The position numbers were made by a program, and so were the translations under genes. This document shows, piece by piece, positions 1 through 64,000 of a stretch of 64,000 nt of DNA (position 1 is the stretch's first letter; each line of letters begins with the position of its first letter). The DNA comes from Sulfolobales archaeon (GTDB taxonomy: Archaea; Thermoproteota; Thermoprotei_A; Sulfolobales; AG1): contig JAWBYA010000004.1 of NCBI GenBank assembly GCA_038867615.1, forward strand, positions 96,001-160,000, written 5' to 3'. The notes beneath the pieces are model-generated. The model was not told the origin of the DNA and did not search any database. It was given only the letters and a program-made list of their open reading frames with translations.

Positions 1-506
1 CTCTCGAGGAAACCGATCACGTGCTCCGCACTTGCATCACTATCTGCACACAGTGCTATTACAATCCTCCTTGCCCGTGGTGTTAGCAGCTCTTTAGGTG
101 TTTCACTAGCACATCTAGAGACAGCCATAGCCATGTCCACCACCTCCTCCAAGCCAGCGTCTGTCTCGATATAACCACCTGTAGATGAGGCTCTATAGCC
201 CCTAAGCCTTAAGAGATCCAGGAGGGGTTCTATATGGACAGGCCCCCCTATTATTCTCTGGAGATGCCTTATGCTCAGCTTGGCTGTGAGACCCCTGTTT
301 CCAGCACTGCTGAGGCGAGTGCTCCTTACAATCTCTTTGATGAGCTCGATAGCTTCTCTGGCACCGATATAGTTATCGTCAAACACGACTTTTATAACGC
401 CCCCATCTATGGTTGCGCTATAGATCCCTGGGATTTCTTCCGAGATCTTCTCAAGGATCTCTGAGCACTTGTTTCCACAACTTATAGTATAGCTTTTCTT
501 AACCAT
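1..506 (-). CDS. Crenarchaeal conserved protein, probably DUF2067 family (3' end runs off the window)
   Basis: Read manually: ATG at 506 opens MVKKSYTISCGNKCSEILEKISEEIPGIYSAT...EPLLDLLRLRGYRA...IETDAGLEEVVDMA, uninterrupted to position 1; family call is from recollection. Confidence 0.6.
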   Translation of the reverse strand, partial: MVKKSYTISCGNKCSEILEKISEEIPGIYSATIDGGVIKVVFDDNYIGAREAIELIKEIVRSTRLSSAGNRGLTAKLSIRHLQRIIGGPVHIEPLLDLLRLRGYRASSTGGYIETDAGLEEVVDMAMAVSRCASETPKELLTPRARRIVIALCADSDASAEHVIGFLE

Positions 507-560
507 CCCACGGCTCCAGATCTATATCGTCAATAAGCCCTAATATCTCAAAACCCGGAT

Positions 561-1442
561 CTACACTCTTATTCCCAATAACCCTGCCACAAACGATCCT
601 ATTATATATAGTACTGCTGATACTCCCAGTATGATTGCTGTTGTCTCTGTTATCTCTCTGAGATAGCTCCTCCCATGAAGAACCGAGCCGTATGTCGATA
701 TATACGCCAGTATCACTATCGATAGGACTATAGATAGTGCGAAGGCTAGAAAGATCTCGTGGACTATGAAGTAGGGTATAGCTAGGATGACAGCTGTTAA
801 GAAATACGCAATACCAGTATACATAGCAGAAGTCGCAGGCCTCCCCATATTCCCTTGCTTAGCCTGAGCATAGGCTGCAGCAGCCATGGCCATAGAGGCA
901 GCAATCCCTGCTATGAGCCCAGCGATCCCTGCCATCACGGTGTTCTCATACACACCAAGAGTCCCGGCATGTATTCCCGAGATCTCTATTATTGCGTCAG
1001 AAAGGCCTAGAACTATGAAGCCTAGATAGGTTATTCTCTCCTCCTTAATACTATCTATAAGCATGTTCTCATGACTAATCTCGTCGGATATTATCCGCTC
1101 CAGCTCTTCTCTCTCGGGACCGCTCAACATTGGTAGGGCTTTCTTATACCTCTCTATAGTCTCGTTCTCCTTCCTCTCAAGGATCTTGATCGCTGTTGTA
1201 ACACCAAAGATCAAGGTCATTATCAATGCTGCTAGAATCCTCAACCACGCTAGCCTCACGCTACACCCACCGGTGAGGGATGACCAGAACCTATAGTGTC
1301 TCTCCTCATGGGAAGCCATCTCTACAAGAATCCCTCTAGCATGTCTGGGTACAAAGGGCATCTTGGAGAGCCACCTATATATAGCTCCATCTATATATTC
1401 ATCCTTGCAAGAGGCTAGAGCTATGCTTGATAGATCTACCAT
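561..1442 (-). CDS. Rubrerythrin/ferritin-like domain fused to a VIT1/CCC1 iron-transporter domain
   Basis: ExxH motifs (EERH, EISH) in the N-terminal half, then IVLGLSDAIIE and AAAYAQAKQ transmembrane region; likely start MVDLSS at 1442 (ORF track 1529). Confidence 0.8.
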   Translation of the reverse strand: MVDLSSIALASCKDEYIDGAIYRWLSKMPFVPRHARGILVEMASHEERHYRFWSSLTGGCSVRLAWLRILAALIMTLIFGVTTAIKILERKENETIERYKKALPMLSGPEREELERIISDEISHENMLIDSIKEERITYLGFIVLGLSDAIIEISGIHAGTLGVYENTVMAGIAGLIAGIAASMAMAAAAYAQAKQGNMGRPATSAMYTGIAYFLTAVILAIPYFIVHEIFLAFALSIVLSIVILAYISTYGSVLHGRSYLREITETTAIILGVSAVLYIIGSFVAGLLGIRV

Positions 1443-1715
1443 GTCTCTGGCACCACTCAATCTACCAGCCAGTAAGAATAGTTTTTTAAGAGTATAAATA
1501 CGGAGCCGGCATGGGTGCCCCTTTACCAAGAGTCCCGGGCTTTATTAGCTTATTCTCCTCTAATACCAGCTGTCCTTCTTTTGACATTATAAACACCGAC
1601 ATCTCCAGAGCGATCCCCAGCTATGGTTCTATGAATACAATACGAATATGACACGGATAAAAACATAAGGGATTCTTAGTGAAACCGAAAAGGTTTGCCA
1701 ACATATGGGAAAGGA

Positions 1716-3131
1716 CTATTCTCCTAGGATCTTCTTTAGAGCTGGGTACGCCTCTATAGCCCTTTCCCTCATTATCAATAGATAGTACTGCTCCACAATA
1801 CCTATTGATAGCAGTATCCCTACACCAGATCCGTATGCAAGGGTTAGATCAGCTATTATCACCAACGCAACAACTATCAATGTGCTTAGAAGCGTTAGTG
1901 GGTATATATACTTCCCAAGGATAGCTTCAAGAACCTTCGGATTTCTCCTAAGTCCAGGGATCTCTAGCCCTGCCTTTATTAGTTTCTCAGCCTGTCCTGA
2001 GGGGTTGAGACCAGCTACTTCAACCCACATGAATGCGAAGGCTAGAGCTAGTAATGTGAATAACACTATATATATAGCAACCCTCGTAGGATCGGCTATG
2101 AGTTCTAAATAGCCCCTGGGGGGTGATAGGTATATCAGTATTTGCTCGAGAAAGCCTGCAGCACCCGTGCCTGACAGTATTGCTCTGAATATCAGGAAGT
2201 CTGCGAACAGTATTGATACCAATAGGACTGGCATGTTGGTTACGTAGAGGAACTGGAGTGGAACCCTCGTTTTGAGCCCTCTGAGCCTCTGTGTTGTTAC
2301 CGGTATATAGACCTTCATTCTCTGGAGATATATGAGAACTACAGCTATTACCACGAATGAGAGAAGCCCTAAGAGTCCTGGGAGGTATCCGAGACTTGGG
2401 TTATATCTAACAAATATGTTCTCTATAGATAGACCCTCATTGAGAGAGCTATAGACTATATATGGTATGAATCCCAAGGGCTCCTGTGATCCCGTGCTAA
2501 CGGGGAATGGCGAGAATAGATCGTTAACTATAACGCCTGCTGTCCCGGCTAGTATGAATAGCGATATACCGCTCCCTATACCCCAGCCCTTCTGGAGCAT
2601 CTCATCAAGCAGAATCACTATCAATGTAGCCCCTACAAGCTGTGCCCATACGAAGAACCTTATGAGCGGGTCTGCCCTGACATCAAATACCGGGTTGGGG
2701 CCTGTTAACTCCCAGAAGTTTGAACCAACTATTACGAAACCCCCGGCCTCAACACCCGCTATTACTAGTGCGAGTGATTTCTGTGCTAGCGTGAACGTCC
2801 TCCTACCCTCGGGTTTAGATAGATCTAGATCTACTAGCTTAGATCCTACTAGGATCTGCATAATAAGCCCAGCAGTAACTATAGGGCCTATACCTAGCTG
2901 GGCTAAAGTGCCTTGGGATGATGCGAAAACAACCTGGACTATTGTTGGGAGGGCTGCAGCTGCACCAGCTGTATGCTGGATCCCATAGATAGGTGTAGAT
3001 GCCATCAATATATAGATAGCGAGTGCGAGGAAAGTGTAGAGAAACCTCATACCAAGGCTAGGCTTAATAGCAGGTTTCGGGACGCCAGGTATATACTCTC
3101 CCATTGATGCAAATACCCGTAGAACTCCCAA
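1716..3131 (-). CDS. secY: Preprotein translocase subunit SecY (Sec61alpha)
   Basis: GTLAQLGIGPIVTAGLIMQIL, LDEMLQKGWGIGSGISLFI, PLQFLYVTNMP, IPGLRRNP motifs; ~10 TM helices. Confidence 0.97.
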   Translation of the reverse strand: MGVLRVFASMGEYIPGVPKPAIKPSLGMRFLYTFLALAIYILMASTPIYGIQHTAGAAAALPTIVQVVFASSQGTLAQLGIGPIVTAGLIMQILVGSKLVDLDLSKPEGRRTFTLAQKSLALVIAGVEAGGFVIVGSNFWELTGPNPVFDVRADPLIRFFVWAQLVGATLIVILLDEMLQKGWGIGSGISLFILAGTAGVIVNDLFSPFPVSTGSQEPLGFIPYIVYSSLNEGLSIENIFVRYNPSLGYLPGLLGLLSFVVIAVVLIYLQRMKVYIPVTTQRLRGLKTRVPLQFLYVTNMPVLLVSILFADFLIFRAILSGTGAAGFLEQILIYLSPPRGYLELIADPTRVAIYIVLFTLLALAFAFMWVEVAGLNPSGQAEKLIKAGLEIPGLRRNPKVLEAILGKYIYPLTLLSTLIVVALVIIADLTLAYGSGVGILLSIGIVEQYYLLIMRERAIEAYPALKKILGE

Positions 3132-3426
3132 TCTCTTCCCATAAACTAGATTTTAGAGAACTTTTAAATAGATAAAGATATTGCTCTCCACAGCTTGGTG
3201 GAGATGGAACGTATCAGCAGATCGAAATTAATGTTAGAAGCCAGAGTCTAAGGAATTCCATAAACCGATATGTCCTTCGCATAGCAGTAATACGCATCAT
3301 AAAGGACATGAACATCGTGAGAAGATCGTGATCTATAGATTCACAGAGCCTTATAGACTGGCAATTAGGAAAGCCCCAGCCCTAAAACTGGAGAAAAAGA
3401 ATTAAGAGTTGTTGGCACCTTACATT

Positions 3427-3567
3427 TTATTTTGCGTATTTCTCAGGGTTTCTCTTGAAAGCACTTACACAGTGGCCGCAACAGAAGTAGTATGTCTTTC
3501 CCTTATACTCAACGCGATATTCTGTAGTTTCAGGAACCTCCATACCGCATACAGGGTCTCTAGGCAT
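3427..3567 (-). CDS. Small YHS/TRASH metal-binding protein (46 aa)
   Basis: MPRDPVCGMEV...YKGKTYYFCCGHC...FKRNPEKY; likely start ATG at 3567. Confidence 0.88.
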   Translation of the reverse strand: MPRDPVCGMEVPETTEYRVEYKGKTYYFCCGHCVSAFKRNPEKYAK

Positions 3568-3769
3568 ATTGCCACCAGGAAGATTAGATAATCGGAGGTA
3601 ATATATGGATTGGATTGGTATTGAAACCATAGTCTCATTGAGAATACATGCCTCATAAGATGAAAAGGTTCATAGGAATACCAATCCACCATGTATTTCG
3701 TAAAGACACAAGCAATAGCAATAGGTCAAAAGAAAAGAGTAAAATCGCGGAACCCCTACAGCAATAAGT

Positions 3770-3930
3770 CAGAGGCAAGCTATGAAGAAGAACTGTGGAT
3801 AGAGGGTTACCCAGAACAGATAGAGGCCGGCAACATTGGCTCCACCGATAGCGATCCTGAGACCGAGGAAGCCGATGAAAAGCGGTTGGTATAAAAATCA
3901 ACAGCTATGAAGCCCGAGCCCCTCAGAATA
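3770..3930. repeat. Degenerate dispersed repeat copy 1 (homologous to ~19885-20045); hydrophobic pseudogene-like fragment on the minus strand
   Basis: cctgagaccgaggaagccgatgaaaagcggttggtat...agcccgagcccc aligns nearly ungapped with tctgaggcctatgaagccaaggaaaaccagttggtat...agcccgaacccc. Confidence 0.6.
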
Positions 3931-3931
3931 G

Positions 3932-4396
3932 TTATATATTTAGGCTGAGATCCTCCTTTATTACTTTAACAACAACGAGGGTCGATGTTCTCTCGATCTC
4001 TGGCGAGTTGATCATGCTTTCAAGAAACTTCATGAACGCCTCTCTAGAAGGTGATTTGGCCAAGACAACAAAATCTATATCTCCTAAAACGAAATACACG
4101 GACTGCACATACGGGTATCTCGCAAGTGTCTCACCGATCTTTTCGTGATAACCCCTCCCATACTTTCCCCTTACAAGTGTTATTGTGATATATTCAAAGC
4201 CTAGCTTCTCCGGGTCTAGGATCGCTCTATACGATCTAACTATACCCATGGATTCGAGTTTCTTAACCCTATAATACACAGTGGGTTTAGGGATCTTTAG
4301 TTTCGATGCTATATAGCTATAAGAGGCCTTAGCATTCTCCTGAAGTATTCGCAGTATTTCAAGATCTATATTATCCATGTTATAACGAGAAGACAT
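3932..4396 (-). CDS. Lrp/AsnC family transcriptional regulator
   Basis: DNIDLEILRILQENAKASYSYIA...TVYYRVKKLESMGIV HTH; C-terminal RAM domain VLGDIDF. Confidence 0.93.
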   Translation of the reverse strand: MSSRYNMDNIDLEILRILQENAKASYSYIASKLKIPKPTVYYRVKKLESMGIVRSYRAILDPEKLGFEYITITLVRGKYGRGYHEKIGETLARYPYVQSVYFVLGDIDFVVLAKSPSREAFMKFLESMINSPEIERTSTLVVVKVIKEDLSLNI

Positions 4397-4891
4397 GTGA
4401 TTGAATGTCGAAACTATATACAGTCACCCTTTAAATTATCCATTTAACATTATTTATATAGCTTCCCGCTCATTATTTATATTGAAAAATAACGCTATTA
4501 ATAGACCATGCTCCGCACCCAATACACGAAGATCTAGCCAGGAGTTCTTTTCCAACAAATCATAACCCAGAGCACATAGGATCCCTAAATAAGTCTCTTA
4601 GATTCCATGTGGTAGTACAATAACTAGTCAGTCCTCTTATAGATTCCATTTTAGAATATAAATGGGTATAATTAATTGTTTTCATGTATCCTTACCATTG
4701 CTTGGCCTTAAGACTAAGCAGCAGCAGGCCGATCCTCTTACTGATACGTTATCTGATAGAGATTTGAAGACCTTGACCAGAATGACTCTGAATACGAGTT
4801 GGTCTCTATGTCTATTCTGAATAATGATGGAGACACCACCATGTTGATCCAGCAGAAAAACATAATTATTAATTATATACAGAAATAGAGA

Positions 4892-5180
4892 CCGTTTGTC
4901 CCTGGATGTTCATTCCACTCACTTTATTCATGGTCACATCCAAGGACTCCCACCCCAACCTGCAGGACCTCTATTCCTGTGGGTTCATGGGTGGCTGTCG
5001 AGCCAAACGGCACGCGGCTCCTATCTAGGGCTTGTGTGGGAGACCCACACCGAGGGCAATACATTTCAAGGACTATAAATACCCCCTGGGTGGTGGGGAA
5101 GCAGCTTTCGGGCATGCCCTGATACCCATGAAAATTTCCAAAGCCTATTAGTCCTCCCTATGTATACCAAAGAGAAACAG
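4892..5180 (-). mobile_element. Non-autonomous ~290-bp element, copy A (imperfect TIRs; possibly TnpB/IS607-derived)
   Basis: Starts ccgtttgtccctggatgttcattcc and ends ...ccaaagagaaacag; body aligns with 7227-7484, 20177-20262 and 41243-41522. Confidence 0.7.
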
Positions 5181-5194
5181 CCCCTGTGGACTCG

Positions 5195-5240
5195 GTGGGA
5201 TCTCTTGATATAGGAACGCTATACATTCAGAGATAAACGT
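5195..5240 (+). repeat. Truncated end of the same element family, opposite orientation
   Basis: gtgggatctcttgatat...acattcagagataaacgt resembles the family end acatccagggacaaacgg / acatccagagataaacga. Confidence 0.4.
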
Positions 5241-5253
5241 TAAGAGGGATGTA

Positions 5254-6495
5254 TTAGTTAATTATACCCACGATCTCCGCTACGCCTTTAAGCGCAAGGA
5301 ATATTGCTAGAGGTGCTTGTACCGCATAGTATGCCTCTATGTTTGCCTCGAACTCCATGCCGTAGAAGTTTATCTTTGGTATCCTTGCCATTGTCTTGAT
5401 CTTCATCTTCATATCCTCAAACGGTGAGAGCCAAGGCCCAGGTTCGAAGGACTCTATCTTTGAGACATCAACCGGGTATGCTTTAAGCCCTGTTTTGCCG
5501 TTGAGGGAGTTGGGTATCCTGACTAGCCTTGATATATCCATTGTGACCTTCTCATCTATATAGATCTCATAGAGATCCTTTCTCCACATGTCGCTAAGCA
5601 TTTCAAAGATCTTCTTGTTAATAGATTGTAGAGCACCTGTTAGATATGCCCTCACGTCTTTATCAACAACCCTCTCCTCTCTCAAATAGGCTCTTGCTAT
5701 CCTTGATGGTATTCCTCCGTCAACCGTCCTGGGCGGCATAATCATTGTCTTTCTAGCTCTACCACTCTTGATCTTATAGAAAGCCTCTGGCGAAAAACCA
5801 GATCCTTTTATATATTCAACCAGGATTCTCCTCTCCTCCCTGCCAAGGGATCTGAGGTCGTCTTTAACATAGCAGTGGATATGAAAACCCCTGTTCCCGG
5901 AGAATGTGACCTCCATAGAGGATCTCGAGACCCCCAGCTCCTCGACAAGAACATCGGATAGCATTACAGCTTGTCTTATGGCTAGCCCTATACATTGTGG
6001 ATCTATTATCTCTACCTCAGACACCTCACCGATCGACGAGCACCTATCCCCGGGATGCTCTCTCGTTAACTCGCTATCCCCAGGGCAGTAGTAGAGCTTC
6101 TGAACCGAACAGCCTGGGATATGGTCTGCATCTATATCGAACAATAGATCCGAGCCTCTCCAGCCCTTCTCATCCATCGATGGTGCTGAGGGTTGGAGGT
6201 ATACTGCTGATGAGTAGTAGAGGTGGAGAGGTGGTTTCCTGGCTAGGTATTGCCTAAGCTCGTCTGGAGATCTGAAGGATAGATGCCTAACATAGCTGGC
6301 AGAACCGAAAGGCTGTACAGCGAACTCCCTAAACTCTATATCGCTTGGGAGCTTTAGATCCGCCTTTGAATAATACCTCGAGAACAGATCCATCAGAATC
6401 TTATTACTATTACTCAGATCTCGGCGCGACGTAGAGGACAAGCCTTGCTCCCCGTGGCATCGAGATAGTAACCTTGCAGGGCTTATCACTGCCAA
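5254..6495 (-). CDS. priS: DNA primase small (catalytic) subunit PriS
   Basis: REFA, YYSSAVY, DLLFDIDADH, FSGNRGFHI, IDEKVTMDISRLVRIPNSLNGKTG; the true start is probably downstream of 6495, near the PCNA stop. Confidence 0.96.
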   Translation of the reverse strand: MAVISPARLLSRCHGEQGLSSTSRRDLSNSNKILMDLFSRYYSKADLKLPSDIEFREFAVQPFGSASYVRHLSFRSPDELRQYLARKPPLHLYYSSAVYLQPSAPSMDEKGWRGSDLLFDIDADHIPGCSVQKLYYCPGDSELTREHPGDRCSSIGEVSEVEIIDPQCIGLAIRQAVMLSDVLVEELGVSRSSMEVTFSGNRGFHIHCYVKDDLRSLGREERRILVEYIKGSGFSPEAFYKIKSGRARKTMIMPPRTVDGGIPSRIARAYLREERVVDKDVRAYLTGALQSINKKIFEMLSDMWRKDLYEIYIDEKVTMDISRLVRIPNSLNGKTGLKAYPVDVSKIESFEPGPWLSPFEDMKMKIKTMARIPKINFYGMEFEANIEAYYAVQAPLAIFLALKGVAEIVGIIN

Positions 6496-7168
6496 AGGCT
6501 ATCAACGCCTCCTCAGCAATAGAGCTTGCCTTAGCAACCTTGTCGAAATAGTCAATTGTATATGAAGCCCTCTCAACATTATCACTGCTATGATTATGCT
6601 CTATAAGACCCCCTGTATCTTTTGTCAGCAGGATCTCTGCTTCAGCCAGCTCGGAGGATCCTGTGATCTTAACCCCCTCAGGGGTTGATTGTAGCGTGAG
6701 CACCTCACCGATCTCCGAGATGATCTTATATGACGAGTGAAAAACCTGAGGATGCATACTCGCACTAACAGGAAAATCTATCTTAAGCTCTGGAACCTCC
6801 TCAACAGCCGTGCCGTGGAGAACTGGTACAGAGAATCTCCGCTCAAAACCATGCGGGGTTGCTAGAGAGACCCACGCACTCTTACCATCATACCCAATAA
6901 CTAGCTCATCCCTCTTACTAGCCCTCTTAAGAATCTTTGCCACAGCCTCAATACTTATTGGTACATTCGCCTCACCCTCAACATCGAATACCTCGAAACC
7001 CTCTCTAGGGATCGAGAATTCTATTAACGCAACATGGCTAGGATCCATAGCCCTTATCCTAAACCCATCATCAGAAACCCTGAAGGAGCCTACATCCACA
7101 AGATCCGCAACAGCTGATAACGAATAACGCCATACCCTGGCATCGAGAAACCTTATATTGAAGCTCAT
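6410..7168 (-). CDS. pcn: PCNA sliding clamp (paralog 1)
   Basis: IRAMDPSHVALI motif and C-terminal LYVAPR; likely start MSFNIRF at 7168; co-oriented upstream of priS. Confidence 0.95.
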   Translation of the reverse strand: MSFNIRFLDARVWRYSLSAVADLVDVGSFRVSDDGFRIRAMDPSHVALIEFSIPREGFEVFDVEGEANVPISIEAVAKILKRASKRDELVIGYDGKSAWVSLATPHGFERRFSVPVLHGTAVEEVPELKIDFPVSASMHPQVFHSSYKIISEIGEVLTLQSTPEGVKITGSSELAEAEILLTKDTGGLIEHNHSSDNVERASYTIDYFDKVAKASSIAEEALIAFGSDKPCKVTISMPRGARLVLYVAPRSE

Positions 7169-7226
7169 AAACCCACCAATAGATAGTAGATATGCATACC
7201 AATAAATAACAAGCCGTGGCATATTA

Positions 7227-7484
7227 CCGCTTGTTCTTTGGTGTTGATTCTACTCATTTTATTATTTATGGCCTTATCCATGGACCCCCACCCCAACCCG
7301 CAGGATCTCTAATCCTATGGAGACATGAGCAACCATCAAGCCAAACAACACATACCTCCCATCTAGCCCCCAGACGGCTTGAAGCAAAGCCCACACCACC
7401 CCGGGCCTGTGTGGAGAGACCAGCACTTAGAGCAATCCCATTAAAAGCCTATGAATCTTTCCTACGAATATAGAAACACACCAG
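7227..7484 (-). mobile_element. Non-autonomous element, copy B
   Basis: ccgcttgttctttggtgttgattc...ccaccccaacccgcaggatctc...agccaaac...catctagcccc...aaagcctat aligns to copies A and D. Confidence 0.65.
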
Positions 7485-7653
7485 TTACCAGATCCTTGAA
7501 ATGCGGAGATTAAGAAGATAAGAAGCTAAGGGTATGGTAATCGCACCGAATAGTATTAATTCTCATGAAGCAGACTACCAAGACCCGGGATAATAGTGGT
7601 AGCAATACATAGGGAGATCGATAAGACTTATACTCCTTTTAAACAGATAGCCC

Positions 7654-8184
7654 GTGGTGGTGGCTTTGGTAAGAGCCTTGATAATATCTGCAGACGGTTT
7701 TGAAGATATAGAGCTCCTATATCCTTACTACAGGCTACAAGAGCTCGGGATCGATGTTATAATAGCGGCACCCCAGCAGGGAGATATAGTGGGTAAAGTT
7801 GGCTATAAAGTAAAGGCAAGCATGTCCTTCAAAGAAGCAGTTAAACAGGACTTCGACATACTCGTAATACCAGGTGGCAGGGCTCCGGAGAGGGTTAGGC
7901 TTGAGGCAGAAGCACTCGAGATAGTTAGAAGATTCTTTAAGGAAGATAAGCCGGTTGCAACTATATGCCATGGACCCCAGGTCCTTATAAGTGCTGGTGT
8001 AGTGAGGGGCAGAAGACTTACCAGCTGGTGGGGTGTGAAGGATGATGTGATAGCAGCAGGGGGGATATGGATCGATAGCCCCGCGGTTGTTGACGGTAAC
8101 CTGGTTTCTGCTAGATACCCGCCAGATGAGCCTGAGTGGATGAGGAGCTTCATAGCTCTTCTAAGAGAGAGGAAGATACTATAA
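7654..8184 (+). CDS. pfpI: PfpI/DJ-1 family (type 1 glutamine amidotransferase-like) protease/deglycase
   Basis: DGFEDIELLYPYYRL, IPGGRAPE, ICHGPQVL nucleophile elbow. Confidence 0.93.
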   Translation: MVVALVRALIISADGFEDIELLYPYYRLQELGIDVIIAAPQQGDIVGKVGYKVKASMSFKEAVKQDFDILVIPGGRAPERVRLEAEALEIVRRFFKEDKPVATICHGPQVLISAGVVRGRRLTSWWGVKDDVIAAGGIWIDSPAVVDGNLVSARYPPDEPEWMRSFIALLRERKIL

Positions 8185-8277
8185 TCGATTTATACATAAG
8201 CATTTCTTTTTTATACATATCAGATCTAATATAAATCAGATCGCTTAAGCTTAAATAGATTTTAACATAACTATTGT

Positions 8278-8523
8278 GTGGGAGTTAGAGTGTCGATGAT
8301 ACGGTATGGAGGTATTATCGTAAACATGGCTGGAGTAGTTATGTTTTTTGAATCAGATCCAGAAGTACTTGCAGCAGAGAGAGGGATCCTACCAAGCGTT
8401 GTTAGGAACGACGAGCCAGATAGAGGAGACATAGATCTGGTGACAGAGACCAGGAAAGACTACCCAAGGCTTGTCAAAAAGAGCCCAAGTATGGAGGCCA
8501 TCATAAGGAACATAAAATCATAA
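8278..8523 (+). CDS. Small hypothetical protein
   Basis: 81-aa ORF with host-like codon usage after an AT-rich promoter-like stretch; no family recognised. Confidence 0.5.
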   Translation: MGVRVSMIRYGGIIVNMAGVVMFFESDPEVLAAERGILPSVVRNDEPDRGDIDLVTETRKDYPRLVKKSPSMEAIIRNIKS

Positions 8524-8624
8524 CACAGACCATCCGGCGTTTTTGAGTATTACAACACAACAACACATTAAACAACAGGGATCTCGATACTCAATATAAG
8601 CTAAGTAAAAATACCCAACGGTGA

Positions 8625-8651
8625 AATAGCTAAAAATCCAGGGACAAACAG
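8625..8651 (+). repeat. Isolated end of the non-autonomous element family
   Basis: atccagggacaaacag matches the family terminus (atccagggacaaacgg in copy A, atccaaggacaaacag in copy D). Confidence 0.5.
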
Positions 8652-8654
8652 TAG

Positions 8655-9038
8655 TTGGAGGAGCTTTTAATGCATAATGAGGAACCTATGGTAGGCGACT
8701 GTCTCGGATATCCCTGCATAGATCTGGATCTCAACGACGCAGAGAAGATCCTCAGCATACTAACAGAACGCCTTGGATACGTGACAAGCGATATCCAGGA
8801 TACACTGAGGATCATAGAGAACTTTGATGAGAGCTATAGATATGCGGTGAAGAAGTTCAAAGAATATCTAGTACCAGTAAAAAGCGAGAGCGACCTGATA
8901 AAAGGAAGGGTAGTTATAGATAGGGTCAAGCTGACCAGGATAGGCAATAAGAGAAGAATCCTAATAGTTTTTGATAGGCGTGTAAAGAAGGAGCTATTAG
9001 AAGAAGCGCTCTCAATTCTGAAAGAACAAAAAAGGTAA
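8655..9038 (+). CDS. Hypothetical protein
   Basis: 127-aa ORF with typical codon usage (DLIKGRVVIDRVKL, IVFDRRV); function unknown. Confidence 0.7.
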   Translation: MEELLMHNEEPMVGDCLGYPCIDLDLNDAEKILSILTERLGYVTSDIQDTLRIIENFDESYRYAVKKFKEYLVPVKSESDLIKGRVVIDRVKLTRIGNKRRILIVFDRRVKKELLEEALSILKEQKR

Positions 9039-9534
9039 CACAGAAAGACGCAAAATAATATAATACCAACCAACAAAGTTCATAAGCCACACATGCTATA
9101 AGCTAAGCCATCGATAGGGTTAGCGAGCTCTAAGCCACATAGATCCCCAGGATCCTATTTCGGAATACGATTCAACCCTGGATAAGAGAGATCGGAAGGC
9201 AAGAGCAAGGTTTGGTTAAAAACCCGCACATTTCATCGATCATAAAGATCGTAACACGGCATCACTCGCTATAACCTATGACTACACAATAACTCCCAAA
9301 ACTTCTCTGATCTACGCGTTGCCGAAACCACACCACATAAAACAAATAGCCCCAACACACATCAGGAGATGAAAGTAGAAATTCTACACCAACATACCCC
9401 AGCTTTTCTCCCATGCTTTATGCCTTGATCACTAAAGGTAATACTATATAAGCCATTATGAAGCAAGATAACCGGGCTAAGAGCATTAATACTTTTTCTC
9501 GCAATCATATTTAGAGAGGCTCTAGAGCCTCATA

Positions 9535-12459
9535 GTGGGGGATTATGGTTATATGAGTCGGAATCCTCATACAAAGCATAGTGAGGAGAAGGGACTTCTT
9601 AGATATTATAATAAGGAGAAACGGCTTGCTAATAATACCGAGGATCTAGATCCACGTGCCATTGAAACTAATAGAAGATCTGGAGGTGGTAATGAGCAAC
9701 ATAAATACGATAAGCGCGATACAAGAAGGATATCTGGGCTTGATCTATATCTAGTACAGAGAAATTCCGCAAGCGCTGATAAGGTAAGCAACAATGTCCA
9801 CGCAGGCGAAAGTCCTAGTGTTATAACACATTCTAAGGATCATAATATGGCGGGCTTTAAACCCAATAATGTCGAGGATCCTGCAAGGAGCCCTGGTATA
9901 TCAAGCGTTGTTCATGAACCCTCTGATCTCGATCCTAGGTTATTCGAGATCCAGGAGGCTGTAGATCTGGAGGGCTATATAATGGAGGTAACATACGATG
10001 GATCAACATCCAAAGCTGTAATCTATGTCTATGTTGAAGAGGATGGGAAGCTATATAAGGTATATGACAAGACTGGACACAGGCCTTACTTCCTAGTAGA
10101 TCTTGATCCTGAGAAGGCGAGGGAGATAGCTGGGAGGAGTCAGGATGTAGTTGATATATATAGGGTTGAGAAATTCGATCTTCTATCTAATAGGAAAGTA
10201 ATGCTCACAAAAATAGTTGTGAGAGACCCCCTCGTTGTTAGAAGACTCAGAGACAAGTATCCAAAAACCTGGGAGGCAAATATAAAATATCATCATAACT
10301 ACATCTATGACAACCAGCTAACACCAGGGATGAAATATAGAGTGAAGGGCTCTAGATTTGACCCTATAGTAAATATAGATATGGATAGGGTTAGAGAAGA
10401 GATCTCAGAGATCTTTAGCGGCGAACCCGAATACGTGAGAGAGACAGCTATTAAATGGTATCCTATATTCGAGGCGCCGCCGCCGAGGGTTAAGAGGGCC
10501 TCATTAGATATAGAGGTATATACGCCAACAAAGGGCAGGATACCCAAGCCAGAGACTGCGGAATACCCGATAATAAGTGCAGCTATATGTGATAATAGTG
10601 GGAAATGCAAGGTATTGCTCCTTAAGAGAGGAGATGGAGAAGAGCTTAGAGCCCTCAGAGAGATCGAGAAAGAAGGTGTAGAGGTCGGGGTTTTCGGCGA
10701 TGAAAGAAGCCTCGTAGTAGCCCTCTATAGAGAGATAGCGAGATACCCTGTTATAATCACATTCAACGGTGATAACTTCGATCTACCCTACCTCTACACA
10801 AGATCAAGGAAACTGGGTCTCCAAAAGGAAGAGATACCAATAATGATTAGAGAGACCCATGCTACTTTCAAACACGCGCTCCATATAGACCTATATAGGT
10901 TTTTCAAGAACAAGGCTATACAGAACTATGCATTCGAGGGTAAATATAAAGAGCACACACTAGATGCCGTTGCACAGGCTCTTCTAGGGAAGGGGAAGCT
11001 GGCTAACGAGGAGGGTGTAGGCTCTATGAGCATTGACGAGCTGGCTAGGTATAACTTGAGGGATGCGCAGCTAACGATAGAGCTGACGACATATTCGAAA
11101 GAGCTTCTATGGAAGCTCATAACACTTCTCATGAGGATAAGCAAGCTCGGGCTGGAAGACGTTACAAGAACCCAGGTGTCCACATGGATCAAGAATCTCT
11201 TTTACTGGGAGCACAGATCCAAGGGGTATTTGATACCCTCAGAGACAGATCTATCTATCAAGAAATCAAGGAAAGCCACAGAGGCGACTATAAAGGGTAA
11301 GAAATACGCCGGCGCAATAGTGATCGACCCACCGCAAGGGGTATTCTTCGACGTGGTTGTTGCTGACTATGCATCGCTGTATCCTAGTATTATTAAGAGG
11401 TGGAACCTAAGCTACGAGACCGTAGATCCCCCGGAAGATATGTGTAGCAAGCTAGAACCCATAGCTGATGAGAGTGGTAACGAGATACACCAAGTATGCA
11501 TGGACAGAGTTGGGATAACATCTGTTATGATAGGGCTTTTGAGGGACTTCAGGGTCAAGATCTATAAGAGGAAGGCTAAGGATAAATCGGTTCCAGAGGA
11601 GCTGAGAAACTGGTACGATGTTGTCCAGAGGGCTATGAAGGTATATATAAACGCATCCTACGGCGTGTTTGGGCATGAAAAGTTCCCACTCTACGCACTG
11701 CCCGTGGCTGAGAGTGTGACAGCTATTGGTAGGATGATAATAACCAGGAGTCTTAAGAAGGCTGAGGAGCTGGGGTTAATGGTACTCTATGGCGATACTG
11801 ACTCTCTATTCATATGGTCGCCAGATCAGGGGAAGCTCGATAATCTTAGAAGCTGGATCCATGATAACTTCGGGCTAGAGCTAGAGGTTGACAAGAGGTA
11901 TAGGTTTGTAGCATTCTCGCTCAAGAAAAACTACCTAGGGGTTCTCCAAGATGGCTCTGTCGATATAAAGGGGCTTGTTGGTAAGAAGAAACACGTACCG
12001 GAGTTTGTTAAAGAGGCGTTTGCCGAGGCTGTGGGCAGGCTTGGATCTATAGAGACGCCCCAGGATATAATGAGGATATCAAGCTGGCTTAGAGATATAC
12101 TCCAGGATATATATAGAAAGCTGAGGGATAAGGAATATACGTTAGACCAGCTGAGCTTCAAAATGACTCTTGGGAAGCCTTTGGAGTCTTATACCAAGAA
12201 CACACCGCAACATGTAAAAGCAGCCCTAATGCTAGCTAGAGAGGGAGTGAGCATCTCCCAAGGAGATAACATATTGTTTGTCAAGGTTAGGGGTAGGGAG
12301 GGTGTTAAGCCTGTCCAGCTGGCGAAGGTGGGCGAGATAGATCTTGAGAAATATATAGAGAGCCTGAGATCTGCTTTTGAACAGATACTAGCACCTCTGA
12401 GCATAGAGTGGGAAGAGATCTCTGGCCATATGAGACTATCAGACTTTGCACATGCATAA
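9535..12459 (+). CDS. polB1: Family B DNA polymerase PolB1 with a long N-terminal extension
   Basis: Exonuclease motifs LDIEV and FNGDNFDLPYL; polymerase motifs DYASLYPS, KVYINASYGVFG, YGDTDS; crenarchaeal B1-type WEANIKYHHNYIYD. Confidence 0.97.
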   Translation: MGDYGYMSRNPHTKHSEEKGLLRYYNKEKRLANNTEDLDPRAIETNRRSGGGNEQHKYDKRDTRRISGLDLYLVQRNSASADKVSNNVHAGESPSVITHSKDHNMAGFKPNNVEDPARSPGISSVVHEPSDLDPRLFEIQEAVDLEGYIMEVTYDGSTSKAVIYVYVEEDGKLYKVYDKTGHRPYFLVDLDPEKAREIAGRSQDVVDIYRVEKFDLLSNRKVMLTKIVVRDPLVVRRLRDKYPKTWEANIKYHHNYIYDNQLTPGMKYRVKGSRFDPIVNIDMDRVREEISEIFSGEPEYVRETAIKWYPIFEAPPPRVKRASLDIEVYTPTKGRIPKPETAEYPIISAAICDNSGKCKVLLLKRGDGEELRALREIEKEGVEVGVFGDERSLVVALYREIARYPVIITFNGDNFDLPYLYTRSRKLGLQKEEIPIMIRETHATFKHALHIDLYRFFKNKAIQNYAFEGKYKEHTLDAVAQALLGKGKLANEEGVGSMSIDELARYNLRDAQLTIELTTYSKELLWKLITLLMRISKLGLEDVTRTQVSTWIKNLFYWEHRSKGYLIPSETDLSIKKSRKATEATIKGKKYAGAIVIDPPQGVFFDVVVADYASLYPSIIKRWNLSYETVDPPEDMCSKLEPIADESGNEIHQVCMDRVGITSVMIGLLRDFRVKIYKRKAKDKSVPEELRNWYDVVQRAMKVYINASYGVFGHEKFPLYALPVAESVTAIGRMIITRSLKKAEELGLMVLYGDTDSLFIWSPDQGKLDNLRSWIHDNFGLELEVDKRYRFVAFSLKKNYLGVLQDGSVDIKGLVGKKKHVPEFVKEAFAEAVGRLGSIETPQDIMRISSWLRDILQDIYRKLRDKEYTLDQLSFKMTLGKPLESYTKNTPQHVKAALMLAREGVSISQGDNILFVKVRGREGVKPVQLAKVGEIDLEKYIESLRSAFEQILAPLSIEWEEISGHMRLSDFAHA

Positions 12460-12462
12460 ATG

Positions 12463-12513
12463 AATCAGAAACACGAGCCCTCTTCACTCCTCAGGGCTGC
12501 GGCTTCATCATCG
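12463..12513 (-). ncRNA. Box C/D methylation guide sRNA
   Basis: Minus strand: ATGATGA (C) - AGCCGCAGCC - CTGA (D') - GGA - GTGAAGA (C') - GGGCTCGTGTTT - CTGA (D); canonical spacing, ~50 nt. Confidence 0.85.
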
Positions 12514-12626
12514 ATAAAGGATCTGCTAGGAAGCTTATATAATACGGATCCATATATAACGCTCGCCAGCCTCGCATACCGGCTATGCTTTTTCTCCTCC
12601 CAAGATAATCATATCCGGGAATTATC

Positions 12627-13379
12627 ATGTTCAGGATAGCTCACGGCGAGGGTAGCTTTATAAAAAACGTGTTCCAGGCAGCATTAGCACCCCTCGATAC
12701 AGCCCCCCTCTACATTAGATCCGACTTCCTAGAGATCCGTGGTCTCTCGCCAGATAGACTTATAATGAGCATACTCACCATATCGAGCATCATGTTTGAG
12801 GAGTATCAGCTAAGCAGAGAAACATCGCTTCTCGTAGATAAAGAGGAGCTTCTAGCATCGTTTAAGAGGCTCTCGAGGAGGGATAAGGTTGTTCTCAGCT
12901 ATGAGGACGGCTCAAGAGATCTCAAGGTCCTGCTAATAAACACCAAAACAGGGGCTGAGAGAGAGTTTGCCGTCCAGATCAAAGAAGAGAATATAGAGCC
13001 TGTAGGCGATATACAGCTCGATCTAGAGGTGGAGGCCCAGATGAGCGGAGACGTCTTTACAACAATAGTTAAAGACGCGGCAATAGTCGGGGACGAGGTC
13101 GAGTTCAGAGTCTCCGGGGATACTTTGAGGATAGTATCTAGGGGAGAGGATAGAGAGTACCAAACAACATTGGCAAGCGACAAAGGCCTCTTATCACTCT
13201 CATCAAGTCTTGAGAACGTCTCTTCCAAGTATTCCATAGATCTTGTAAAGCAAGTTGCAAAGGCAGTAGACCCGGACTCGGTAGTTATAATCCAGTACGG
13301 ACCCAACAAGCCCCTAAAGCTCAGACTATCGCTAGGAGGGGGTGCGTCGCTCACCTACTGGATAACTCCAAGGGTATAG
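12627..13379 (+). CDS. pcn: PCNA sliding clamp (paralog 2)
   Basis: IRGLSPDRLIM, SKYSIDLV, PLKLRL...LTYWITPR; 250 aa; directly downstream of polB1. Confidence 0.92.
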   Translation: MFRIAHGEGSFIKNVFQAALAPLDTAPLYIRSDFLEIRGLSPDRLIMSILTISSIMFEEYQLSRETSLLVDKEELLASFKRLSRRDKVVLSYEDGSRDLKVLLINTKTGAEREFAVQIKEENIEPVGDIQLDLEVEAQMSGDVFTTIVKDAAIVGDEVEFRVSGDTLRIVSRGEDREYQTTLASDKGLLSLSSSLENVSSKYSIDLVKQVAKAVDPDSVVIIQYGPNKPLKLRLSLGGGASLTYWITPRV

Positions 13380-13380
13380 G

Positions 13381-13429
13381 ACTGTTTCTTTTCAATAAAC
13401 TTTGGGATTTTGTAGCCTTTAGAAACAGT
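13381..13429. repeat. 49-bp mini-element with perfect 9-bp inverted ends
   Basis: ACTGTTTCT...AGAAACAGT; same CTGTTTC terminus as the ~280-bp element family. Confidence 0.45.
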
Positions 13430-13692
13430 AGCGCCCAAGTAAACCCTTAAATGCTTGGGAACCGTGCTCCACCAATGCTCTAGAGAAAGATCGATTGAGC
13501 CTCTTGTTCTGGTTAACATATAACTGTCATAACCCGACGGAAACAGAGACCCACGGTATAGACTACGTAAAGATTCTTAGATATGTTAAAGAACAAAACC
13601 TCTGGGAACGAGTGGTGATATATCATAAAAGGCATAGGATCCTTTTCTGCTATGATATCTTGATACATATTCAGATCTATTGTTAGTGAGAG

Positions 13693-14364
13693 TCAGCATG
13701 ATATCTCCTCGATGATCTCTCCTGTACCGAGAAGAGAGGCTATAGTCTCCCATACGCATCTCTCTGCATCTAGACATGATGATGTCGAGGAGCTGACTAT
13801 GACCAAGGCATCTTCTTTTTCTCCACACAGATCAAGGATCCTAGCTCCAAGCGGTGTCCTACTCATATTTATATCAGGTTTTCCAGCAGTATCGAGTATA
13901 TATACCTCGTTTCCTTTTACCCCTATTATCAGAGCACCAAGACAACCGCTTCTTACGATCATGTCCCTTATATTTAGGATCCCTTTAGCCAAGACCTCGC
14001 TGGATCTTGATTCATGTATACATGATATAGAACTAAGATCCCATGGTGAAGGATCCAGCCTCTCTTTAACACATACAGAGCCAGTTATAATACTCCTCCA
14101 CTTTGCTAGCACCCTATACCCCTTGTCTGTTAGGTATGAACCACCAACAGGGTCGGTTTCAATAAGCCCAGAGGATCTCAGACACCTCACAAGAGACCTA
14201 GAGGAGCCTTCACCTATGCCAAGCTCTCTTGAGATAAGAGCCCGCCCAAGAGGGCCCTTGATGCTCAAAAGATCTAGAAGTTTAACAGCATGGTAAAAGC
14301 TATACCCCCTCCATCTCACCCTCGTTGTAAGAATCCTTGCTCCCTCACCAGTCTCCATATACAC
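13693..14364 (-). CDS. Winged-HTH protein, DUF4443/DUF2111-like
   Basis: GPLGRALISRELGIGEGSSRSLVRCLRSSGLI HTH; IRDMIVRSGCLGALII C-terminal domain. Confidence 0.75.
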   Translation of the reverse strand: MYMETGEGARILTTRVRWRGYSFYHAVKLLDLLSIKGPLGRALISRELGIGEGSSRSLVRCLRSSGLIETDPVGGSYLTDKGYRVLAKWRSIITGSVCVKERLDPSPWDLSSISCIHESRSSEVLAKGILNIRDMIVRSGCLGALIIGVKGNEVYILDTAGKPDINMSRTPLGARILDLCGEKEDALVIVSSSTSSCLDAERCVWETIASLLGTGEIIEEISC

Positions 14365-14558
14365 CCCAACAATACGATCTATTTGATGAAATAAATTTAA
14401 AATTAACCTGTAACCGGGTTTGAGAGACCTTGTACCAAGTTAGTTCTGTCTATATATAGTTAGAAGTAATAGTAATCAGGGCTATCTAAAGTGTTTACAA
14501 GACGCAAGCCAAATAGCACCAAGAGAACCGTGTTATTCTAGTAAAGGCTTAGGTTTAG

Positions 14559-14632
<74 letters not shown>

Positions 14633-14814
14633 TATTTAGATAGATAGCCAGCGGGATTATAATTATTATTTACCCTTATAGTTATATTTTTACCTAGCAA
14701 TTTCGATCGATACGCAGAGGCTGGGTGTTCTTCGCAACTTGCTTTGATTAAATTAAGAAATAAGGTTCATCAATTATAGGTTTCTTCTAATCAATCGTCC
14801 CAAGAGAATCTATA

Positions 14815-14874
14815 AGGAGGAGCCATGTGCAGGAATCACCCTGAGTGTGTGAGGAACTAATGATGGATGCCTGA
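14815..14874 (+). ncRNA. Possible box C/D sRNA
   Basis: AGGAGGA (degenerate C)...CTGA (14841)...GTGAGGA (14849)...CTGA (14871); guides longer than usual. Confidence 0.3.
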
Positions 14875-14993
14875 GATCTATAAAGCTATAAGTGGTTATT
14901 ACTAAACAATGCTAATCTAGCATGAAGCTCGAACATATTCTAAGGCTTGTCGTCCATATTCTCTAGATAAGCTAACTAACTTTTGGTGATATT

Positions 14994-15782
14994 TTGGAGA
15001 GCTATCTATGGAGAGAACTGAGCTGGAGAGAGTTTGAAGAGCTATGCGGTGGTGGAGATTGCTTCGCAGTTATACCCTGCGGATCTATAGAGCAGCACGG
15101 CCATCATCTACCCTTGGGTACAGATCTCCATATAGCAGTCTCTCTAGCTAAGAGGGCAGTCGATGAAGCCTGGAAAGCTGGGTATAAGGTGCTCCTGCTA
15201 GAGCCTATACCAATTGGTGTGTCAGACATGTGGTCTGGTAATCCAGGCACGCTTTGGATCCCATTAGAGGTGTTTATAGCATATGTTAGGGAGTATGTAC
15301 TCTCGGTCTTTAGAAATAATATCAAGAGGGTGGTTGTGATCAACGCACATGGCGGCAACACAGACCCGCTTAAGGTTGCTTTGAAAAGCGCTACCAGCTC
15401 TCTTGATCCCAGCTATAGGGCTTACCTGATAAACTACTGGGAGTTTGTTGGAGATGTTATAGATAGCGTGTTTAGCAACAGATTCTTCCACGCAGACGAG
15501 GCTGAGACCTCGATAGCAAGCTCGCTAGGGCTGGGGGTAAAGATCCCTGGAAAGGAGATCCCTTACGAACATATCAAAAGACCCTATAGTGATACGTGGC
15601 ATAGCCTCTCACTAAGCAAGAGACCAAAGGTCTATTTCTTCTACAGAGAAGGAGCAAGACTTGAAGTAGGGGCGTTCAACGAGCCGGGGAGATACTCTGT
15701 AGAAGGTGGTGAGGCTGTTGTCAGGGCCTTTATAGACCGCTTCCTAACCCTTCTCAGGGATATTAAGGAGAACAGGCTATGA
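14994..15782 (+). CDS. Creatininase family amidohydrolase
   Basis: GSIEQHGHHLPLGTD, INAHGGN, HADEAETS motifs. Confidence 0.92.
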   Translation: MESYLWRELSWREFEELCGGGDCFAVIPCGSIEQHGHHLPLGTDLHIAVSLAKRAVDEAWKAGYKVLLLEPIPIGVSDMWSGNPGTLWIPLEVFIAYVREYVLSVFRNNIKRVVVINAHGGNTDPLKVALKSATSSLDPSYRAYLINYWEFVGDVIDSVFSNRFFHADEAETSIASSLGLGVKIPGKEIPYEHIKRPYSDTWHSLSLSKRPKVYFFYREGARLEVGAFNEPGRYSVEGGEAVVRAFIDRFLTLLRDIKENRL

Positions 15783-15803
15783 TGGTATCTATCTAGGCCT
15801 CCC

Positions 15804-16973
15804 CTAATGCTTAACCAGCTTAGCTATAAAGAACCCTTCAGACTCATGTATATGTGGAAATGTCCTCGAAACCTCCCCTGATATCTCGTAGACCCCATAT
15901 CCGCCTGAGGCATTGATCCTGGGTCTCGCTAATAGGCGACCTGCTGACCTTATGATCTTTAACACCACCTCCTCACCTTCTTCTGGAAGTAAGGAGCATG
16001 TTGAATACACAACCTCGCTGCCAAGATCTATGGCTCTTCTAAGCAGATCCTCCTGGATCCTGGAGTAGTACTCAACCTTCCCCCTCCTGATCAGGTGTAG
16101 CCTCACAGCAGGTTCCTTAGCAATTGCACCTGACGATGAACAAGGAGCATCTAGAAGAACCTTGTCGAAAAGCCGTGGTGAAGAGAAAAACCTAGAGTCC
16201 GTCACAGCTATATCCATACAGCCTGATACTCCTAGCCTTCTCACTAGATTCCGCATGGCCAGAACCCTCCTTTTAGAGAGATCTAGAGCAACGATCCTAG
16301 CCCTCCCCTCTGTTAACATCGCTATCAATGAAGCCTTCATACCCGGGGCTGAAGTCATATCGAGAATCAGATCGCCTGGCTGTGGTTCTAAAGCCTCGAC
16401 AACAAGGCATGAGGCCTTATCCTGAGGAATAGCTATACCCTGTTTAACGGCTTTTAAAAGCCTTACCGGCTTCTTAGTATCTATTATTTTGTATAGATAC
16501 CACAGATCCCTATCCCTCTCAACAACGGCTTCCTCCTCAAGAACCCTGAGGATCTTCTCCTCAGAAGCCTTTATAGTATTTATCCTAAGCCACCTAACCC
16601 TCCTATCGAGAGACTCCATGAGAGCGTCTACCTCACCACCGAGCAGGGATCCTAGCTCTTCGTAGAACCATTTGGGTACTGAGTATCTACACCAGGGATC
16701 CAGGTTTCCCCATACATATTGATCTTTATTCAGCTCCATAGAAACAAAGATCCTTGCCAGCTTTTTTCTCGAGGCTTTGGGATAGAGGCATCTCAACATG
16801 ATATAGCGTGCCACGAACCTCCAAGCAGCATTATATACCCTCTCCCTCTCCTCCAGGCTTTTCGCACATATCCTTCCCCTACATATTTTTTTAAAAGCCA
16901 CATCTACTGAGAGGCTCTTATTCTCAACAAGATATAAAGTTCTTGAGAGTATATCAACTAGATCCAATGGCAA
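15804..16973 (-). CDS. RsmB/NOP2 (Fmu) family RNA m5C methyltransferase
   Basis: QDKAS, DMTSAPGMK, LLDAPCSSSG, VYSTCSL, EGFFIAKL. Confidence 0.94.
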   Translation of the reverse strand: MPLDLVDILSRTLYLVENKSLSVDVAFKKICRGRICAKSLEERERVYNAAWRFVARYIMLRCLYPKASRKKLARIFVSMELNKDQYVWGNLDPWCRYSVPKWFYEELGSLLGGEVDALMESLDRRVRWLRINTIKASEEKILRVLEEEAVVERDRDLWYLYKIIDTKKPVRLLKAVKQGIAIPQDKASCLVVEALEPQPGDLILDMTSAPGMKASLIAMLTEGRARIVALDLSKRRVLAMRNLVRRLGVSGCMDIAVTDSRFFSSPRLFDKVLLDAPCSSSGAIAKEPAVRLHLIRRGKVEYYSRIQEDLLRRAIDLGSEVVYSTCSLLPEEGEEVVLKIIRSAGRLLARPRINASGGYGVYEISGEVSRTFPHIHESEGFFIAKLVKH

Positions 16974-17020
16974 CCATGCCCAGTTAAAAATCTACATCTA
17001 ATTTATAATTGATCGATTAT

Positions 17021-18097
17021 CTATACTATCTTTATAGCCTCACCGCTAGATAGATCTATAACTCCGCCCGCTCTTTCAATAGCCAGGTCGAAGCCTACAG
17101 ATGTTATCACCTTCATATCCATCGAGGTTCTCCTAAGAATCTCTGCCATCTCCCTTATAGCCTGATAGTACGGCTTCCCAATATCCTCCTTCAGTGTCTT
17201 CTCAACGAATCTCGTTACGTGGTTGTAGAACTCCTCGCCAAGGGATAGGGTGGTGAAAGCCTCTATCACATTGCTCTTCTCAATACTCTCTATAGATCTC
17301 TCTAGAGATACTTGGAAGAGGTCTAAGAGCTCCTTAAGCTCGCTTATCCTCTTAGAAGCGCTCTCGAACTCCTCGGGCTTGAGGCTCTTGATATAGAGGG
17401 CTATGTTAGATATAGCATCGCCTATGAGATCCAGAGACCTGGCTATGCTTCTATACCTTGGTAGCATATAGCTCTTCACCTCAAGAAGCCTGCCATAGGA
17501 TCTATCTATCTGTCCGAGGAAAGTTTGTCTCATGGAGAGCATGTAGAACCTCTCAAGCTCTCTCCTAAGCTCTAGGATTTCGTCTACGAAGTGCACCTTT
17601 CTTTCAACAATTAGGTGTCCGAGATACTGGATCATATACTTGATCAGGTTGGTCATCCTCGATATCACGCCTGCTATCGAGTGCTTCGACGGGTCGACAA
17701 AGATCTGTATCACAACCCTTGTTGGAGTATGATCTATAATCTCGGCTCCAATGAGTTCCTTGACAAAAACCCTTAGCGTCTTAAGCTGCTCCTCCTCGAG
17801 ATAGCCATCAACAACCTCTACATTGATCGAATCGTAGCCAAGGCTATAGGCAGCCCCAAGGCATTTCTCTATAAGGGAGCTTTTAGTATACTTAGATATC
17901 CTTAGTGTCATTTTCCTTTCTCTCTCAACTCTTGTAAAAGCAGGGTATATCCTGAGCGACTTATCCTCCTCAATCGTTATCGTTACAGTATCGCCGGGCT
18001 TTAAACCGATATCCCTAACCCACTCTGCTGGGAGTGATACCATAAGTGTAGATCTACCGAATCTCTGAACCCTCCTAGCCTCTATCTCGCTACTCAT
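17021..18097 (-). CDS. phoU: Archaeal PhoU-type regulator with N-terminal AbrB/SpoVT domain
   Basis: RRVQRFGRSTLMVSLPAEWVRDIGLKPGD followed by helical PhoU repeats. Confidence 0.85.
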   Translation of the reverse strand: MSSEIEARRVQRFGRSTLMVSLPAEWVRDIGLKPGDTVTITIEEDKSLRIYPAFTRVERERKMTLRISKYTKSSLIEKCLGAAYSLGYDSINVEVVDGYLEEEQLKTLRVFVKELIGAEIIDHTPTRVVIQIFVDPSKHSIAGVISRMTNLIKYMIQYLGHLIVERKVHFVDEILELRRELERFYMLSMRQTFLGQIDRSYGRLLEVKSYMLPRYRSIARSLDLIGDAISNIALYIKSLKPEEFESASKRISELKELLDLFQVSLERSIESIEKSNVIEAFTTLSLGEEFYNHVTRFVEKTLKEDIGKPYYQAIREMAEILRRTSMDMKVITSVGFDLAIERAGGVIDLSSGEAIKIV

Positions 18098-18820
18098 TAT
18101 ATCCCCAATAATAATTTGTTTTAAGAAGATTTAAATATACACATATTGGGAGATATTATAATACTCATTCCCGATATTTCTAACATAAATTAGATCCTCT
18201 TGTGTTAATACGCAGTATTACAGGAAAGCACCAAAATATGTGGTTAATTAGTATTAGACCTATCAAAATAACTTAAACGAAACCATGTCTTGCATACTAA
18301 CTAAACATAGACACCCACCTATACCATAACATACTACACAGGATAACCCGTCGACAGACCTAAGAATTCACAGTACTATAGAATCCCATAGAATTAAAGC
18401 TTAATTGCTTGGCGCCTCTCACCAGTTAGATTGATATAGAGGTATTAGCCATTTAGAGGACTCTAGGACAAAGAGCCAACGACGCAGGAAACTTATTGAT
18501 AGCCTCCGAAGAGCCGGCTTTTGGTACCTACCACCAAATAATAATGGCATCAGGCATAAAGAGACGTAAGCTCATAGATCTTCATAGCTATTAGGGACAA
18601 TGAAAACGATGAGAACATATCACAAGCTGCTAGAAAATAATATTATTTATCGAGAATGCATTGTTAGCTAATAGCAACTCACTATTCAGAGGTAGAGAAA
18701 TATACATATAGGTGTATAAAACGCTGACTATTACTGCCAAAACGCTTAGAGCGTGTGGAGAGAGACTCTAAAAGGCATTTAAACCTTATATTTAAACAAT
18801 ATTCGGCTGAGGTTCATAAT

Positions 18821-19768
18821 ATGGTGGCTGAACAAATAATTGTGGTTGCGTTAGGAGGCAACGCCATCCTCAGAAAAGGTGATAAGGGTTATCCAGAGGA
18901 AATGTGGAGGAATGTCTATAGGGCCGTAGAGCCCATCGTGGACTTATACCTAGAGGGTTATGGAGTTGTAGTCACACACGGAAACGGCCCACAGGTGGGG
19001 AATATTCTTGAGTGGTTTGAACGTGCTAAAGATGTAATACCACCTCTAACAATGGATATAGCTACTGCGATGAGCCAGGGGTGGATAGGCTATATGCTCC
19101 AGCAAGCTATAGGTAATGCTATGGCTAGGAGAGGTATCAAGAGAAAAGTTATAACGATATTGAACCAAGTGCTAGTAAACCCCCTAGACCCCGCGTTCAA
19201 GGATCCCGAGAAGCCCGTGGGGCCTTGGTATCAATGCGAACACGCGGACAAGCTAGCTAGGGAAAGGGGGTGGATCTTTAAACGCGATCCACGGGGCGGT
19301 TGTAGGAGAGTTGTTCCATCGCCCGAACCTCTCGATAACCTGGAGGCGGAGGCCATAAAGGAGCTTGTCAGCAGGGGTTACGTGGTTATAGCATCAGGAG
19401 GCGGAGGGATCCCTGTATATGACAGCGGTGACACCTGGATCAGGGGTATTGAGGCGGTGGTGGATAAAGATCTAGCATCTTCCCTGCTGGCAATAAAGTT
19501 AGAGGCATCTAGGTTCATAATACTAACTGACGTTGAGTATGTCTATATAGATTACGGCAAGGATACTGCAAAACCTATAAAAAGGATCAAAGCCTATGAG
19601 GTTCTCAAACTCCTCGAAACAGGGACCTTTCCACGCGGCTCCATGGAACCTAAGGTAAGAGCCTCTGCTACATTTACGATAAAAACACATAGACCAAGCA
19701 TTATAGGCAGTCTAGATAAGGCCTCCGAAGTTTTCAAGGAAGAATCAGGCACCATTATAGAGCCGTAG
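18821..19768 (+). CDS. arcC: Carbamate kinase
   Basis: VVALGGNA, THGNGPQVG, SQGWIGY, RRVVPSP, EAVVDKD, GSMEPKV; likely start MVAEQ at 18821. Confidence 0.96.
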   Translation: MVAEQIIVVALGGNAILRKGDKGYPEEMWRNVYRAVEPIVDLYLEGYGVVVTHGNGPQVGNILEWFERAKDVIPPLTMDIATAMSQGWIGYMLQQAIGNAMARRGIKRKVITILNQVLVNPLDPAFKDPEKPVGPWYQCEHADKLARERGWIFKRDPRGGCRRVVPSPEPLDNLEAEAIKELVSRGYVVIASGGGGIPVYDSGDTWIRGIEAVVDKDLASSLLAIKLEASRFIILTDVEYVYIDYGKDTAKPIKRIKAYEVLKLLETGTFPRGSMEPKVRASATFTIKTHRPSIIGSLDKASEVFKEESGTIIEP

Positions 19769-19884
19769 CCATCTATTTCTGGTTTCATGGAGATCATAAG
19801 ATAAGGATACTAAATTCGTGGTTCTTCAGGAACATAATATAGGCCTATAGTGGATCCATGATGGGATCACTGCACAACAACGAA

Positions 19885-20045
19885 ACCGAGACATTCTATG
19901 AAAAGGATCTGCAAGCAGAGGATCACACCTAGCAGGGAGAGACCGATGATAAAGGCTCCGATGAAAGGAGCTCTGAGGCCTATGAAGCCAAGGAAAACCA
20001 GTTGGTATTTTTATATCAATAGCAATTAAGCCCGAACCCCTTAAA
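19885..20045. repeat. Degenerate dispersed repeat copy 2 (homologous to 3770-3930)
   Basis: Minus-strand reading YQLVFLGFIGLRAPFIGAFIIGLSLLGVILCLQILFIECLG vs YQPLFIGFLGLRIAIGGANVAGLYLFWVTLYPQFFFIACL* in copy 1. Confidence 0.6.
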
Positions 20046-20176
20046 AGACCTCTCAGTCTTCCACACAGTTCGGTGGAGATAAATATTGTAATAAACTGCT
20101 TGATATGATCGACATCATTATCATAATATTTAGAGAACAGAAAACATATCGATAAACAAAAGCCAGTCCCGCATAA

Positions 20177-20262
20177 TCGTTTATCTCTGGATGTTTATTC
20201 CAATCACTTTATTTCTATTCATGGCCACATCCAGAGACCTCCACACAGCCTCAAGGATCCTA
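20177..20262 (-). mobile_element. Truncated non-autonomous element, copy C
   Basis: tcgtttatctctggatgtttattccaatcactttatttctattcatggccacatccagagacctccac is close to 41243 onwards. Confidence 0.7.
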
Positions 20263-20356
20263 CGGTCGAGCACAAAAATCATGATACTATTTATGACACA
20301 AGCCCACATGGCTCTATATATATTATACACCTAGCCCGACCAACGATAAGCCATCG

Positions 20357-21313
20357 CTATATAGCTCTACTCTGCAGTATTCTTGCGAACCGTGCCACTA
20401 GGTTGTGTAGGTCTTCTTTATCATTCCATATAGCTTTATATATTGCTAGTGCTAGGAGTATACCTATACCCATCATCACGCCCGAACTATGTCCCAAGTA
20501 TGCTAGATCGAGGAGTAGGTATAGAGGATCGTCTCCCATATTAAGGGTCAACATATTATCTATCACTTCGTTTACCACGCCTTTAGAGGCGTTATTGATT
20601 ATATAGGCTGAGAGCTCTGTGGTTCTTCTAAGCTCCTCACTATAAACCTTTATAGGCTGAGAGTCTAGACAACGCGGGGCTAGATTATTATAGGTGGAGA
20701 GAAACCCTGCCAGGATATCGTCACCGGAAGGTGTTAGTCCTCTACCAAATCCCAGCAGATCTCTAAATACCCGCATAATACTGTCCTCGATAAAGCTTCT
20801 TACCCCTTCTAGGCGTTTTTCCTCTAGGATTCTGTGGATCTCTTTTGACATATGTCCCAACACAACTAGATCTTCATCATAAAGTTTATCTAAGATCAGC
20901 ATTATTTTTAGAAACTTTTCTGCAGTGGAATCTATATCTATGTCGAAGATCTCTTCTGGACAACGGTTGCTCAGCCTGAATCTGGGTGTATAGATCGATG
21001 AGTTCCCAAGATCTATAACTAGATCATAGCCAATGGTTATCGCATCTCCCTTGATCGAGACATCATCGTGCTTCGATACATAGTTATTGAGAGCGCCTGA
21101 AAAGCGTGGTGTATATTCATCCTCAAGCACTATATCTACTTCTGACCTGATGCGGTTTGACTTGATCGTGATCAGAGTATCGCCTATAACTATATTGATC
21201 GCATTTGGAAAAACGCTATGTATCGATGGCTTACAGCCTTCTACACATCTGTCTATGATTCCTCTAGCTATATGTCCTATTGAAGAAGCCCTTAAGAGGA
21301 TCGCAGACCCTAT
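20357..21313 (-). CDS. DUF2877 / YlbF (AllH)-like protein
   Basis: LLGFGRGLTPSGDDILAG, RRTTELS, GHSSG motifs; the frame stays open 61 codons upstream of the called start (HSVFPNAINI) to an ATA at 21313. Confidence 0.85.
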   Translation of the reverse strand: MGSAILLRASSIGHIARGIIDRCVEGCKPSIHSVFPNAINIVIGDTLITIKSNRIRSEVDIVLEDEYTPRFSGALNNYVSKHDDVSIKGDAITIGYDLVIDLGNSSIYTPRFRLSNRCPEEIFDIDIDSTAEKFLKIMLILDKLYDEDLVVLGHMSKEIHRILEEKRLEGVRSFIEDSIMRVFRDLLGFGRGLTPSGDDILAGFLSTYNNLAPRCLDSQPIKVYSEELRRTTELSAYIINNASKGVVNEVIDNMLTLNMGDDPLYLLLDLAYLGHSSGVMMGIGILLALAIYKAIWNDKEDLHNLVARFARILQSRAI

Positions 21314-22602
21314 ATCCCGTATACCTCTGCGAATCTCCTCAGGGCTTTTTTAAACGGCTCTATGGGCATAGTTACTATACCAGCCCCTATCTGGCCTTTA
21401 TTGGGCTCCTTATGGGCTATCCCAGTGTTTATCGTAGGTGTTATCCCTGTCGCCACAACCTTTCTAATATCCATCCCTACAGGGGTCCCCTGCATATCTA
21501 GGTATGGTATTGTGAAGTACTTATGCTTCGCATAGGTTATCCCATACATCCTCCTGGTAATCTCGACAGCAAACTCGACAGATCCGCCGACCCAGCTAAC
21601 TATAGCTGGTGCTGCTGCCATAGCAAAGCCGCCGAAACCAGCTGTCTCTGTTATAGCTGAGTCCCCGATATCCGGGTTTGCATCTTTCTCAGAATAGCCT
21701 GGGAACCAGACGCCCTTAGGTATAGGTGCTGGTGCTGTGAACCACTCATCTCCAAGCCCGCTCACCCTTATACCAAACTCAGTACCGTTTCTAGACATTG
21801 TAGTCACTATAGTGCTATACTTTATATTATGGGCAGCCATTGTCATCAGCTTAGCTGCAGCCATCACGATATTAAGTGCTGTAAATGGGTTTCTATAGAT
21901 GAAGCTATAAGCCTCCCTAACCATGCTCCTCTCATATCCTGCGGCGAAGATATACGGGGCAAGCTCCTTTATGAGTATAGATGTTGCCGCAACATGCCTA
22001 TTATGGCACTCATCACCCATATGGAGCGCCTGGGCTATGAGGCTCTTAACATTAAGCCCCTTTCCCTGCTCCCTCACCATATCTCTAATAGCATCCCTGA
22101 GAACTGGGTAGAGTATCTGCCCCATCCATCTAAGCCTCTCAATAACATCTGGATCGTATACACCGTATCTCAGAACCCTCCCAATCCCCTCATTCATATT
22201 AGAATAAGCCTTTCCCCCATATCTCAGGTCGCTGAGCACATATACAGGCATGCTGGGCGATATAACCCCAGCCATAGGACCTACTGAGTCATGATGATGC
22301 GTGGGCTCGATTACAATATCGCCCCTCCTAAGCAGCCTATCAGCCTCTTCAGCACTGCTTGCCCATCCCTCATATATCACAGCCCCTATCAATGCTCCCC
22401 TCAGAGGGCCAGACGCCCTCTCATACTCTATTGGAGGGCCTGCGTGGAGCAGCATCTTATCCTTCATACCGGGGATTGCTTTTAAGGCTATATCCATGTC
22501 AACCCAGTGGGGCTCTGACTCCATCATCCTCTCGACAGCAGTACTGTTAGCCTTCTCAATCTCCTCCTTTATATTTAAAACCCTACCAGGCTCTCCACTC
22601 AT
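21310..22602 (-). CDS. ylbE: DUF1116 / YlbE-YahG (AllG)-like protein
   Basis: LLHAGPPI, VGPMAGVISPSMP, ALHMGDECHNR, MSRNGTEFGIRVSG, PDIGDSAITETAG, INTGIAHK...GQIGAG. Confidence 0.93.
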   Translation of the reverse strand: MSGEPGRVLNIKEEIEKANSTAVERMMESEPHWVDMDIALKAIPGMKDKMLLHAGPPIEYERASGPLRGALIGAVIYEGWASSAEEADRLLRRGDIVIEPTHHHDSVGPMAGVISPSMPVYVLSDLRYGGKAYSNMNEGIGRVLRYGVYDPDVIERLRWMGQILYPVLRDAIRDMVREQGKGLNVKSLIAQALHMGDECHNRHVAATSILIKELAPYIFAAGYERSMVREAYSFIYRNPFTALNIVMAAAKLMTMAAHNIKYSTIVTTMSRNGTEFGIRVSGLGDEWFTAPAPIPKGVWFPGYSEKDANPDIGDSAITETAGFGGFAMAAAPAIVSWVGGSVEFAVEITRRMYGITYAKHKYFTIPYLDMQGTPVGMDIRKVVATGITPTINTGIAHKEPNKGQIGAGIVTMPIEPFKKALRRFAEVYGI

Positions 22603-23075
22603 CTCTCACCACCCTCCCTCCTCCATTTAAGGGCTAGTTTGACCGAGTCTACTATCTGCTTATAACCCGTGCACCTACACACAACACTATTAAGTACCCT
22701 AGCCACCTCCTCGTCGGAGGCGTTAACCATGTTCTCAGTGATCCAGTGGGCTGTTAGTACGAAAGCTGGTGTGCAGTAGCCGCACTGATAGCCGAATGAT
22801 TCTACGAAGGCCCTCTGTACTGGTGATGGTCTCATATTGGTGCTCAGCCCCTCAACGGTAACTATGTTAGAGCCGTTTGCCTCAGTAGCTAGCATGAGGC
22901 ATGATTTCACAAGCTTTCCATCAACGATGACGGTGCATATACCACAATCTCCTACAAGACAGCCTGCTCTAACACTCTTAATGCCAAGCCTATATCTAAG
23001 TACGTCTAACAATCTCTCGTTCGGCTTAACATCGGCTACCCTTTTAACCCCGTTTACTGTGAGACTGATTCTCAT
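22599..23075 (-). CDS. Mo-hydroxylase 2Fe-2S subunit (CoxS/XdhC-like)
   Basis: GCLVGDCGICTV...SCL; QCGYCTP; CRCTGY. Confidence 0.95.
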   Translation of the reverse strand: MRISLTVNGVKRVADVKPNERLLDVLRYRLGIKSVRAGCLVGDCGICTVIVDGKLVKSCLMLATEANGSNIVTVEGLSTNMRPSPVQRAFVESFGYQCGYCTPAFVLTAHWITENMVNASDEEVARVLNSVVCRCTGYKQIVDSVKLALKWRREGGER

Positions 23076-23939
23076 CTAAACCTCAACCCCCAGTAGTTTT
23101 CTAAGAAGATAAGCTGTTCCAAATTCTACTAGGTGTTCGCGATACTCCCTGGAGGCCCTGGCATCCGATGGTGGAGTAATGCTGGTTTTTATATAATTTA
23201 TAGCATCTCCTATCAATACCTTCAAAGGCTTCTCCTGCCTAAAGATCTTCTCAACACCCTCTACGAGCTCTTGTGATGGTGCGAATGAATATGCTACCCT
23301 CACTATCCTCTCCCTAGGGTTATCAATATTGGCGGCTAGAGCCGCTATCCCAGCGATCCACCAGACCTTGAAATAAGCCCCCCTAGAGCCTTTAGGAAGT
23401 TCTGGGATATATATTCTCGTCAGGATCTCATCAGGATCTAGGAGAAGCCCCCCACCCTCCTTAACAAGCTCCCATATAGCAACCCTCCTAGAGCCCCTCA
23501 TAGACGAGACCTCGATCGATGCTCCTAGAACGGCTAGAGGTGCTATTGTATCTGCCTGAAGCGTTGGGTTACATATATTCCCACCTATTGTAGCCCTATT
23601 CCTTAAATGAAAATCCCCGATCTGTCTAACAGCATCCCAAAGAACCCCATACTTTTCCCTCACAAACTCGTTGTTCTCCAGATCTTTAAGTGTTGCCGCA
23701 GCACCAATAACAAGACCCCTACCCTCTCTATACTCTATAGCTGAGAGCTCCCTAACCCCCTTAATATCAATCACATAGTCATAGCGGAAGCCAAGCCTCA
23801 TTAGGTTTAAGAGCACCGTTCCACCCGCGATCACGGCTGCACGTTCTCCATACTTAGCCTTTAGGGCTAAGAGCTCGTCAAGAGAGCTTGGTGACAGGTA
23901 ATCGAAATCTGGGAGTGTGGTTCTCAGGATGAGACTCAA
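23076..23939 (-). CDS. Mo-hydroxylase FAD subunit (CoxM/XdhB-like)
   Basis: IAGGT, LRNRATIGGNICN, DARASREYR. Confidence 0.93.
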   Translation of the reverse strand: MSLILRTTLPDFDYLSPSSLDELLALKAKYGERAAVIAGGTVLLNLMRLGFRYDYVIDIKGVRELSAIEYREGRGLVIGAAATLKDLENNEFVREKYGVLWDAVRQIGDFHLRNRATIGGNICNPTLQADTIAPLAVLGASIEVSSMRGSRRVAIWELVKEGGGLLLDPDEILTRIYIPELPKGSRGAYFKVWWIAGIAALAANIDNPRERIVRVAYSFAPSQELVEGVEKIFRQEKPLKVLIGDAINYIKTSITPPSDARASREYREHLVEFGTAYLLRKLLGVEV

Positions 23940-23942
23940 TCA

Positions 23943-26315
23943 CTACACCCCGACCATTATTTTGCGAAGCTCTGTTATGATATCAGGCCTCTGCTCTTTA
24001 ACAGCTTTTAACAGTCTCTCAGGCGTTATTGGATATTCTTTAACCCTAACCCCTATAGCCCTGTATATCGCGTTAGCTATCGCAGCCTGCCAGGGTAGTG
24101 CCGTTAGCTCCCCAACGCCTTTAGCACCATATGGGGCATTTCTCTGGGGTACGTTGAGACTCTCAAAGACCATCTCTACCGGCATATCCTCAACCCTGGG
24201 GAGCCTGTATTCTAGAAAGCTCGGGTTTCTGAGAGCCCCTATCTCGTCAAAGCCGATCGCCTCTTTCAAGGCAAGCCCTATGCCCATAAGTATACCTCCA
24301 TAGGCTTGCCCCTCGGCCAGGCCTGGGTTTATGATCTTTGCATCTGTTACTAGCACGGCTTTCAGAACCCTAACCTGCATCGTCACGAGATCTACCTCAA
24401 CTTCAACGCCCCCCGCAACGAATGTTACAAAGGGCTTCGGATTACCCTTGCCGGTCTCCGGATCTAGATATGTTGTTCCCGAAGGTACATGGGATCCCCT
24501 TCCTATGATTGGTCCGTGTATAGTCTCACCGCTGGGGAAGGTATAACCAAGGGCTAGCCTTTCCAGAGATATACACTCACCATGTTTTCCTGAAACACAT
24601 GCCTTGCCATCCCTAATCTCCACCTCGTCCTTGAATACATTGAAAGCCCTTGCAGCAACCTCCTTTATCTGATCCTTGAGATCCTGTAGTGCTCTTACAA
24701 GCGCCTGTCCATCGCTATAAAGCCCCCTGCTACCAACGGTCTGCCATGTATACGGCACAAGATCTGTTGATCTATATGGTGAGATCCTAACCTTCTCCAC
24801 GGGTATCCCCAGCTCTTCAGCAACGATCTGTGCCAAGGCAATGATAGTACCCTGACCAAACTCCCCAGTCCCTACAAGCACATCAACAGACCCATCCTCG
24901 TTAAGCTTAACTATAGCCGATGAAGCCGCATTGGGGGGTTGCACAGGCCCCTTCCAGGCGGCAGCAATACCTTTACCCCTAATCTTCCACGGCTCGTCTG
25001 ATCTCTGGGGCGGTGTGTGGTAACCGATCAGCTCTGCAGCCCTCCTAATAACTCCTGCAGGATCCCCTGCGTCTTCAGCGAGCACCTCTTGTGTGGGTGT
25101 TATAGATACTCCTGGCCTGACAGCGTTTTTAAGTCTAAACTCGATAGGATCGATTCCTAGTTTCTCTGCAAGTATATCCATTTGCTGCTCAAACGAGGCT
25201 GTTAGTTCCAAGATGCCGAAGCCTCTGAACGCTGTTGTGGGAACCTTGTTTGTATATACCGCATAGCCATCCACATGTATATGGGGTATCTCGTACGGAC
25301 CCGTGGCCATAAAAGTTGAGGATCTTATGACATTAACTGTATAGTCCGCATACGCCCCAGCATCGAGGTAATACTCGCCTATGTGGAAAACAAGCCTCCC
25401 ATCCTTTGTAGCCCCTGTTTTCATCTTAAACAGAAACCCTGGCTTCTGGGCCATGTAGTAGAAGTTCTCCTCCCTGTTAAGCTGTAGAAATACAGGTCTT
25501 CCACCCAGCTTCATCGATATGAGAACTGGTATGTGTTCCAGCAAAAGCCCAGCTTTTCCTCCGAAGCCGCCGCCTGTGTAGAGGTGGTGCACAACAACCT
25601 TGCTAATTGGAAGCCCTAGCGACATAGCCAAAAGATTCCTCACAGCAAATGGTGATTGGTGGGAGGACCATACCTCCACAGTACCATCGGATCTGATAGC
25701 AGCAGCACCAGCCCAGGTTTCCATATATGCATGGGATTGGGGATCAGATCTATAGGTTTCCTCAACAACAACGTCAACTTCCCCAATTGCTTTCTGAGCA
25801 TCGCCCTTCCTCAGCTTAACCCTATTGGCTATATTGGTACCAGGCACCGGGTTTATGAACGAGGCTCTTCTATACTCGCCTAGGCGCTCGTGAATCACAG
25901 GCGCCCCGGGGGATAGAGCCTCTTCTATCGATAGAACTGCCGGTAGGGGTTCGAACTCGGCATCTATGGCTTCTGCAGCTCTCTCTGCGATATCAAGGCT
26001 CTCAGCAACTACAGCCGCTATGGGGTGCCCATAATAGAGAACCTTACCCCTGGCCAGAACGTCTCTATCAGCAGCATAGATCCCTACCTTGTATGGGAAA
26101 TCCTCTCCCGTGAATACAGCCACAACGCCTGGTATCTTGAGCGCTTCGGAAGGGTCAATCCTTTTTATCCTAGCATGGGCGTAGGGGGCTGAGACAAGCT
26201 TTATCCACAGCATTCCAGGAAGCTCAATATCGCTTGCAAATAGAGCTCCGCCATATACCTTATCTACATCGAACCTCCTCACGGGCTGCCCAACATATCT
26301 AAACCCGAGCGACAA
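23943..26315 (-). CDS. Xanthine dehydrogenase-family molybdopterin subunit
   Basis: HAYME, GGGFGGK, AFRGFG (not the AYRCSFR loop of form I CODH), GEFGQG, GAKGVGE. Confidence 0.94.
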   Translation of the reverse strand: MSLGFRYVGQPVRRFDVDKVYGGALFASDIELPGMLWIKLVSAPYAHARIKRIDPSEALKIPGVVAVFTGEDFPYKVGIYAADRDVLARGKVLYYGHPIAAVVAESLDIAERAAEAIDAEFEPLPAVLSIEEALSPGAPVIHERLGEYRRASFINPVPGTNIANRVKLRKGDAQKAIGEVDVVVEETYRSDPQSHAYMETWAGAAAIRSDGTVEVWSSHQSPFAVRNLLAMSLGLPISKVVVHHLYTGGGFGGKAGLLLEHIPVLISMKLGGRPVFLQLNREENFYYMAQKPGFLFKMKTGATKDGRLVFHIGEYYLDAGAYADYTVNVIRSSTFMATGPYEIPHIHVDGYAVYTNKVPTTAFRGFGILELTASFEQQMDILAEKLGIDPIEFRLKNAVRPGVSITPTQEVLAEDAGDPAGVIRRAAELIGYHTPPQRSDEPWKIRGKGIAAAWKGPVQPPNAASSAIVKLNEDGSVDVLVGTGEFGQGTIIALAQIVAEELGIPVEKVRISPYRSTDLVPYTWQTVGSRGLYSDGQALVRALQDLKDQIKEVAARAFNVFKDEVEIRDGKACVSGKHGECISLERLALGYTFPSGETIHGPIIGRGSHVPSGTTYLDPETGKGNPKPFVTFVAGGVEVEVDLVTMQVRVLKAVLVTDAKIINPGLAEGQAYGGILMGIGLALKEAIGFDEIGALRNPSFLEYRLPRVEDMPVEMVFESLNVPQRNAPYGAKGVGELTALPWQAAIANAIYRAIGVRVKEYPITPERLLKAVKEQRPDIITELRKIMVGV

Positions 26316-26417
26316 TACGAGATCCCGGTTAAGTTTTTGATAAGAGGATTATAAGTATTGTAGTTATAAAAATTGGTGATACTTCTTATTTTAATATATA
26401 TAGAAACATCCGGTTTA

Positions 26418-26473
26418 AGAGAGCCTGACAATACATGATCCTTGACTCTTCAGATGGATTGTATTGCCTCTCT
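26418..26473. other. Extended intergenic hairpin
   Basis: AGAGAG/CTCTCT, CAATAC/GTATTG and GATCC/GGATT stems between the ABC ATPase stop and the Mo-hydroxylase promoter. Confidence 0.45.
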
Positions 26474-26498
26474 AAGCACGGGTGGGTATTATTTTATT

Positions 26499-27551
26499 TC
26501 ATAAAGAGGTTTTAGACGCAACACACCTGCTGATCCCGATCCTTTTAGGCCCTGGACTCACATCATTTGCTGAGTAGATCCTTATCTGGTTATTGTTAAT
26601 CTCAGCTAATATTTCATAATACTCCCCACTATAGCTCGACCCTATTATACGGGCTTCAAGGTCTCCCTCACCAATAGTAACATCCCTTGGCGAAAAGATC
26701 GCTATGGCTTCTTCCCCAACGCTAAACCCGCCTCTAGAGCTGCATATAACACACCCCAACCCAAGATCTATCTCAACTTTAGTACCAGACACAGCCCTTA
26801 CCTTCCCCCTAATAGTGTTAAACCTGAGGAGGCTTGCTAATACAGGATCGTCTGGGTTCTCGTAGAGCTCGTCGGGCTTCCCAATCTTCCTGACCACGCC
26901 GTCAGCTATGAGGGCTATGCGATCGCCTATACTAACCGCCTCTCTGATATCGTGGGTCACATATAGCGATGTTATCTTAAGACTCTTTATGGTAGCTCTA
27001 AGCCATACCCTTGCCTCATCCCTCAATGCTGCGTCGAGATTCGATATAGGCTCGTCCAGGAGAAGGAGAGAGGGTTCAAGCACTAAAGCCCTTGCCAATG
27101 CAACCCTCTGCTGCTGACCCCCCGAGAGCTGCCATGGATATCTATCCAACAGATGATCTATCCTCAGCGCTTCTGCAACGGTCTTCACCCTACTCTTTAT
27201 CTCATCCCTCGGGATCTTGCGGATCTTAAGCCCAAAAGCTATATTATCCCAAACCTTCATATGGGGCCACAGAGCCCATGTCTGCGGAACATATCCTATA
27301 TTTCTCTTCTCAGGCGGTACGTTTATCCCCTTATATGAGCTGAAAACCTCCCTGCCATCCAACACTATCTCCCCCTCTTCAGGCGTCTCAAGACCTGCTA
27401 TGCTTCTCAGAAGAGTCGTTTTACCACTCCCAGAAGGCCCAATCACAGCAAAGATCTCTCCCTTCTCAACCTCAAACCTCCTACCCTTGAGATTCAAAGC
27501 CACAACACTACCGAACCTCTTCACCACATTAGAGACAATAAGGCTACTCAT
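26499..27551 (-). CDS. ABC transporter ATP-binding protein (Fe3+/polyamine class, TOBE domain)
   Basis: GPSGSGKT, LSGGQQQRVALARAL, LLLDEP; likely start MSSLIV at 27551. Confidence 0.95.
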   Translation of the reverse strand: MSSLIVSNVVKRFGSVVALNLKGRRFEVEKGEIFAVIGPSGSGKTTLLRSIAGLETPEEGEIVLDGREVFSSYKGINVPPEKRNIGYVPQTWALWPHMKVWDNIAFGLKIRKIPRDEIKSRVKTVAEALRIDHLLDRYPWQLSGGQQQRVALARALVLEPSLLLLDEPISNLDAALRDEARVWLRATIKSLKITSLYVTHDIREAVSIGDRIALIADGVVRKIGKPDELYENPDDPVLASLLRFNTIRGKVRAVSGTKVEIDLGLGCVICSSRGGFSVGEEAIAIFSPRDVTIGEGDLEARIIGSSYSGEYYEILAEINNNQIRIYSANDVSPGPKRIGISRCVASKTSL

Positions 27552-27556
27552 ACCGA

Positions 27557-29194
27557 TCACCCATAGGGCTTCCACCCAAGTTTAAATATCAAAGCCGATA
27601 TAGTCAGGGCCATAAGGACCAGCACGGCTGAGATTGTTGAGATTATTCCTATCTCACCAGATCCGAAACTCATGAGAAGGAATGCGCCAGCAACCATTGT
27701 TTGAGGCATAACAAGGAACGCTGCTATTGAGTAATCCCTAATGGCATAGATGAACATGACAAGCCAGGCCACCAATATAGATCTCTTAATGATCGGGATA
27801 ACGATCCTGCTTAGGGTTAGAGAAGGGCTAGCACCATGGATCCTCGCAACCTCTTCAAGTTCAGGCGATAACTGAGACATACTTGAAGCTATAACCCTCG
27901 TACCCATTATAGACCAAGCAACAACATACGCCATAGCTAGACCAAGGGGGGTATATATAAGTGGCCTCAGAGGTGTAAAGAGGAATAGCCATAGAAACGC
28001 TAGCCCCATAACAATGCCTGGCATACTCCTCGGAAGCGTTGAGGCAGCATCAAAAAACCTACTTATAGATGCATGCCTGCTCCTCAACATGGCTAGTGAG
28101 TAGCCCAGCGATGTTATACTCCCCAAGGTTGCCGCTATAATCGCAACCTCTATAGTATTTATTATTATTTGTCTATGATATTCGGATGAAAAAATAGTAA
28201 CGTAATAATCCCACGTTATACCGCCTATTTTTCCTCCATAGAGAGGGCTAAGGGATCTCATTACAAGAACGCTAAGGGGTATAATTACAACTAACAAAAG
28301 ATATATGGATATTGATGCCAACATAACTACACTCCAGAACTTGCCAATCTCAATTCTATTGATCCCTCTAGCTCTTGAGCCTATGACAGCGAACCTTCTG
28401 CCATACCTCATTGTTAGGTATCTCTGGAGAAGGATGAGGGATATCGCGATATATATCAGCATAGATGCAACCACAGCTTCCCTCGGATATGATGGAGTTA
28501 TACTAAGCACCTGGAGCCTATAGATATAAGTGGTTAGCACTTCACCTCCAACAGAGGTGTATAACAGGAGGGGTATTCCGAATTGTTCGAGCCCTAATAT
28601 GAACAGGATTATTGCTGAGAATATTATCGCAGGTCTTATCATGGGGATCAGGATCCTGAGCATCACCACAATAGCTCTAGCACCATGGATCCTTGCAACC
28701 TCCTCATATGATGAGTCTATCCCTAGAAGTGATGTGGATATTATCACATAAGCATTGGGCACGTGAATCAAGGCAGAAAGGATCCCTGCAGGCACCAAGC
28801 CATATATATCCCCAAAAAATCTCGGGAGGATCCCCGCAGGACCATATGCGTAAAGCCATGCAAAACCCCATACAAGTGGTGAAATAAACATGGGGACCAG
28901 GATCAGCGATTCAAGAACAGATCTTCCAGGTATCGAGGTTTTGTGAATAACTATAGAGAGGAACAATGCTATTGGTACTGCTAGCAGTGTTAAAGTCGCG
29001 ATTGCTAAACTCCCGATCAGTGCTTTATGGAATCCAGGATCTTTTAATGAGTGTATATAACTCTCAAGAGTGAATGATAAAGGCGTCTCATAGAAGGGCC
29101 CATTAAGGAATGATTGATAGATCATAAGACCCAGGATCAGAAAAGCTATTACACCGAAAAAGAAACCAAGGATCTTTAGCGTTTGGTTTATCAA
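27557..29194 (-). CDS. ABC permease, duplicated-domain FbpB/AfuB type
   Basis: Two EEVARIHGA EAA loops; ~12 TM helices. Confidence 0.93.
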   Translation of the reverse strand: MINQTLKILGFFFGVIAFLILGLMIYQSFLNGPFYETPLSFTLESYIHSLKDPGFHKALIGSLAIATLTLLAVPIALFLSIVIHKTSIPGRSVLESLILVPMFISPLVWGFAWLYAYGPAGILPRFFGDIYGLVPAGILSALIHVPNAYVIISTSLLGIDSSYEEVARIHGARAIVVMLRILIPMIRPAIIFSAIILFILGLEQFGIPLLLYTSVGGEVLTTYIYRLQVLSITPSYPREAVVASMLIYIAISLILLQRYLTMRYGRRFAVIGSRARGINRIEIGKFWSVVMLASISIYLLLVVIIPLSVLVMRSLSPLYGGKIGGITWDYYVTIFSSEYHRQIIINTIEVAIIAATLGSITSLGYSLAMLRSRHASISRFFDAASTLPRSMPGIVMGLAFLWLFLFTPLRPLIYTPLGLAMAYVVAWSIMGTRVIASSMSQLSPELEEVARIHGASPSLTLSRIVIPIIKRSILVAWLVMFIYAIRDYSIAAFLVMPQTMVAGAFLLMSFGSGEIGIISTISAVLVLMALTISALIFKLGWKPYG

Positions 29195-30421
29195 CTAGCC
29201 TATCCCCAGCCACTTCTTCCACATAGCTATAAAGTTATTCCTTACATCGGTTCTCATGATCTCATCTATAATCATGTCATCAAACCTAGGTATAACAAGC
29301 TTCTTAACATTCGCTTTGAGGTAGTTTAAAGAGAGCTGGGGGTAATCCTTATTATCACCTATCACTATGGTTTCTGCGCCCTCTCCAAGCTTTGCTTGCC
29401 CCTCTTCCGAGAAGACGTATTCAAGGAAGAGCTTCGCTGCATTAGGATTCTTAGCCTCTTTGGTTATGAATATAACGCGAGGCACAAGAACTGCTAGATC
29501 GCTTGGTACAAAGACACCAACGCGAGGATCTGTCTTAGCCTCTTTAAATGCATAGTTGGCTGCGAGGCTTAGTGATACGAGTACCTGTCCTGTCTTAACC
29601 ATCTCAATCTGGGGCCCTGTTGATGACTGGAGCACAACCCCTATAGATCCCGCCGCTGATACTAAATCACGGATCAATTCCGGCTCAGCTTTATATTGAT
29701 AGTAGGTGAATACTAACCCAAAGGCGCTTGCTTCGACATTAAATGCTGCTATACCCCTTGGCGGGAATAGATCTTTCCTCTGTGTTAGAAGCTTTAAAAG
29801 ATCTCCTAGGGATCTAGGAGCGAGATCCTTAGGTATTTTCTCAGCATTATATATAGGAGCTGCAAGAAGATATCCAGGTACATATGCTAGATCTTTGTAC
29901 TTAGCATACTCGGGAAGCTTGTCATATATTGTGAGCCTATAGGGCTGAGCACTTCCGTTGAGAACCAACAAATATTGAAGATCAAAGCCGGAAGACCACA
30001 GGATATCAGCTGTTGGGGCCCCAGCAGCTCTCTCACTAATATACCTATTATAAATGGTTACAGTGCCTAATTCTATGTATTGTACATCTATAAAGGGGTA
30101 TTTAGCTTTAAAGGCGTTTAGAAGAGGCTCGGCACTAGGCCTATCAAGAGAGCTGTAGATCACCAACTTGCCTTCTTTTCTAGCAGCATCTATAATTGGT
30201 GCCAAGAGCTGCTCCTGTGTAGGCTGTGTAGGCTGCGGTGCCGGCTGAACAGTTACAGTTACTGTCTGAATTTGTGTAACCCTTTGAGTAATTGTTACAC
30301 TTTCTCTTGTAGTAGGCGTAGGTGTCATCATCTGGCCAGCAACGAACCCTAGGCCGGCAGCAATAACTACAGCTATAATCATGACAACTACATATAGTGC
30401 TTTAAAGTTGCTAACCATCAA
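29195..30421 (-). CDS. ABC substrate-binding protein (Fe3+/AfuA-like fold) with membrane anchor and Thr-rich linker
   Basis: AARKEGKLVIYSS, ADILWSS, AKNPNAAKLFLEYVFSEEGQ. Confidence 0.9.
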   Translation of the reverse strand: MMVSNFKALYVVVMIIAVVIAAGLGFVAGQMMTPTPTTRESVTITQRVTQIQTVTVTVQPAPQPTQPTQEQLLAPIIDAARKEGKLVIYSSLDRPSAEPLLNAFKAKYPFIDVQYIELGTVTIYNRYISERAAGAPTADILWSSGFDLQYLLVLNGSAQPYRLTIYDKLPEYAKYKDLAYVPGYLLAAPIYNAEKIPKDLAPRSLGDLLKLLTQRKDLFPPRGIAAFNVEASAFGLVFTYYQYKAEPELIRDLVSAAGSIGVVLQSSTGPQIEMVKTGQVLVSLSLAANYAFKEAKTDPRVGVFVPSDLAVLVPRVIFITKEAKNPNAAKLFLEYVFSEEGQAKLGEGAETIVIGDNKDYPQLSLNYLKANVKKLVIPRFDDMIIDEIMRTDVRNNFIAMWKKWLGIG

Positions 30422-30922
30422 AACTTCACCTTCAACACCTATTACGCTAAGAAGTTTAAATATAAGTTCTCAGCTACCTACTCTTATTAGTAATTATGAG
30501 GGTTAAATTATTAAATTAACTATCCAGGCTTCTCTTGTGATTGATCATAATACAATGTACCCAGTACACACTAATAGTAATAGTATCAATTATTTCGTAA
30601 AAAACTTAAAATGATTAGACCAGGAGCAGTATGAATAGCCATGGCCTTACAATGATACCTCATAACGTATAGGCATCGTAAATCTGTCTAGCCCATAGAT
30701 AATAAATAGGAAAAGATCCATACACAATGGTGGTTTGGACGAAACCCATAACCAACAGCTACCCTATTTACAATAACCACGTTCAGAATGATAATTATTA
30801 AATCGCTAAGTAAAATACGAAACGAGGATCGAGCAGTTGTTTGTCATAAACAGAAGTTTGTATGTAGAACAGAAAAAGATAGCCAGGTCAATGGTAAATG
30901 TTAGAGGGTGTTCAAGTATTCC

Positions 30923-31800
30923 ATGATCAATAATCTAGATCTTTTAGCGGGTTTTCTCACCCTAGAGCCTAGAGCCTCCTTAAGAAACCTAGAGGAAGAG
31001 TTGATATTAACTAACCTGCAGCATAAAGAGCTTTTCCAAGCATTATAGTGGAAACAGTGGTCTGGCTAATTGATGTTAGCAATTGGGATCCAGCTTCACA
31101 GTTTGTGAGGATAGACAAAATAGCAACAACTATACATAATGTGGATAGTGACATAACATGATGATTCAGTATCAATAATACCCTACATAGGGGAACCTTG
31201 AGCAGGGAATAGTCGAGGGTAGAGCAGAGAAGATGAAATTTTACATCTATTATAATAGATGTTTTTATGATGTAATGCTGGAATGTTTTTGTCGCTAAAA
31301 TGCCGTATATATGGATCCGGAGTGATTTACATGATAAAACAAGGGATAGCGCGTGTTCTATGATAGGGAGAGCATGGATTCTGCTTTACAGTAAACCCTG
31401 TCTTAGAGAATATGGAGAAACAATTAGGGAAAGTCGAGATATAGATATACAAAGGATGAGAAACTTCCTTGACGCTCATAGGTTGTAAGAACTGTTATCT
31501 TGCCGATATACATACGAAGATTTGCAAAGATCTTGTTGACATAGACTTTGCTATTAGTTCACTTCAATGCTGGCTCAGATTTGATGGAAGCATTACTCTA
31601 AGCCTTCTAAATAATAATCTAATGATCTATCGAATCCCGATAGGAGTTTCGTGTCATCTAGTTTGCAGCAAACGAGAAAAATACAGGGGTAAAGATCCCT
31701 TTAGACTGTATATAAGTCCTAGATATAGAAGAAAACAATCGATACATATCAAGGAGCAACAAGGCTACCTACCTCTTTAAAGCGTTATGAAAGACTAGTA
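30923..31800 (+). pseudogene. Possible decayed Lrp/AsnC-type regulator
   Basis: MINNLDLLAGFLTLEPRASLRNLEEEL...* resembles an AsnC HTH start; downstream frames are broken. Confidence 0.3.
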
Positions 31801-31894
31801 GGATCTTTTCTTTGCTATACATTGTAAAAATTCTTAGATAATTAGTACGGAATGCATAAAACACTCCTATTATTAACTTTTATTACCATTATTA

Positions 31895-33307
31895 TTGAAA
31901 ACCACTATGGTGCGATTGTTGGAAATAGGTAGGGAGGTATATGATGTCATAGTTATTGGCGGCGGTAATGCCGGTCTATGTGCAGCTATAAAAGCAGCTG
32001 AAGAAGGCTTAAGGGTTCTTTTGGTTGAGAGGGGCAGTATTATCGATAGGGGTGGGAATACTAAGTACACTAGAGACATTAGATATGCTCATGATAGTAA
32101 GGATAGATATACTACAGGAGCTTATCCCTCTGATGAGTTCCTTAAAGAGATAATAGATTTTACTAAGGGTAAAACAGACGTAGATCTAGCTAGGATCGTT
32201 GTCGAAAAATCCTATGAAATTCCTAGCTTCTTGGAGAAAGTTGGTGTTAAGCTTCAGGGAGCTCTCAAAGGTACCCTTCACCTCTCAAGAACAAACTTAT
32301 TCCTCCTCGGTGGAGGTAAGGCTATGCTTAATTCCTATTATAAAAAAGCTGGAGAGCTTGGTGTTGATATAATCTATGAATCAGCTTTAGAGGATCTGGT
32401 GATCTCTGGAGGAGAGTTCGAGGAAGCATTAATCTCCGTGAGGGGAAAAAGAATTAGTGTGAAGGGTAAAGCGATAGTAATCGCCTCGGGAGGCTTTGAG
32501 GCTAATATCGAGTGGCTTAAGAGGTATTGGGGAAATGCTGCCGAGAACTTTATTGTGAGAGGCTCTAGATATAACGACGGCATGGGATTAAGGATCCTGC
32601 TAGATAAGGGTGCAGAACCTGTGGGAGACCCTAAGGATATGCATGCAATGGCTGTGGATGCTAGATCACCTAAATATGATGGCGGGATGGTGACAAGAGT
32701 CGATGCAATACCATTCGGAATCGTCGTAAATAAGCATGGCAAGAGATTCTATGACGAGGGAGAGGATCTCTGGTCGAAGAGATATGCTATATGGGGTAAG
32801 CTTATAGCAGAGCAGCCTGACCAGATAGCCTTTGTGATCTATGATTCTAAATCACAAGGAATATTCATACCCCCGGCTTACCCCCCATATAGTGCTAACA
32901 CCATAAAGGATCTAGCAGAGATCCTGGGCATAGATCCCCAATCCCTAGAGAAGACGGTAGCTGAGTATAACTCTAGCATAGAATGCAGAAGATTCGATCC
33001 GTCAGGGCTTGATGCGTGTAGAACAAAAGGAATAGATCCTCCGAAAAGTCATTGGGCAAGACCCATAGATACACCTCCATTCTACGCGTATCGCCTAAGA
33101 CCAGGCATAACATTCACCTATATGGGTGTGAGAGTCGATAGAAGTGGGAGAGTCCTCATGAGAGGCGGAGGGAGATTTAAAAACATATTCGCTGCTGGAG
33201 AGATCATGATGGGTAACATACTATCAAGGGGCTATCTAGCAGGCCTGGGCCTTACCATCGGAACTGTATTTGGATGGATCTCTGGTGAGGGTGCTGGTAA
33301 TGTCTAG
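31895..33307 (+). CDS. tcuA: FAD-dependent tricarballylate dehydrogenase TcuA
   Basis: GGGNAGLCAA, RGGNTKYTRDIR, GTLHLSRTNLFLLGGGKA, RSPKYDGGMVTR, GEDLWSKRYAIWG, GEIMMGNILSRGYLAGLG. Confidence 0.92.
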   Translation: MKTTMVRLLEIGREVYDVIVIGGGNAGLCAAIKAAEEGLRVLLVERGSIIDRGGNTKYTRDIRYAHDSKDRYTTGAYPSDEFLKEIIDFTKGKTDVDLARIVVEKSYEIPSFLEKVGVKLQGALKGTLHLSRTNLFLLGGGKAMLNSYYKKAGELGVDIIYESALEDLVISGGEFEEALISVRGKRISVKGKAIVIASGGFEANIEWLKRYWGNAAENFIVRGSRYNDGMGLRILLDKGAEPVGDPKDMHAMAVDARSPKYDGGMVTRVDAIPFGIVVNKHGKRFYDEGEDLWSKRYAIWGKLIAEQPDQIAFVIYDSKSQGIFIPPAYPPYSANTIKDLAEILGIDPQSLEKTVAEYNSSIECRRFDPSGLDACRTKGIDPPKSHWARPIDTPPFYAYRLRPGITFTYMGVRVDRSGRVLMRGGGRFKNIFAAGEIMMGNILSRGYLAGLGLTIGTVFGWISGEGAGNV

Positions 33308-34415
33308 GGCTAATAACAGTATATATAAACTCGATCTGTACGATGAGGCGTCAAGACAGCTCCTCCTATGCAACGCCTGTAGATATTGCGAGGGCTACTG
33401 TGCTGTTTTCCCAGCCATAGAGAGAAGGATCTCGTATGATAAAGGTTATATAGAATATATAGCCAATCTATGCCATGACTGCAGGAGCTGCTACCCTGCA
33501 TGCCCTTACATCCCCCCTCACGAATTCTCGATCAATATACCCATGCTCCTCAGCTCTATAAGGCTTGAGATTTATGCCAAATACACTTACCCCGAGAAAT
33601 TATCAAGGATCTTCTTTAAGAGGCCATTAGCATCCAGCCTGGTTGTAACTCTTATCAGTATAGCCGTCATGTGGCTCCTCGCCATAATAGTCGGAGATCC
33701 TTCTCGAATCTTCCAGAAACACTTGTACAGCGGTTCCTTCTACACAATCTTCCCTCACTGGACAATAGTTGCAGGAGGCCTTACACTATTAATATACATA
33801 ACCACTATAATGGTTGTGAGTTCCGTGAGGTATTGGAGAGCTATAAATAGAAATTCAAGCAGATCTATCACTATTGGGGTTATTATAGGAGCATTATGGG
33901 ATGCTATCTCCCATAAGTACTTCAGGGGCGGTGGAGCTGGCTGTGAGTATCCAGGAGAATTTGGGGGTTACAGGAGACTTTATATGCATCTTTTCCTCTT
34001 CCTAGGCTTTTTACTAGCAACAATGGCAACTATAGTAGCTGCGATCTATCAAGAGGCACTTGGCATAATGCCTCCTTATGACTACCTATCACTCCCGGTG
34101 ATCCTTGGAACCTCTGGCGGGATACTAATAACCATTGGGTGCTTCACGCTAATCTACTATAAAGCGAGAAGTGCAAGAACACTTATAGAGAGGAAGATGG
34201 CAGAATTGGATAGATTCATGCTACTCCTAATAGGCCTAATATCACTTACAGGGGTAGTCTTACTCATCTCAAGAGACACAGAGTATATGGGCTCGCTATT
34301 CATAACCCATATGGGGCTTGTTCTAGCCCTCTTCCTACTAGCCCCATATAGCAAGCTAATCCACATACCGTATAGAATCCTATCCTTAGCTAAGTATAGA
34401 CTAGAAACCGGGTAA
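33300..34415 (+). CDS. tcuB: Tricarballylate utilisation 4Fe-4S membrane protein TcuB
   Basis: CNACRYCEGYCAVFPA, ANLCHDCRSCYPACPYIPPHEF, PYSKLIH; start ATG at 33300 overlaps the tcuA stop. Confidence 0.93.
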   Translation: MSRANNSIYKLDLYDEASRQLLLCNACRYCEGYCAVFPAIERRISYDKGYIEYIANLCHDCRSCYPACPYIPPHEFSINIPMLLSSIRLEIYAKYTYPEKLSRIFFKRPLASSLVVTLISIAVMWLLAIIVGDPSRIFQKHLYSGSFYTIFPHWTIVAGGLTLLIYITTIMVVSSVRYWRAINRNSSRSITIGVIIGALWDAISHKYFRGGGAGCEYPGEFGGYRRLYMHLFLFLGFLLATMATIVAAIYQEALGIMPPYDYLSLPVILGTSGGILITIGCFTLIYYKARSARTLIERKMAELDRFMLLLIGLISLTGVVLLISRDTEYMGSLFITHMGLVLALFLLAPYSKLIHIPYRILSLAKYRLETG

Positions 34416-34683
34416 GACGACAGCTCATCACGAGCCTAAGATCCATAACATTATACGTAGCATTAACTTCGATCTGTTGCCGCGTTTCTCCTAATTTCTT
34501 TTAACACCACATATAAGATCCTTGACGATGCATGAAATAATACCCAAATTAAACAGAGGTTCCGTTAGTGTAACCAAGGGGCAAAGAGAATGGTAGCTAA
34601 TAGATCACTTGATGCTATATAGACTAAGGGGTCGTGAGGACTCTTCAGTTTGAGATTACCTAATTAGAGTTTTACCTTATATA

Positions 34684-35661
34684 CTATGTTTTCTTAAATG
34701 GTTTCATTAGGGCTGATGGGGGTTTTGCTCTTCTTCCCAGTACTAGGATTATCAGTATTACTGCTATGTATGGTATCATGTTGAAGAAGTAGTATCTTCT
34801 AGCAAGTTCTAGGCTGCTGGATGCTATGCTTAGCTGTAGTGCGTCTATATATGAGAGTGCTAGTGATGCTATGAAGGTTCTCACAGGATCCCAGTTTCCT
34901 GCGTATATCATTGCGAGTGCCATGAAGCCTCTGCCGGCTGTCATGCCATGTCTGAAGTCTCCTAGGTATGATATTGATAGATAGGCTCCTGCTATCGAGG
35001 CCATTATTCCTCCATATATTGTGGCAAGGATCCTAACCCTGTTGACATTAATCCCTATGGCATCTGCAGACGCTGGATCCTCTCCAACCGAGGTTACTGT
35101 TAAGCCCCACAGTGTTTTTCTGAGGAAGATATAGGTTATCGGTACAAGGGCTAGAGAGACCACTACTAGGGGGCTTGTTAGTGATACGACGAGCTCTGCA
35201 ACCTCTCTTGAACCGAGGATCGGGGTTATGCTACTCACGCTCAATGGGCTTCCAAGGGTTTTCACAGAAACCCCTACAGGGGCCATTGAGTTATATAGAG
35301 CCCCAGTTACTCCCAGTCCGAAGAGCCAGAGCCCGAGGCCTGCAGCAGCCTGGTTAACTCCGAGAACCACCGCTATGTATGAGAAGAAAATGGAGATCAC
35401 GAGTCCCGAGAGTATGGCTGCTAGAAGTCCTGCTAGTGGATCACCATATGCTACTGTAACCATATATGCTGTGAAAGCTCCCACCAGCATTATACCCTCG
35501 ATACCCAGGTTGAGGACACCGCTTTTCTCTGTTACGAGCTCGCCCATGCTTGCAAACAGTATTGTTGGAAGGATTCTGAGGGATATTGCTAGCGAGATAA
35601 GCAAAATGGGGGTTGTTATGAGGAGCTCGAGAGATTTTATAAGCTCAGGCGGTAGCTGCAC
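34684..35661 (-). CDS. Nucleoside/purine ABC permease II
   Basis: EKSGVLNLGIEG, GEDPASADAIGINV, TAGRGFMALA; likely GTG start at 35661. Confidence 0.93.
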   Translation of the reverse strand: MQLPPELIKSLELLITTPILLISLAISLRILPTILFASMGELVTEKSGVLNLGIEGIMLVGAFTAYMVTVAYGDPLAGLLAAILSGLVISIFFSYIAVVLGVNQAAAGLGLWLFGLGVTGALYNSMAPVGVSVKTLGSPLSVSSITPILGSREVAELVVSLTSPLVVVSLALVPITYIFLRKTLWGLTVTSVGEDPASADAIGINVNRVRILATIYGGIMASIAGAYLSISYLGDFRHGMTAGRGFMALAMIYAGNWDPVRTFIASLALSYIDALQLSIASSSLELARRYYFFNMIPYIAVILIILVLGRRAKPPSALMKPFKKT

Positions 35662-36739
35662 TAGGCCTCCACCCCCTGATATACTCCACAATTGTTATAG
35701 CTACCATAACAGTTCCAACAAAAACCCATGTTATCGCGTAAGGCGCGCCACTAACCCTTTGCAAGCTCTCGCTACCGATTATCACGAACGATATGAATAT
35801 AGATGCGAGAGCCGTGCCAACGATCTTCGCCCTTCCAAGGGCTGCTGCGAGGACCGCTAGGTAGCCAAACCCATGATCTATCTGTCCCGAGTCAAGTCTA
35901 TAGAGCACCCCCATGATATGGAGCGCTCCTGACAAACCTGCTGTAAAGCCTGCAAAGAGCATTAAGGCCACAACGATCCTAAATACATTTATACCTGCAT
36001 ACGAGGCAAGCCTCCAGCTCCTCGCAACAACCCCCAAGTGTGTTTCTAACGGTGATCTCTCAACAACTATATAGAGTATGATAGCCATAGCTAGTGTGAT
36101 AAATAGTGCATAGCTAAGCCTAGTATCCTCCCACACAAAACCAACACCGGAGGACGTCTCGATTGCTCTAGGGTATTTCAGCAGGGCTGGAAATCTCAAC
36201 TCGCTTGGCAGAACATCGGAGAGAAGATAGCCAAAGGAACCCTGCCCCCTTATAGGACCGTCGAGGGCGTAGAGAGTAAAGCTTGACGCCACGATGTTTA
36301 GAAGAAGAGTCGTGACAATCTCATTAACACCAAACCTAGCCTTGAGCAGAGCAGGCACCAAAGCCCAGGCCATTGCGAAAAACCCTGCTCCCAGCATCAT
36401 TGTAGTCATTGTGAGGGCTGGATGAGGTGTTGAGAGGCTCTTAGCTATGAAGAGAGTCATTACAGCGCCTACTAGGAATTGCCCCTCACCCCCGATATTC
36501 CATAGCCCGGCTTTGAGGGCTATAGCCACGCCTAGAGCTATAGTATAGATCGCTATGAATCTAACAAGCACCTCTGAGAAATTAAACAAATCTGCGAATG
36601 GCGAGACCGCCAGAATACCCAAGGAATCGAGGAACCCTATGTTATATGTAATTGCTACCGTTGATGCAGCCATAAATCCTGCTAGGATTGCTACTATATA
36701 TAACGTGATCGTGAGGAAAGCCTCTTTAGCCCTCTTCAT
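35645..36739 (-). CDS. Nucleoside/purine ABC permease I
   Basis: AGLWNIGGEGQ, LKARFGVNEIVTTLLLN, ASYAGIN. Confidence 0.93.
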   Translation of the reverse strand: MKRAKEAFLTITLYIVAILAGFMAASTVAITYNIGFLDSLGILAVSPFADLFNFSEVLVRFIAIYTIALGVAIALKAGLWNIGGEGQFLVGAVMTLFIAKSLSTPHPALTMTTMMLGAGFFAMAWALVPALLKARFGVNEIVTTLLLNIVASSFTLYALDGPIRGQGSFGYLLSDVLPSELRFPALLKYPRAIETSSGVGFVWEDTRLSYALFITLAMAIILYIVVERSPLETHLGVVARSWRLASYAGINVFRIVVALMLFAGFTAGLSGALHIMGVLYRLDSGQIDHGFGYLAVLAAALGRAKIVGTALASIFISFVIIGSESLQRVSGAPYAITWVFVGTVMVAITIVEYIRGWRPSAATA

Positions 36740-36810
36740 GAGATTCCCCAGCCTCCGGTAAGTGGTGATCAGAGAAATATAAAAAGAGCCATAAACTTTA
36801 GGACTATCTC

Positions 36811-38004
36811 TTATCCCTTAAATGTTACCTTAGCAGCTGTTGGCTTGCACTCTGGAAGATCTGGGTTATCGAAGCATTTGAAAACCCCTTTAGCCGGATC
36901 TACGTCGAAGTATATCTTCAGAAGCCCCATCAATATCATGTTCTGGTATCTCAAGGCCTTGCTTTTCACATCCTCAGGAACCTTCGGTCCAAAGCTGACC
37001 TTGATTATTCCTGAAGCCATTGTGGCTGTGAGGAAACCATATTGCCAGTTATCTGTGACTTTATCTACGAGTGCCTTTGAAAACACCACATCCCAGTTAA
37101 ACACTATAGATCCTAGGAGCGTGTCCATAGGCTTAACCCTAGGTATATCCACATATACCGTTGTGAACCACGCCTTCCTCTCAGAAGCTGCTAGGGATAC
37201 ACCAACGTCTATACCATCGCCGCTCGAGAATATAACATCAGCTCCCTGTGCTATAAAGCTCTCCGCAGCTCTCCTAGCCCCAGCCACGTCCGCCCATGAG
37301 AGCGGTGCGTAGTACTCGAGGAACCTTACGTTGGGGTTAACTAGGAGGACGCCCGCTTTGAATGCCTCGTGCCCAGCCCATATGGATGGAACCCTTCCAC
37401 CGCCTATGAGGCCTATAACATTGCTTTTGGTTAAGAGGCCTGCAGCAATTCCGAGGACAAAGGCGCCTTCCTCCAGAGTCATCCATATATTATAAACATT
37501 CGGTGCTCCTATCTGGAAGCAGTCAACACATACAAACAAAGTCTTAGGGAATTGGGGTGCTATTTTCTGAGCCATCTCCATATACTGTATCCCCTGGAGT
37601 ATTATCACATCATAACCCCTCCTAGCAAGATCGATAGCTACTGGTTCTGCCTTAGTCCCGTCGAAAAGCTGCCTATGTATAGATAGATTGAATCCATAGA
37701 TCTCCTGGAGTTTTGTGGCTGCATACCATGCAGCATAGTTCCATGACAGATCCGTCTCGTCTATTGGCAATATAAGCCCTACTTTAAGCTGTGATAGGGG
37801 TGACGCGGCTCTCGCAGCAGGACTCGCTGTAACTGTAACATACGATGTTACGGTCTGTGTAGCCTGGGCAGCACCTGGTACCGTAACTGTCTGTGTTACT
37901 ACACTCGGTGTTCTCACCCATCCATATGCTGCTACTCCTGCCAGTATCACTATTACTATTAATAAACCCAGTGTTTGCATAGATACTCCAAGACGGTTTG
38001 CCAT
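36811..38004 (-). CDS. BMP/PnrA family substrate-binding protein
   Basis: DLSWNY, EGAFVLGIAAGLLTKSNVIGLIGG, QGADVIF. Confidence 0.9.
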   Translation of the reverse strand: MANRLGVSMQTLGLLIVIVILAGVAAYGWVRTPSVVTQTVTVPGAAQATQTVTSYVTVTASPAARAASPLSQLKVGLILPIDETDLSWNYAAWYAATKLQEIYGFNLSIHRQLFDGTKAEPVAIDLARRGYDVIILQGIQYMEMAQKIAPQFPKTLFVCVDCFQIGAPNVYNIWMTLEEGAFVLGIAAGLLTKSNVIGLIGGGRVPSIWAGHEAFKAGVLLVNPNVRFLEYYAPLSWADVAGARRAAESFIAQGADVIFSSGDGIDVGVSLAASERKAWFTTVYVDIPRVKPMDTLLGSIVFNWDVVFSKALVDKVTDNWQYGFLTATMASGIIKVSFGPKVPEDVKSKALRYQNMILMGLLKIYFDVDPAKGVFKCFDNPDLPECKPTAAKVTFKG

Positions 38005-38101
38005 AATATATCTCCGGTGAGTGTAGCAATTAGGGGTTAATAAACATTGCTATTCATTACGGTACTATTCTTCGATTTCTAACCATTAGTATTTATTCTT
38101 A

Positions 38102-38119
38102 TAATATATTAATATATTA
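38102..38119. promoter_or_regulatory. 18-bp perfect AT palindrome in a divergent promoter
   Basis: TAATATATTAATATATTA midway between the BMP gene and its ATPase. Confidence 0.4.
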
Positions 38120-38223
38120 ATCTATGCAGATATATCGATACATTATCTTTGAGCTTTTGATTTTATAGCACTATTATATAAATCCCAGATTAGGATAAGT
38201 GAAAATGACAGGGCTGACAGACC

Positions 38224-39798
38224 GTGGGCGAGAAAGGTAAAGAGCACGTGATCCTAAAGGCCGTTGGAATAACTAAGAGGTTTGGGAGTATTATTGCTAA
38301 CAACAATATCTCGCTGGAATTGTATAAGTCAGAGATCCACGGACTCTTGGGCGAGAACGGGTCTGGAAAAACCACGCTATGTAGGATCATCTATGGGCAG
38401 TTGAAACCAGACTCGGGTAAGATCTATGTTGACGGTATTGAGACGAGGTTCAACAGCCCAAGGGATGCTATAAGAGCTGGGATAGCTATGGTTCACCAGG
38501 AGCTCTCATTAATACCAACCCTAACTGTGTCTGAGAACGTAGCGCTTGCAAAGATGAACAGCTTCAAAATACCGAGAGAGAAGATCTATGAGGAGATCCT
38601 CGAGCTTGGCGAGAGGTTCGGGATAAAGGTGCCTCCCGATGTACCTATAAACAGGCTCTCATATGGCGAAAGACAGAGGGTAGAGATCCTCAAGGCCCTA
38701 TCCTTAGGCGCAAGGATACTAATCATGGATGAGCCCACAACCTATTTAACCAATATAGAAAGCGAAGATCTATTTAAATCGCTTAAGAACATGGTCTCTG
38801 AAGGGCTAACAATATTATTCGTGTCCCACAGAATCAACGAGATCCTATCCATAACCGATAGAGTAACTATCCTGAGGGCCGGAAAAGTAGTTGGCAGCGG
38901 TATCACCAAAGAACTCTCCAGGGAAAAGCTTGTAGAGATGATCGTTGGTAATAGGATTGCCGAGAAAACCCCTGCCTCTTCAGAGGAGACTTCCGCAGGC
39001 GAGGTCGCAATATCGATCAGGGATCTATATGTTATGGGCGACGTGGGTCAAACATCTGTAAACGGTGTGAACCTAGATCTATACTACGGCGAGGTTCTGG
39101 GAATAGCTGGTGTCGAGGGTAATGGGCAGAGAGAGCTCGTAGAAGCCATAATAGGGTTGAGAAGACCGCTAAGAGGGTCTGTGAAGATAAATAACGTTGA
39201 TGCAAGCAACTTTACCCCCAGAAAGATTAGGGAGCTCGGGGTTGCCTATGTACCAGAAGATCCTGGAGTGGCGCTCGTCCTAGACTACCCGATCTTCAGA
39301 AACCTGATCATCTCCCCAATAGTTACCAACATGTATCTCAAAGGAAAGATCCTTCTCGATATTAACAGGGTTAAAGAAGCCATCAGAGCCTTGATAAAGA
39401 TCTACTCAATGAGGGTTGAAAAACCAGAGCAGATAACATCGACACTCTCTGGCGGGACTAAACAGAAGCTCGTGGTGGGGAGAGAACTACACGTAGAACC
39501 AAAGATCCTTATACTATATAACCCAAGCAAAGGGCTAGATGTCGCGACTTCGGAGCATCTGAAACAGATAATAATAAACGAGAAGAAGAAGGGTAAGGCC
39601 GTGCTTATCTACTCAGCAGATCTTGACGAACTAGTGGAAATGAGCGACAGGATAGCTGTAATGTATGGCGGAAGAATAGTAGCAATATTTAGAAAAAATG
39701 ATGAGGATCTTCTATACAGAATCGCCCATACAATGACAACAGGCAATGATCCTGGGGCTAGGAAGAAACAACCAGATCGATCTATAGCGCCTGAATAG
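38224..39798 (+). CDS. Nucleoside/sugar ABC ATPase (two ABC domains, CUT2 type)
   Basis: GENGSGKT, LSYGERQRVEILKAL, GIAGVEGNGQREL, LSGGTKQK. Confidence 0.94.
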   Translation: MGEKGKEHVILKAVGITKRFGSIIANNNISLELYKSEIHGLLGENGSGKTTLCRIIYGQLKPDSGKIYVDGIETRFNSPRDAIRAGIAMVHQELSLIPTLTVSENVALAKMNSFKIPREKIYEEILELGERFGIKVPPDVPINRLSYGERQRVEILKALSLGARILIMDEPTTYLTNIESEDLFKSLKNMVSEGLTILFVSHRINEILSITDRVTILRAGKVVGSGITKELSREKLVEMIVGNRIAEKTPASSEETSAGEVAISIRDLYVMGDVGQTSVNGVNLDLYYGEVLGIAGVEGNGQRELVEAIIGLRRPLRGSVKINNVDASNFTPRKIRELGVAYVPEDPGVALVLDYPIFRNLIISPIVTNMYLKGKILLDINRVKEAIRALIKIYSMRVEKPEQITSTLSGGTKQKLVVGRELHVEPKILILYNPSKGLDVATSEHLKQIIINEKKKGKAVLIYSADLDELVEMSDRIAVMYGGRIVAIFRKNDEDLLYRIAHTMTTGNDPGARKKQPDRSIAPE

Positions 39799-39944
39799 CC
39801 AACCACATGATCCCGACTATCCATTCTCGATAATCCGGTCTAAAAATCCACATGATATATCCTAGACCTCAAACGATGCGAATATAGATGGAAAACCCCA
39901 TATCTTCTCCCTAACTAGCCTGGAAGCGCTCAATCGCCCATACC

Positions 39945-41177
39945 CTATTTTGAGGACGCTATAGCGATCCCGCTGCTGATGAGCTTTTCTATTTCGCTGT
40001 CCCCATACCCAAGCTCTCTGAGGATCTCTACTGTATGTTCTCCCAGGAGCGGTGGGGGTCTATAAACCCTGCCAGGTGTTCTGCTCATCTTTAGCGGTGT
40101 TCCCAGGGTCTTGAATCTTCCATACTTTGGATGTTCAAGCTCGATCACCATTTTCCTATGCATCACATGGGGATCGCCGAGAGCCTCGCTAACCTTGTTC
40201 ACGGGGGCCACGGGGATCCCTGATTTCTCGAGGATCTCAATCCACTCTCTAGTTGTTCTGGTTTTAAATGTTTTCTCAAGCTCTTCTACAAGCTGGGCCC
40301 TGTTTCTAACCCTGTCGGGGTTGCTGGCGAATCTCGGGTCTCCCAATAGATCTTCTCTCCCTATTGCTCTAGCGAATACTTGCCAAAGTCTATCATTCCC
40401 CACACCCACAACTATATAGCCATCCTTTGTCTCTAGAGCCTGGTATGGTGCTATGCTTGGGTGGGCTGAGCCTAGGCGCTCAGGATCTCTCCCTGTGGCG
40501 AGGTAGTTGAGGGCTTGGTGTGATAGGATTAGGATCTGTGTGTCCAGGAGGGAGAGATCTATATACTGCCCCTCCCCCGTCCTCTCCCTATGATATAGAG
40601 CTGCCAGTATAGCTACAGCAGCCATGATCCCCGTAGTTATATCGGCTATCGGTACACCGAACTTCACCGGAGGTCTCCCAGGCTCGCCAGTTATATCCAT
40701 AAGCCCACTCATTGCGAGGGCTATCAAATCATACCCAGGCTTATCCCTATAAGGACCTTCCTGACCAAAGCCAGATATGCTGCAATATATTATCCTCGGA
40801 TTTATCTTCGAGAGCCTCTCATACCCTATACCAAGCCTATCAGCAGTCCCCGGCCTGAAATTCTCAACAACTATATCAACGCTTCTGGCAATCCTGTCAA
40901 TGATCTCTAGGGCTCCGGGTTTCTTAAGATCTATAGCAATACTCCTCTTATTCCTGTTAACACTTATGAAGTAAGCAGACACACCATTAATATCAGGAGG
41001 CATCCAGCTCCTCGACTCATCACCCTCAGGAGGCTCCACCTTGATCACATCAGCCCCAAGATCTCCTAACAACATTGTAGCAAAGGGGCCAGCCATAGCT
41101 CTTGTAAAATCGAGAACCCTGATACCCTCCAAAGGAGTGCTAATCACACATTTTCCCCATTTATTGAGATGATGCAA
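39945..41177 (-). CDS. CoA-transferase family III (CaiB/BaiF/Frc-like)
   Basis: [47 protein letters not shown] catalytic Asp. Confidence 0.95.
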
Positions 41178-41242
41178 AGAATATAAAACACATACAGGCT
41201 ATATAGATTTCCACACATTTCACGAGAATCGCTAGCCTATAA

Positions 41243-41522
41243 CTGTTTGTCCTTGGATGTTCATTCCAATCACTTTATTTTTATTCATGGTCACATCCAG
41301 GGACTTCCACCTCTACCCTCAGGATCTCATCCTGCTGGTTCATGGGCGGCCGTTGAGCCAAACGGCACTTAACCCCCATCTAGCTTCAAGGGATCATTCT
41401 CTGGATGGCTTAGAGCAATGTTTCCATTACTATCCAGGATCGATATAGAGACCAAATCATCAAGAAAAACCACCCCAATCAAAGCCTATAAATACTTTTT
41501 ACAAATACCAAAAAGAAAATAG
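41243..41522 (-). mobile_element. Non-autonomous ~280-bp element, copy D
   Basis: ctgtttgtccttggatgttcattcc...ggttcatgggcggccgttgagccaaacggcac...aaagcctat...ataccaaaaagaaaatag aligns to copy A at both ends. Confidence 0.72.
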
Positions 41523-41554
41523 CCCTATATATAGTATTTGGGAAAAAATCTAGA

Positions 41555-43273
41555 TCAGAGCCTCATGTATTTGATGTAGAACTCCTTATAGTCTCCGAAT
41601 GGTTTTCTGAGGCTTGCTTCTGTTACTATTCTGAACTCCTCAGTATAGCCCTTACCATTATAGAGTATTAGTGCTGAGAGGTTCTTAGTGGTTGTTGAGC
41701 TAGCTCTATCTAGCGCTGTTATCACCGCACCTCCATGGGGATCTATTATTGTTAGATTTATGGCGAAGCCCCCGATCACGTAAGCCCTCTCGTACATGAC
41801 CTCTCTATACCAGTCCTCCCCATGGCTATTGTCTAGTGTTCTTACTAGCCAGACATCTATCATATCATCCTCGGTGAGTGTGGCGTTATACGGGATCTTT
41901 GAAGGATCCGATGTTGGTGTGAATGTGAAAGCACTTGTGAGTCTTATCAAATAGCTTCCACCTGATTCCATCGAATAAGAGGCCGCGCCTCTCCCCATAG
42001 CCCTGTTTGTGAAGTTCTGCATGAGTGTTGATATGAAGAGGCTATCGCTTGAATATATATTAGCGCTTGAGAAACCCTCGGAGTACGTTGATGCATTGAT
42101 AACCCCTCTGGGTGTTGTTAGAGTAGCCTCGTAGTAGATCCTATATCTCGTGTTCTCAACATAGTAAGATATCCCTAGACTCTCTATATCAACTATATAT
42201 GGTGTCCTATCATAACTAGCCTCTCCCTTCACAATACTCCCACCGCTTACAGCTCTGGAGGGGTCTGTCCATACTAATAATGCGCCTCCAACCATTACCA
42301 CGAACAGCTTGCTTTCAGCCCTTTTAGAGGCTTCATCCATACCAACAACCTGCATGGATATATTGGCATTCTTTCCAAGGGCTAGGAATGGTGTTAGATC
42401 TATAATCTGCGGGCTCTTAGTGTAATGGGTGTTCACAGATGTCATTGGTCTCCAATAGAGCGGGAATATACCTCCAGTAAATATTGTTGGGAATACGTGG
42501 AAAACCCCCGCCAGATTATCATTATAATATACCAGGATATCCCTCACAGAAGGTATATTCGCGTAGAAGAACTCATCAAGCCTGCCAGGCTTTGCGAATA
42601 GATATAGGGCTGTTCTATAAGCGTTATCAGGGATCCTTAGTGTCGTGTTCAGCACAAGCGTGTCTGGCGTGAAACTCCCTATTGGGGGGACTGCTTCTCC
42701 CCATAATGGTATATATGTATCAGGCACCCAGGATGGTGTTTTTCCTGGGTATAGGTAGAGCGTTATGTTGACTAGAAAGACCCCTACAATCCCTATAGAT
42801 GGTGCTAGGAAATTGGTGAGGACGATGCTGAAGTTAACATCGCCTTTGAAGAGGTTTAGGAATAGTGTTACATCAGCCTCGGCTGTCGAGTTGAGCCTCT
42901 GTATAGTAGATCCCCAGTATATTGGGACATTGTTAGCAAAGATCCAGAATATCCTGTCAAACTGTCTATCAGTCACCCTCATGCTGACATTAATTATAGC
43001 CCTGCTATAATTACCAGGAGGTATAGAGACAACAACACTCTTCGGAGTATAGCCCGTGTTTTCGAAAGACATGTTGATCGCTATAGGGATAACCACTGGC
43101 TGCACACCGCTTGGCGGGAGGGGTTTGAACGGTTCGAAAGACCAGTAGCTGGAGAAACTCCTGGGATCCTTATACTCTATAACCTCTAAAGACTGTGCAG
43201 ATGCCTGCACAGATAGGAGGAGTAGATAGAACAATCCAAACAGTAATACTGGATATCCACCCCTCCTACCCAA
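41555..43273 (-). CDS. Secreted peptide-N-glycosidase A (PNGase A) family protein
   Basis: Signal peptide; RQFDR, DEFFYAN, FPTIFTGGIFPLYWRP, IDLTPFL motifs. Confidence 0.85.
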   Translation of the reverse strand: MGRRGGYPVLLFGLFYLLLLSVQASAQSLEVIEYKDPRSFSSYWSFEPFKPLPPSGVQPVVIPIAINMSFENTGYTPKSVVVSIPPGNYSRAIINVSMRVTDRQFDRIFWIFANNVPIYWGSTIQRLNSTAEADVTLFLNLFKGDVNFSIVLTNFLAPSIGIVGVFLVNITLYLYPGKTPSWVPDTYIPLWGEAVPPIGSFTPDTLVLNTTLRIPDNAYRTALYLFAKPGRLDEFFYANIPSVRDILVYYNDNLAGVFHVFPTIFTGGIFPLYWRPMTSVNTHYTKSPQIIDLTPFLALGKNANISMQVVGMDEASKRAESKLFVVMVGGALLVWTDPSRAVSGGSIVKGEASYDRTPYIVDIESLGISYYVENTRYRIYYEATLTTPRGVINASTYSEGFSSANIYSSDSLFISTLMQNFTNRAMGRGAASYSMESGGSYLIRLTSAFTFTPTSDPSKIPYNATLTEDDMIDVWLVRTLDNSHGEDWYREVMYERAYVIGGFAINLTIIDPHGGAVITALDRASSTTTKNLSALILYNGKGYTEEFRIVTEASLRKPFGDYKEFYIKYMRL

Positions 43274-43368
43274 TGTACCACCCTCGAAAAATAGACATTA
43301 CAGGGATTTATAAAAGGTATAAGCGTTGGTGTAATAAGTGTTATTGACCCACAAGACTCGGTGATAAT

Positions 43369-44448
43369 ATGGGCAACCTAGAGAAGAGGCTTGAGCTCGC
43401 CATGAGGGGTGCTGAAGAGGTGGTTACTGTTGATGAGCTGAGAACCCTTATTGAGAGCGGGGGTGGGAAGGGCTATCTAGGTTTCGAGCCCTCGGGACTA
43501 TTCCATATAGGCTGGCTTGTGTGGGCTTACAAGTTCAAAGAGCTGATAGAGGCTGGTTTTAAGATGAAGCTCCTCGCAGCTACATGGCATGCGTGGATTA
43601 ATGATAAGCTTGGCGGTGATCTTGAGCTTATTAGGAGGGCTTCTAGACATGTGGCTGATGTTTTAGAAGCGATAGGGATAGACAGATCTTCTTATGATCT
43701 GGTATATGCTGAGGATCTAGTATCTGATCTAGAGTATTGGAACTTGATAATAAGGATCGCTAAGAGCTTCTCGCTCGCAAGGATCAGGAGGGCGTTAACA
43801 ATAATGGGTAGGAGGGCTGAGGAGTCTGAATCAGACTTCTCAAAACTCATATATCCGCTTATGCAGGTTGCCGATATATTCTACATGGATCTCGATCTAG
43901 CCCTCGGAGGGATAGATCAGAGGAAAGCCCACATGCTTGCCAGAGAAGCTGCTGAAAAGCTTAGAAAGAAAAAGATAGTCGCAATACACACACCCCTACT
44001 ACCCTCACTGCTAGGACCGGAGAAGATGGAAGCCGCTCTCGAGAGGGATGAGCTATACTCCCAGATCAAGATGAGCAAGTCAAAGCCCGAGGGGGCTATA
44101 TTCGTATATGACAAGCCTGAAGAGATATACTCAAAGATCCGGAAGGCCTACTGCCCACCAAGAGAGATAGAGACCAACCCAATAATAGGGATAGCTAGGC
44201 ATATACTGCTAAGAGGAGGGGGGACAATAACTATTGAGAGAAAACCCGAGCACGGAGGCACGGTAGAGCTAACTATAGAAGAGCTAGAGAGGCTATATTC
44301 TGAGGGAAAGATACACCCCCTCGATCTCAAGAACGCTGTTGCTAAGGAGCTGATAAGAATCTTAGAGCCTGTGAGAAGATACTTCGAAAGCAATAGAGAA
44401 GCGCTAGAGACGCTGGAAATCCTGAGAAGCTCTAGAATTACAAGATAA
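43369..44448 (+). CDS. tyrS: Tyrosine--tRNA ligase
   Basis: YLGFEPSGLFHIG, YPLMQVAD, GGIDQRKAH, KMSKS. Confidence 0.97.
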   Translation: MGNLEKRLELAMRGAEEVVTVDELRTLIESGGGKGYLGFEPSGLFHIGWLVWAYKFKELIEAGFKMKLLAATWHAWINDKLGGDLELIRRASRHVADVLEAIGIDRSSYDLVYAEDLVSDLEYWNLIIRIAKSFSLARIRRALTIMGRRAEESESDFSKLIYPLMQVADIFYMDLDLALGGIDQRKAHMLAREAAEKLRKKKIVAIHTPLLPSLLGPEKMEAALERDELYSQIKMSKSKPEGAIFVYDKPEEIYSKIRKAYCPPREIETNPIIGIARHILLRGGGTITIERKPEHGGTVELTIEELERLYSEGKIHPLDLKNAVAKELIRILEPVRRYFESNREALETLEILRSSRITR

Positions 44449-44492
44449 ACATTAACACCTATAACCAAGTCTGTAGAACACGACCTCAAAAC

Positions 44493-45395
44493 CTATTCTC
44501 TATACATAATATAAACGCCTAGAAGCATTGTGATACCCGCTAACAGCTGTATGAGGGAGAAGCCTTCTCTAAGAATGATGAATGCGAAAACAGCGCCAAA
44601 GAGTGAGGATGTTGAGAAAATGATCCCTGTTTTCATAGCGCCTATCTCCCTCAGACCCAGGAGGAAAAGGAGGATCGAGAACCCTATGCTAAGAGCTCCC
44701 GCCGATAGCATGTAGGGAAGCGCGGATAGAGGGATTTGGAGTGGTAGCCCTAGTAGTTTGGAGAGTAGTAGCAATACCGCTCCTCCTGCTAGGCATTTTA
44801 TAGCTGTTACAATCACTATATCCTTCCTGCTTAAAAGCTTGCTCAGGTTGTTATCGATACCCCAGAACATGCTTGCCATCACTATCAATAGGTTGCCTAG
44901 GAGGTTCTGGGTGAGGGTTAGTAGGTGGAACTCACCGTTAGTTGTTAGAAACAAAGCCCCAGTGAATATGAGAAAGATCCCAAACCAGTCTTTTCCATAC
45001 GCCTTTTCACCCAAGAAGAGGAACGCTATCAATGCTGTGAACAAGGATTCAGTGTTCTGCAATAGGGATGCGTTAACCGCTGTAGTCTGGTTAAGGCCGT
45101 TTAGGTATAGGAGAGGCGCGATTGTGGAGCCAGATAGTATGACTAGCACGAGTATACCGAGATCCTTTTTATCCATCCTAGCCTCTATCCCAGTAGGTAT
45201 TGCGAGGATTTTTAGGAGCCTGCTACTAAGTGGTGAGAGCCTAACTATTGATAGGAATAATCCCGCAAACACATATATAGCACCAGCAACTACCGTCGGG
45301 TGCACGTCTGCCAGGACTATTTTATTCAGAGTAGCTCCAAGCCCGAAGAGAAGAGCTGATGAGATCGCAGCGATATATCCCCACTGATGAGCCAT
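44493..45395 (-). CDS. EamA/DMT family transporter
   Basis: Two EamA repeats, ~10 TM helices, ASLLQNTE and WGIDNNLSK. Confidence 0.9.
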   Translation of the reverse strand: MAHQWGYIAAISSALLFGLGATLNKIVLADVHPTVVAGAIYVFAGLFLSIVRLSPLSSRLLKILAIPTGIEARMDKKDLGILVLVILSGSTIAPLLYLNGLNQTTAVNASLLQNTESLFTALIAFLFLGEKAYGKDWFGIFLIFTGALFLTTNGEFHLLTLTQNLLGNLLIVMASMFWGIDNNLSKLLSRKDIVIVTAIKCLAGGAVLLLLSKLLGLPLQIPLSALPYMLSAGALSIGFSILLFLLGLREIGAMKTGIIFSTSSLFGAVFAFIILREGFSLIQLLAGITMLLGVYIMYRE

Positions 45396-45548
45396 GTTTG
45401 CAAGACCACCTCTTGTAATACAATCACAATACTAGTTTCTCGCGGCAACATAAGCATCCCAGTAGCTGAACGCCTCTTCTCCCGAGTTTGTTATCCTCAA
45501 CCCTTGAATAGATATTTCTCGATATGTGTTAGGAAGATTGGGATACAT

Positions 45549-46796
45549 ATGATCAGAATTGTTGGCCCACACCTCTATATCGGTGAATACCTTGCCGAAG
45601 ATCTTGCTGAGAGGTTTGGGACTCCTCTTTACGTGTATGATAAGGAGGTGATTGTGGAGAACTACCTGAGACTAGCTAGATCGATACCCTATGAGGATCT
45701 CGAGATCCTTTACTCGTGTAAGGCTAACAATAACCCCGAGATTCTAGTTACGCTGAGGGATCTGGGGAGCGGTTTAGATGCTGTCTCTCCATTCGAGGCT
45801 CTCTTGGGTATCAGGCTTGGCTTCCCCAGGGAGAAGATCCTCTTCACAGGCACAAGCGTCTCAGACAATGAGATGAGGTTCGTTAGAGGCGAGCTTGGCG
45901 TGATGATCAATATTGATTCACTCTCCCAGCTTAAGAGATATGGGAGACTATTCCCCGGAACCGAGGTTTCTGTGAGAGTGAACCCCGGCGTTGGTGCTGG
46001 TCATCATGGCTATGCAGTAACCGGGGGTGTTACCAAATTTGGTGTCTATTTGAACCAGATTGAGAGGGTTAGGGATATAGCTAGGGAGTTTGGCTTAAGG
46101 ATTGTAGGGCTCCATATGCATATCGGCTCCGGGATACTCGATGCGAGCGTGTATGGAGAGGCTCTAGACGTGCTGCTAAGTGTGGCTAGAAGGTTCAGCG
46201 GTCTTGAGTTCATAGATATAGGCGGGGGTCTTGGGATACCGTATAAGCCTGGCGAGAGACCAATAGATCTAGATCGATTCGGCTCCGTAGTATCAAAAGC
46301 CCTGAGGGATTTTAGCCAATCCTATGGGCATGTTAAGCTGAGGATAGAGCCTGGGAGATATATTGTTGGCAATGCCGGTGTCCTCCTAGTCAGGGTTGTT
46401 GATATAAAGGAGGTTGAGGTCAACGGCTCTAGAAAGATCTTCGTGGGCGTTGATTCGGGTATGAACCACCTGATCAGACCAGCCCTCTACGGATCCTACC
46501 ACGAGGTGATACCAGCCTCTAAGGCTGACAAGCCCAAAGAGATCTTAGCCGACATAGTGGGTAATATATGTGAGAGCGGCGACATCCTAGCCCTCGAGAG
46601 ACCCATGCCCAGGCTAGAGGAGGGAGATCTTCTAGCCATAATGGATGTAGGTGCATATGGCTATTCAATGAGCTCCAACTATAACCTCAGGCCAAGACCT
46701 CCTGAGATCATGGTATTCAGAGGCGAAGTAAAGCTTATACGTGGAAGAGAAACTTTCGACGATCTTATCAGGCTAGCTACCAACAGCTCTATATGA
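45549..46796 (+). CDS. lysA: Diaminopimelate decarboxylase (group IV PLP decarboxylase)
   Basis: FGTPLYVYD, YSCKAN, HIGSGI, DIGGG, EPGRYIV, CESGD, GAYGYSMSSNYN; likely start MIRIVG at 45549. Confidence 0.85.
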   Translation: MIRIVGPHLYIGEYLAEDLAERFGTPLYVYDKEVIVENYLRLARSIPYEDLEILYSCKANNNPEILVTLRDLGSGLDAVSPFEALLGIRLGFPREKILFTGTSVSDNEMRFVRGELGVMINIDSLSQLKRYGRLFPGTEVSVRVNPGVGAGHHGYAVTGGVTKFGVYLNQIERVRDIAREFGLRIVGLHMHIGSGILDASVYGEALDVLLSVARRFSGLEFIDIGGGLGIPYKPGERPIDLDRFGSVVSKALRDFSQSYGHVKLRIEPGRYIVGNAGVLLVRVVDIKEVEVNGSRKIFVGVDSGMNHLIRPALYGSYHEVIPASKADKPKEILADIVGNICESGDILALERPMPRLEEGDLLAIMDVGAYGYSMSSNYNLRPRPPEIMVFRGEVKLIRGRETFDDLIRLATNSSI

Positions 46797-46960
46797 AATT
46801 ATATTCCTGCTAACAAGAATCCCACAAATAGCTGATCCATAGACAAAGAAAATATATTTAAGATCTATCAGCATGTATTGATCTAATGCCGGGCTATGAT
46901 ATAGATTACTTTTACCGTCACTTCCCTCCTTAGTCTGTGTTTGCACTAGTTATAGGCTCT

Positions 46961-47921
46961 TCACCCCTTAGCTGGTGTTCCAGCCTTGTGGAGTAAGGCG
47001 TTAAGCTCTTCCAGACCCCTGGGTAGATGTCTAGCCCCTAAACCTGTCGCTTTATAAGCCCCCATCATGTTCCCCAGTCTGGCTGCCTCTTCAAGGCTTT
47101 GCTGCCTAATTATGCCATAGATAACGCCAGCGTCGAATGCGTCTCCGCATCCTGTTGTGTCGATAGCTTTGACTCTATATGCTGGTATGTTTATCAGCTT
47201 GTCTGAATAGCTGATCGTAGATCCTTTCTCACCCCTCTTCACAAAGATCGCTCTTGGCTTGAGCATCTCATCCAGTTTCTTGGTAGCTTTGCTTAGATTG
47301 CGCTCACCACTCACGCCTCTAAGCTCTTCCACGTTTAGGAAGACGTATGAGACCTTTCCCCTTAATCCCTCGAGAATCCCTGGCTTTTCTCCACTTATCT
47401 CGTGAAGATCCACCCCTACCTCGACCCCTAGTTTATATGCAAGCTCTGCTGCCCCGATCATTGCTTCCTCCCCCCCATGGGCTGTGGGCTAGATAGCCCG
47501 AGATGAACAGGAACTTCGAGCCCTTCAGGGTCTCGGCTAGAGAGTCTAGGTCGGCGTATCGCTCTTCACAAGCGCCTCTATAGCTGAAGAGGGTTCTGGA
47601 GCCGTCTGGTTCTACGAAGGCTACTGTTACTCCGGAGTGTTTGTCTCTAAAGATCTTAACGTGCCTCGAATCTATGCCCTCGTTCTCTAGATCCTCTAGT
47701 AGGTAGCGGCCTATAGCATCCCCACCTACTGCTGATACTAGGCATGTTTTAACCCCGAGCCTTGAGAGTGCTGTTGAGATGTTACCCCCTACTCCTCCGG
47801 GCGATATGAATGCTCTGCTTATCACGTGGGATAGGCCGTCGATCTTTGCTCTTCTGTCTATGTAGAAGAGTATATCGAGCAGGAGATCCCCGATCACCAC
47901 GACCTCGCAGGCTTGGCTCAA
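46961..47921 (-). pseudogene. PfkB carbohydrate/nucleoside kinase split by a frameshift in a G7 run
   Basis: N-half (PGGVGGN, VGGDAIG) and C-half (DTTGCGDAF) are in different frames; deleting one G at 47470-47476 gives ...SPWGEEAMIGAAE... Confidence 0.85.
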
Positions 47922-48814
47922 GAGCCTCTCAGCCTCTTTACAACGCTCATTAGCCTCCTAACCCTCTCTGGATCCACGGGGTTCTGGGCTATGCCGTTGA
48001 TTTTGAAATAGGTACCAACTATGGCTCCATCTGCGTATCTCAGCAGCTTCTCGGCATTGTCTGGGTTGAGACCGCTTCCTATTAGGACTGGCATGTCACC
48101 TGCTATCTCTTTAGCTAGTTTTACATCATCAACGCTTGGGGGGTCTCCTGTCATTTTTCCTGTCACGATCACTGCGTCGGCTAGGTAGAAATCGCTCCAC
48201 GTGATATGGGTTGCTAGATCTATGCCTGGGAAGACCTTGCTGTGCTTCTTAACCACGTCTGCGAAGAACTTGATATCCTCTGCCATCAGGCTCTTCCTAA
48301 GCCTGAAGAGATTGGCTGCTACGCCATGATCTATCTCACCAGTATCCCAGACGGTTGCTCCTGTATATAGACAGACCCTGATGAACTTAGCTCCAGCAGC
48401 CTTGGCTATGCCTAGAGCTGCTCTAGTACCGTTATGTATCACTGTAATGCCTACCGGTATGCTTATGCTTTTAACAACCTCTCTCGCAGCCACAGCTTGG
48501 GCTGCTATCTCCTCTGGCGGTGTTCTCTCCCAACCACTATAGTATGGTAGATCCCACATATTCTCCACAATAACCCCGTCGACCTCGTTCTCCTCATATA
48601 TCCTTGCTTCCCTCACGGCCCTCTCGATCACGGTATCCATGGGCCAGCCCTCATATGCTGGAGAGCCTGGTAGAGGGAGTAGGTGAACCATGCCTATTAT
48701 AGCCTTATCAACCTTGAAGAGCTCTTTAATGGACCACATTCTCTTAGAATAGAACCTTCTAGCCCAGTCCTCAACCATAAGCTCGAGATCCCGCCGCCTC
48801 ACAAGAAACACCAA
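47918..48814 (-). CDS. btpA: BtpA/SgcQ family TIM-barrel protein
   Basis: IIGMVHLLPLPGSP, ENMWDLPY, ADVVKKH, DAVIVTG, GSG...DGAIVGT. Confidence 0.93.
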   Translation of the reverse strand: MVFLVRRRDLELMVEDWARRFYSKRMWSIKELFKVDKAIIGMVHLLPLPGSPAYEGWPMDTVIERAVREARIYEENEVDGVIVENMWDLPYYSGWERTPPEEIAAQAVAAREVVKSISIPVGITVIHNGTRAALGIAKAAGAKFIRVCLYTGATVWDTGEIDHGVAANLFRLRKSLMAEDIKFFADVVKKHSKVFPGIDLATHITWSDFYLADAVIVTGKMTGDPPSVDDVKLAKEIAGDMPVLIGSGLNPDNAEKLLRYADGAIVGTYFKINGIAQNPVDPERVRRLMSVVKRLRGS

Positions 48815-49788
48815 GGATTAGATAGCATGGAGGAATAAAGACACAGAGACCAATGGTTTCTAAACGCTATTAAGCAATCCCAATCCAGGCTAGCCAGACC
48901 CTGCTCTAGAATCCTTATAAGAACATCGTGAGACATAGATCCAGTAGCACCCCTAGAAGGATAGGAATATGTTTCGATAAACATGAGCAGCCGTGTATAG
49001 ATTAGTAAACCAGGCAATCGACCGGTAAACTCGATAGCCTATAGAACGTAGAGTCTACCCATACACCTAGAGCTTAGAGAAAAAACCCCTCTCCTCTCAC
49101 CCCGCTATCCCAGCGGGATGGCCAGCGTCTTAGAAATATTGCCCAACTACTATTCAAAGATACCCTTCCCTTTTGATATAGAGTATTGGTTATTAACCTT
49201 CCCGGAAGGAGACCCTATGTCTCTTGATACTTGGTCTTTCTACCTCTCTACCCCGCTTTTGATCAATACGACCAATAGCCTGGATAGCCCTTTCCCTTTA
49301 GGATATATACCTACTCCTTCTCCCTATCTATATAGGTGTTCTGTTAATGTTATTAGGATCAACAAAAGGAGCCCAGACCATGTTGCTAGACACGATCCTG
49401 GCTAACACTGGTTGCGTTATAGAATGAGTAAGATAAAGAGTAGACATTTATGGCATATCAAAAACATCAGTATGCTTGATATTGAAAGTCGATTACAAGG
49501 ATTCGATGAAGCCTTAGCGATACTGAAACCTCGAAAATCCAGAGAAACAATCATAGAGAGCAAAAACCCTGGGAAACAGATCCATATTAAAGAACGCGGT
49601 AATATAATAGTGATCAAAAACTACTTAAGCCTGTTACGGGTAGAATAGGCTCATGTCTTCTTAACCAGTCAACCACTTCTGAGGCTAACACGTTTCAATC
49701 GATATAGGTGGCTCGAAATCGCTATAGTGAATATATCGTTTATACTATATTGATCGATGTTTTCTATGTAGTTTTCCGGGTTGATATT

Positions 49789-49995
49789 GATCCTTAGGGA
49801 TCTTGTTGATCGCTGTGGGGATCGTGGATCGAGGGCTGATCTTTATTGATCCGGATCTTGTGGAAGATCCCGTTGGATTTATGGTGTTGTTAACTGGCAC
49901 TTAATAACACCTGGTTAATTTTAACCTCTCCCCGCTAGATCAAAAAGATCACGAGGATCTTGAGAGATCCGAGAGGATCCTGGGGATCTAGGATC
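49789..49995. repeat. Two helically phased GATC arrays flanking an inverted repeat
   Basis: GATC at 49789, 49799, 49808, 49820, 49827, 49838, 49848, 49854, 49866 and at 49938, 49947, 49956, 49966, 49976, 49985, 49992. Confidence 0.85.
49883..49911. other. 11-7-11 inverted repeat, recombinase/dif-like architecture
   Basis: GGTGTTGTTAA-CTGGCAC-TTAATAACACC (10/11 symmetric), followed by GGTTAA-TT-TTAACC at 49913-49926. Confidence 0.5.
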
Positions 49996-50739
49996 CCCGC
50001 CTACGGTGTAATAGAATATGTAGTATAAACCGTGGGTCGTGGGCTGTGGTGATACGCTAAATCAACGATCACGGAATCAAGGGCTTGGAATGGCTACATA
50101 TATTGGTGCTATGATCTGGGATCTATCTAATTGTGGTATTACTCGGGGGTTTGATCGCTGTGTGTGGTTTGATTGATCGATAATCCTGCTTAGGGATCTA
50201 CTGGGTAGTGGCTTGACAGGCTTTTCAATGGGGATATCTATCTATGGGTGTCTTGGTATATTGACTAGTATACGATCATAGGGATCGATCTTGAGTGATA
50301 CCGTCCATCAAAAGATCCATGATCATTGGCTCTCATTGGCTATATGTTCTGGAGCTAAGATCCTGGGATCTTTCTAGGATCGTATTACTATGAGATCATA
50401 TATAATATTATTTAAATAGTATATAAGGATCTGGTGTTCCTCGTCGGTGCATAGATCGGTAAATCCACCAATACACCAAGCAATCAACCACTCATTGGAA
50501 TAATCTTCCCAACCCTAGCGCTAGCTACTTGTCATCTCTACCCACTGCTACCCGGTAGCTTGGTGTATGCTATTCATTACTGCACATCGAAAACCGCCAA
50601 TAACCATGATCTGGATATATTATAGCGACACCGAATCCCTGTGGAAGTAATTCTTAGAATGGCAAATTTAGAGGTAGGGTAGCTAGTACCCAGATTGAGG
50701 TCTAGGCTTTATAGCTATTAGTATCAAACACTGGTTGAC

Positions 50740-50984
50740 GGAACCTAGGATCCTTTCTCCTTATCTTTCTTCTCTTTTCTGCTTGTTTCTTCCTTACAAG
50801 TCCTACTAATATGATTGAATCCTCCCTCACTTCTCCTTAGATATAGGGTTTGTTAGAGAGGACTCAACAATTCTCCTAGCCTCACTACTGGCAAGATCGT
50901 CAGTTCTCCTTGGCAATAACATCCTCACTAACAAGGAGCTTAACAAAAAACTCCTAACTAAATCTCAAAACACCATCAGGATCC
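50740..50984 (-). pseudogene. Degraded coding remnant of unknown family
   Basis: DPDGVLRFS*EFFVKLLVSEDVIAKE / TDDLASSEARRIVESSLTNPISKEK*; coding-like but with stops and a frameshift. Confidence 0.3.
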
Positions 50985-51113
50985 AAGATCTTTGATCATT
51001 AGCGCTAGCCCCAAGAACCTATTCTTGCCCCAATAGCTGCGAATCTCTTTCTAAGTCGATAACCAAAGCCGATGACGATACTATGATCTATATTATTGGT
51101 GCTGCTAGCTCTG

Positions 51114-51413
51114 CTAAACAAGCCTTAGCCATCCCTTCTTAATCATCAATGTCACTATTCTCCAAAACCTTCTCTCAGTAACATGCCTAGGATCGAAGCC
51201 CTTCTCGCTGAGAAGCCTCAGCGCCTCATCATAAAGATAATCCATAAGATCTCTGTTAATAACACCTCCAGTAACCTCGAGCACAGCGTGTTCAACATCC
51301 CTATTACTCGGGTATGGCTTCTTACCGCCACGATGCCCCCTAGATCCTCTGCTATTCTCCACAACCTCTCTCAATAGATCCTCAGGGATTCGGGAGAATA
51401 CATCGCTGGTCAA
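51114..51413 (-). CDS. Small basic hypothetical protein, possibly winged-helix
   Basis: KKPYPSNRDV...GFDPRHVTERRFWRIVTLMIKKGWL; likely TTG start at 51413 after GGTGA. Confidence 0.65.
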   Translation of the reverse strand: MTSDVFSRIPEDLLREVVENSRGSRGHRGGKKPYPSNRDVEHAVLEVTGGVINRDLMDYLYDEALRLLSEKGFDPRHVTERRFWRIVTLMIKKGWLRLV

Positions 51414-51533
51414 CCACTCACCAATAATATATACCAAGGAGCCAAATCTATACCGATCCCGTGTACTTCTTACTCTATGGTTGTTGAAAAACATATTAAG
51501 ATCTATTCATCACCACCATATTGGTGATATAGA

Positions 51534-52148
51534 TTGAAGGACAATGCCTCCATAACCATGGGGTTCAGGAACTCAGCTATATTGCTGGTGATGTGGATAG
51601 CGATCTATCTAATAATAAGTGCATCGATCAACGGCTACCTCTTACCACTACTAAGCAGAGGAGGACTGGAAGCCACACAATACGCACCCTATATAAACAT
51701 AATCCTGGCACTAGCCTTTGGCTACATGATAGTGAGAGCACTAGCCAACACTATATACTGGTCCCTCAGGGCTAGGTACGAACATTCCCAAGCATCTGCT
51801 GTGAGGAGCGTTATGATTATAATAGGTATAGGCGCCCTCCTAGCAGGAATCGCTGGAGGTGTTGCCGGAGGAGCTGCTGGCGTAGCCCTCGGAGGCTTCC
51901 TAGGAATCGTGATCGGCTTCGCATCACAACAAGTCCTAGGCCAGGCGGTGGCAGGGCTCTTCTTACTACTAGCCAGGCCTGTGTCGATAGGAGATAGAGT
52001 AACAATAGCAGGCGAGACAGGGGTTGTCGAGGACATATCACCACTATTCATAAAAATACGGAAAGACGACGGGACATTAATGCTTATACCAAATAACATG
52101 GCCATAGGCGCAAAAATACAGATTATAAAGAAATATGGAGAGACCTAG
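51534..52148 (+). CDS. mscS: Small-conductance mechanosensitive channel family
   Basis: GIVIGFASQQVLGQAVAG, RPVSIGDRV...GVVEDI, IPNN. Confidence 0.92.
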   Translation: MKDNASITMGFRNSAILLVMWIAIYLIISASINGYLLPLLSRGGLEATQYAPYINIILALAFGYMIVRALANTIYWSLRARYEHSQASAVRSVMIIIGIGALLAGIAGGVAGGAAGVALGGFLGIVIGFASQQVLGQAVAGLFLLLARPVSIGDRVTIAGETGVVEDISPLFIKIRKDDGTLMLIPNNMAIGAKIQIIKKYGET

Positions 52149-52159
52149 GATTCGGCTCC

Positions 52160-52336
52160 TCACATGATCTTCGACAATATATCCTCGAGATCTTTCTCAA
52201 GCCTCTCCCTAGGCCTCCACGAAACATGTATAACCCTCACACCCTGCCTAGCAAGCTCCCTCGAGAAATGCTCAAGCCCAATGCTAACCAGCCTTGGCTT
52301 CCCCCTAAGCAGATCCAATGCCTTCTCAACACCCAT
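52160..52336 (-). CDS. Stand-alone FdrA C-terminal-like small protein (58 aa; below the ORF-track cutoff)
   Basis: MGVEKALDLLRGKPRLVSIGLEHFSRELARQGVRVIHVSWRPRERLEKDLEDILSKIM; starts 2 nt after the fdrA stop. Confidence 0.8.
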   Translation of the reverse strand: MGVEKALDLLRGKPRLVSIGLEHFSRELARQGVRVIHVSWRPRERLEKDLEDILSKIM

Positions 52337-52338
52337 GC

Positions 52339-53952
52339 CTAAAACCCCCTGAGAAACTCCCTAGAGAACATGTCTATTAAATCCATATCACTCCTCCTCA
52401 GAGAGATCATAGCAGCAGCGAGAGCCATGGTAGCGTTTGTCGGGAGGATTATAACGCCGAGCTCTCTTAGAATCCTCTCCTGGGATGCTAGATCCTGGGG
52501 ATCCTGATCCGTACCAACAACATGGGCTAGAAAAGCGATCCTCCTACCATCTTCCCTAGCAATCTCCATAGCCCTCTTAATAGCATCAACATGGGCTCCA
52601 GCAGGATCTCTATGGGCTCCATAGCCTAGGACAAAGTCAAGCATGATCACGGCTACTTCAGGATCTCTCGCTTCATCAACGATTCTCTTAAGCCTAATAC
52701 TAGGATCTATCATTGGGTGAGCCCTCCCCTCGGTGAACTCCTCACCCCCAAGATCTATAACCGTGTTCCCATAGCTCTTCCAAGGATCCCGCAGCCTCAG
52801 ATCATCCCTCAAGGGCGAGTTAGACCAAATATCGCCAACAAACCTGCCGAGAACAACCATGGCCTCATAGGCAAAAGTTCCTCCCGTGAAGAGACCCCTG
52901 ATATATCTCTGCCCCTCTCTAAGCCCTGCAATAGCATCCTCTATAGCTTTGATGGTTTTACCATCAATGCTGAGGACCTTTTGAGCCTCACTATATAGGC
53001 TTGGATCAGTGATCCTAGCAGCCTCAAGGACGGCTGCATGAAGAGTTCTCGTCTGAACGATCCTCTTGCTAGCCTCTGGATCTAGAGGCTCTATCTCCCC
53101 GCCAACAAGGCATGTAACATAGCTCTTCCTACCCCTCGACGCTATATAATCAAAGATCATATGCTGGATCTCCCTAGAAGGGGGTTTAGAGACTATAGTC
53201 ACAATGGATGTCCCAGGATCATTCTCGAACACATCGATCGAGAACAAAGTCATAAGACCCCCCACCTCTCTGCTAAGATCCCTACCACCAACACCGATAC
53301 CATGCGAAACACCCAACCCGATCCTGTGGAGAAGAACGCTCACCTCCTGAAGCCCTGTACCAGAAGCCGAGATCACACCTACAGAGCCCCTCCTAACAGC
53401 ATTGGCAAAAGCTATCGCAACACCACCAATTATAGAAGTCCCAGCCTCTGGACCCATTAGGAGGAGGCCCTTCTCATAGGCGTATCTCTTCATAGCAACC
53501 TCATCCTCTATAGGCACGTGGTCACTGAATAGATGCACATGAACCCCTCTCTCCAGGAGCTTCATAACAACCTCTCTAGCATATCTACCCGGGATCGAGA
53601 CCAGGGCTAGGTTTATATCTCTGTTTATATTCAGTGCTAGATCTAGATCCTCATATACCTCTAGACCCCTAGCCCCGTGCTGTGTGAGCAGCTCTTCCAC
53701 AAGCCTTGATATATTGTCTATATCAGCGTCTTCACCAAGCTTGAGAGCAACGATCAGATCGTTTTCTCCAGCGTCTTCACCATCACTTGTTAGAAATCCC
53801 TCTCTAAGCATTAGATCCTTGTTAAGCCTAGTACCCATGGCTATAAAGGCGTCTATAACACCGCTAACCTTTCTCAGCTCCTCCCCAATATGGAGTAAAT
53901 ATACGGAATCCCTGTAAAGACCCTTCTTAACAATATTAATAACTCTAGGCAT
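52339..53952 (-). CDS. fdrA: FdrA/YahF (AllF)-like acyl-CoA synthetase-fold protein
   Basis: YRDSV, ALVSIPG, HLFSD, SASGTGLQEV, GVGGRDLS, SKPP, HPMIDP, DFVLGYGAH; start MPRVINI at 53952. Confidence 0.93.
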   Translation of the reverse strand: MPRVINIVKKGLYRDSVYLLHIGEELRKVSGVIDAFIAMGTRLNKDLMLREGFLTSDGEDAGENDLIVALKLGEDADIDNISRLVEELLTQHGARGLEVYEDLDLALNINRDINLALVSIPGRYAREVVMKLLERGVHVHLFSDHVPIEDEVAMKRYAYEKGLLLMGPEAGTSIIGGVAIAFANAVRRGSVGVISASGTGLQEVSVLLHRIGLGVSHGIGVGGRDLSREVGGLMTLFSIDVFENDPGTSIVTIVSKPPSREIQHMIFDYIASRGRKSYVTCLVGGEIEPLDPEASKRIVQTRTLHAAVLEAARITDPSLYSEAQKVLSIDGKTIKAIEDAIAGLREGQRYIRGLFTGGTFAYEAMVVLGRFVGDIWSNSPLRDDLRLRDPWKSYGNTVIDLGGEEFTEGRAHPMIDPSIRLKRIVDEARDPEVAVIMLDFVLGYGAHRDPAGAHVDAIKRAMEIAREDGRRIAFLAHVVGTDQDPQDLASQERILRELGVIILPTNATMALAAAMISLRRSDMDLIDMFSREFLRGF

Positions 53953-53962
53953 GGCCCGTAAC

Positions 53963-54856
53963 CTAGTCTGAACAGACAGCAACAAGCCTGCAGAAAGAAG
54001 CCTCAGCACCAACGATCTTTACAGGGAAGCCTGCTATCAGGCACCTCCTATTAGCAACCTTATCTATATCGCCACCAGCATTCTCAACATGCAGGATCCC
54101 TTTGGGGAATAGGTAGGTGTGCATAAGCTGGTAATTCTCCGGCCATGGCATAACCTCGTCAACGTCTCTCCCAAACTTCTTCTTAAACTCGTTCACAATA
54201 TCCTGCCTGATCCTCCTGATCACGGTGTTGAGAGGATGATCTTGGGATACAGCGTCGACAGCGGTCCACCTGATCTTATTCTTGATCAGCCAGTCAGCGA
54301 ACTCCTTCATAGGGCCTGGGTGTTTCAACATATACCTCACGGGATTAGCCTCAGCCCTATACCAGGCATACCTATCATAGCCGGTCCTTATAACGAGGAT
54401 ATCATAGGGCTTGAGGGAGAGGTTATATGATTTGAGCTTCCTCTCGATCATATCAGAAGTATAGATATCAAGATCACTCACCTCATCACTTATATCAACT
54501 ATAACCCCCTCACCTATCCAGTATTCAACAGGGATCGAAGCTATATCAAGCCCAGCAGTATCAAAGTGAAGCGGACCATCCATATGAGTCCCTATATGGA
54601 ATGGTGTCTGGATATACTGGGCATTCACACCATGCTCCTGAACAGTCTTTATCCACCTGATCTCGAAGGGAGGATATGTGGGGAAGGGCGGTGTGTTTGG
54701 ACCCAGGGGTTGTGAGAGGTCATAGACCCTTGCTTTTGACCAATCAATAACATCGCTCCAGTTATAGAGGGGCCTCCCCTTAGCCCTTATCTCTGCCAAG
54801 AATTCTTCAAGTATATTACCTGGTCTCGGTTTCCACTCACCGAAATATATGGACAT
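53963..54856 (-). CDS. Cyclase family metallo-amidohydrolase (kynurenine formamidase/isatin hydrolase-like)
   Basis: HxGTHxDxPxH motif (HIGTHMDGPLH), DAVSQDHP, HVEN. Confidence 0.9.
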   Translation of the reverse strand: MSIYFGEWKPRPGNILEEFLAEIRAKGRPLYNWSDVIDWSKARVYDLSQPLGPNTPPFPTYPPFEIRWIKTVQEHGVNAQYIQTPFHIGTHMDGPLHFDTAGLDIASIPVEYWIGEGVIVDISDEVSDLDIYTSDMIERKLKSYNLSLKPYDILVIRTGYDRYAWYRAEANPVRYMLKHPGPMKEFADWLIKNKIRWTAVDAVSQDHPLNTVIRRIRQDIVNEFKKKFGRDVDEVMPWPENYQLMHTYLFPKGILHVENAGGDIDKVANRRCLIAGFPVKIVGAEASFCRLVAVCSD

Positions 54857-55047
54857 AATGAGAACCCGTGATGATTAAGTCTAGATAGCTAATATATTGT
54901 TTCCCCATATAAAAGCCGCCTCTCACGTAATGCGATGATGCCCGGGAAACACTCCCCCTAAGATCCTATATTAACGCTGAGCCAATAGCCATAGGTTTAT
55001 ATTTATATACCCCATTAACGCATATAGTAGGATAAGGTGTTAATGAG

Positions 55048-56895
55048 ATGCCGATCGAGAACCTGTTCCAAGTGACCGGCTCGGCCATAAAAAACGAGAC
55101 TAGCATGCATCACAGGGCTGCTACAATGCAGCTAGCTAAAGCCCTACCATCTCCTGGAAAGTTTGATCCCTTGACAGGCACTGTGAAGATCGCTGGCAGG
55201 GAGATAAAGGTAGGAGGACCTCTTCCAAGCCTGGCTGAGGGCGAGAAACTGGTAAGGGTTACCCAGAGCCTCTGCCCATACTGCCAGAGGCTGCTTCCAG
55301 CGGTGATCTATGAGAGGGATGATAAGGTATATCTAAGGAAAATATGCCCCGACCACGGCAGCATAGACGAGCTCTACTTCGGCAACTCATACCTATACTA
55401 CAAGTTCCTCTCAAGAGGTGTTGATGGTAAGGGGGCTAGATATACATACACCGTGGCAGACGCCCCGTGCCCCTATAGCTGTGGGCTGTGCTCGATGCAT
55501 GTAAGCCATTCAGCGCTAACTAACCTTGTTATCACAAATAGATGTGATCTTGACTGCTGGTACTGCTTCTTCTTCGCCGAGAAGGCAGGATATGTTTATG
55601 AACCAACAATAGAACAGATCAAGTTCATGGTATCGCAGCTAATGAAACAGGGCGTTGCTACAGTGATCCAGATAACAGGTGGGGAGCCTACAATAAGAGA
55701 AGATCTACCACAGATCGTTAGAGAACTGAGAGCGATGGGTGTAACCCACCTACAGCTAAACACACACGGAATAACCTTTGCAAAGCTCTTCCACAAAGAC
55801 CCAGACCTAGCTGTAAAATATGCTAGAGAGCTTAGAGAAGCTGGTATCAATACCATATACATGAGCTTCGATGGTGTCACACCACAAACCAATCCTAAGA
55901 ACCACTATGAGGTTCCATTCACATTCGAAGTCTTCAGAAAAGCAGGGATGACCAGCGTGGTACTTGTCCCAGTAACAATAAAGTCTGTTAACGACCACAT
56001 ACTTGGCGATATAATAAGGTTTGCAGCAAAGAACATGGATATAGTGAGAGCCGTTAACTTCCAGCCCGTAAGCCTCACCGGAATGATGAAGAGGTTCGAG
56101 AGGGAGAGGTATAGGATAACCATAGCAGATGCAATAATAAGGATAGAGGAGCAGACAAACGGGCAGATTGATAGGGATTCGTGGTTCCCGGTACCAGCCT
56201 GTGTACCTATATCAGAATTCGCAGAAGCCCTCTCAGGCAAGTTTAAGTTCGAAATGACATGCCACCCGCACTGCGGTGCCGGAAGCTATGTCTACGTTGT
56301 TAGAAAAGGATCTTCCGCCTATGACTATGAGTTTGTCCCGCTAAGCAAAATGATCGATCTCGAAGGCTTCCTTGAATACCTCCACCAGAAGAGCGAGGAA
56401 CTGAGAGAAGGTAGGAGCAAGATACTGACAGGCCTAGGCCTTGCATGGAATGCCGTGACCAAGTTCATAAACTGGGAGAACGTGCCAGGAGAGATAAAGA
56501 AGATGCTTCCAAAAATGATCGTAGATATATTTGTCAAGCAGAGCTACGAGGCTCTCGGCGAGTTCCACTACAAGTTCCTCTTCCTAGGCATGATGCACTT
56601 CATGGACCAGTATAACTACGATGTAGAGAGGGTAATGAGGTGCGACATACACTACACAATGCCCGACGGAAGGGTGGTGCCCTTCTGCGCCTTCAACGTC
56701 TTGCCAGACATCTATAGGGACTATGTGCAGAAGCAATACTCAATGAGCTTCGAGGAGTATGAGAAGAAATACGGCCCCGGCAGAATCGGCGAGGCTATGA
56801 AGTTCAGAAGAACAAGGGACTATCTAGAAATGGTTAAGAAGCACCCGATATACCTAAGTCACTACCAGGAGTTCTTAAAAACAGATAGAAAGTAG
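55048..56895 (+). CDS. tes: Radical SAM tetraether lipid (GDGT) synthase
   Basis: N-terminal TQSLCPYC...KICPDHG, CPYSCGLC, CDLDCWYC radical SAM motif, HPHCG, RCDIHY...DGRVVPFC. Confidence 0.88.
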   Translation: MPIENLFQVTGSAIKNETSMHHRAATMQLAKALPSPGKFDPLTGTVKIAGREIKVGGPLPSLAEGEKLVRVTQSLCPYCQRLLPAVIYERDDKVYLRKICPDHGSIDELYFGNSYLYYKFLSRGVDGKGARYTYTVADAPCPYSCGLCSMHVSHSALTNLVITNRCDLDCWYCFFFAEKAGYVYEPTIEQIKFMVSQLMKQGVATVIQITGGEPTIREDLPQIVRELRAMGVTHLQLNTHGITFAKLFHKDPDLAVKYARELREAGINTIYMSFDGVTPQTNPKNHYEVPFTFEVFRKAGMTSVVLVPVTIKSVNDHILGDIIRFAAKNMDIVRAVNFQPVSLTGMMKRFERERYRITIADAIIRIEEQTNGQIDRDSWFPVPACVPISEFAEALSGKFKFEMTCHPHCGAGSYVYVVRKGSSAYDYEFVPLSKMIDLEGFLEYLHQKSEELREGRSKILTGLGLAWNAVTKFINWENVPGEIKKMLPKMIVDIFVKQSYEALGEFHYKFLFLGMMHFMDQYNYDVERVMRCDIHYTMPDGRVVPFCAFNVLPDIYRDYVQKQYSMSFEEYEKKYGPGRIGEAMKFRRTRDYLEMVKKHPIYLSHYQEFLKTDRK

Positions 56896-57019
56896 CATAA
56901 AATAAACACCAATTTTACCATTATTATGATGTTTTTTCCAAGAAAGCGTTGATCATTGGGAATGTTTATTGTAAAACCTTATATCCTCCAAGTCACAGCA
57001 TATATGGTGCTCAGCGTTT

Positions 57020-58180
57020 GTGGAGGAATTCACGGTAACCCCCTGGGAGGTTAAGGGTAGGGTTGATTATGAGAAGCTGATAAAGATCTTTGGTACCGAG
57101 GCTATAACCAGAGATCTTCTAGAAAGGCTTGAGAGACTCGCTGGAGGAGAGCTCCACGTCCTTCTAAGAAGAGGTGTTTTCTTCTCACACAGAGATTTCG
57201 ATAAAATACTAGATGATCTCGAGAAGGGCAGGGGCTTCTTCCTCTACACAGGAAGAGGACCCTCAGGACCAATGCATATAGGGCATCTAATACCCTTTAT
57301 ACTTACCAAATGGTTCCAGGATAGATTCAGGGCCAATGTGTATATAATGATCACGGATGATGAGAAGTTTCTCGACGAGGAGAAGATGAGCCTTGAGGAG
57401 GCTAGACACTGGGCTTTTGAGAACACGCTCGATATAATAGCGGTTGGCTTCGACCCCGACAGGACATTCATATTCCACGACACAGAGTATATTGGTAAAA
57501 TGTACCCCCTAGCTATAAAGATAGCCAAGAAGATAAACTACAACCTGGTAAGGGCTGTCTTCGGCTTCACAGGATCCACAAATATAGGGTTGCTCTTCTA
57601 CCCAGCACTCCAGATAGTCCCAACGTTTTTCGAGAAAAAGAGATGCTTGATCCCCGCAGCAATAGATCAGGATCCCTATTGGAGGATACAGAGAGACCTG
57701 GCAGAGTCATTCGGATACTACAAAGTTGCTGCTATACACTCAAAATTCCTCCCACCCCTCACAGGGTTCGAGGGGAAGATGAGCTCGTCAAAGCCGGAGA
57801 CAGCTATCTTCCTTACGGACGATCCTAAGACTGTGAGGGCAAAGATCATGAAATACGCCTTCTCAGGCGGGCAGCCGACAATCGAGCTCCACAGAAAACT
57901 CGGAGGCAATCCAGACATAGATATATCTTTCCAGTGGCTCAAAATGCTCTTCGAACCTGATGATAGGAGGCTTAAAGAGATAGAGGATAGTTATAGATCC
58001 GGGGCCATGCTTACAGGGGAGCTTAAAGAATATCTTATCGATAAGATAAACAGATTCCTCGAGGAACATAGAGAGAGGAGGGAGAAAGCTAGAGAGATGA
58101 TCCACATATATATGAGGGAAGGAAAACTCGCCAGAACCATGTGGGAGAGAGATCTGCTAGACACAAATACAGATCCTTAA
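57020..58180 (+). CDS. trpS: Tryptophan--tRNA ligase
   Basis: VTPWEV, YTGRGPSGPMHIGH, AIDQDPY, KMSSS. Confidence 0.97.
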   Translation: MEEFTVTPWEVKGRVDYEKLIKIFGTEAITRDLLERLERLAGGELHVLLRRGVFFSHRDFDKILDDLEKGRGFFLYTGRGPSGPMHIGHLIPFILTKWFQDRFRANVYIMITDDEKFLDEEKMSLEEARHWAFENTLDIIAVGFDPDRTFIFHDTEYIGKMYPLAIKIAKKINYNLVRAVFGFTGSTNIGLLFYPALQIVPTFFEKKRCLIPAAIDQDPYWRIQRDLAESFGYYKVAAIHSKFLPPLTGFEGKMSSSKPETAIFLTDDPKTVRAKIMKYAFSGGQPTIELHRKLGGNPDIDISFQWLKMLFEPDDRRLKEIEDSYRSGAMLTGELKEYLIDKINRFLEEHRERREKAREMIHIYMREGKLARTMWERDLLDTNTDP

Positions 58181-58220
58181 TATATAAACTGTTTAACGGA
58201 GATAATTTAGGTGCTGCTAG

Positions 58221-59393
58221 GTGATTTTAGAAAGTAGTAGCGATTCCAACGGCCATATCATCGACAGATTTGGGAGACCATTCACAATAATGAGGATAAG
58301 CATAACCCATGACTGTAATTTCAAATGCTTCTTCTGCCACATGGAGGGAGAGGATCCAGAGTCAAAGAACTACCTAACACCAGAGGAAATAGGAATGGTT
58401 GCGGAGGCAGCATCAAGACTGGGTGCTAGGAGGTTTAAGATAACAGGGGGCGAGCCTACATTAAGAAGAGATCTGCCAGAGATAATAAAAGAGATCAAGG
58501 AGAAGGGCAGGGCTGAAGATATATCGATGACAACAAACGGTGTGCTCCTGAGAAACATTGCCACAAAGCTTAGAGAAGCCGGATTAGATAGAGTTAATAT
58601 AAGCCTCCACTCACTAGATCCAGAGAAGTTCTACCAGATCACAGGGACAAAGCTTATGGATAGAGTGCTCGAAGGGGTCGACGCAGCTATAAACGCTGGT
58701 TTCAAGCAGATCAAGATCAACATGGTTATACTCAAAAACTTCAACGAGGATGATGTGTGGAGATTAATAGACTTTGTAAGGGGGAAGAAAATAGTGCTAC
58801 AACTCATAGAGCTTCACCCGGTAGGCGAGGGGAGAAAGATCTTCACGCGGTTCCACACATTCCTCGACGATGTTGAAGAGAAGCTCTCAAAGACCTCGAA
58901 GATGAGGATCCGGAAGGAGCTTCACAACAGACCAATATACTATCTAGAAGGAGGAGGAGCTGTAGAGATAGTCAGGCCTGTGAAGAACCCCATATTCTGT
59001 GCAGCATGCACAAGAATAAGGCTCACCGCAGACGGTTATCTAAAGCCTTGCCTTGTTAGGAGTGATAACCTAGTATCTATAAAGGAGATCCTTAGAATGG
59101 ATACCGATAGAGAGAGGAAAATAGAGATGCTGATCGAAGCCCTACTCATAGCTAACTCACGTAGAGAGCCCTCAGCATACTGGAGGATAGGTGAGGAGTT
59201 TGAAAGAGAAGTCCAGAGATATCTTGGCAACGGAGCATTAGCAGATGGAACCCAAAGAATAAGGATATCTATCCCCAAAAAGCCCCAGCTAAACGTAAGG
59301 TTCATAGACATGCCTATACAAATCGCGATAAATAATGCTACTACTCCTAGAGCTAGTACTGGTTATAAGTATAAGATAGAGGATTTATTATAA
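58221..59393 (+). CDS. moaA: GTP 3',8-cyclase MoaA
   Basis: IDRFGR, CNFKCFFC, TGGEP, FCAACTRIRLTADGYLKPCL. Confidence 0.93.
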   Translation: MILESSSDSNGHIIDRFGRPFTIMRISITHDCNFKCFFCHMEGEDPESKNYLTPEEIGMVAEAASRLGARRFKITGGEPTLRRDLPEIIKEIKEKGRAEDISMTTNGVLLRNIATKLREAGLDRVNISLHSLDPEKFYQITGTKLMDRVLEGVDAAINAGFKQIKINMVILKNFNEDDVWRLIDFVRGKKIVLQLIELHPVGEGRKIFTRFHTFLDDVEEKLSKTSKMRIRKELHNRPIYYLEGGGAVEIVRPVKNPIFCAACTRIRLTADGYLKPCLVRSDNLVSIKEILRMDTDRERKIEMLIEALLIANSRREPSAYWRIGEEFEREVQRYLGNGALADGTQRIRISIPKKPQLNVRFIDMPIQIAINNATTPRASTGYKYKIEDLL

Positions 59394-59431
59394 TAAAAAC
59401 CCGCACTTGATCCCACTATTAGATTCAGGGA

Positions 59432-61276
59432 TCACCTGGGTATTAGACCTATCATTGAGATTATCATTAACACTATTATCGCTATATGTGGCTTTAGTTC
59501 TTTATAATCGCTTTCATACGGCATGATATTTGTCGTCCTATACGCCATGTGGGATAGTCCTGCAAGGCTTAACATTGTAATAGCCAGTGCAGATGCGACA
59601 ACACCAGCTTTGAATGGATCTATGTATATAAGCGCGGCTATAGATGATACGATCATTACCAGGTAGAAAGCGCCCATGATAAACATCCACACAGGTAGCT
59701 CTCTTTCAGCCTCGACCGGTCTTTTAACCTCCTCCAGGGCTTCTTCTCTATCAGGGTCGGTAGCCATTGTTGCTTTGTCAATCTTGATCTTTGGGATCAT
59801 CGTTACCATGAGGATCCCCACAGCGCTCCCCAACGCTCCTATGAATATTGAGACAAGATTCTCAAACCCTCCTCTAATTAAGAGACTCTCCCAAGATCTT
59901 ATCGCTAGAACCACGCCAGATAGTATTAGCAACAGAACCCCCATATATGTAGCCACAAGTCCTCTAACTACATTGCTCCTCTTAATAACAATACCAGCAT
60001 GTCTCTTAGATAGAAGATAAATCCCTAGCACAACCACGATCATCGGTGGCACCATCACCTCAACCGCTTTGTCAAGTCCAACGGGCTCTCCAGGTGTGAG
60101 AGCACCCCATATAGTTGTCTGGATCAGGTAAACAACAATGAGAGCCCCTATAGCTGTATGCACGGGTCTCCTCAGTGGGTGTCTCTCATCGCTTCTATCG
60201 AGGAAAGGTACTAATAATAGGTAGAGCAAGGGTAGCGCGATCCCTACTATGAATGGGAGTAGTATTGGGCTCTCCGGTATGGTTATGCTTATAATCCCTA
60301 GATTTATAACTATAGGGCTCTGTATAGATAGGAACACAAAGTCGGCTACCTTGTAGAAGAAGAGGAAGAACCACGGTGGGTATGGCGGGTGTTCAGATAT
60401 AGTACCCCTTGGAGGGCCTGGTAATGGTGATATGAGCGGATGTATGCTTCCTAGTGAGAGGGCTATTGATAGCAATGCCAGCAATAACCCCCATGTGAGG
60501 CCAGTCATATATAATATATATAGAAGATTTGTTGGGAACCATGGAGCCAGGTCTTTTCTAGTCTGGCTTATCAGAGAGAGAGAAGCCTTCCACCTGCTCT
60601 CCTTAGGATCTGCAGGGGGTCCGTAAGCCTCGAATAACGCCATGTGTGCTACGAAGAGCAGCATGAGTAACGCTGCTGACATGATGTGAAAGGCGAGAAC
60701 CCTTCTATATGTCTCCTCAACGTCTGTGCCGAAAAGTAGCGCTAATATATAGTTACCAAGATCTGTTCCGAATACGCCTGTGACAACACCTTTACCAACG
60801 TTTATAGCGTCGTCAGCAGTTATATCACCTACAAGCACATAGCCTAGAAAAGCTGTGTTGAGCGTCATAACACCTGCAAGAACACCGACTATCCAAAGAA
60901 GCTCTCTGGGCTTTTTATAGGCTGCTTTGAAGAAGTTTCTGAACAAATGTATATATGCCGATAATATCATTAGATGTGCAGCATATAGGTGGGAAGAACG
61001 AAGCAGCTGTCCATATGGCACCTTTTCTATAATCCTCATTACAGAGTTATACGCATCTAGAGGGTTATACCATATTAATAGCATGAGCCCCGTTAAAACC
61101 AACCATGCAAAAGCCGAGGTTACGATAGCTCCTAGCCAAAAATCAAGACTGAAATGCGTATAGGGAACCTTCCTAAACGGTATATCCCTTAAATTAGCTC
61201 TATCAACGATCCAGTTCCATATTCTCTCAACAAAATTTGCACACATATTCCCACACTCCCTATGCGCTTCCACCAA
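59432..61276 (-). CDS. Cytochrome b of a Rieske/cytb complex with C-terminal membrane extension
   Basis: SSHLYAAHLM...YIHLFRNF, YKKPRELLW, AFH...VAH heme ligands, PPWFFL (PEWY-equivalent). Confidence 0.93.
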   Translation of the reverse strand: MVEAHRECGNMCANFVERIWNWIVDRANLRDIPFRKVPYTHFSLDFWLGAIVTSAFAWLVLTGLMLLIWYNPLDAYNSVMRIIEKVPYGQLLRSSHLYAAHLMILSAYIHLFRNFFKAAYKKPRELLWIVGVLAGVMTLNTAFLGYVLVGDITADDAINVGKGVVTGVFGTDLGNYILALLFGTDVEETYRRVLAFHIMSAALLMLLFVAHMALFEAYGPPADPKESRWKASLSLISQTRKDLAPWFPTNLLYILYMTGLTWGLLLALLSIALSLGSIHPLISPLPGPPRGTISEHPPYPPWFFLFFYKVADFVFLSIQSPIVINLGIISITIPESPILLPFIVGIALPLLYLLLVPFLDRSDERHPLRRPVHTAIGALIVVYLIQTTIWGALTPGEPVGLDKAVEVMVPPMIVVVLGIYLLSKRHAGIVIKRSNVVRGLVATYMGVLLLILSGVVLAIRSWESLLIRGGFENLVSIFIGALGSAVGILMVTMIPKIKIDKATMATDPDREEALEEVKRPVEAERELPVWMFIMGAFYLVMIVSSIAALIYIDPFKAGVVASALAITMLSLAGLSHMAYRTTNIMPYESDYKELKPHIAIIVLMIISMIGLIPR

Positions 61277-62063
61277 CTTCTTCAGGTGTATATATGGTCA
61301 CGCGATCTTTAACCACATCTCCACAGAGATTGCATGTCTTACCAAATATAGTTGGCCCCACAACCCCCACGGCATATAGATAATCAGTAGAGCTATCCCA
61401 CTCAAGTATTATTGCTGGAAGGGGGCGAAGGGCTGGGTCTAGAAGCACAGCAGCACCTCTGTAAGGATCATATACTGTTCCATGACAAGCGCAGTGGAGA
61501 ACACCGCCCCTCTGGCCTATATCTGGGGGGTTTGTTCTAAATCTTGTTGGCTGTCCAGGGGGGTAGAACCTCAGCTGTGGGAATATGCAGCCTAGGTGCT
61601 GGCATATTAGGCTATAAGCTACAATAGATCTACTTGGCCCCACACCACCTGGGAAAACATATTTAGCAACATTTGGGGGACCCTCAATAGGCTTTTCCTG
61701 ACCTTCAACCGCTAGTGAGGGTACTTTGAGCGGATGCATCGTAACCAAGAGCTCTACGCTTTTAACCTCCACCGGGTTACCATTTCTATCGCCAAGGTTT
61801 ATGAGGATATTCTGTGTATCTGTTAAGGGATAGTAGAAGAGATAAGGCTTATTAACCGGAAGCTGTGAAGCCTTCACAGGCTCTCCGTTTGAAAATACAA
61901 GCAGGGATCGGGGGTATTCAGCTGCACCACTAAGAGCAGGCGGGGTAATATATCTGATCGTGGGGATTATTAGGGAGCTAAAAGCACCAGCTATGCCTGC
62001 TGCTGCCATGTATTTTATCACATCCCTCCGCCTGACACCGCCCATTATTTCCCCCTCTACCAT
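61260..62063 (-). CDS. Rieske 2Fe-2S protein (SoxL/SoxF-like), Tat signal
   Basis: RRRDVIK twin-arginine; CQHLGC and CACHG boxes. Confidence 0.94.
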   Translation of the reverse strand: MVEGEIMGGVRRRDVIKYMAAAGIAGAFSSLIIPTIRYITPPALSGAAEYPRSLLVFSNGEPVKASQLPVNKPYLFYYPLTDTQNILINLGDRNGNPVEVKSVELLVTMHPLKVPSLAVEGQEKPIEGPPNVAKYVFPGGVGPSRSIVAYSLICQHLGCIFPQLRFYPPGQPTRFRTNPPDIGQRGGVLHCACHGTVYDPYRGAAVLLDPALRPLPAIILEWDSSTDYLYAVGVVGPTIFGKTCNLCGDVVKDRVTIYTPEEVGGSA

Positions 62064-62196
62064 TTTCTAGAGGACTATTAAAGGAGCTATTCTTCAATAA
62101 GCGTGCCTAGACTAGTTACAGAAATATACATCTATATAAAAGAATATGAATTCTTATAATATATACGCTTGATCCGATCACCTGAAAAGCCTTTAA

Positions 62197-62703
62197 GTGA
62201 CACAACCTGACTCTCTTGGGATAGTTATGAGAGAGATAGACATGACCCTCTGTGTTCTTATAGGTATCGAGCTCTATGTGCTACAGATTTTAATTGGTCC
62301 TGGGTTATATAGCCCAATATTATCCGTGATATCCCTAGCATTCCTAGTGATACCAATAGTAAGGCTTGAAGGTACCGCTAGAGGCGTTGCTAGCGTTCTC
62401 GAGATCCTGTTGGGTCTAGAGATCATAGCCCTAGGCTTCCTAATCCCAGGTGCTTCCATTTACAGCATCCCCTTGGGTATAGGGATAATAACCATCATGG
62501 GGATCCTATTAATCGCACTCTCAAAGGAAGGAATGCCTAGATGGATCTCATTAGCAACAATACCCATGATATACGTGCTAATGATAGTAGTAGCTAGAGA
62601 ACCTGTTGAGAGAGCCATTATTGTAGGCATGCTTGGAGCATTCCTAGCAGGAGGTTTTATAAGCCTTACACTCACCAGAGAACCGGAAGAGATAGAGGTC
62701 TAG
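62197..62703 (+). CDS. Hypothetical integral membrane protein
   Basis: 168 aa, ~6 hydrophobic segments, divergent from the Rieske gene. Confidence 0.7.
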   Translation: MTQPDSLGIVMREIDMTLCVLIGIELYVLQILIGPGLYSPILSVISLAFLVIPIVRLEGTARGVASVLEILLGLEIIALGFLIPGASIYSIPLGIGIITIMGILLIALSKEGMPRWISLATIPMIYVLMIVVAREPVERAIIVGMLGAFLAGGFISLTLTREPEEIEV

Positions 62704-63093
62704 GAACATATATCGCCTAATTATATTGCTAAAGCGGTGAAAACAACCCAACCAACAGGCTTATTATCCACATACCCTTAATTGATCTCTAAACACGTAC
62801 CGCGTCTCCCCATATTAGGGGGTTACATCTATGTGTGTTTCTCTTTATCTATCTACGTTAGCGTGGTTTAGGATCACAGAACGAGACTCCCAGCATATAT
62901 TCTAAAAAAGCCTTAGATGGAAGATCGTTCTTCAGAAGTTTAGAGCATTAATTACATTCCTAAGAACTTCTTCTATGGAGACTCGATCATAAGCCTTTAT
63001 TATACAAAAAGGAAAACAACCCCACATAGAGACAGATAACAACCATTCTAATCCCTATATCTTTCTTCAGGATATTCTTCATAGGTGGTGTAG

Positions 63094-64000
63094 ATGGGCA
63101 TGGTCCTGGATAGGCTGAAGCCGCTATCAGCTGGGCAGGAGGCTATGCTCTCGGCACTCAGGGATCCCGAGGCTGAGATTGTAGGTATATTTGGTCCCAG
63201 CGGCTCTGGTAAGAGTCTCTTTTCAATAGCATATGGTATTGACTCGATCATCAACGGTAGGTTTAAGAGATTCCTTATTGTGAAGCCTCTAGTCAATGTG
63301 GTGAGCGGTGTTGGCATAGGCGTTGAGATTGGCAGGGAGGTGTTTGAGGGGCTTGTGTTGGATTATTTAAGGGATCTCGCATCAACCCTACAGATTGAGG
63401 GGGATTTAGAGGATCTGTTTAGGAGGAGATCTATACAGATCGTGGATCTCCACTACCTCAAGGGAAGAACCTTTGATGATTCGCTAGTATTTATAGACGA
63501 CATCCAAAACATGCCTGCCGAAAGCGTTATAGAGATCCTGACAAGGGTTGGTAATAGGAGTAAACTAATCGTTGCAGGCGACCCTGTATTCCAGAGGCTA
63601 AAGAGGGTTGAGAGAGACTCTTCAGCAATTATAAGGGAGATCCTGCTTGGCGAGGAGAAGGCGAGGGTAGTGGATCTAGGGCTAGCCGATGTGGTGAGAC
63701 CAGGGGCTAGGAGGGGGCTGAAGCTGTTTATGGAACTGATACTGAGGAGCAGGAGTATGAGTGATGAAGAAAAGAGGGTGGCAAGCATAATACCCCACCA
63801 CGCACCGGATGCAGATATAGTGACAGTTTTTGACATAACTAAGGCTAAGGAAACCTATGGTGCTAAAGGCGAAGGTGTACCTGACATATTGATCTTCACA
63901 AAAACGCCTGGAAGGCTTATAGGTAAGGGTGGAGAGAGGATCCAGAAGATCGAAAAGGAGATTGGGAAGAGAGTGAGAGGCGTAGAGCTTGTCCTCGACT
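63094..64000 (+). CDS. PhoH family ATPase with C-terminal KH domain (3' end runs off the window)
   Basis: Read manually: MGMVLDRLKPLSAGQ...GPSGSGKS...YLKGRTFDDSLVFIDDIQN...AGDP...PGRLIGKGGERI. Confidence 0.9.
   Translation, partial: MGMVLDRLKPLSAGQEAMLSALRDPEAEIVGIFGPSGSGKSLFSIAYGIDSIINGRFKRFLIVKPLVNVVSGVGIGVEIGREVFEGLVLDYLRDLASTLQIEGDLEDLFRRRSIQIVDLHYLKGRTFDDSLVFIDDIQNMPAESVIEILTRVGNRSKLIVAGDPVFQRLKRVERDSSAIIREILLGEEKARVVDLGLADVVRPGARRGLKLFMELILRSRSMSDEEKRVASIIPHHAPDADIVTVFDITKAKETYGAKGEGVPDILIFTKTPGRLIGKGGERIQKIEKEIGKRVRGVELVLD

Follow-up and report, generated by a model that had tools for sequence, protein, structure and literature searches.

The locus described here raises two linked questions: why a long gene-free region of a Sulfolobales genome carries two dense runs of GATC, and what the short GATC-free core between these runs may be. 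Within the window, by which we mean the whole 64-kb stretch of DNA that was analyzed, an earlier note made from the sequence alone had counted 34 GATC in 49752-50457 (706 nt) and 16 in 49789-49995 (207 nt), had seen the GATC-free core, and had seen no ORF of at least 60 aa between 49650 and 51110. Our recount returned the same counts, gave the core a length of 68 nt (49870-49937) and found the same ORF-free interval, which places the core outside genes. Both counts are the maxima for their window sizes across the assembly (28 contigs, 2,221,398 nt), where 207-nt windows hold a mean of 2.2 GATC and reach 9 at the 99.9th percentile, so that the locus is the top outlier, though not the sole one, as a few other loci in the assembly bear arrays of the same kind. 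This excess is superimposed on a general one, with 635 GATC in the window (9.9/kb) versus 351 +/- 17 in dinucleotide-preserving shuffles, and with GATC the most over-represented 4-mer genome-wide (observed/expected 1.50).

Taking a closely spaced run to be one in which neighboring spacings are at most 12 nt, we found that the left run is the longest in the genome (9 GATC) and the right run the joint second-longest (7 GATC). Spacings of 9-12 nt make up 11 of the 14 in the two runs, versus 31% of all GATC spacings of <=20 nt in the genome (binomial P 3e-4). What did not hold was its placement of the GATC words on one face of the helix, since the best-fitting period is 9.25-9.5 nt rather than 10.5, such that the sites would spiral slowly round the helix with no single face. 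The layout of the whole unit is given in Table 1.

Table 1. Features of the array-core-array unit and of the region to its right (positions in the window).
Feature	Position	Strand	Remarks
Outer inverted repeat, left arm	49738-49750		A/T-rich; pairs with 50018-50030; 13-nt arms, 92% complementary, 267 nt apart
Left GATC array	49789-49869		9 GATC; spacings 10, 9, 12, 7, 11, 10, 6, 12; ends 13 nt before dif arm 1
Predicted dif element (46-nt model)	49881-49926	+	Single copy, models, XerA co-occurrence, layout compared with S. solfataricus DYAD3/DYAD2 oligos
dif arm 1	49883-49893
dif spacer	49894-49900		7 nt
dif arm 2	49901-49911		Inverted
dif third arm / second dyad	49913-49926
Right GATC array	49938-49995		7 GATC; spacings 9, 9, 10, 10, 9, 7; begins 11 nt past arm 3
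Outer inverted repeat, right arm	50018-50030		Partner of 49738-49750
Second GATC zone	50067-50457		17 GATC, without a single period
First GTATTACT box	50136-50143	+
Second GTATTACT box	50382-50389	+	Within GATCGTATTACT block, invariant in five genomes
A/T-rich tract	50396-50427		~80% A+T over 50 nt; A/T-rich in relatives too
Conserved non-coding block	50460-50790		67-82% three-way identity, no ORF

The earlier note had raised the possibility of an assembly artefact, for example from ligated fragments. In three DNA runs, each from a different study, Logan contigs span the stretch, in one case as a single 31-kb piece (two of the three runs may be the source of this very DNA), and the array architecture recurs in 5/5 other genomes of the genus. 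Given this coverage and recurrence, we regard the locus as real.

Turning to the core, we consider it very probable that 49881-49926 is the chromosomal dif site, on which the XerA recombinase acts, an assignment based on homology, copy number and co-occurrence with XerA. The core is present in one copy in its own assembly, and a covariance model (R1) built from 8 cores and scanned against 151 genomes of the order matched 64 of them, exactly once in 56, with no match in the other 87. The remaining 8 of the 64 were accounted for by second-strand reads of the same locus, contig-end duplicates, or a weaker second locus (G005, G016, G071). The second dif-like site in G005 (C126) has no arrays and sits on a low-GATC contig, and was set aside as probably belonging to another organism in the bin.

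Aligned across 43 genomes, the core consists of two inverted 11-nt arms around a variable 7-nt spacer, followed by a third arm in direct orientation, and complementarity holds at 89% of dyad positions; in our own core the two inverted arms are complementary at 10/11 positions and their inner ends read TAA-N7-TTA. The textbook layout of an archaeal Xer/dif site is 11-6-11, with a 6-bp spacer. Here the spacer is 7 nt between TAA and TTA, or 5 with the arms counted as 12 nt (a reading that fits many family members), and the proven S. solfataricus dif shows the same spacing when aligned to this family. The inner ends of our core also fit the criterion described for archaeal dif sites, in which TAA-N6-8-TTA is the best-conserved feature (PMC11840125).

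The published S. solfataricus dif oligo was found once, in the Sulfolobaceae genome G170, and we connected it to the present family through a 21-mer from a non-Sulfolobaceae member (L116), which matches 22/47 Sulfolobaceae genomes at <=3 mismatches (reversed control 0/47) and has no match in the other 25. These matches are single in 20 genomes, with G156 matched once on each of two contigs and G162 matched at a single site from either strand, and the match in G170 falls inside the published dif with 3 mismatches. Covariance models were not significant there: R1 returned nothing at the published locus, R2 fell in register at 7.4 bits (E 0.85 in 3 kb, not significant), and R2 run over 41 Sulfolobaceae genomes missed G170; what ties our core to S. 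solfataricus dif is the 21-mer match together with the layout that the two share.

The S. solfataricus dif is described as a DYAD3 with an overlapping DYAD2, acted on by a Xer recombinase (Duggin et al. 2011, PMC3020120), and both it and our core are single chromosomal sites in long intergenic regions within the same taxonomic order, with TAA/TTA-ended inverted arms around a CTGG-containing spacer of equal length and a third arm that yields a second dyad, and with a XerA ortholog in the genome. They differ at about half of the arm positions, and the published account reports no GATC arrays at the S. solfataricus site (PMC3020120). The earlier note had registered the GATC-free core and missed that it holds a site known from Sulfolobus.

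Our genome encodes XerA at C3:145236-146153, the best solved relatives of its product being XerA and XerD. Across the genera of the family, XerA orthologs were found in 5/5 genomes of g1, 2/2 of g3 and 0/6 of g2, and the dif core in 5/5, 1/2 and 0/6 respectively, such that core and gene co-occur within the family, with neither found in the 6 genomes of g2. On this sequence evidence we predict that the core is bound and recombined by XerA.

As dif is already a known kind of site, it is the flanking GATC arrays that are new. Within +/-150 nt of dif, the 6 loci of family f1 carry 11-18 GATC, and at 39 dif loci of other families no palindromic 4-mer exceeded 9 in the same interval, so that among the loci compared flanking GATC arrays are confined to f1. 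Across the genus, GATC words stay at the same distances from the core although the intervening sequence has diverged, and in the five aligned genomes 12/27 GATC words are conserved throughout versus 7/380 other 4-mers, with GATC-N3-GATC pairs at 50113-50123 and 50314-50324 kept in 5/5; the GATC words and their positions are under selection. Gauged by AGATCT across genomes, GATC enrichment is family-wide and includes genus g2, in which no XerA or core was found, and the GATC trait is therefore not tied to dif.

Extending this view to the rest of the genome, we found 8 runs of >=5 closely spaced GATC, with 5/8 at recombination sites: the left and right sides of dif, two integrase/tRNA junctions and one CRISPR leader. 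Of the other three, two fall within ORFs and the third is on a contig of ORFans. The array is also retained in the CRISPR leaders of three more genomes of the genus. Beside integrase genes and in leaders, the arrays occupy places where promoters or operators would be expected, and they might have a regulatory role at these loci. A literature search of article texts found no link of GATC arrays to dif or to crenarchaeal leaders, and the main text of a paper on 542 archaeal CRISPR leaders makes no mention of GATC.

Archaeal XerA alone recombines dif in vitro, and these organisms are not known to have FtsK, which leaves open how resolution is favored over dimer formation. That question, together with how sister dif sites are paired, is asked in earlier studies (PMC3020120, PMC11840125). 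We lean, with moderate confidence, toward a locus in which the core is dif and the flanking arrays are landing pads for a putative GATC-reading protein that shapes or gates recombination. Two XerA monomers would bind the inverted arms and exchange strands across the 7-nt spacer, returning a chromosome dimer to monomers, with the third arm forming an overlapping second dyad as at S. solfataricus dif. The GATC arrays on both sides, presumably acquired by the family, and the looser zone to the right would then be the landing pads, and the protein bound there would coat or wrap the flanking DNA and so shape or gate the recombination complex, a function comparable to that of plasmid Xer accessory sequences, of IHF at att sites and CRISPR leaders, or of the TrmBL2-coated dif flanks of Thermococcus. 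Both the binding of a protein to the arrays and the effect of that binding are what we infer; a GATC- or methylation-sensing reader, as the earlier note had proposed, is plausible.

A broader version, offered tentatively and with more doubt than belief, has one GATC-array-reading system marking dif, integrase att junctions at tRNA genes and CRISPR leaders alike, the reader being an architectural protein or a methylation reader that supplies bending, synapsis or timing control. Were this true, an array-reading system would fill in this family of hyperthermophiles the role of bacterial IHF, PepA/ArgR or FtsK, and would be a candidate for the missing crenarchaeal host factor in XerA direction and Cas1-Cas2 specificity. 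How resolution is favored becomes testable through the dif flanks of this lineage, with their countable, conserved signal that recurs at integrase sites and CRISPR leaders. This work also yields a 46-nt dif model that finds a site in 64/151 genomes of the order.

Accepting the core as dif does not oblige the arrays to serve recombination, and they might instead be sites of a filament-forming nucleoid or silencing protein that makes a boundary or insulator at dif and acts as a repressor at integrase genes and leaders. By the published account, the T. kodakarensis dif flanks establish a boundary even when dif is absent, and TrmBL2 has tens of further binding loci (PMC11840125), and in our genome the integrase and leader arrays are promoter-proximal, GATC tops the over-represented 4-mers as expected if an abundant protein prefers it, and 12 matches lie above the TrmB family cut-off (23 at E <= 0.001). 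We nonetheless think this unlikely: a search of the 94%-complete assembly detected no SMC hinge domain, and Crenarchaeota are described as lacking Smc-ScpAB (PMC11840125), leaving the known boundary mechanism without an obvious motor here; TrmBL2 sites are described as A/T-rich, not GATC (PMC11840125); and the arrays end 11-13 nt from both outer edges of dif, which suggests contact with the recombination complex. Less likely still is that the arrays are methylation sensors, marked by a GATC adenine methyltransferase and read in the hemimethylated state by a SeqA-like protein that would hold sister dif regions together or block XerA until replication is over. Such a role would suit a palindromic 4-mer selected as such, as well as an S. 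solfataricus dif that replicates early and whose authors asked what keeps sister sites together (PMC3020120), and an orphan beta-class adenine methyltransferase, encoded at C1:159082-159939 in our genome, is present in 8/13 family genomes besides our own and in 0/137 genomes of other families (E <= 1e-30). The nearest named model to this enzyme is the cell-cycle methyltransferase CcrM, with a score below the model cut-off, but CcrM recognizes GANTC, a word with 1 occurrence in the 706 nt and no enrichment at the locus, and the enzyme was detected neither in the two g3 genomes nor in G004 and G005, whose arrays are complete. No Dam gene of the D12 class was detected either, PF02086 having no match in the 94%-complete assembly with control genomes matched. 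Partial m6A at GATC-containing sites in Sulfolobus acidocaldarius (PMC5809426) favors a sensor and also qualifies the remark in the earlier note that no such system was known from crenarchaea. Our genome holds three orphan N6/N4 methyltransferases; the methyltransferase L161 was rejected as the family-wide GATC enzyme, being present only in G000, G002 and G003.

Some plasmid centromeres and origins have repeat arrays on either side of a core, and two arrays flank the core here, next to an A/T-rich tract that might be an unwinding element and a long conserved non-coding block; a GATC run also adjoins five short direct repeats in an integrated element. That the locus is a replication origin or partition site, with the arrays bound by an initiator or centromere protein, is very improbable all the same, as the core belongs to the dif family, the arrays are missing from the same site in 39 other-family loci, both Cdc6_C matches (orc1/cdc6) lie outside the window on contig C2, and ORB-like motifs, seen upstream of one orc1 on C2, were not seen by eye at the locus. 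Cumulative skew, which is weak in multi-origin archaea, takes no turn at C4:145.8 kb and has its contig extremum at ~65-80 kb. The proposal of a cis-acting chromosome-cycle element survives in the form of a probable dif and XerA dimer resolution, dif being the archaeal counterpart of a bacterial terminus-region element, and finds no support as regards an origin or partition site, for which there is neither an adjacent orc1 nor a skew switch. We give the least credence of all to a small structured RNA, with the core as hairpin and U-run and the flanks as promoter and terminator. The 11-bp stem with both-side changes at three pairs and the T-run after the hairpin are what such an RNA would show, but a dimeric DNA-binding protein would be just as good an explanation of the dyad, the direct repetition of arm 1 in the third arm fits a protein site rather than a hairpin, the homology is to a site shown to recombine as DNA, and no Rfam match at E <= 1 was found in 47000-53000. 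A tRNA scan found nothing at the locus, and one metatranscriptome gave 0 reads there from ~3% of the run, a share too small to count against an RNA.

Setting dif with array-bound flanks, as we favor it, beside known systems, several partial likenesses emerge. At the plasmid Xer sites cer and psi, ~100-200 bp of ArgR/PepA-binding DNA gives the synapse its shape and makes resolution prevail over the forming of multimers. There, too, a Xer core is flanked by special DNA, protein binding being putative in our case, but those sites are bacterial, plasmid-borne, flanked on one side of the core only and without a short repeated palindrome. IHF is a single host architectural factor that serves several site-specific DNA-joining reactions, much as one array type is found here at dif, integrase/tRNA junctions and CRISPR leaders. 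Documented IHF sites include those in phage att arms and in the CRISPR leader of E. coli (PMC5224486, PMC13769266). IHF uses single asymmetric sites and sharp bends, however, rather than arrays of a 4-bp palindrome. In E. coli, the GATC clusters of oriC are read by Dam and SeqA. Like oriC, our locus is a cis-acting chromosomal element in which closely spaced GATC are locally in excess; it differs in not being an origin, in having no D12-class Dam found, and in its 9.25-9.5-nt period. In T. kodakarensis, dif is set in a 1.9-kb intergenic region with TrmBL2-bound flanks that act independently of dif (Nat Commun 2025, PMC11840125), and so resembles ours in placing dif within an unusually long gene-free region with special DNA on both sides. 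By that account the flanks, to which a non-XerA protein binds, have a function of their own, both of these being putative here, and are A/T-rich, with TrmBL2 stalling Smc-ScpAB, in contrast to the spaced GATC words and the lack of a detected SMC hinge in our assembly.

Further features accompany the unit. The outer inverted repeats bracket all of it and are kept in the two closest relatives. The right array has purine-rich spacers and recurring GATC-N1-3-GAG units, with similar units at C10:41084-41138, and an inverted copy of GTATTACT lies 58-125 nt to the right of dif in four relatives. The A/T-rich tract may serve as a promoter or as a place where the DNA melts easily. The conserved non-coding block beyond it is alignable within the closest clade only, and the three close genomes folded together over 50440-50800 vary too little for a consensus RNA structure to be assessed. 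To the left of the site, small ORFs are not conserved among the relatives compared, and no conserved gene neighborhood around the core was found outside the closest clade, the neighbors differing in G004, G005, G007 and named records. In the window, the neighboring genes include BtpA, PfkB and an MscS-like channel, among others, and Logan contigs reveal a strain variant without 48876-49731.

Counting GATC sites across the locus, we found 34 in 49752-50457 and 16 in 49789-49995, the latter falling into a 9-site and a 7-site run separated by a 68-nt core without GATC, and the site list thereby confirmed the counts, runs and GATC-free core of the earlier note. GATC is the most over-represented tetranucleotide of the assembly (observed/expected 1.50, second-order model) and reaches 9.9/kb in the window versus 5.5/kb in dinucleotide-preserving shuffles. 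Genome-wide, the locus is the top outlier of the 2.22-Mb assembly at both window sizes, holding the maximum of 16 sites per 207 nt (mean 2.2, 99.9th percentile 9) and of 34 per 706 nt, and its runs rank first and joint second in length in the genome (GATC spaced at most 12 nt apart). The proposed helical phasing held for the regular spacing and failed for the helical repeat, the best period being 9.25-9.5 nt. Separately, tetranucleotide avoidance across the whole assembly is strongest for GGCC (observed/expected 0.58), which suggests a GGCC restriction system, as known from Sulfolobus.

As had also been claimed, no ORF of at least 60 aa lies within 49650-51110; two small ORFs left of the locus are not kept in the closest relatives, and one metagenome strain variant lacks 48876-49731 entirely. 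The suspicion of an assembly artefact is eased by contigs from three DNA runs of three studies that cover the stretch, though this DNA may itself come from two of them. With no Rfam family or tRNA matched at the locus, an RNA reading has little left to stand on, and the same is true of the origin and partition readings of the earlier note: the two orc1/cdc6 genes are both on contig C2, with ORB-like motifs seen by eye beside one, and on contig C4 the cumulative skew has its turn at about 65-80 kb and none at the locus (145.8 kb).

Searching the 1.46-kb ORF-free stretch against 30 relatives, we matched the full region only in the two closest genomes, while the central ~46 nt, single-copy in the assembly, persisted in the three remaining genomes of the genus (89-93% identity) and in a single genome from a second genus (74%). 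GATC runs flank the core in every matched relative even where flank sequences are no longer alignable, so the array does recur among relatives. An exact-pattern scan with a 16-mer (one genome per species) returned 59 places, mostly chance bacterial matches. Five named records (Desulfurococcales, Desulfurococcaceae or Sulfolobales labels) have 11-16 GATC within 170 nt; in two more (Zestosphaera, Pyrodictiaceae) the core extends past the 16-mer used for the search but its surroundings hold no GATC. The core is repeated on two contig ends in G001 (C135, C173) and G126 (C55, C65), assemblies that break exactly there; either mixed strains or a rearrangement at the site could explain this.

Features of the locus and of GATC runs elsewhere in the genome (bare positions are those of the window)
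Feature	Position	Description
Core, probable dif	49881-49926	11-nt arm, 7-nt spacer, inverted arm, further 14-nt dyad
GATC run	49789-49869	left of core
GATC run	49938-49995	right of core
GATC run	C10:41084-41138	between integrase gene and tRNA fragment at contig end
GATC run	C8:3995-4029	between archaeal-type integrase gene and tRNA-Gly(TCC)
GATC run	C11:16740-16785	conserved sequence beside CRISPR array, near csa3 and type I-A cas genes
GATC run	C17	contig of ORFans
GATC runs (two)		inside ORFs
Direct repeats	C10:41020-41083	five, 9-10-nt unit (GATATGAAA-like), directly adjoining the C10 run
GATC-dense region	C17:7189-8060	second-densest of genome, 28 in 706 nt
Methyltransferase	C1:159082-159939	orphan beta-class adenine type, housekeeping genes either side
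ORF-free block	50460-50790	conserved; exact 11-nt inverted repeat, 50471-50481 / 50558-50568
Gene remnant	50790-51110	reduced by deletion to fragments in the window
PfkB-family sugar kinase	46961-47921	split in two overlapping ORFs, 166 + 162 aa

On the evidence as a whole, the core is very probably dif, the target at which XerA resolves chromosome dimers. The available text of Duggin et al. 2011 (PMC3020120) describes how Xer ChIP, gel shift and in vitro recombination identified the dif of S. solfataricus and lists its oligonucleotides in the methods; like the core, that site has an arm with TAA at its end, a spacer that opens with CTGG, an inverted arm that opens with TTAAC, and a third arm that creates an overlapping second dyad (DYAD2 in S. 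solfataricus). A covariance model built from eight cores matched 64 of 151 genomes of the order, exactly once in 56, the other 8 being palindrome second-strand reads, contig-end duplicates or a weaker second locus (G005, G016, G071). Aligning 43 core sites gave a three-arm consensus whose arms are kept and whose spacer differs between lineages, the pattern expected of a tyrosine-recombinase site. The published 50-nt dif oligonucleotide occurs once, in G170 (family f13), which places Sulfolobaceae in the same order by the taxonomy used. With up to 3 mismatches allowed, a 21-mer from a non-Sulfolobaceae member matched 22 of 47 Sulfolobaceae genomes (one match in 20 genomes, two on separate contigs in G156, and one site on both strands in G162), the reversed 21-mer matched 0 of 47, and the G170 match falls within the published dif. 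Neither this covariance model nor a second one scored the S. solfataricus dif significantly, and many of the order's genomes went unmatched, so the modelled family does not yet span the whole order.

Within the window's family, the XerA ortholog and the core either co-occur or are both not found: the window's genus has each in 5/5 genomes, and genus g3 has the ortholog in 2/2 and the core in 1/2, the single miss being a 63%-complete genome. Genus g2 (G006, G008, G010-G013; 71-98% complete) has each in 0/6 and may resolve dimers by a different system or by a strongly diverged version. The XerA candidate, whose best solved relatives are XerA and XerD, is on a different contig from the core; a XerA gene away from dif is usual.

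Orienting 45 dif loci by the model, we found 11-18 GATC within 150 nt of the site in the 6 from the window's family, and no palindromic tetramer above 9 within 150 nt in the 39 others. The arrays start 13 and 11 nt beyond the outer edges of the three-arm site, and offsets from the core are kept in the genus on the left (about -23, -37, -43, -53, -82, -91) and right (about +58, +67, +77, +86), as are GATC-N3-GATC pairs on the right, at distances of about 220 and 430-470 nt. In all five aligned genomes 12/27 GATC words are conserved versus 7/380 other tetramers, figures to be read knowing that the aligner may anchor on GATC and that the genomes form two clades. Right of the core come an invariant block, GATCGTATTACT, and repeated copies of the word GTATTACT in either orientation, followed by an A/T-rich tract. 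At locus L084 (G026:C1, another family), GTATTACT occurs three times at exact 104-nt intervals, 187-395 nt left of dif, suggesting a tandem repeat.

Counting runs of at least five closely spaced GATC, we found eight in the genome, five of which (two at dif, two at integrase/tRNA junctions, one in a CRISPR leader) lie at sites of site-specific DNA cutting and rejoining. The C8 and C10 junctions are 93% identical over 118 nt, and the sequence beside the CRISPR array, being conserved beside many arrays, is read as a leader (its transcription direction presumed from the repeat end), kept with 10-17 GATC beside several arrays in the window's assembly, G003, G005 and G001. We favour a predicted protein that would bind the spaced GATC words co-operatively and stiffen or wrap ~80 bp each side of dif, thereby shaping or gating the synapse at a core where, by homology, XerA would act. 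One rival is that arrays at integrase and leader loci are plain operator sites. Plasmid Xer sites have accessory sequences, and IHF serves both att sites and CRISPR leaders; together with the T. kodakarensis dif, these are the nearest precedents. The C10 direct repeats may represent iterons of an integrated element, or its arm-type sites, and C17, an 11-kb contig whose large ORFs lack a Pfam match, may be viral or plasmid DNA.

Another rival is a role purely in chromatin or as an insulator, for which the T. kodakarensis dif is likewise a close precedent: its long gene-free flanks are TrmBL2-bound on both sides and act even without dif, according to the available portion of PMC11840125. No SMC hinge was found in the 94%-complete assembly. 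A role in methylation timing, a further rival, would call on a methyltransferase, and the GATC methyltransferase sought on the earlier note's advice did not appear as a D12-class Dam gene in that assembly. Three orphan N6/N4 methyltransferases are present, two of them a paralog pair confined to the closest clade. The third has CcrM as its nearest named model, below that model's cut-off, and GANTC, the CcrM target, is not enriched at the locus. This third enzyme was found in 8/13 family genomes and 0/137 genomes of other families (E <= 1e-30); the search gave no copy in G004, G005 or the two g3 genomes, all of which carry arrays. AGATCT density is high in 13/13 family genomes, including g2, where XerA and core were not found, which argues that the GATC system predates its use at dif or reaches beyond it. 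The site adds a new member to a known family; the GATC arrays flanking it, of a type shared with other recombination sites, are new, and offer a direct way into the open question of how XerA is controlled in archaea without FtsK.

Around the locus, the block at 50460-50790, alignable only in the three closest genomes, has a predicted long-range stem of ~20 bp and a possible RNA or DNA role. At the equivalent of the adjoining gene remnant, insertions in the relative G002 bring back a minus-strand coiled-coil ORF of 260 aa (L026:2849-3631). The two PfkB ORFs cover the family model's C-terminal and N-terminal halves, the split being a frameshift or sequencing error.
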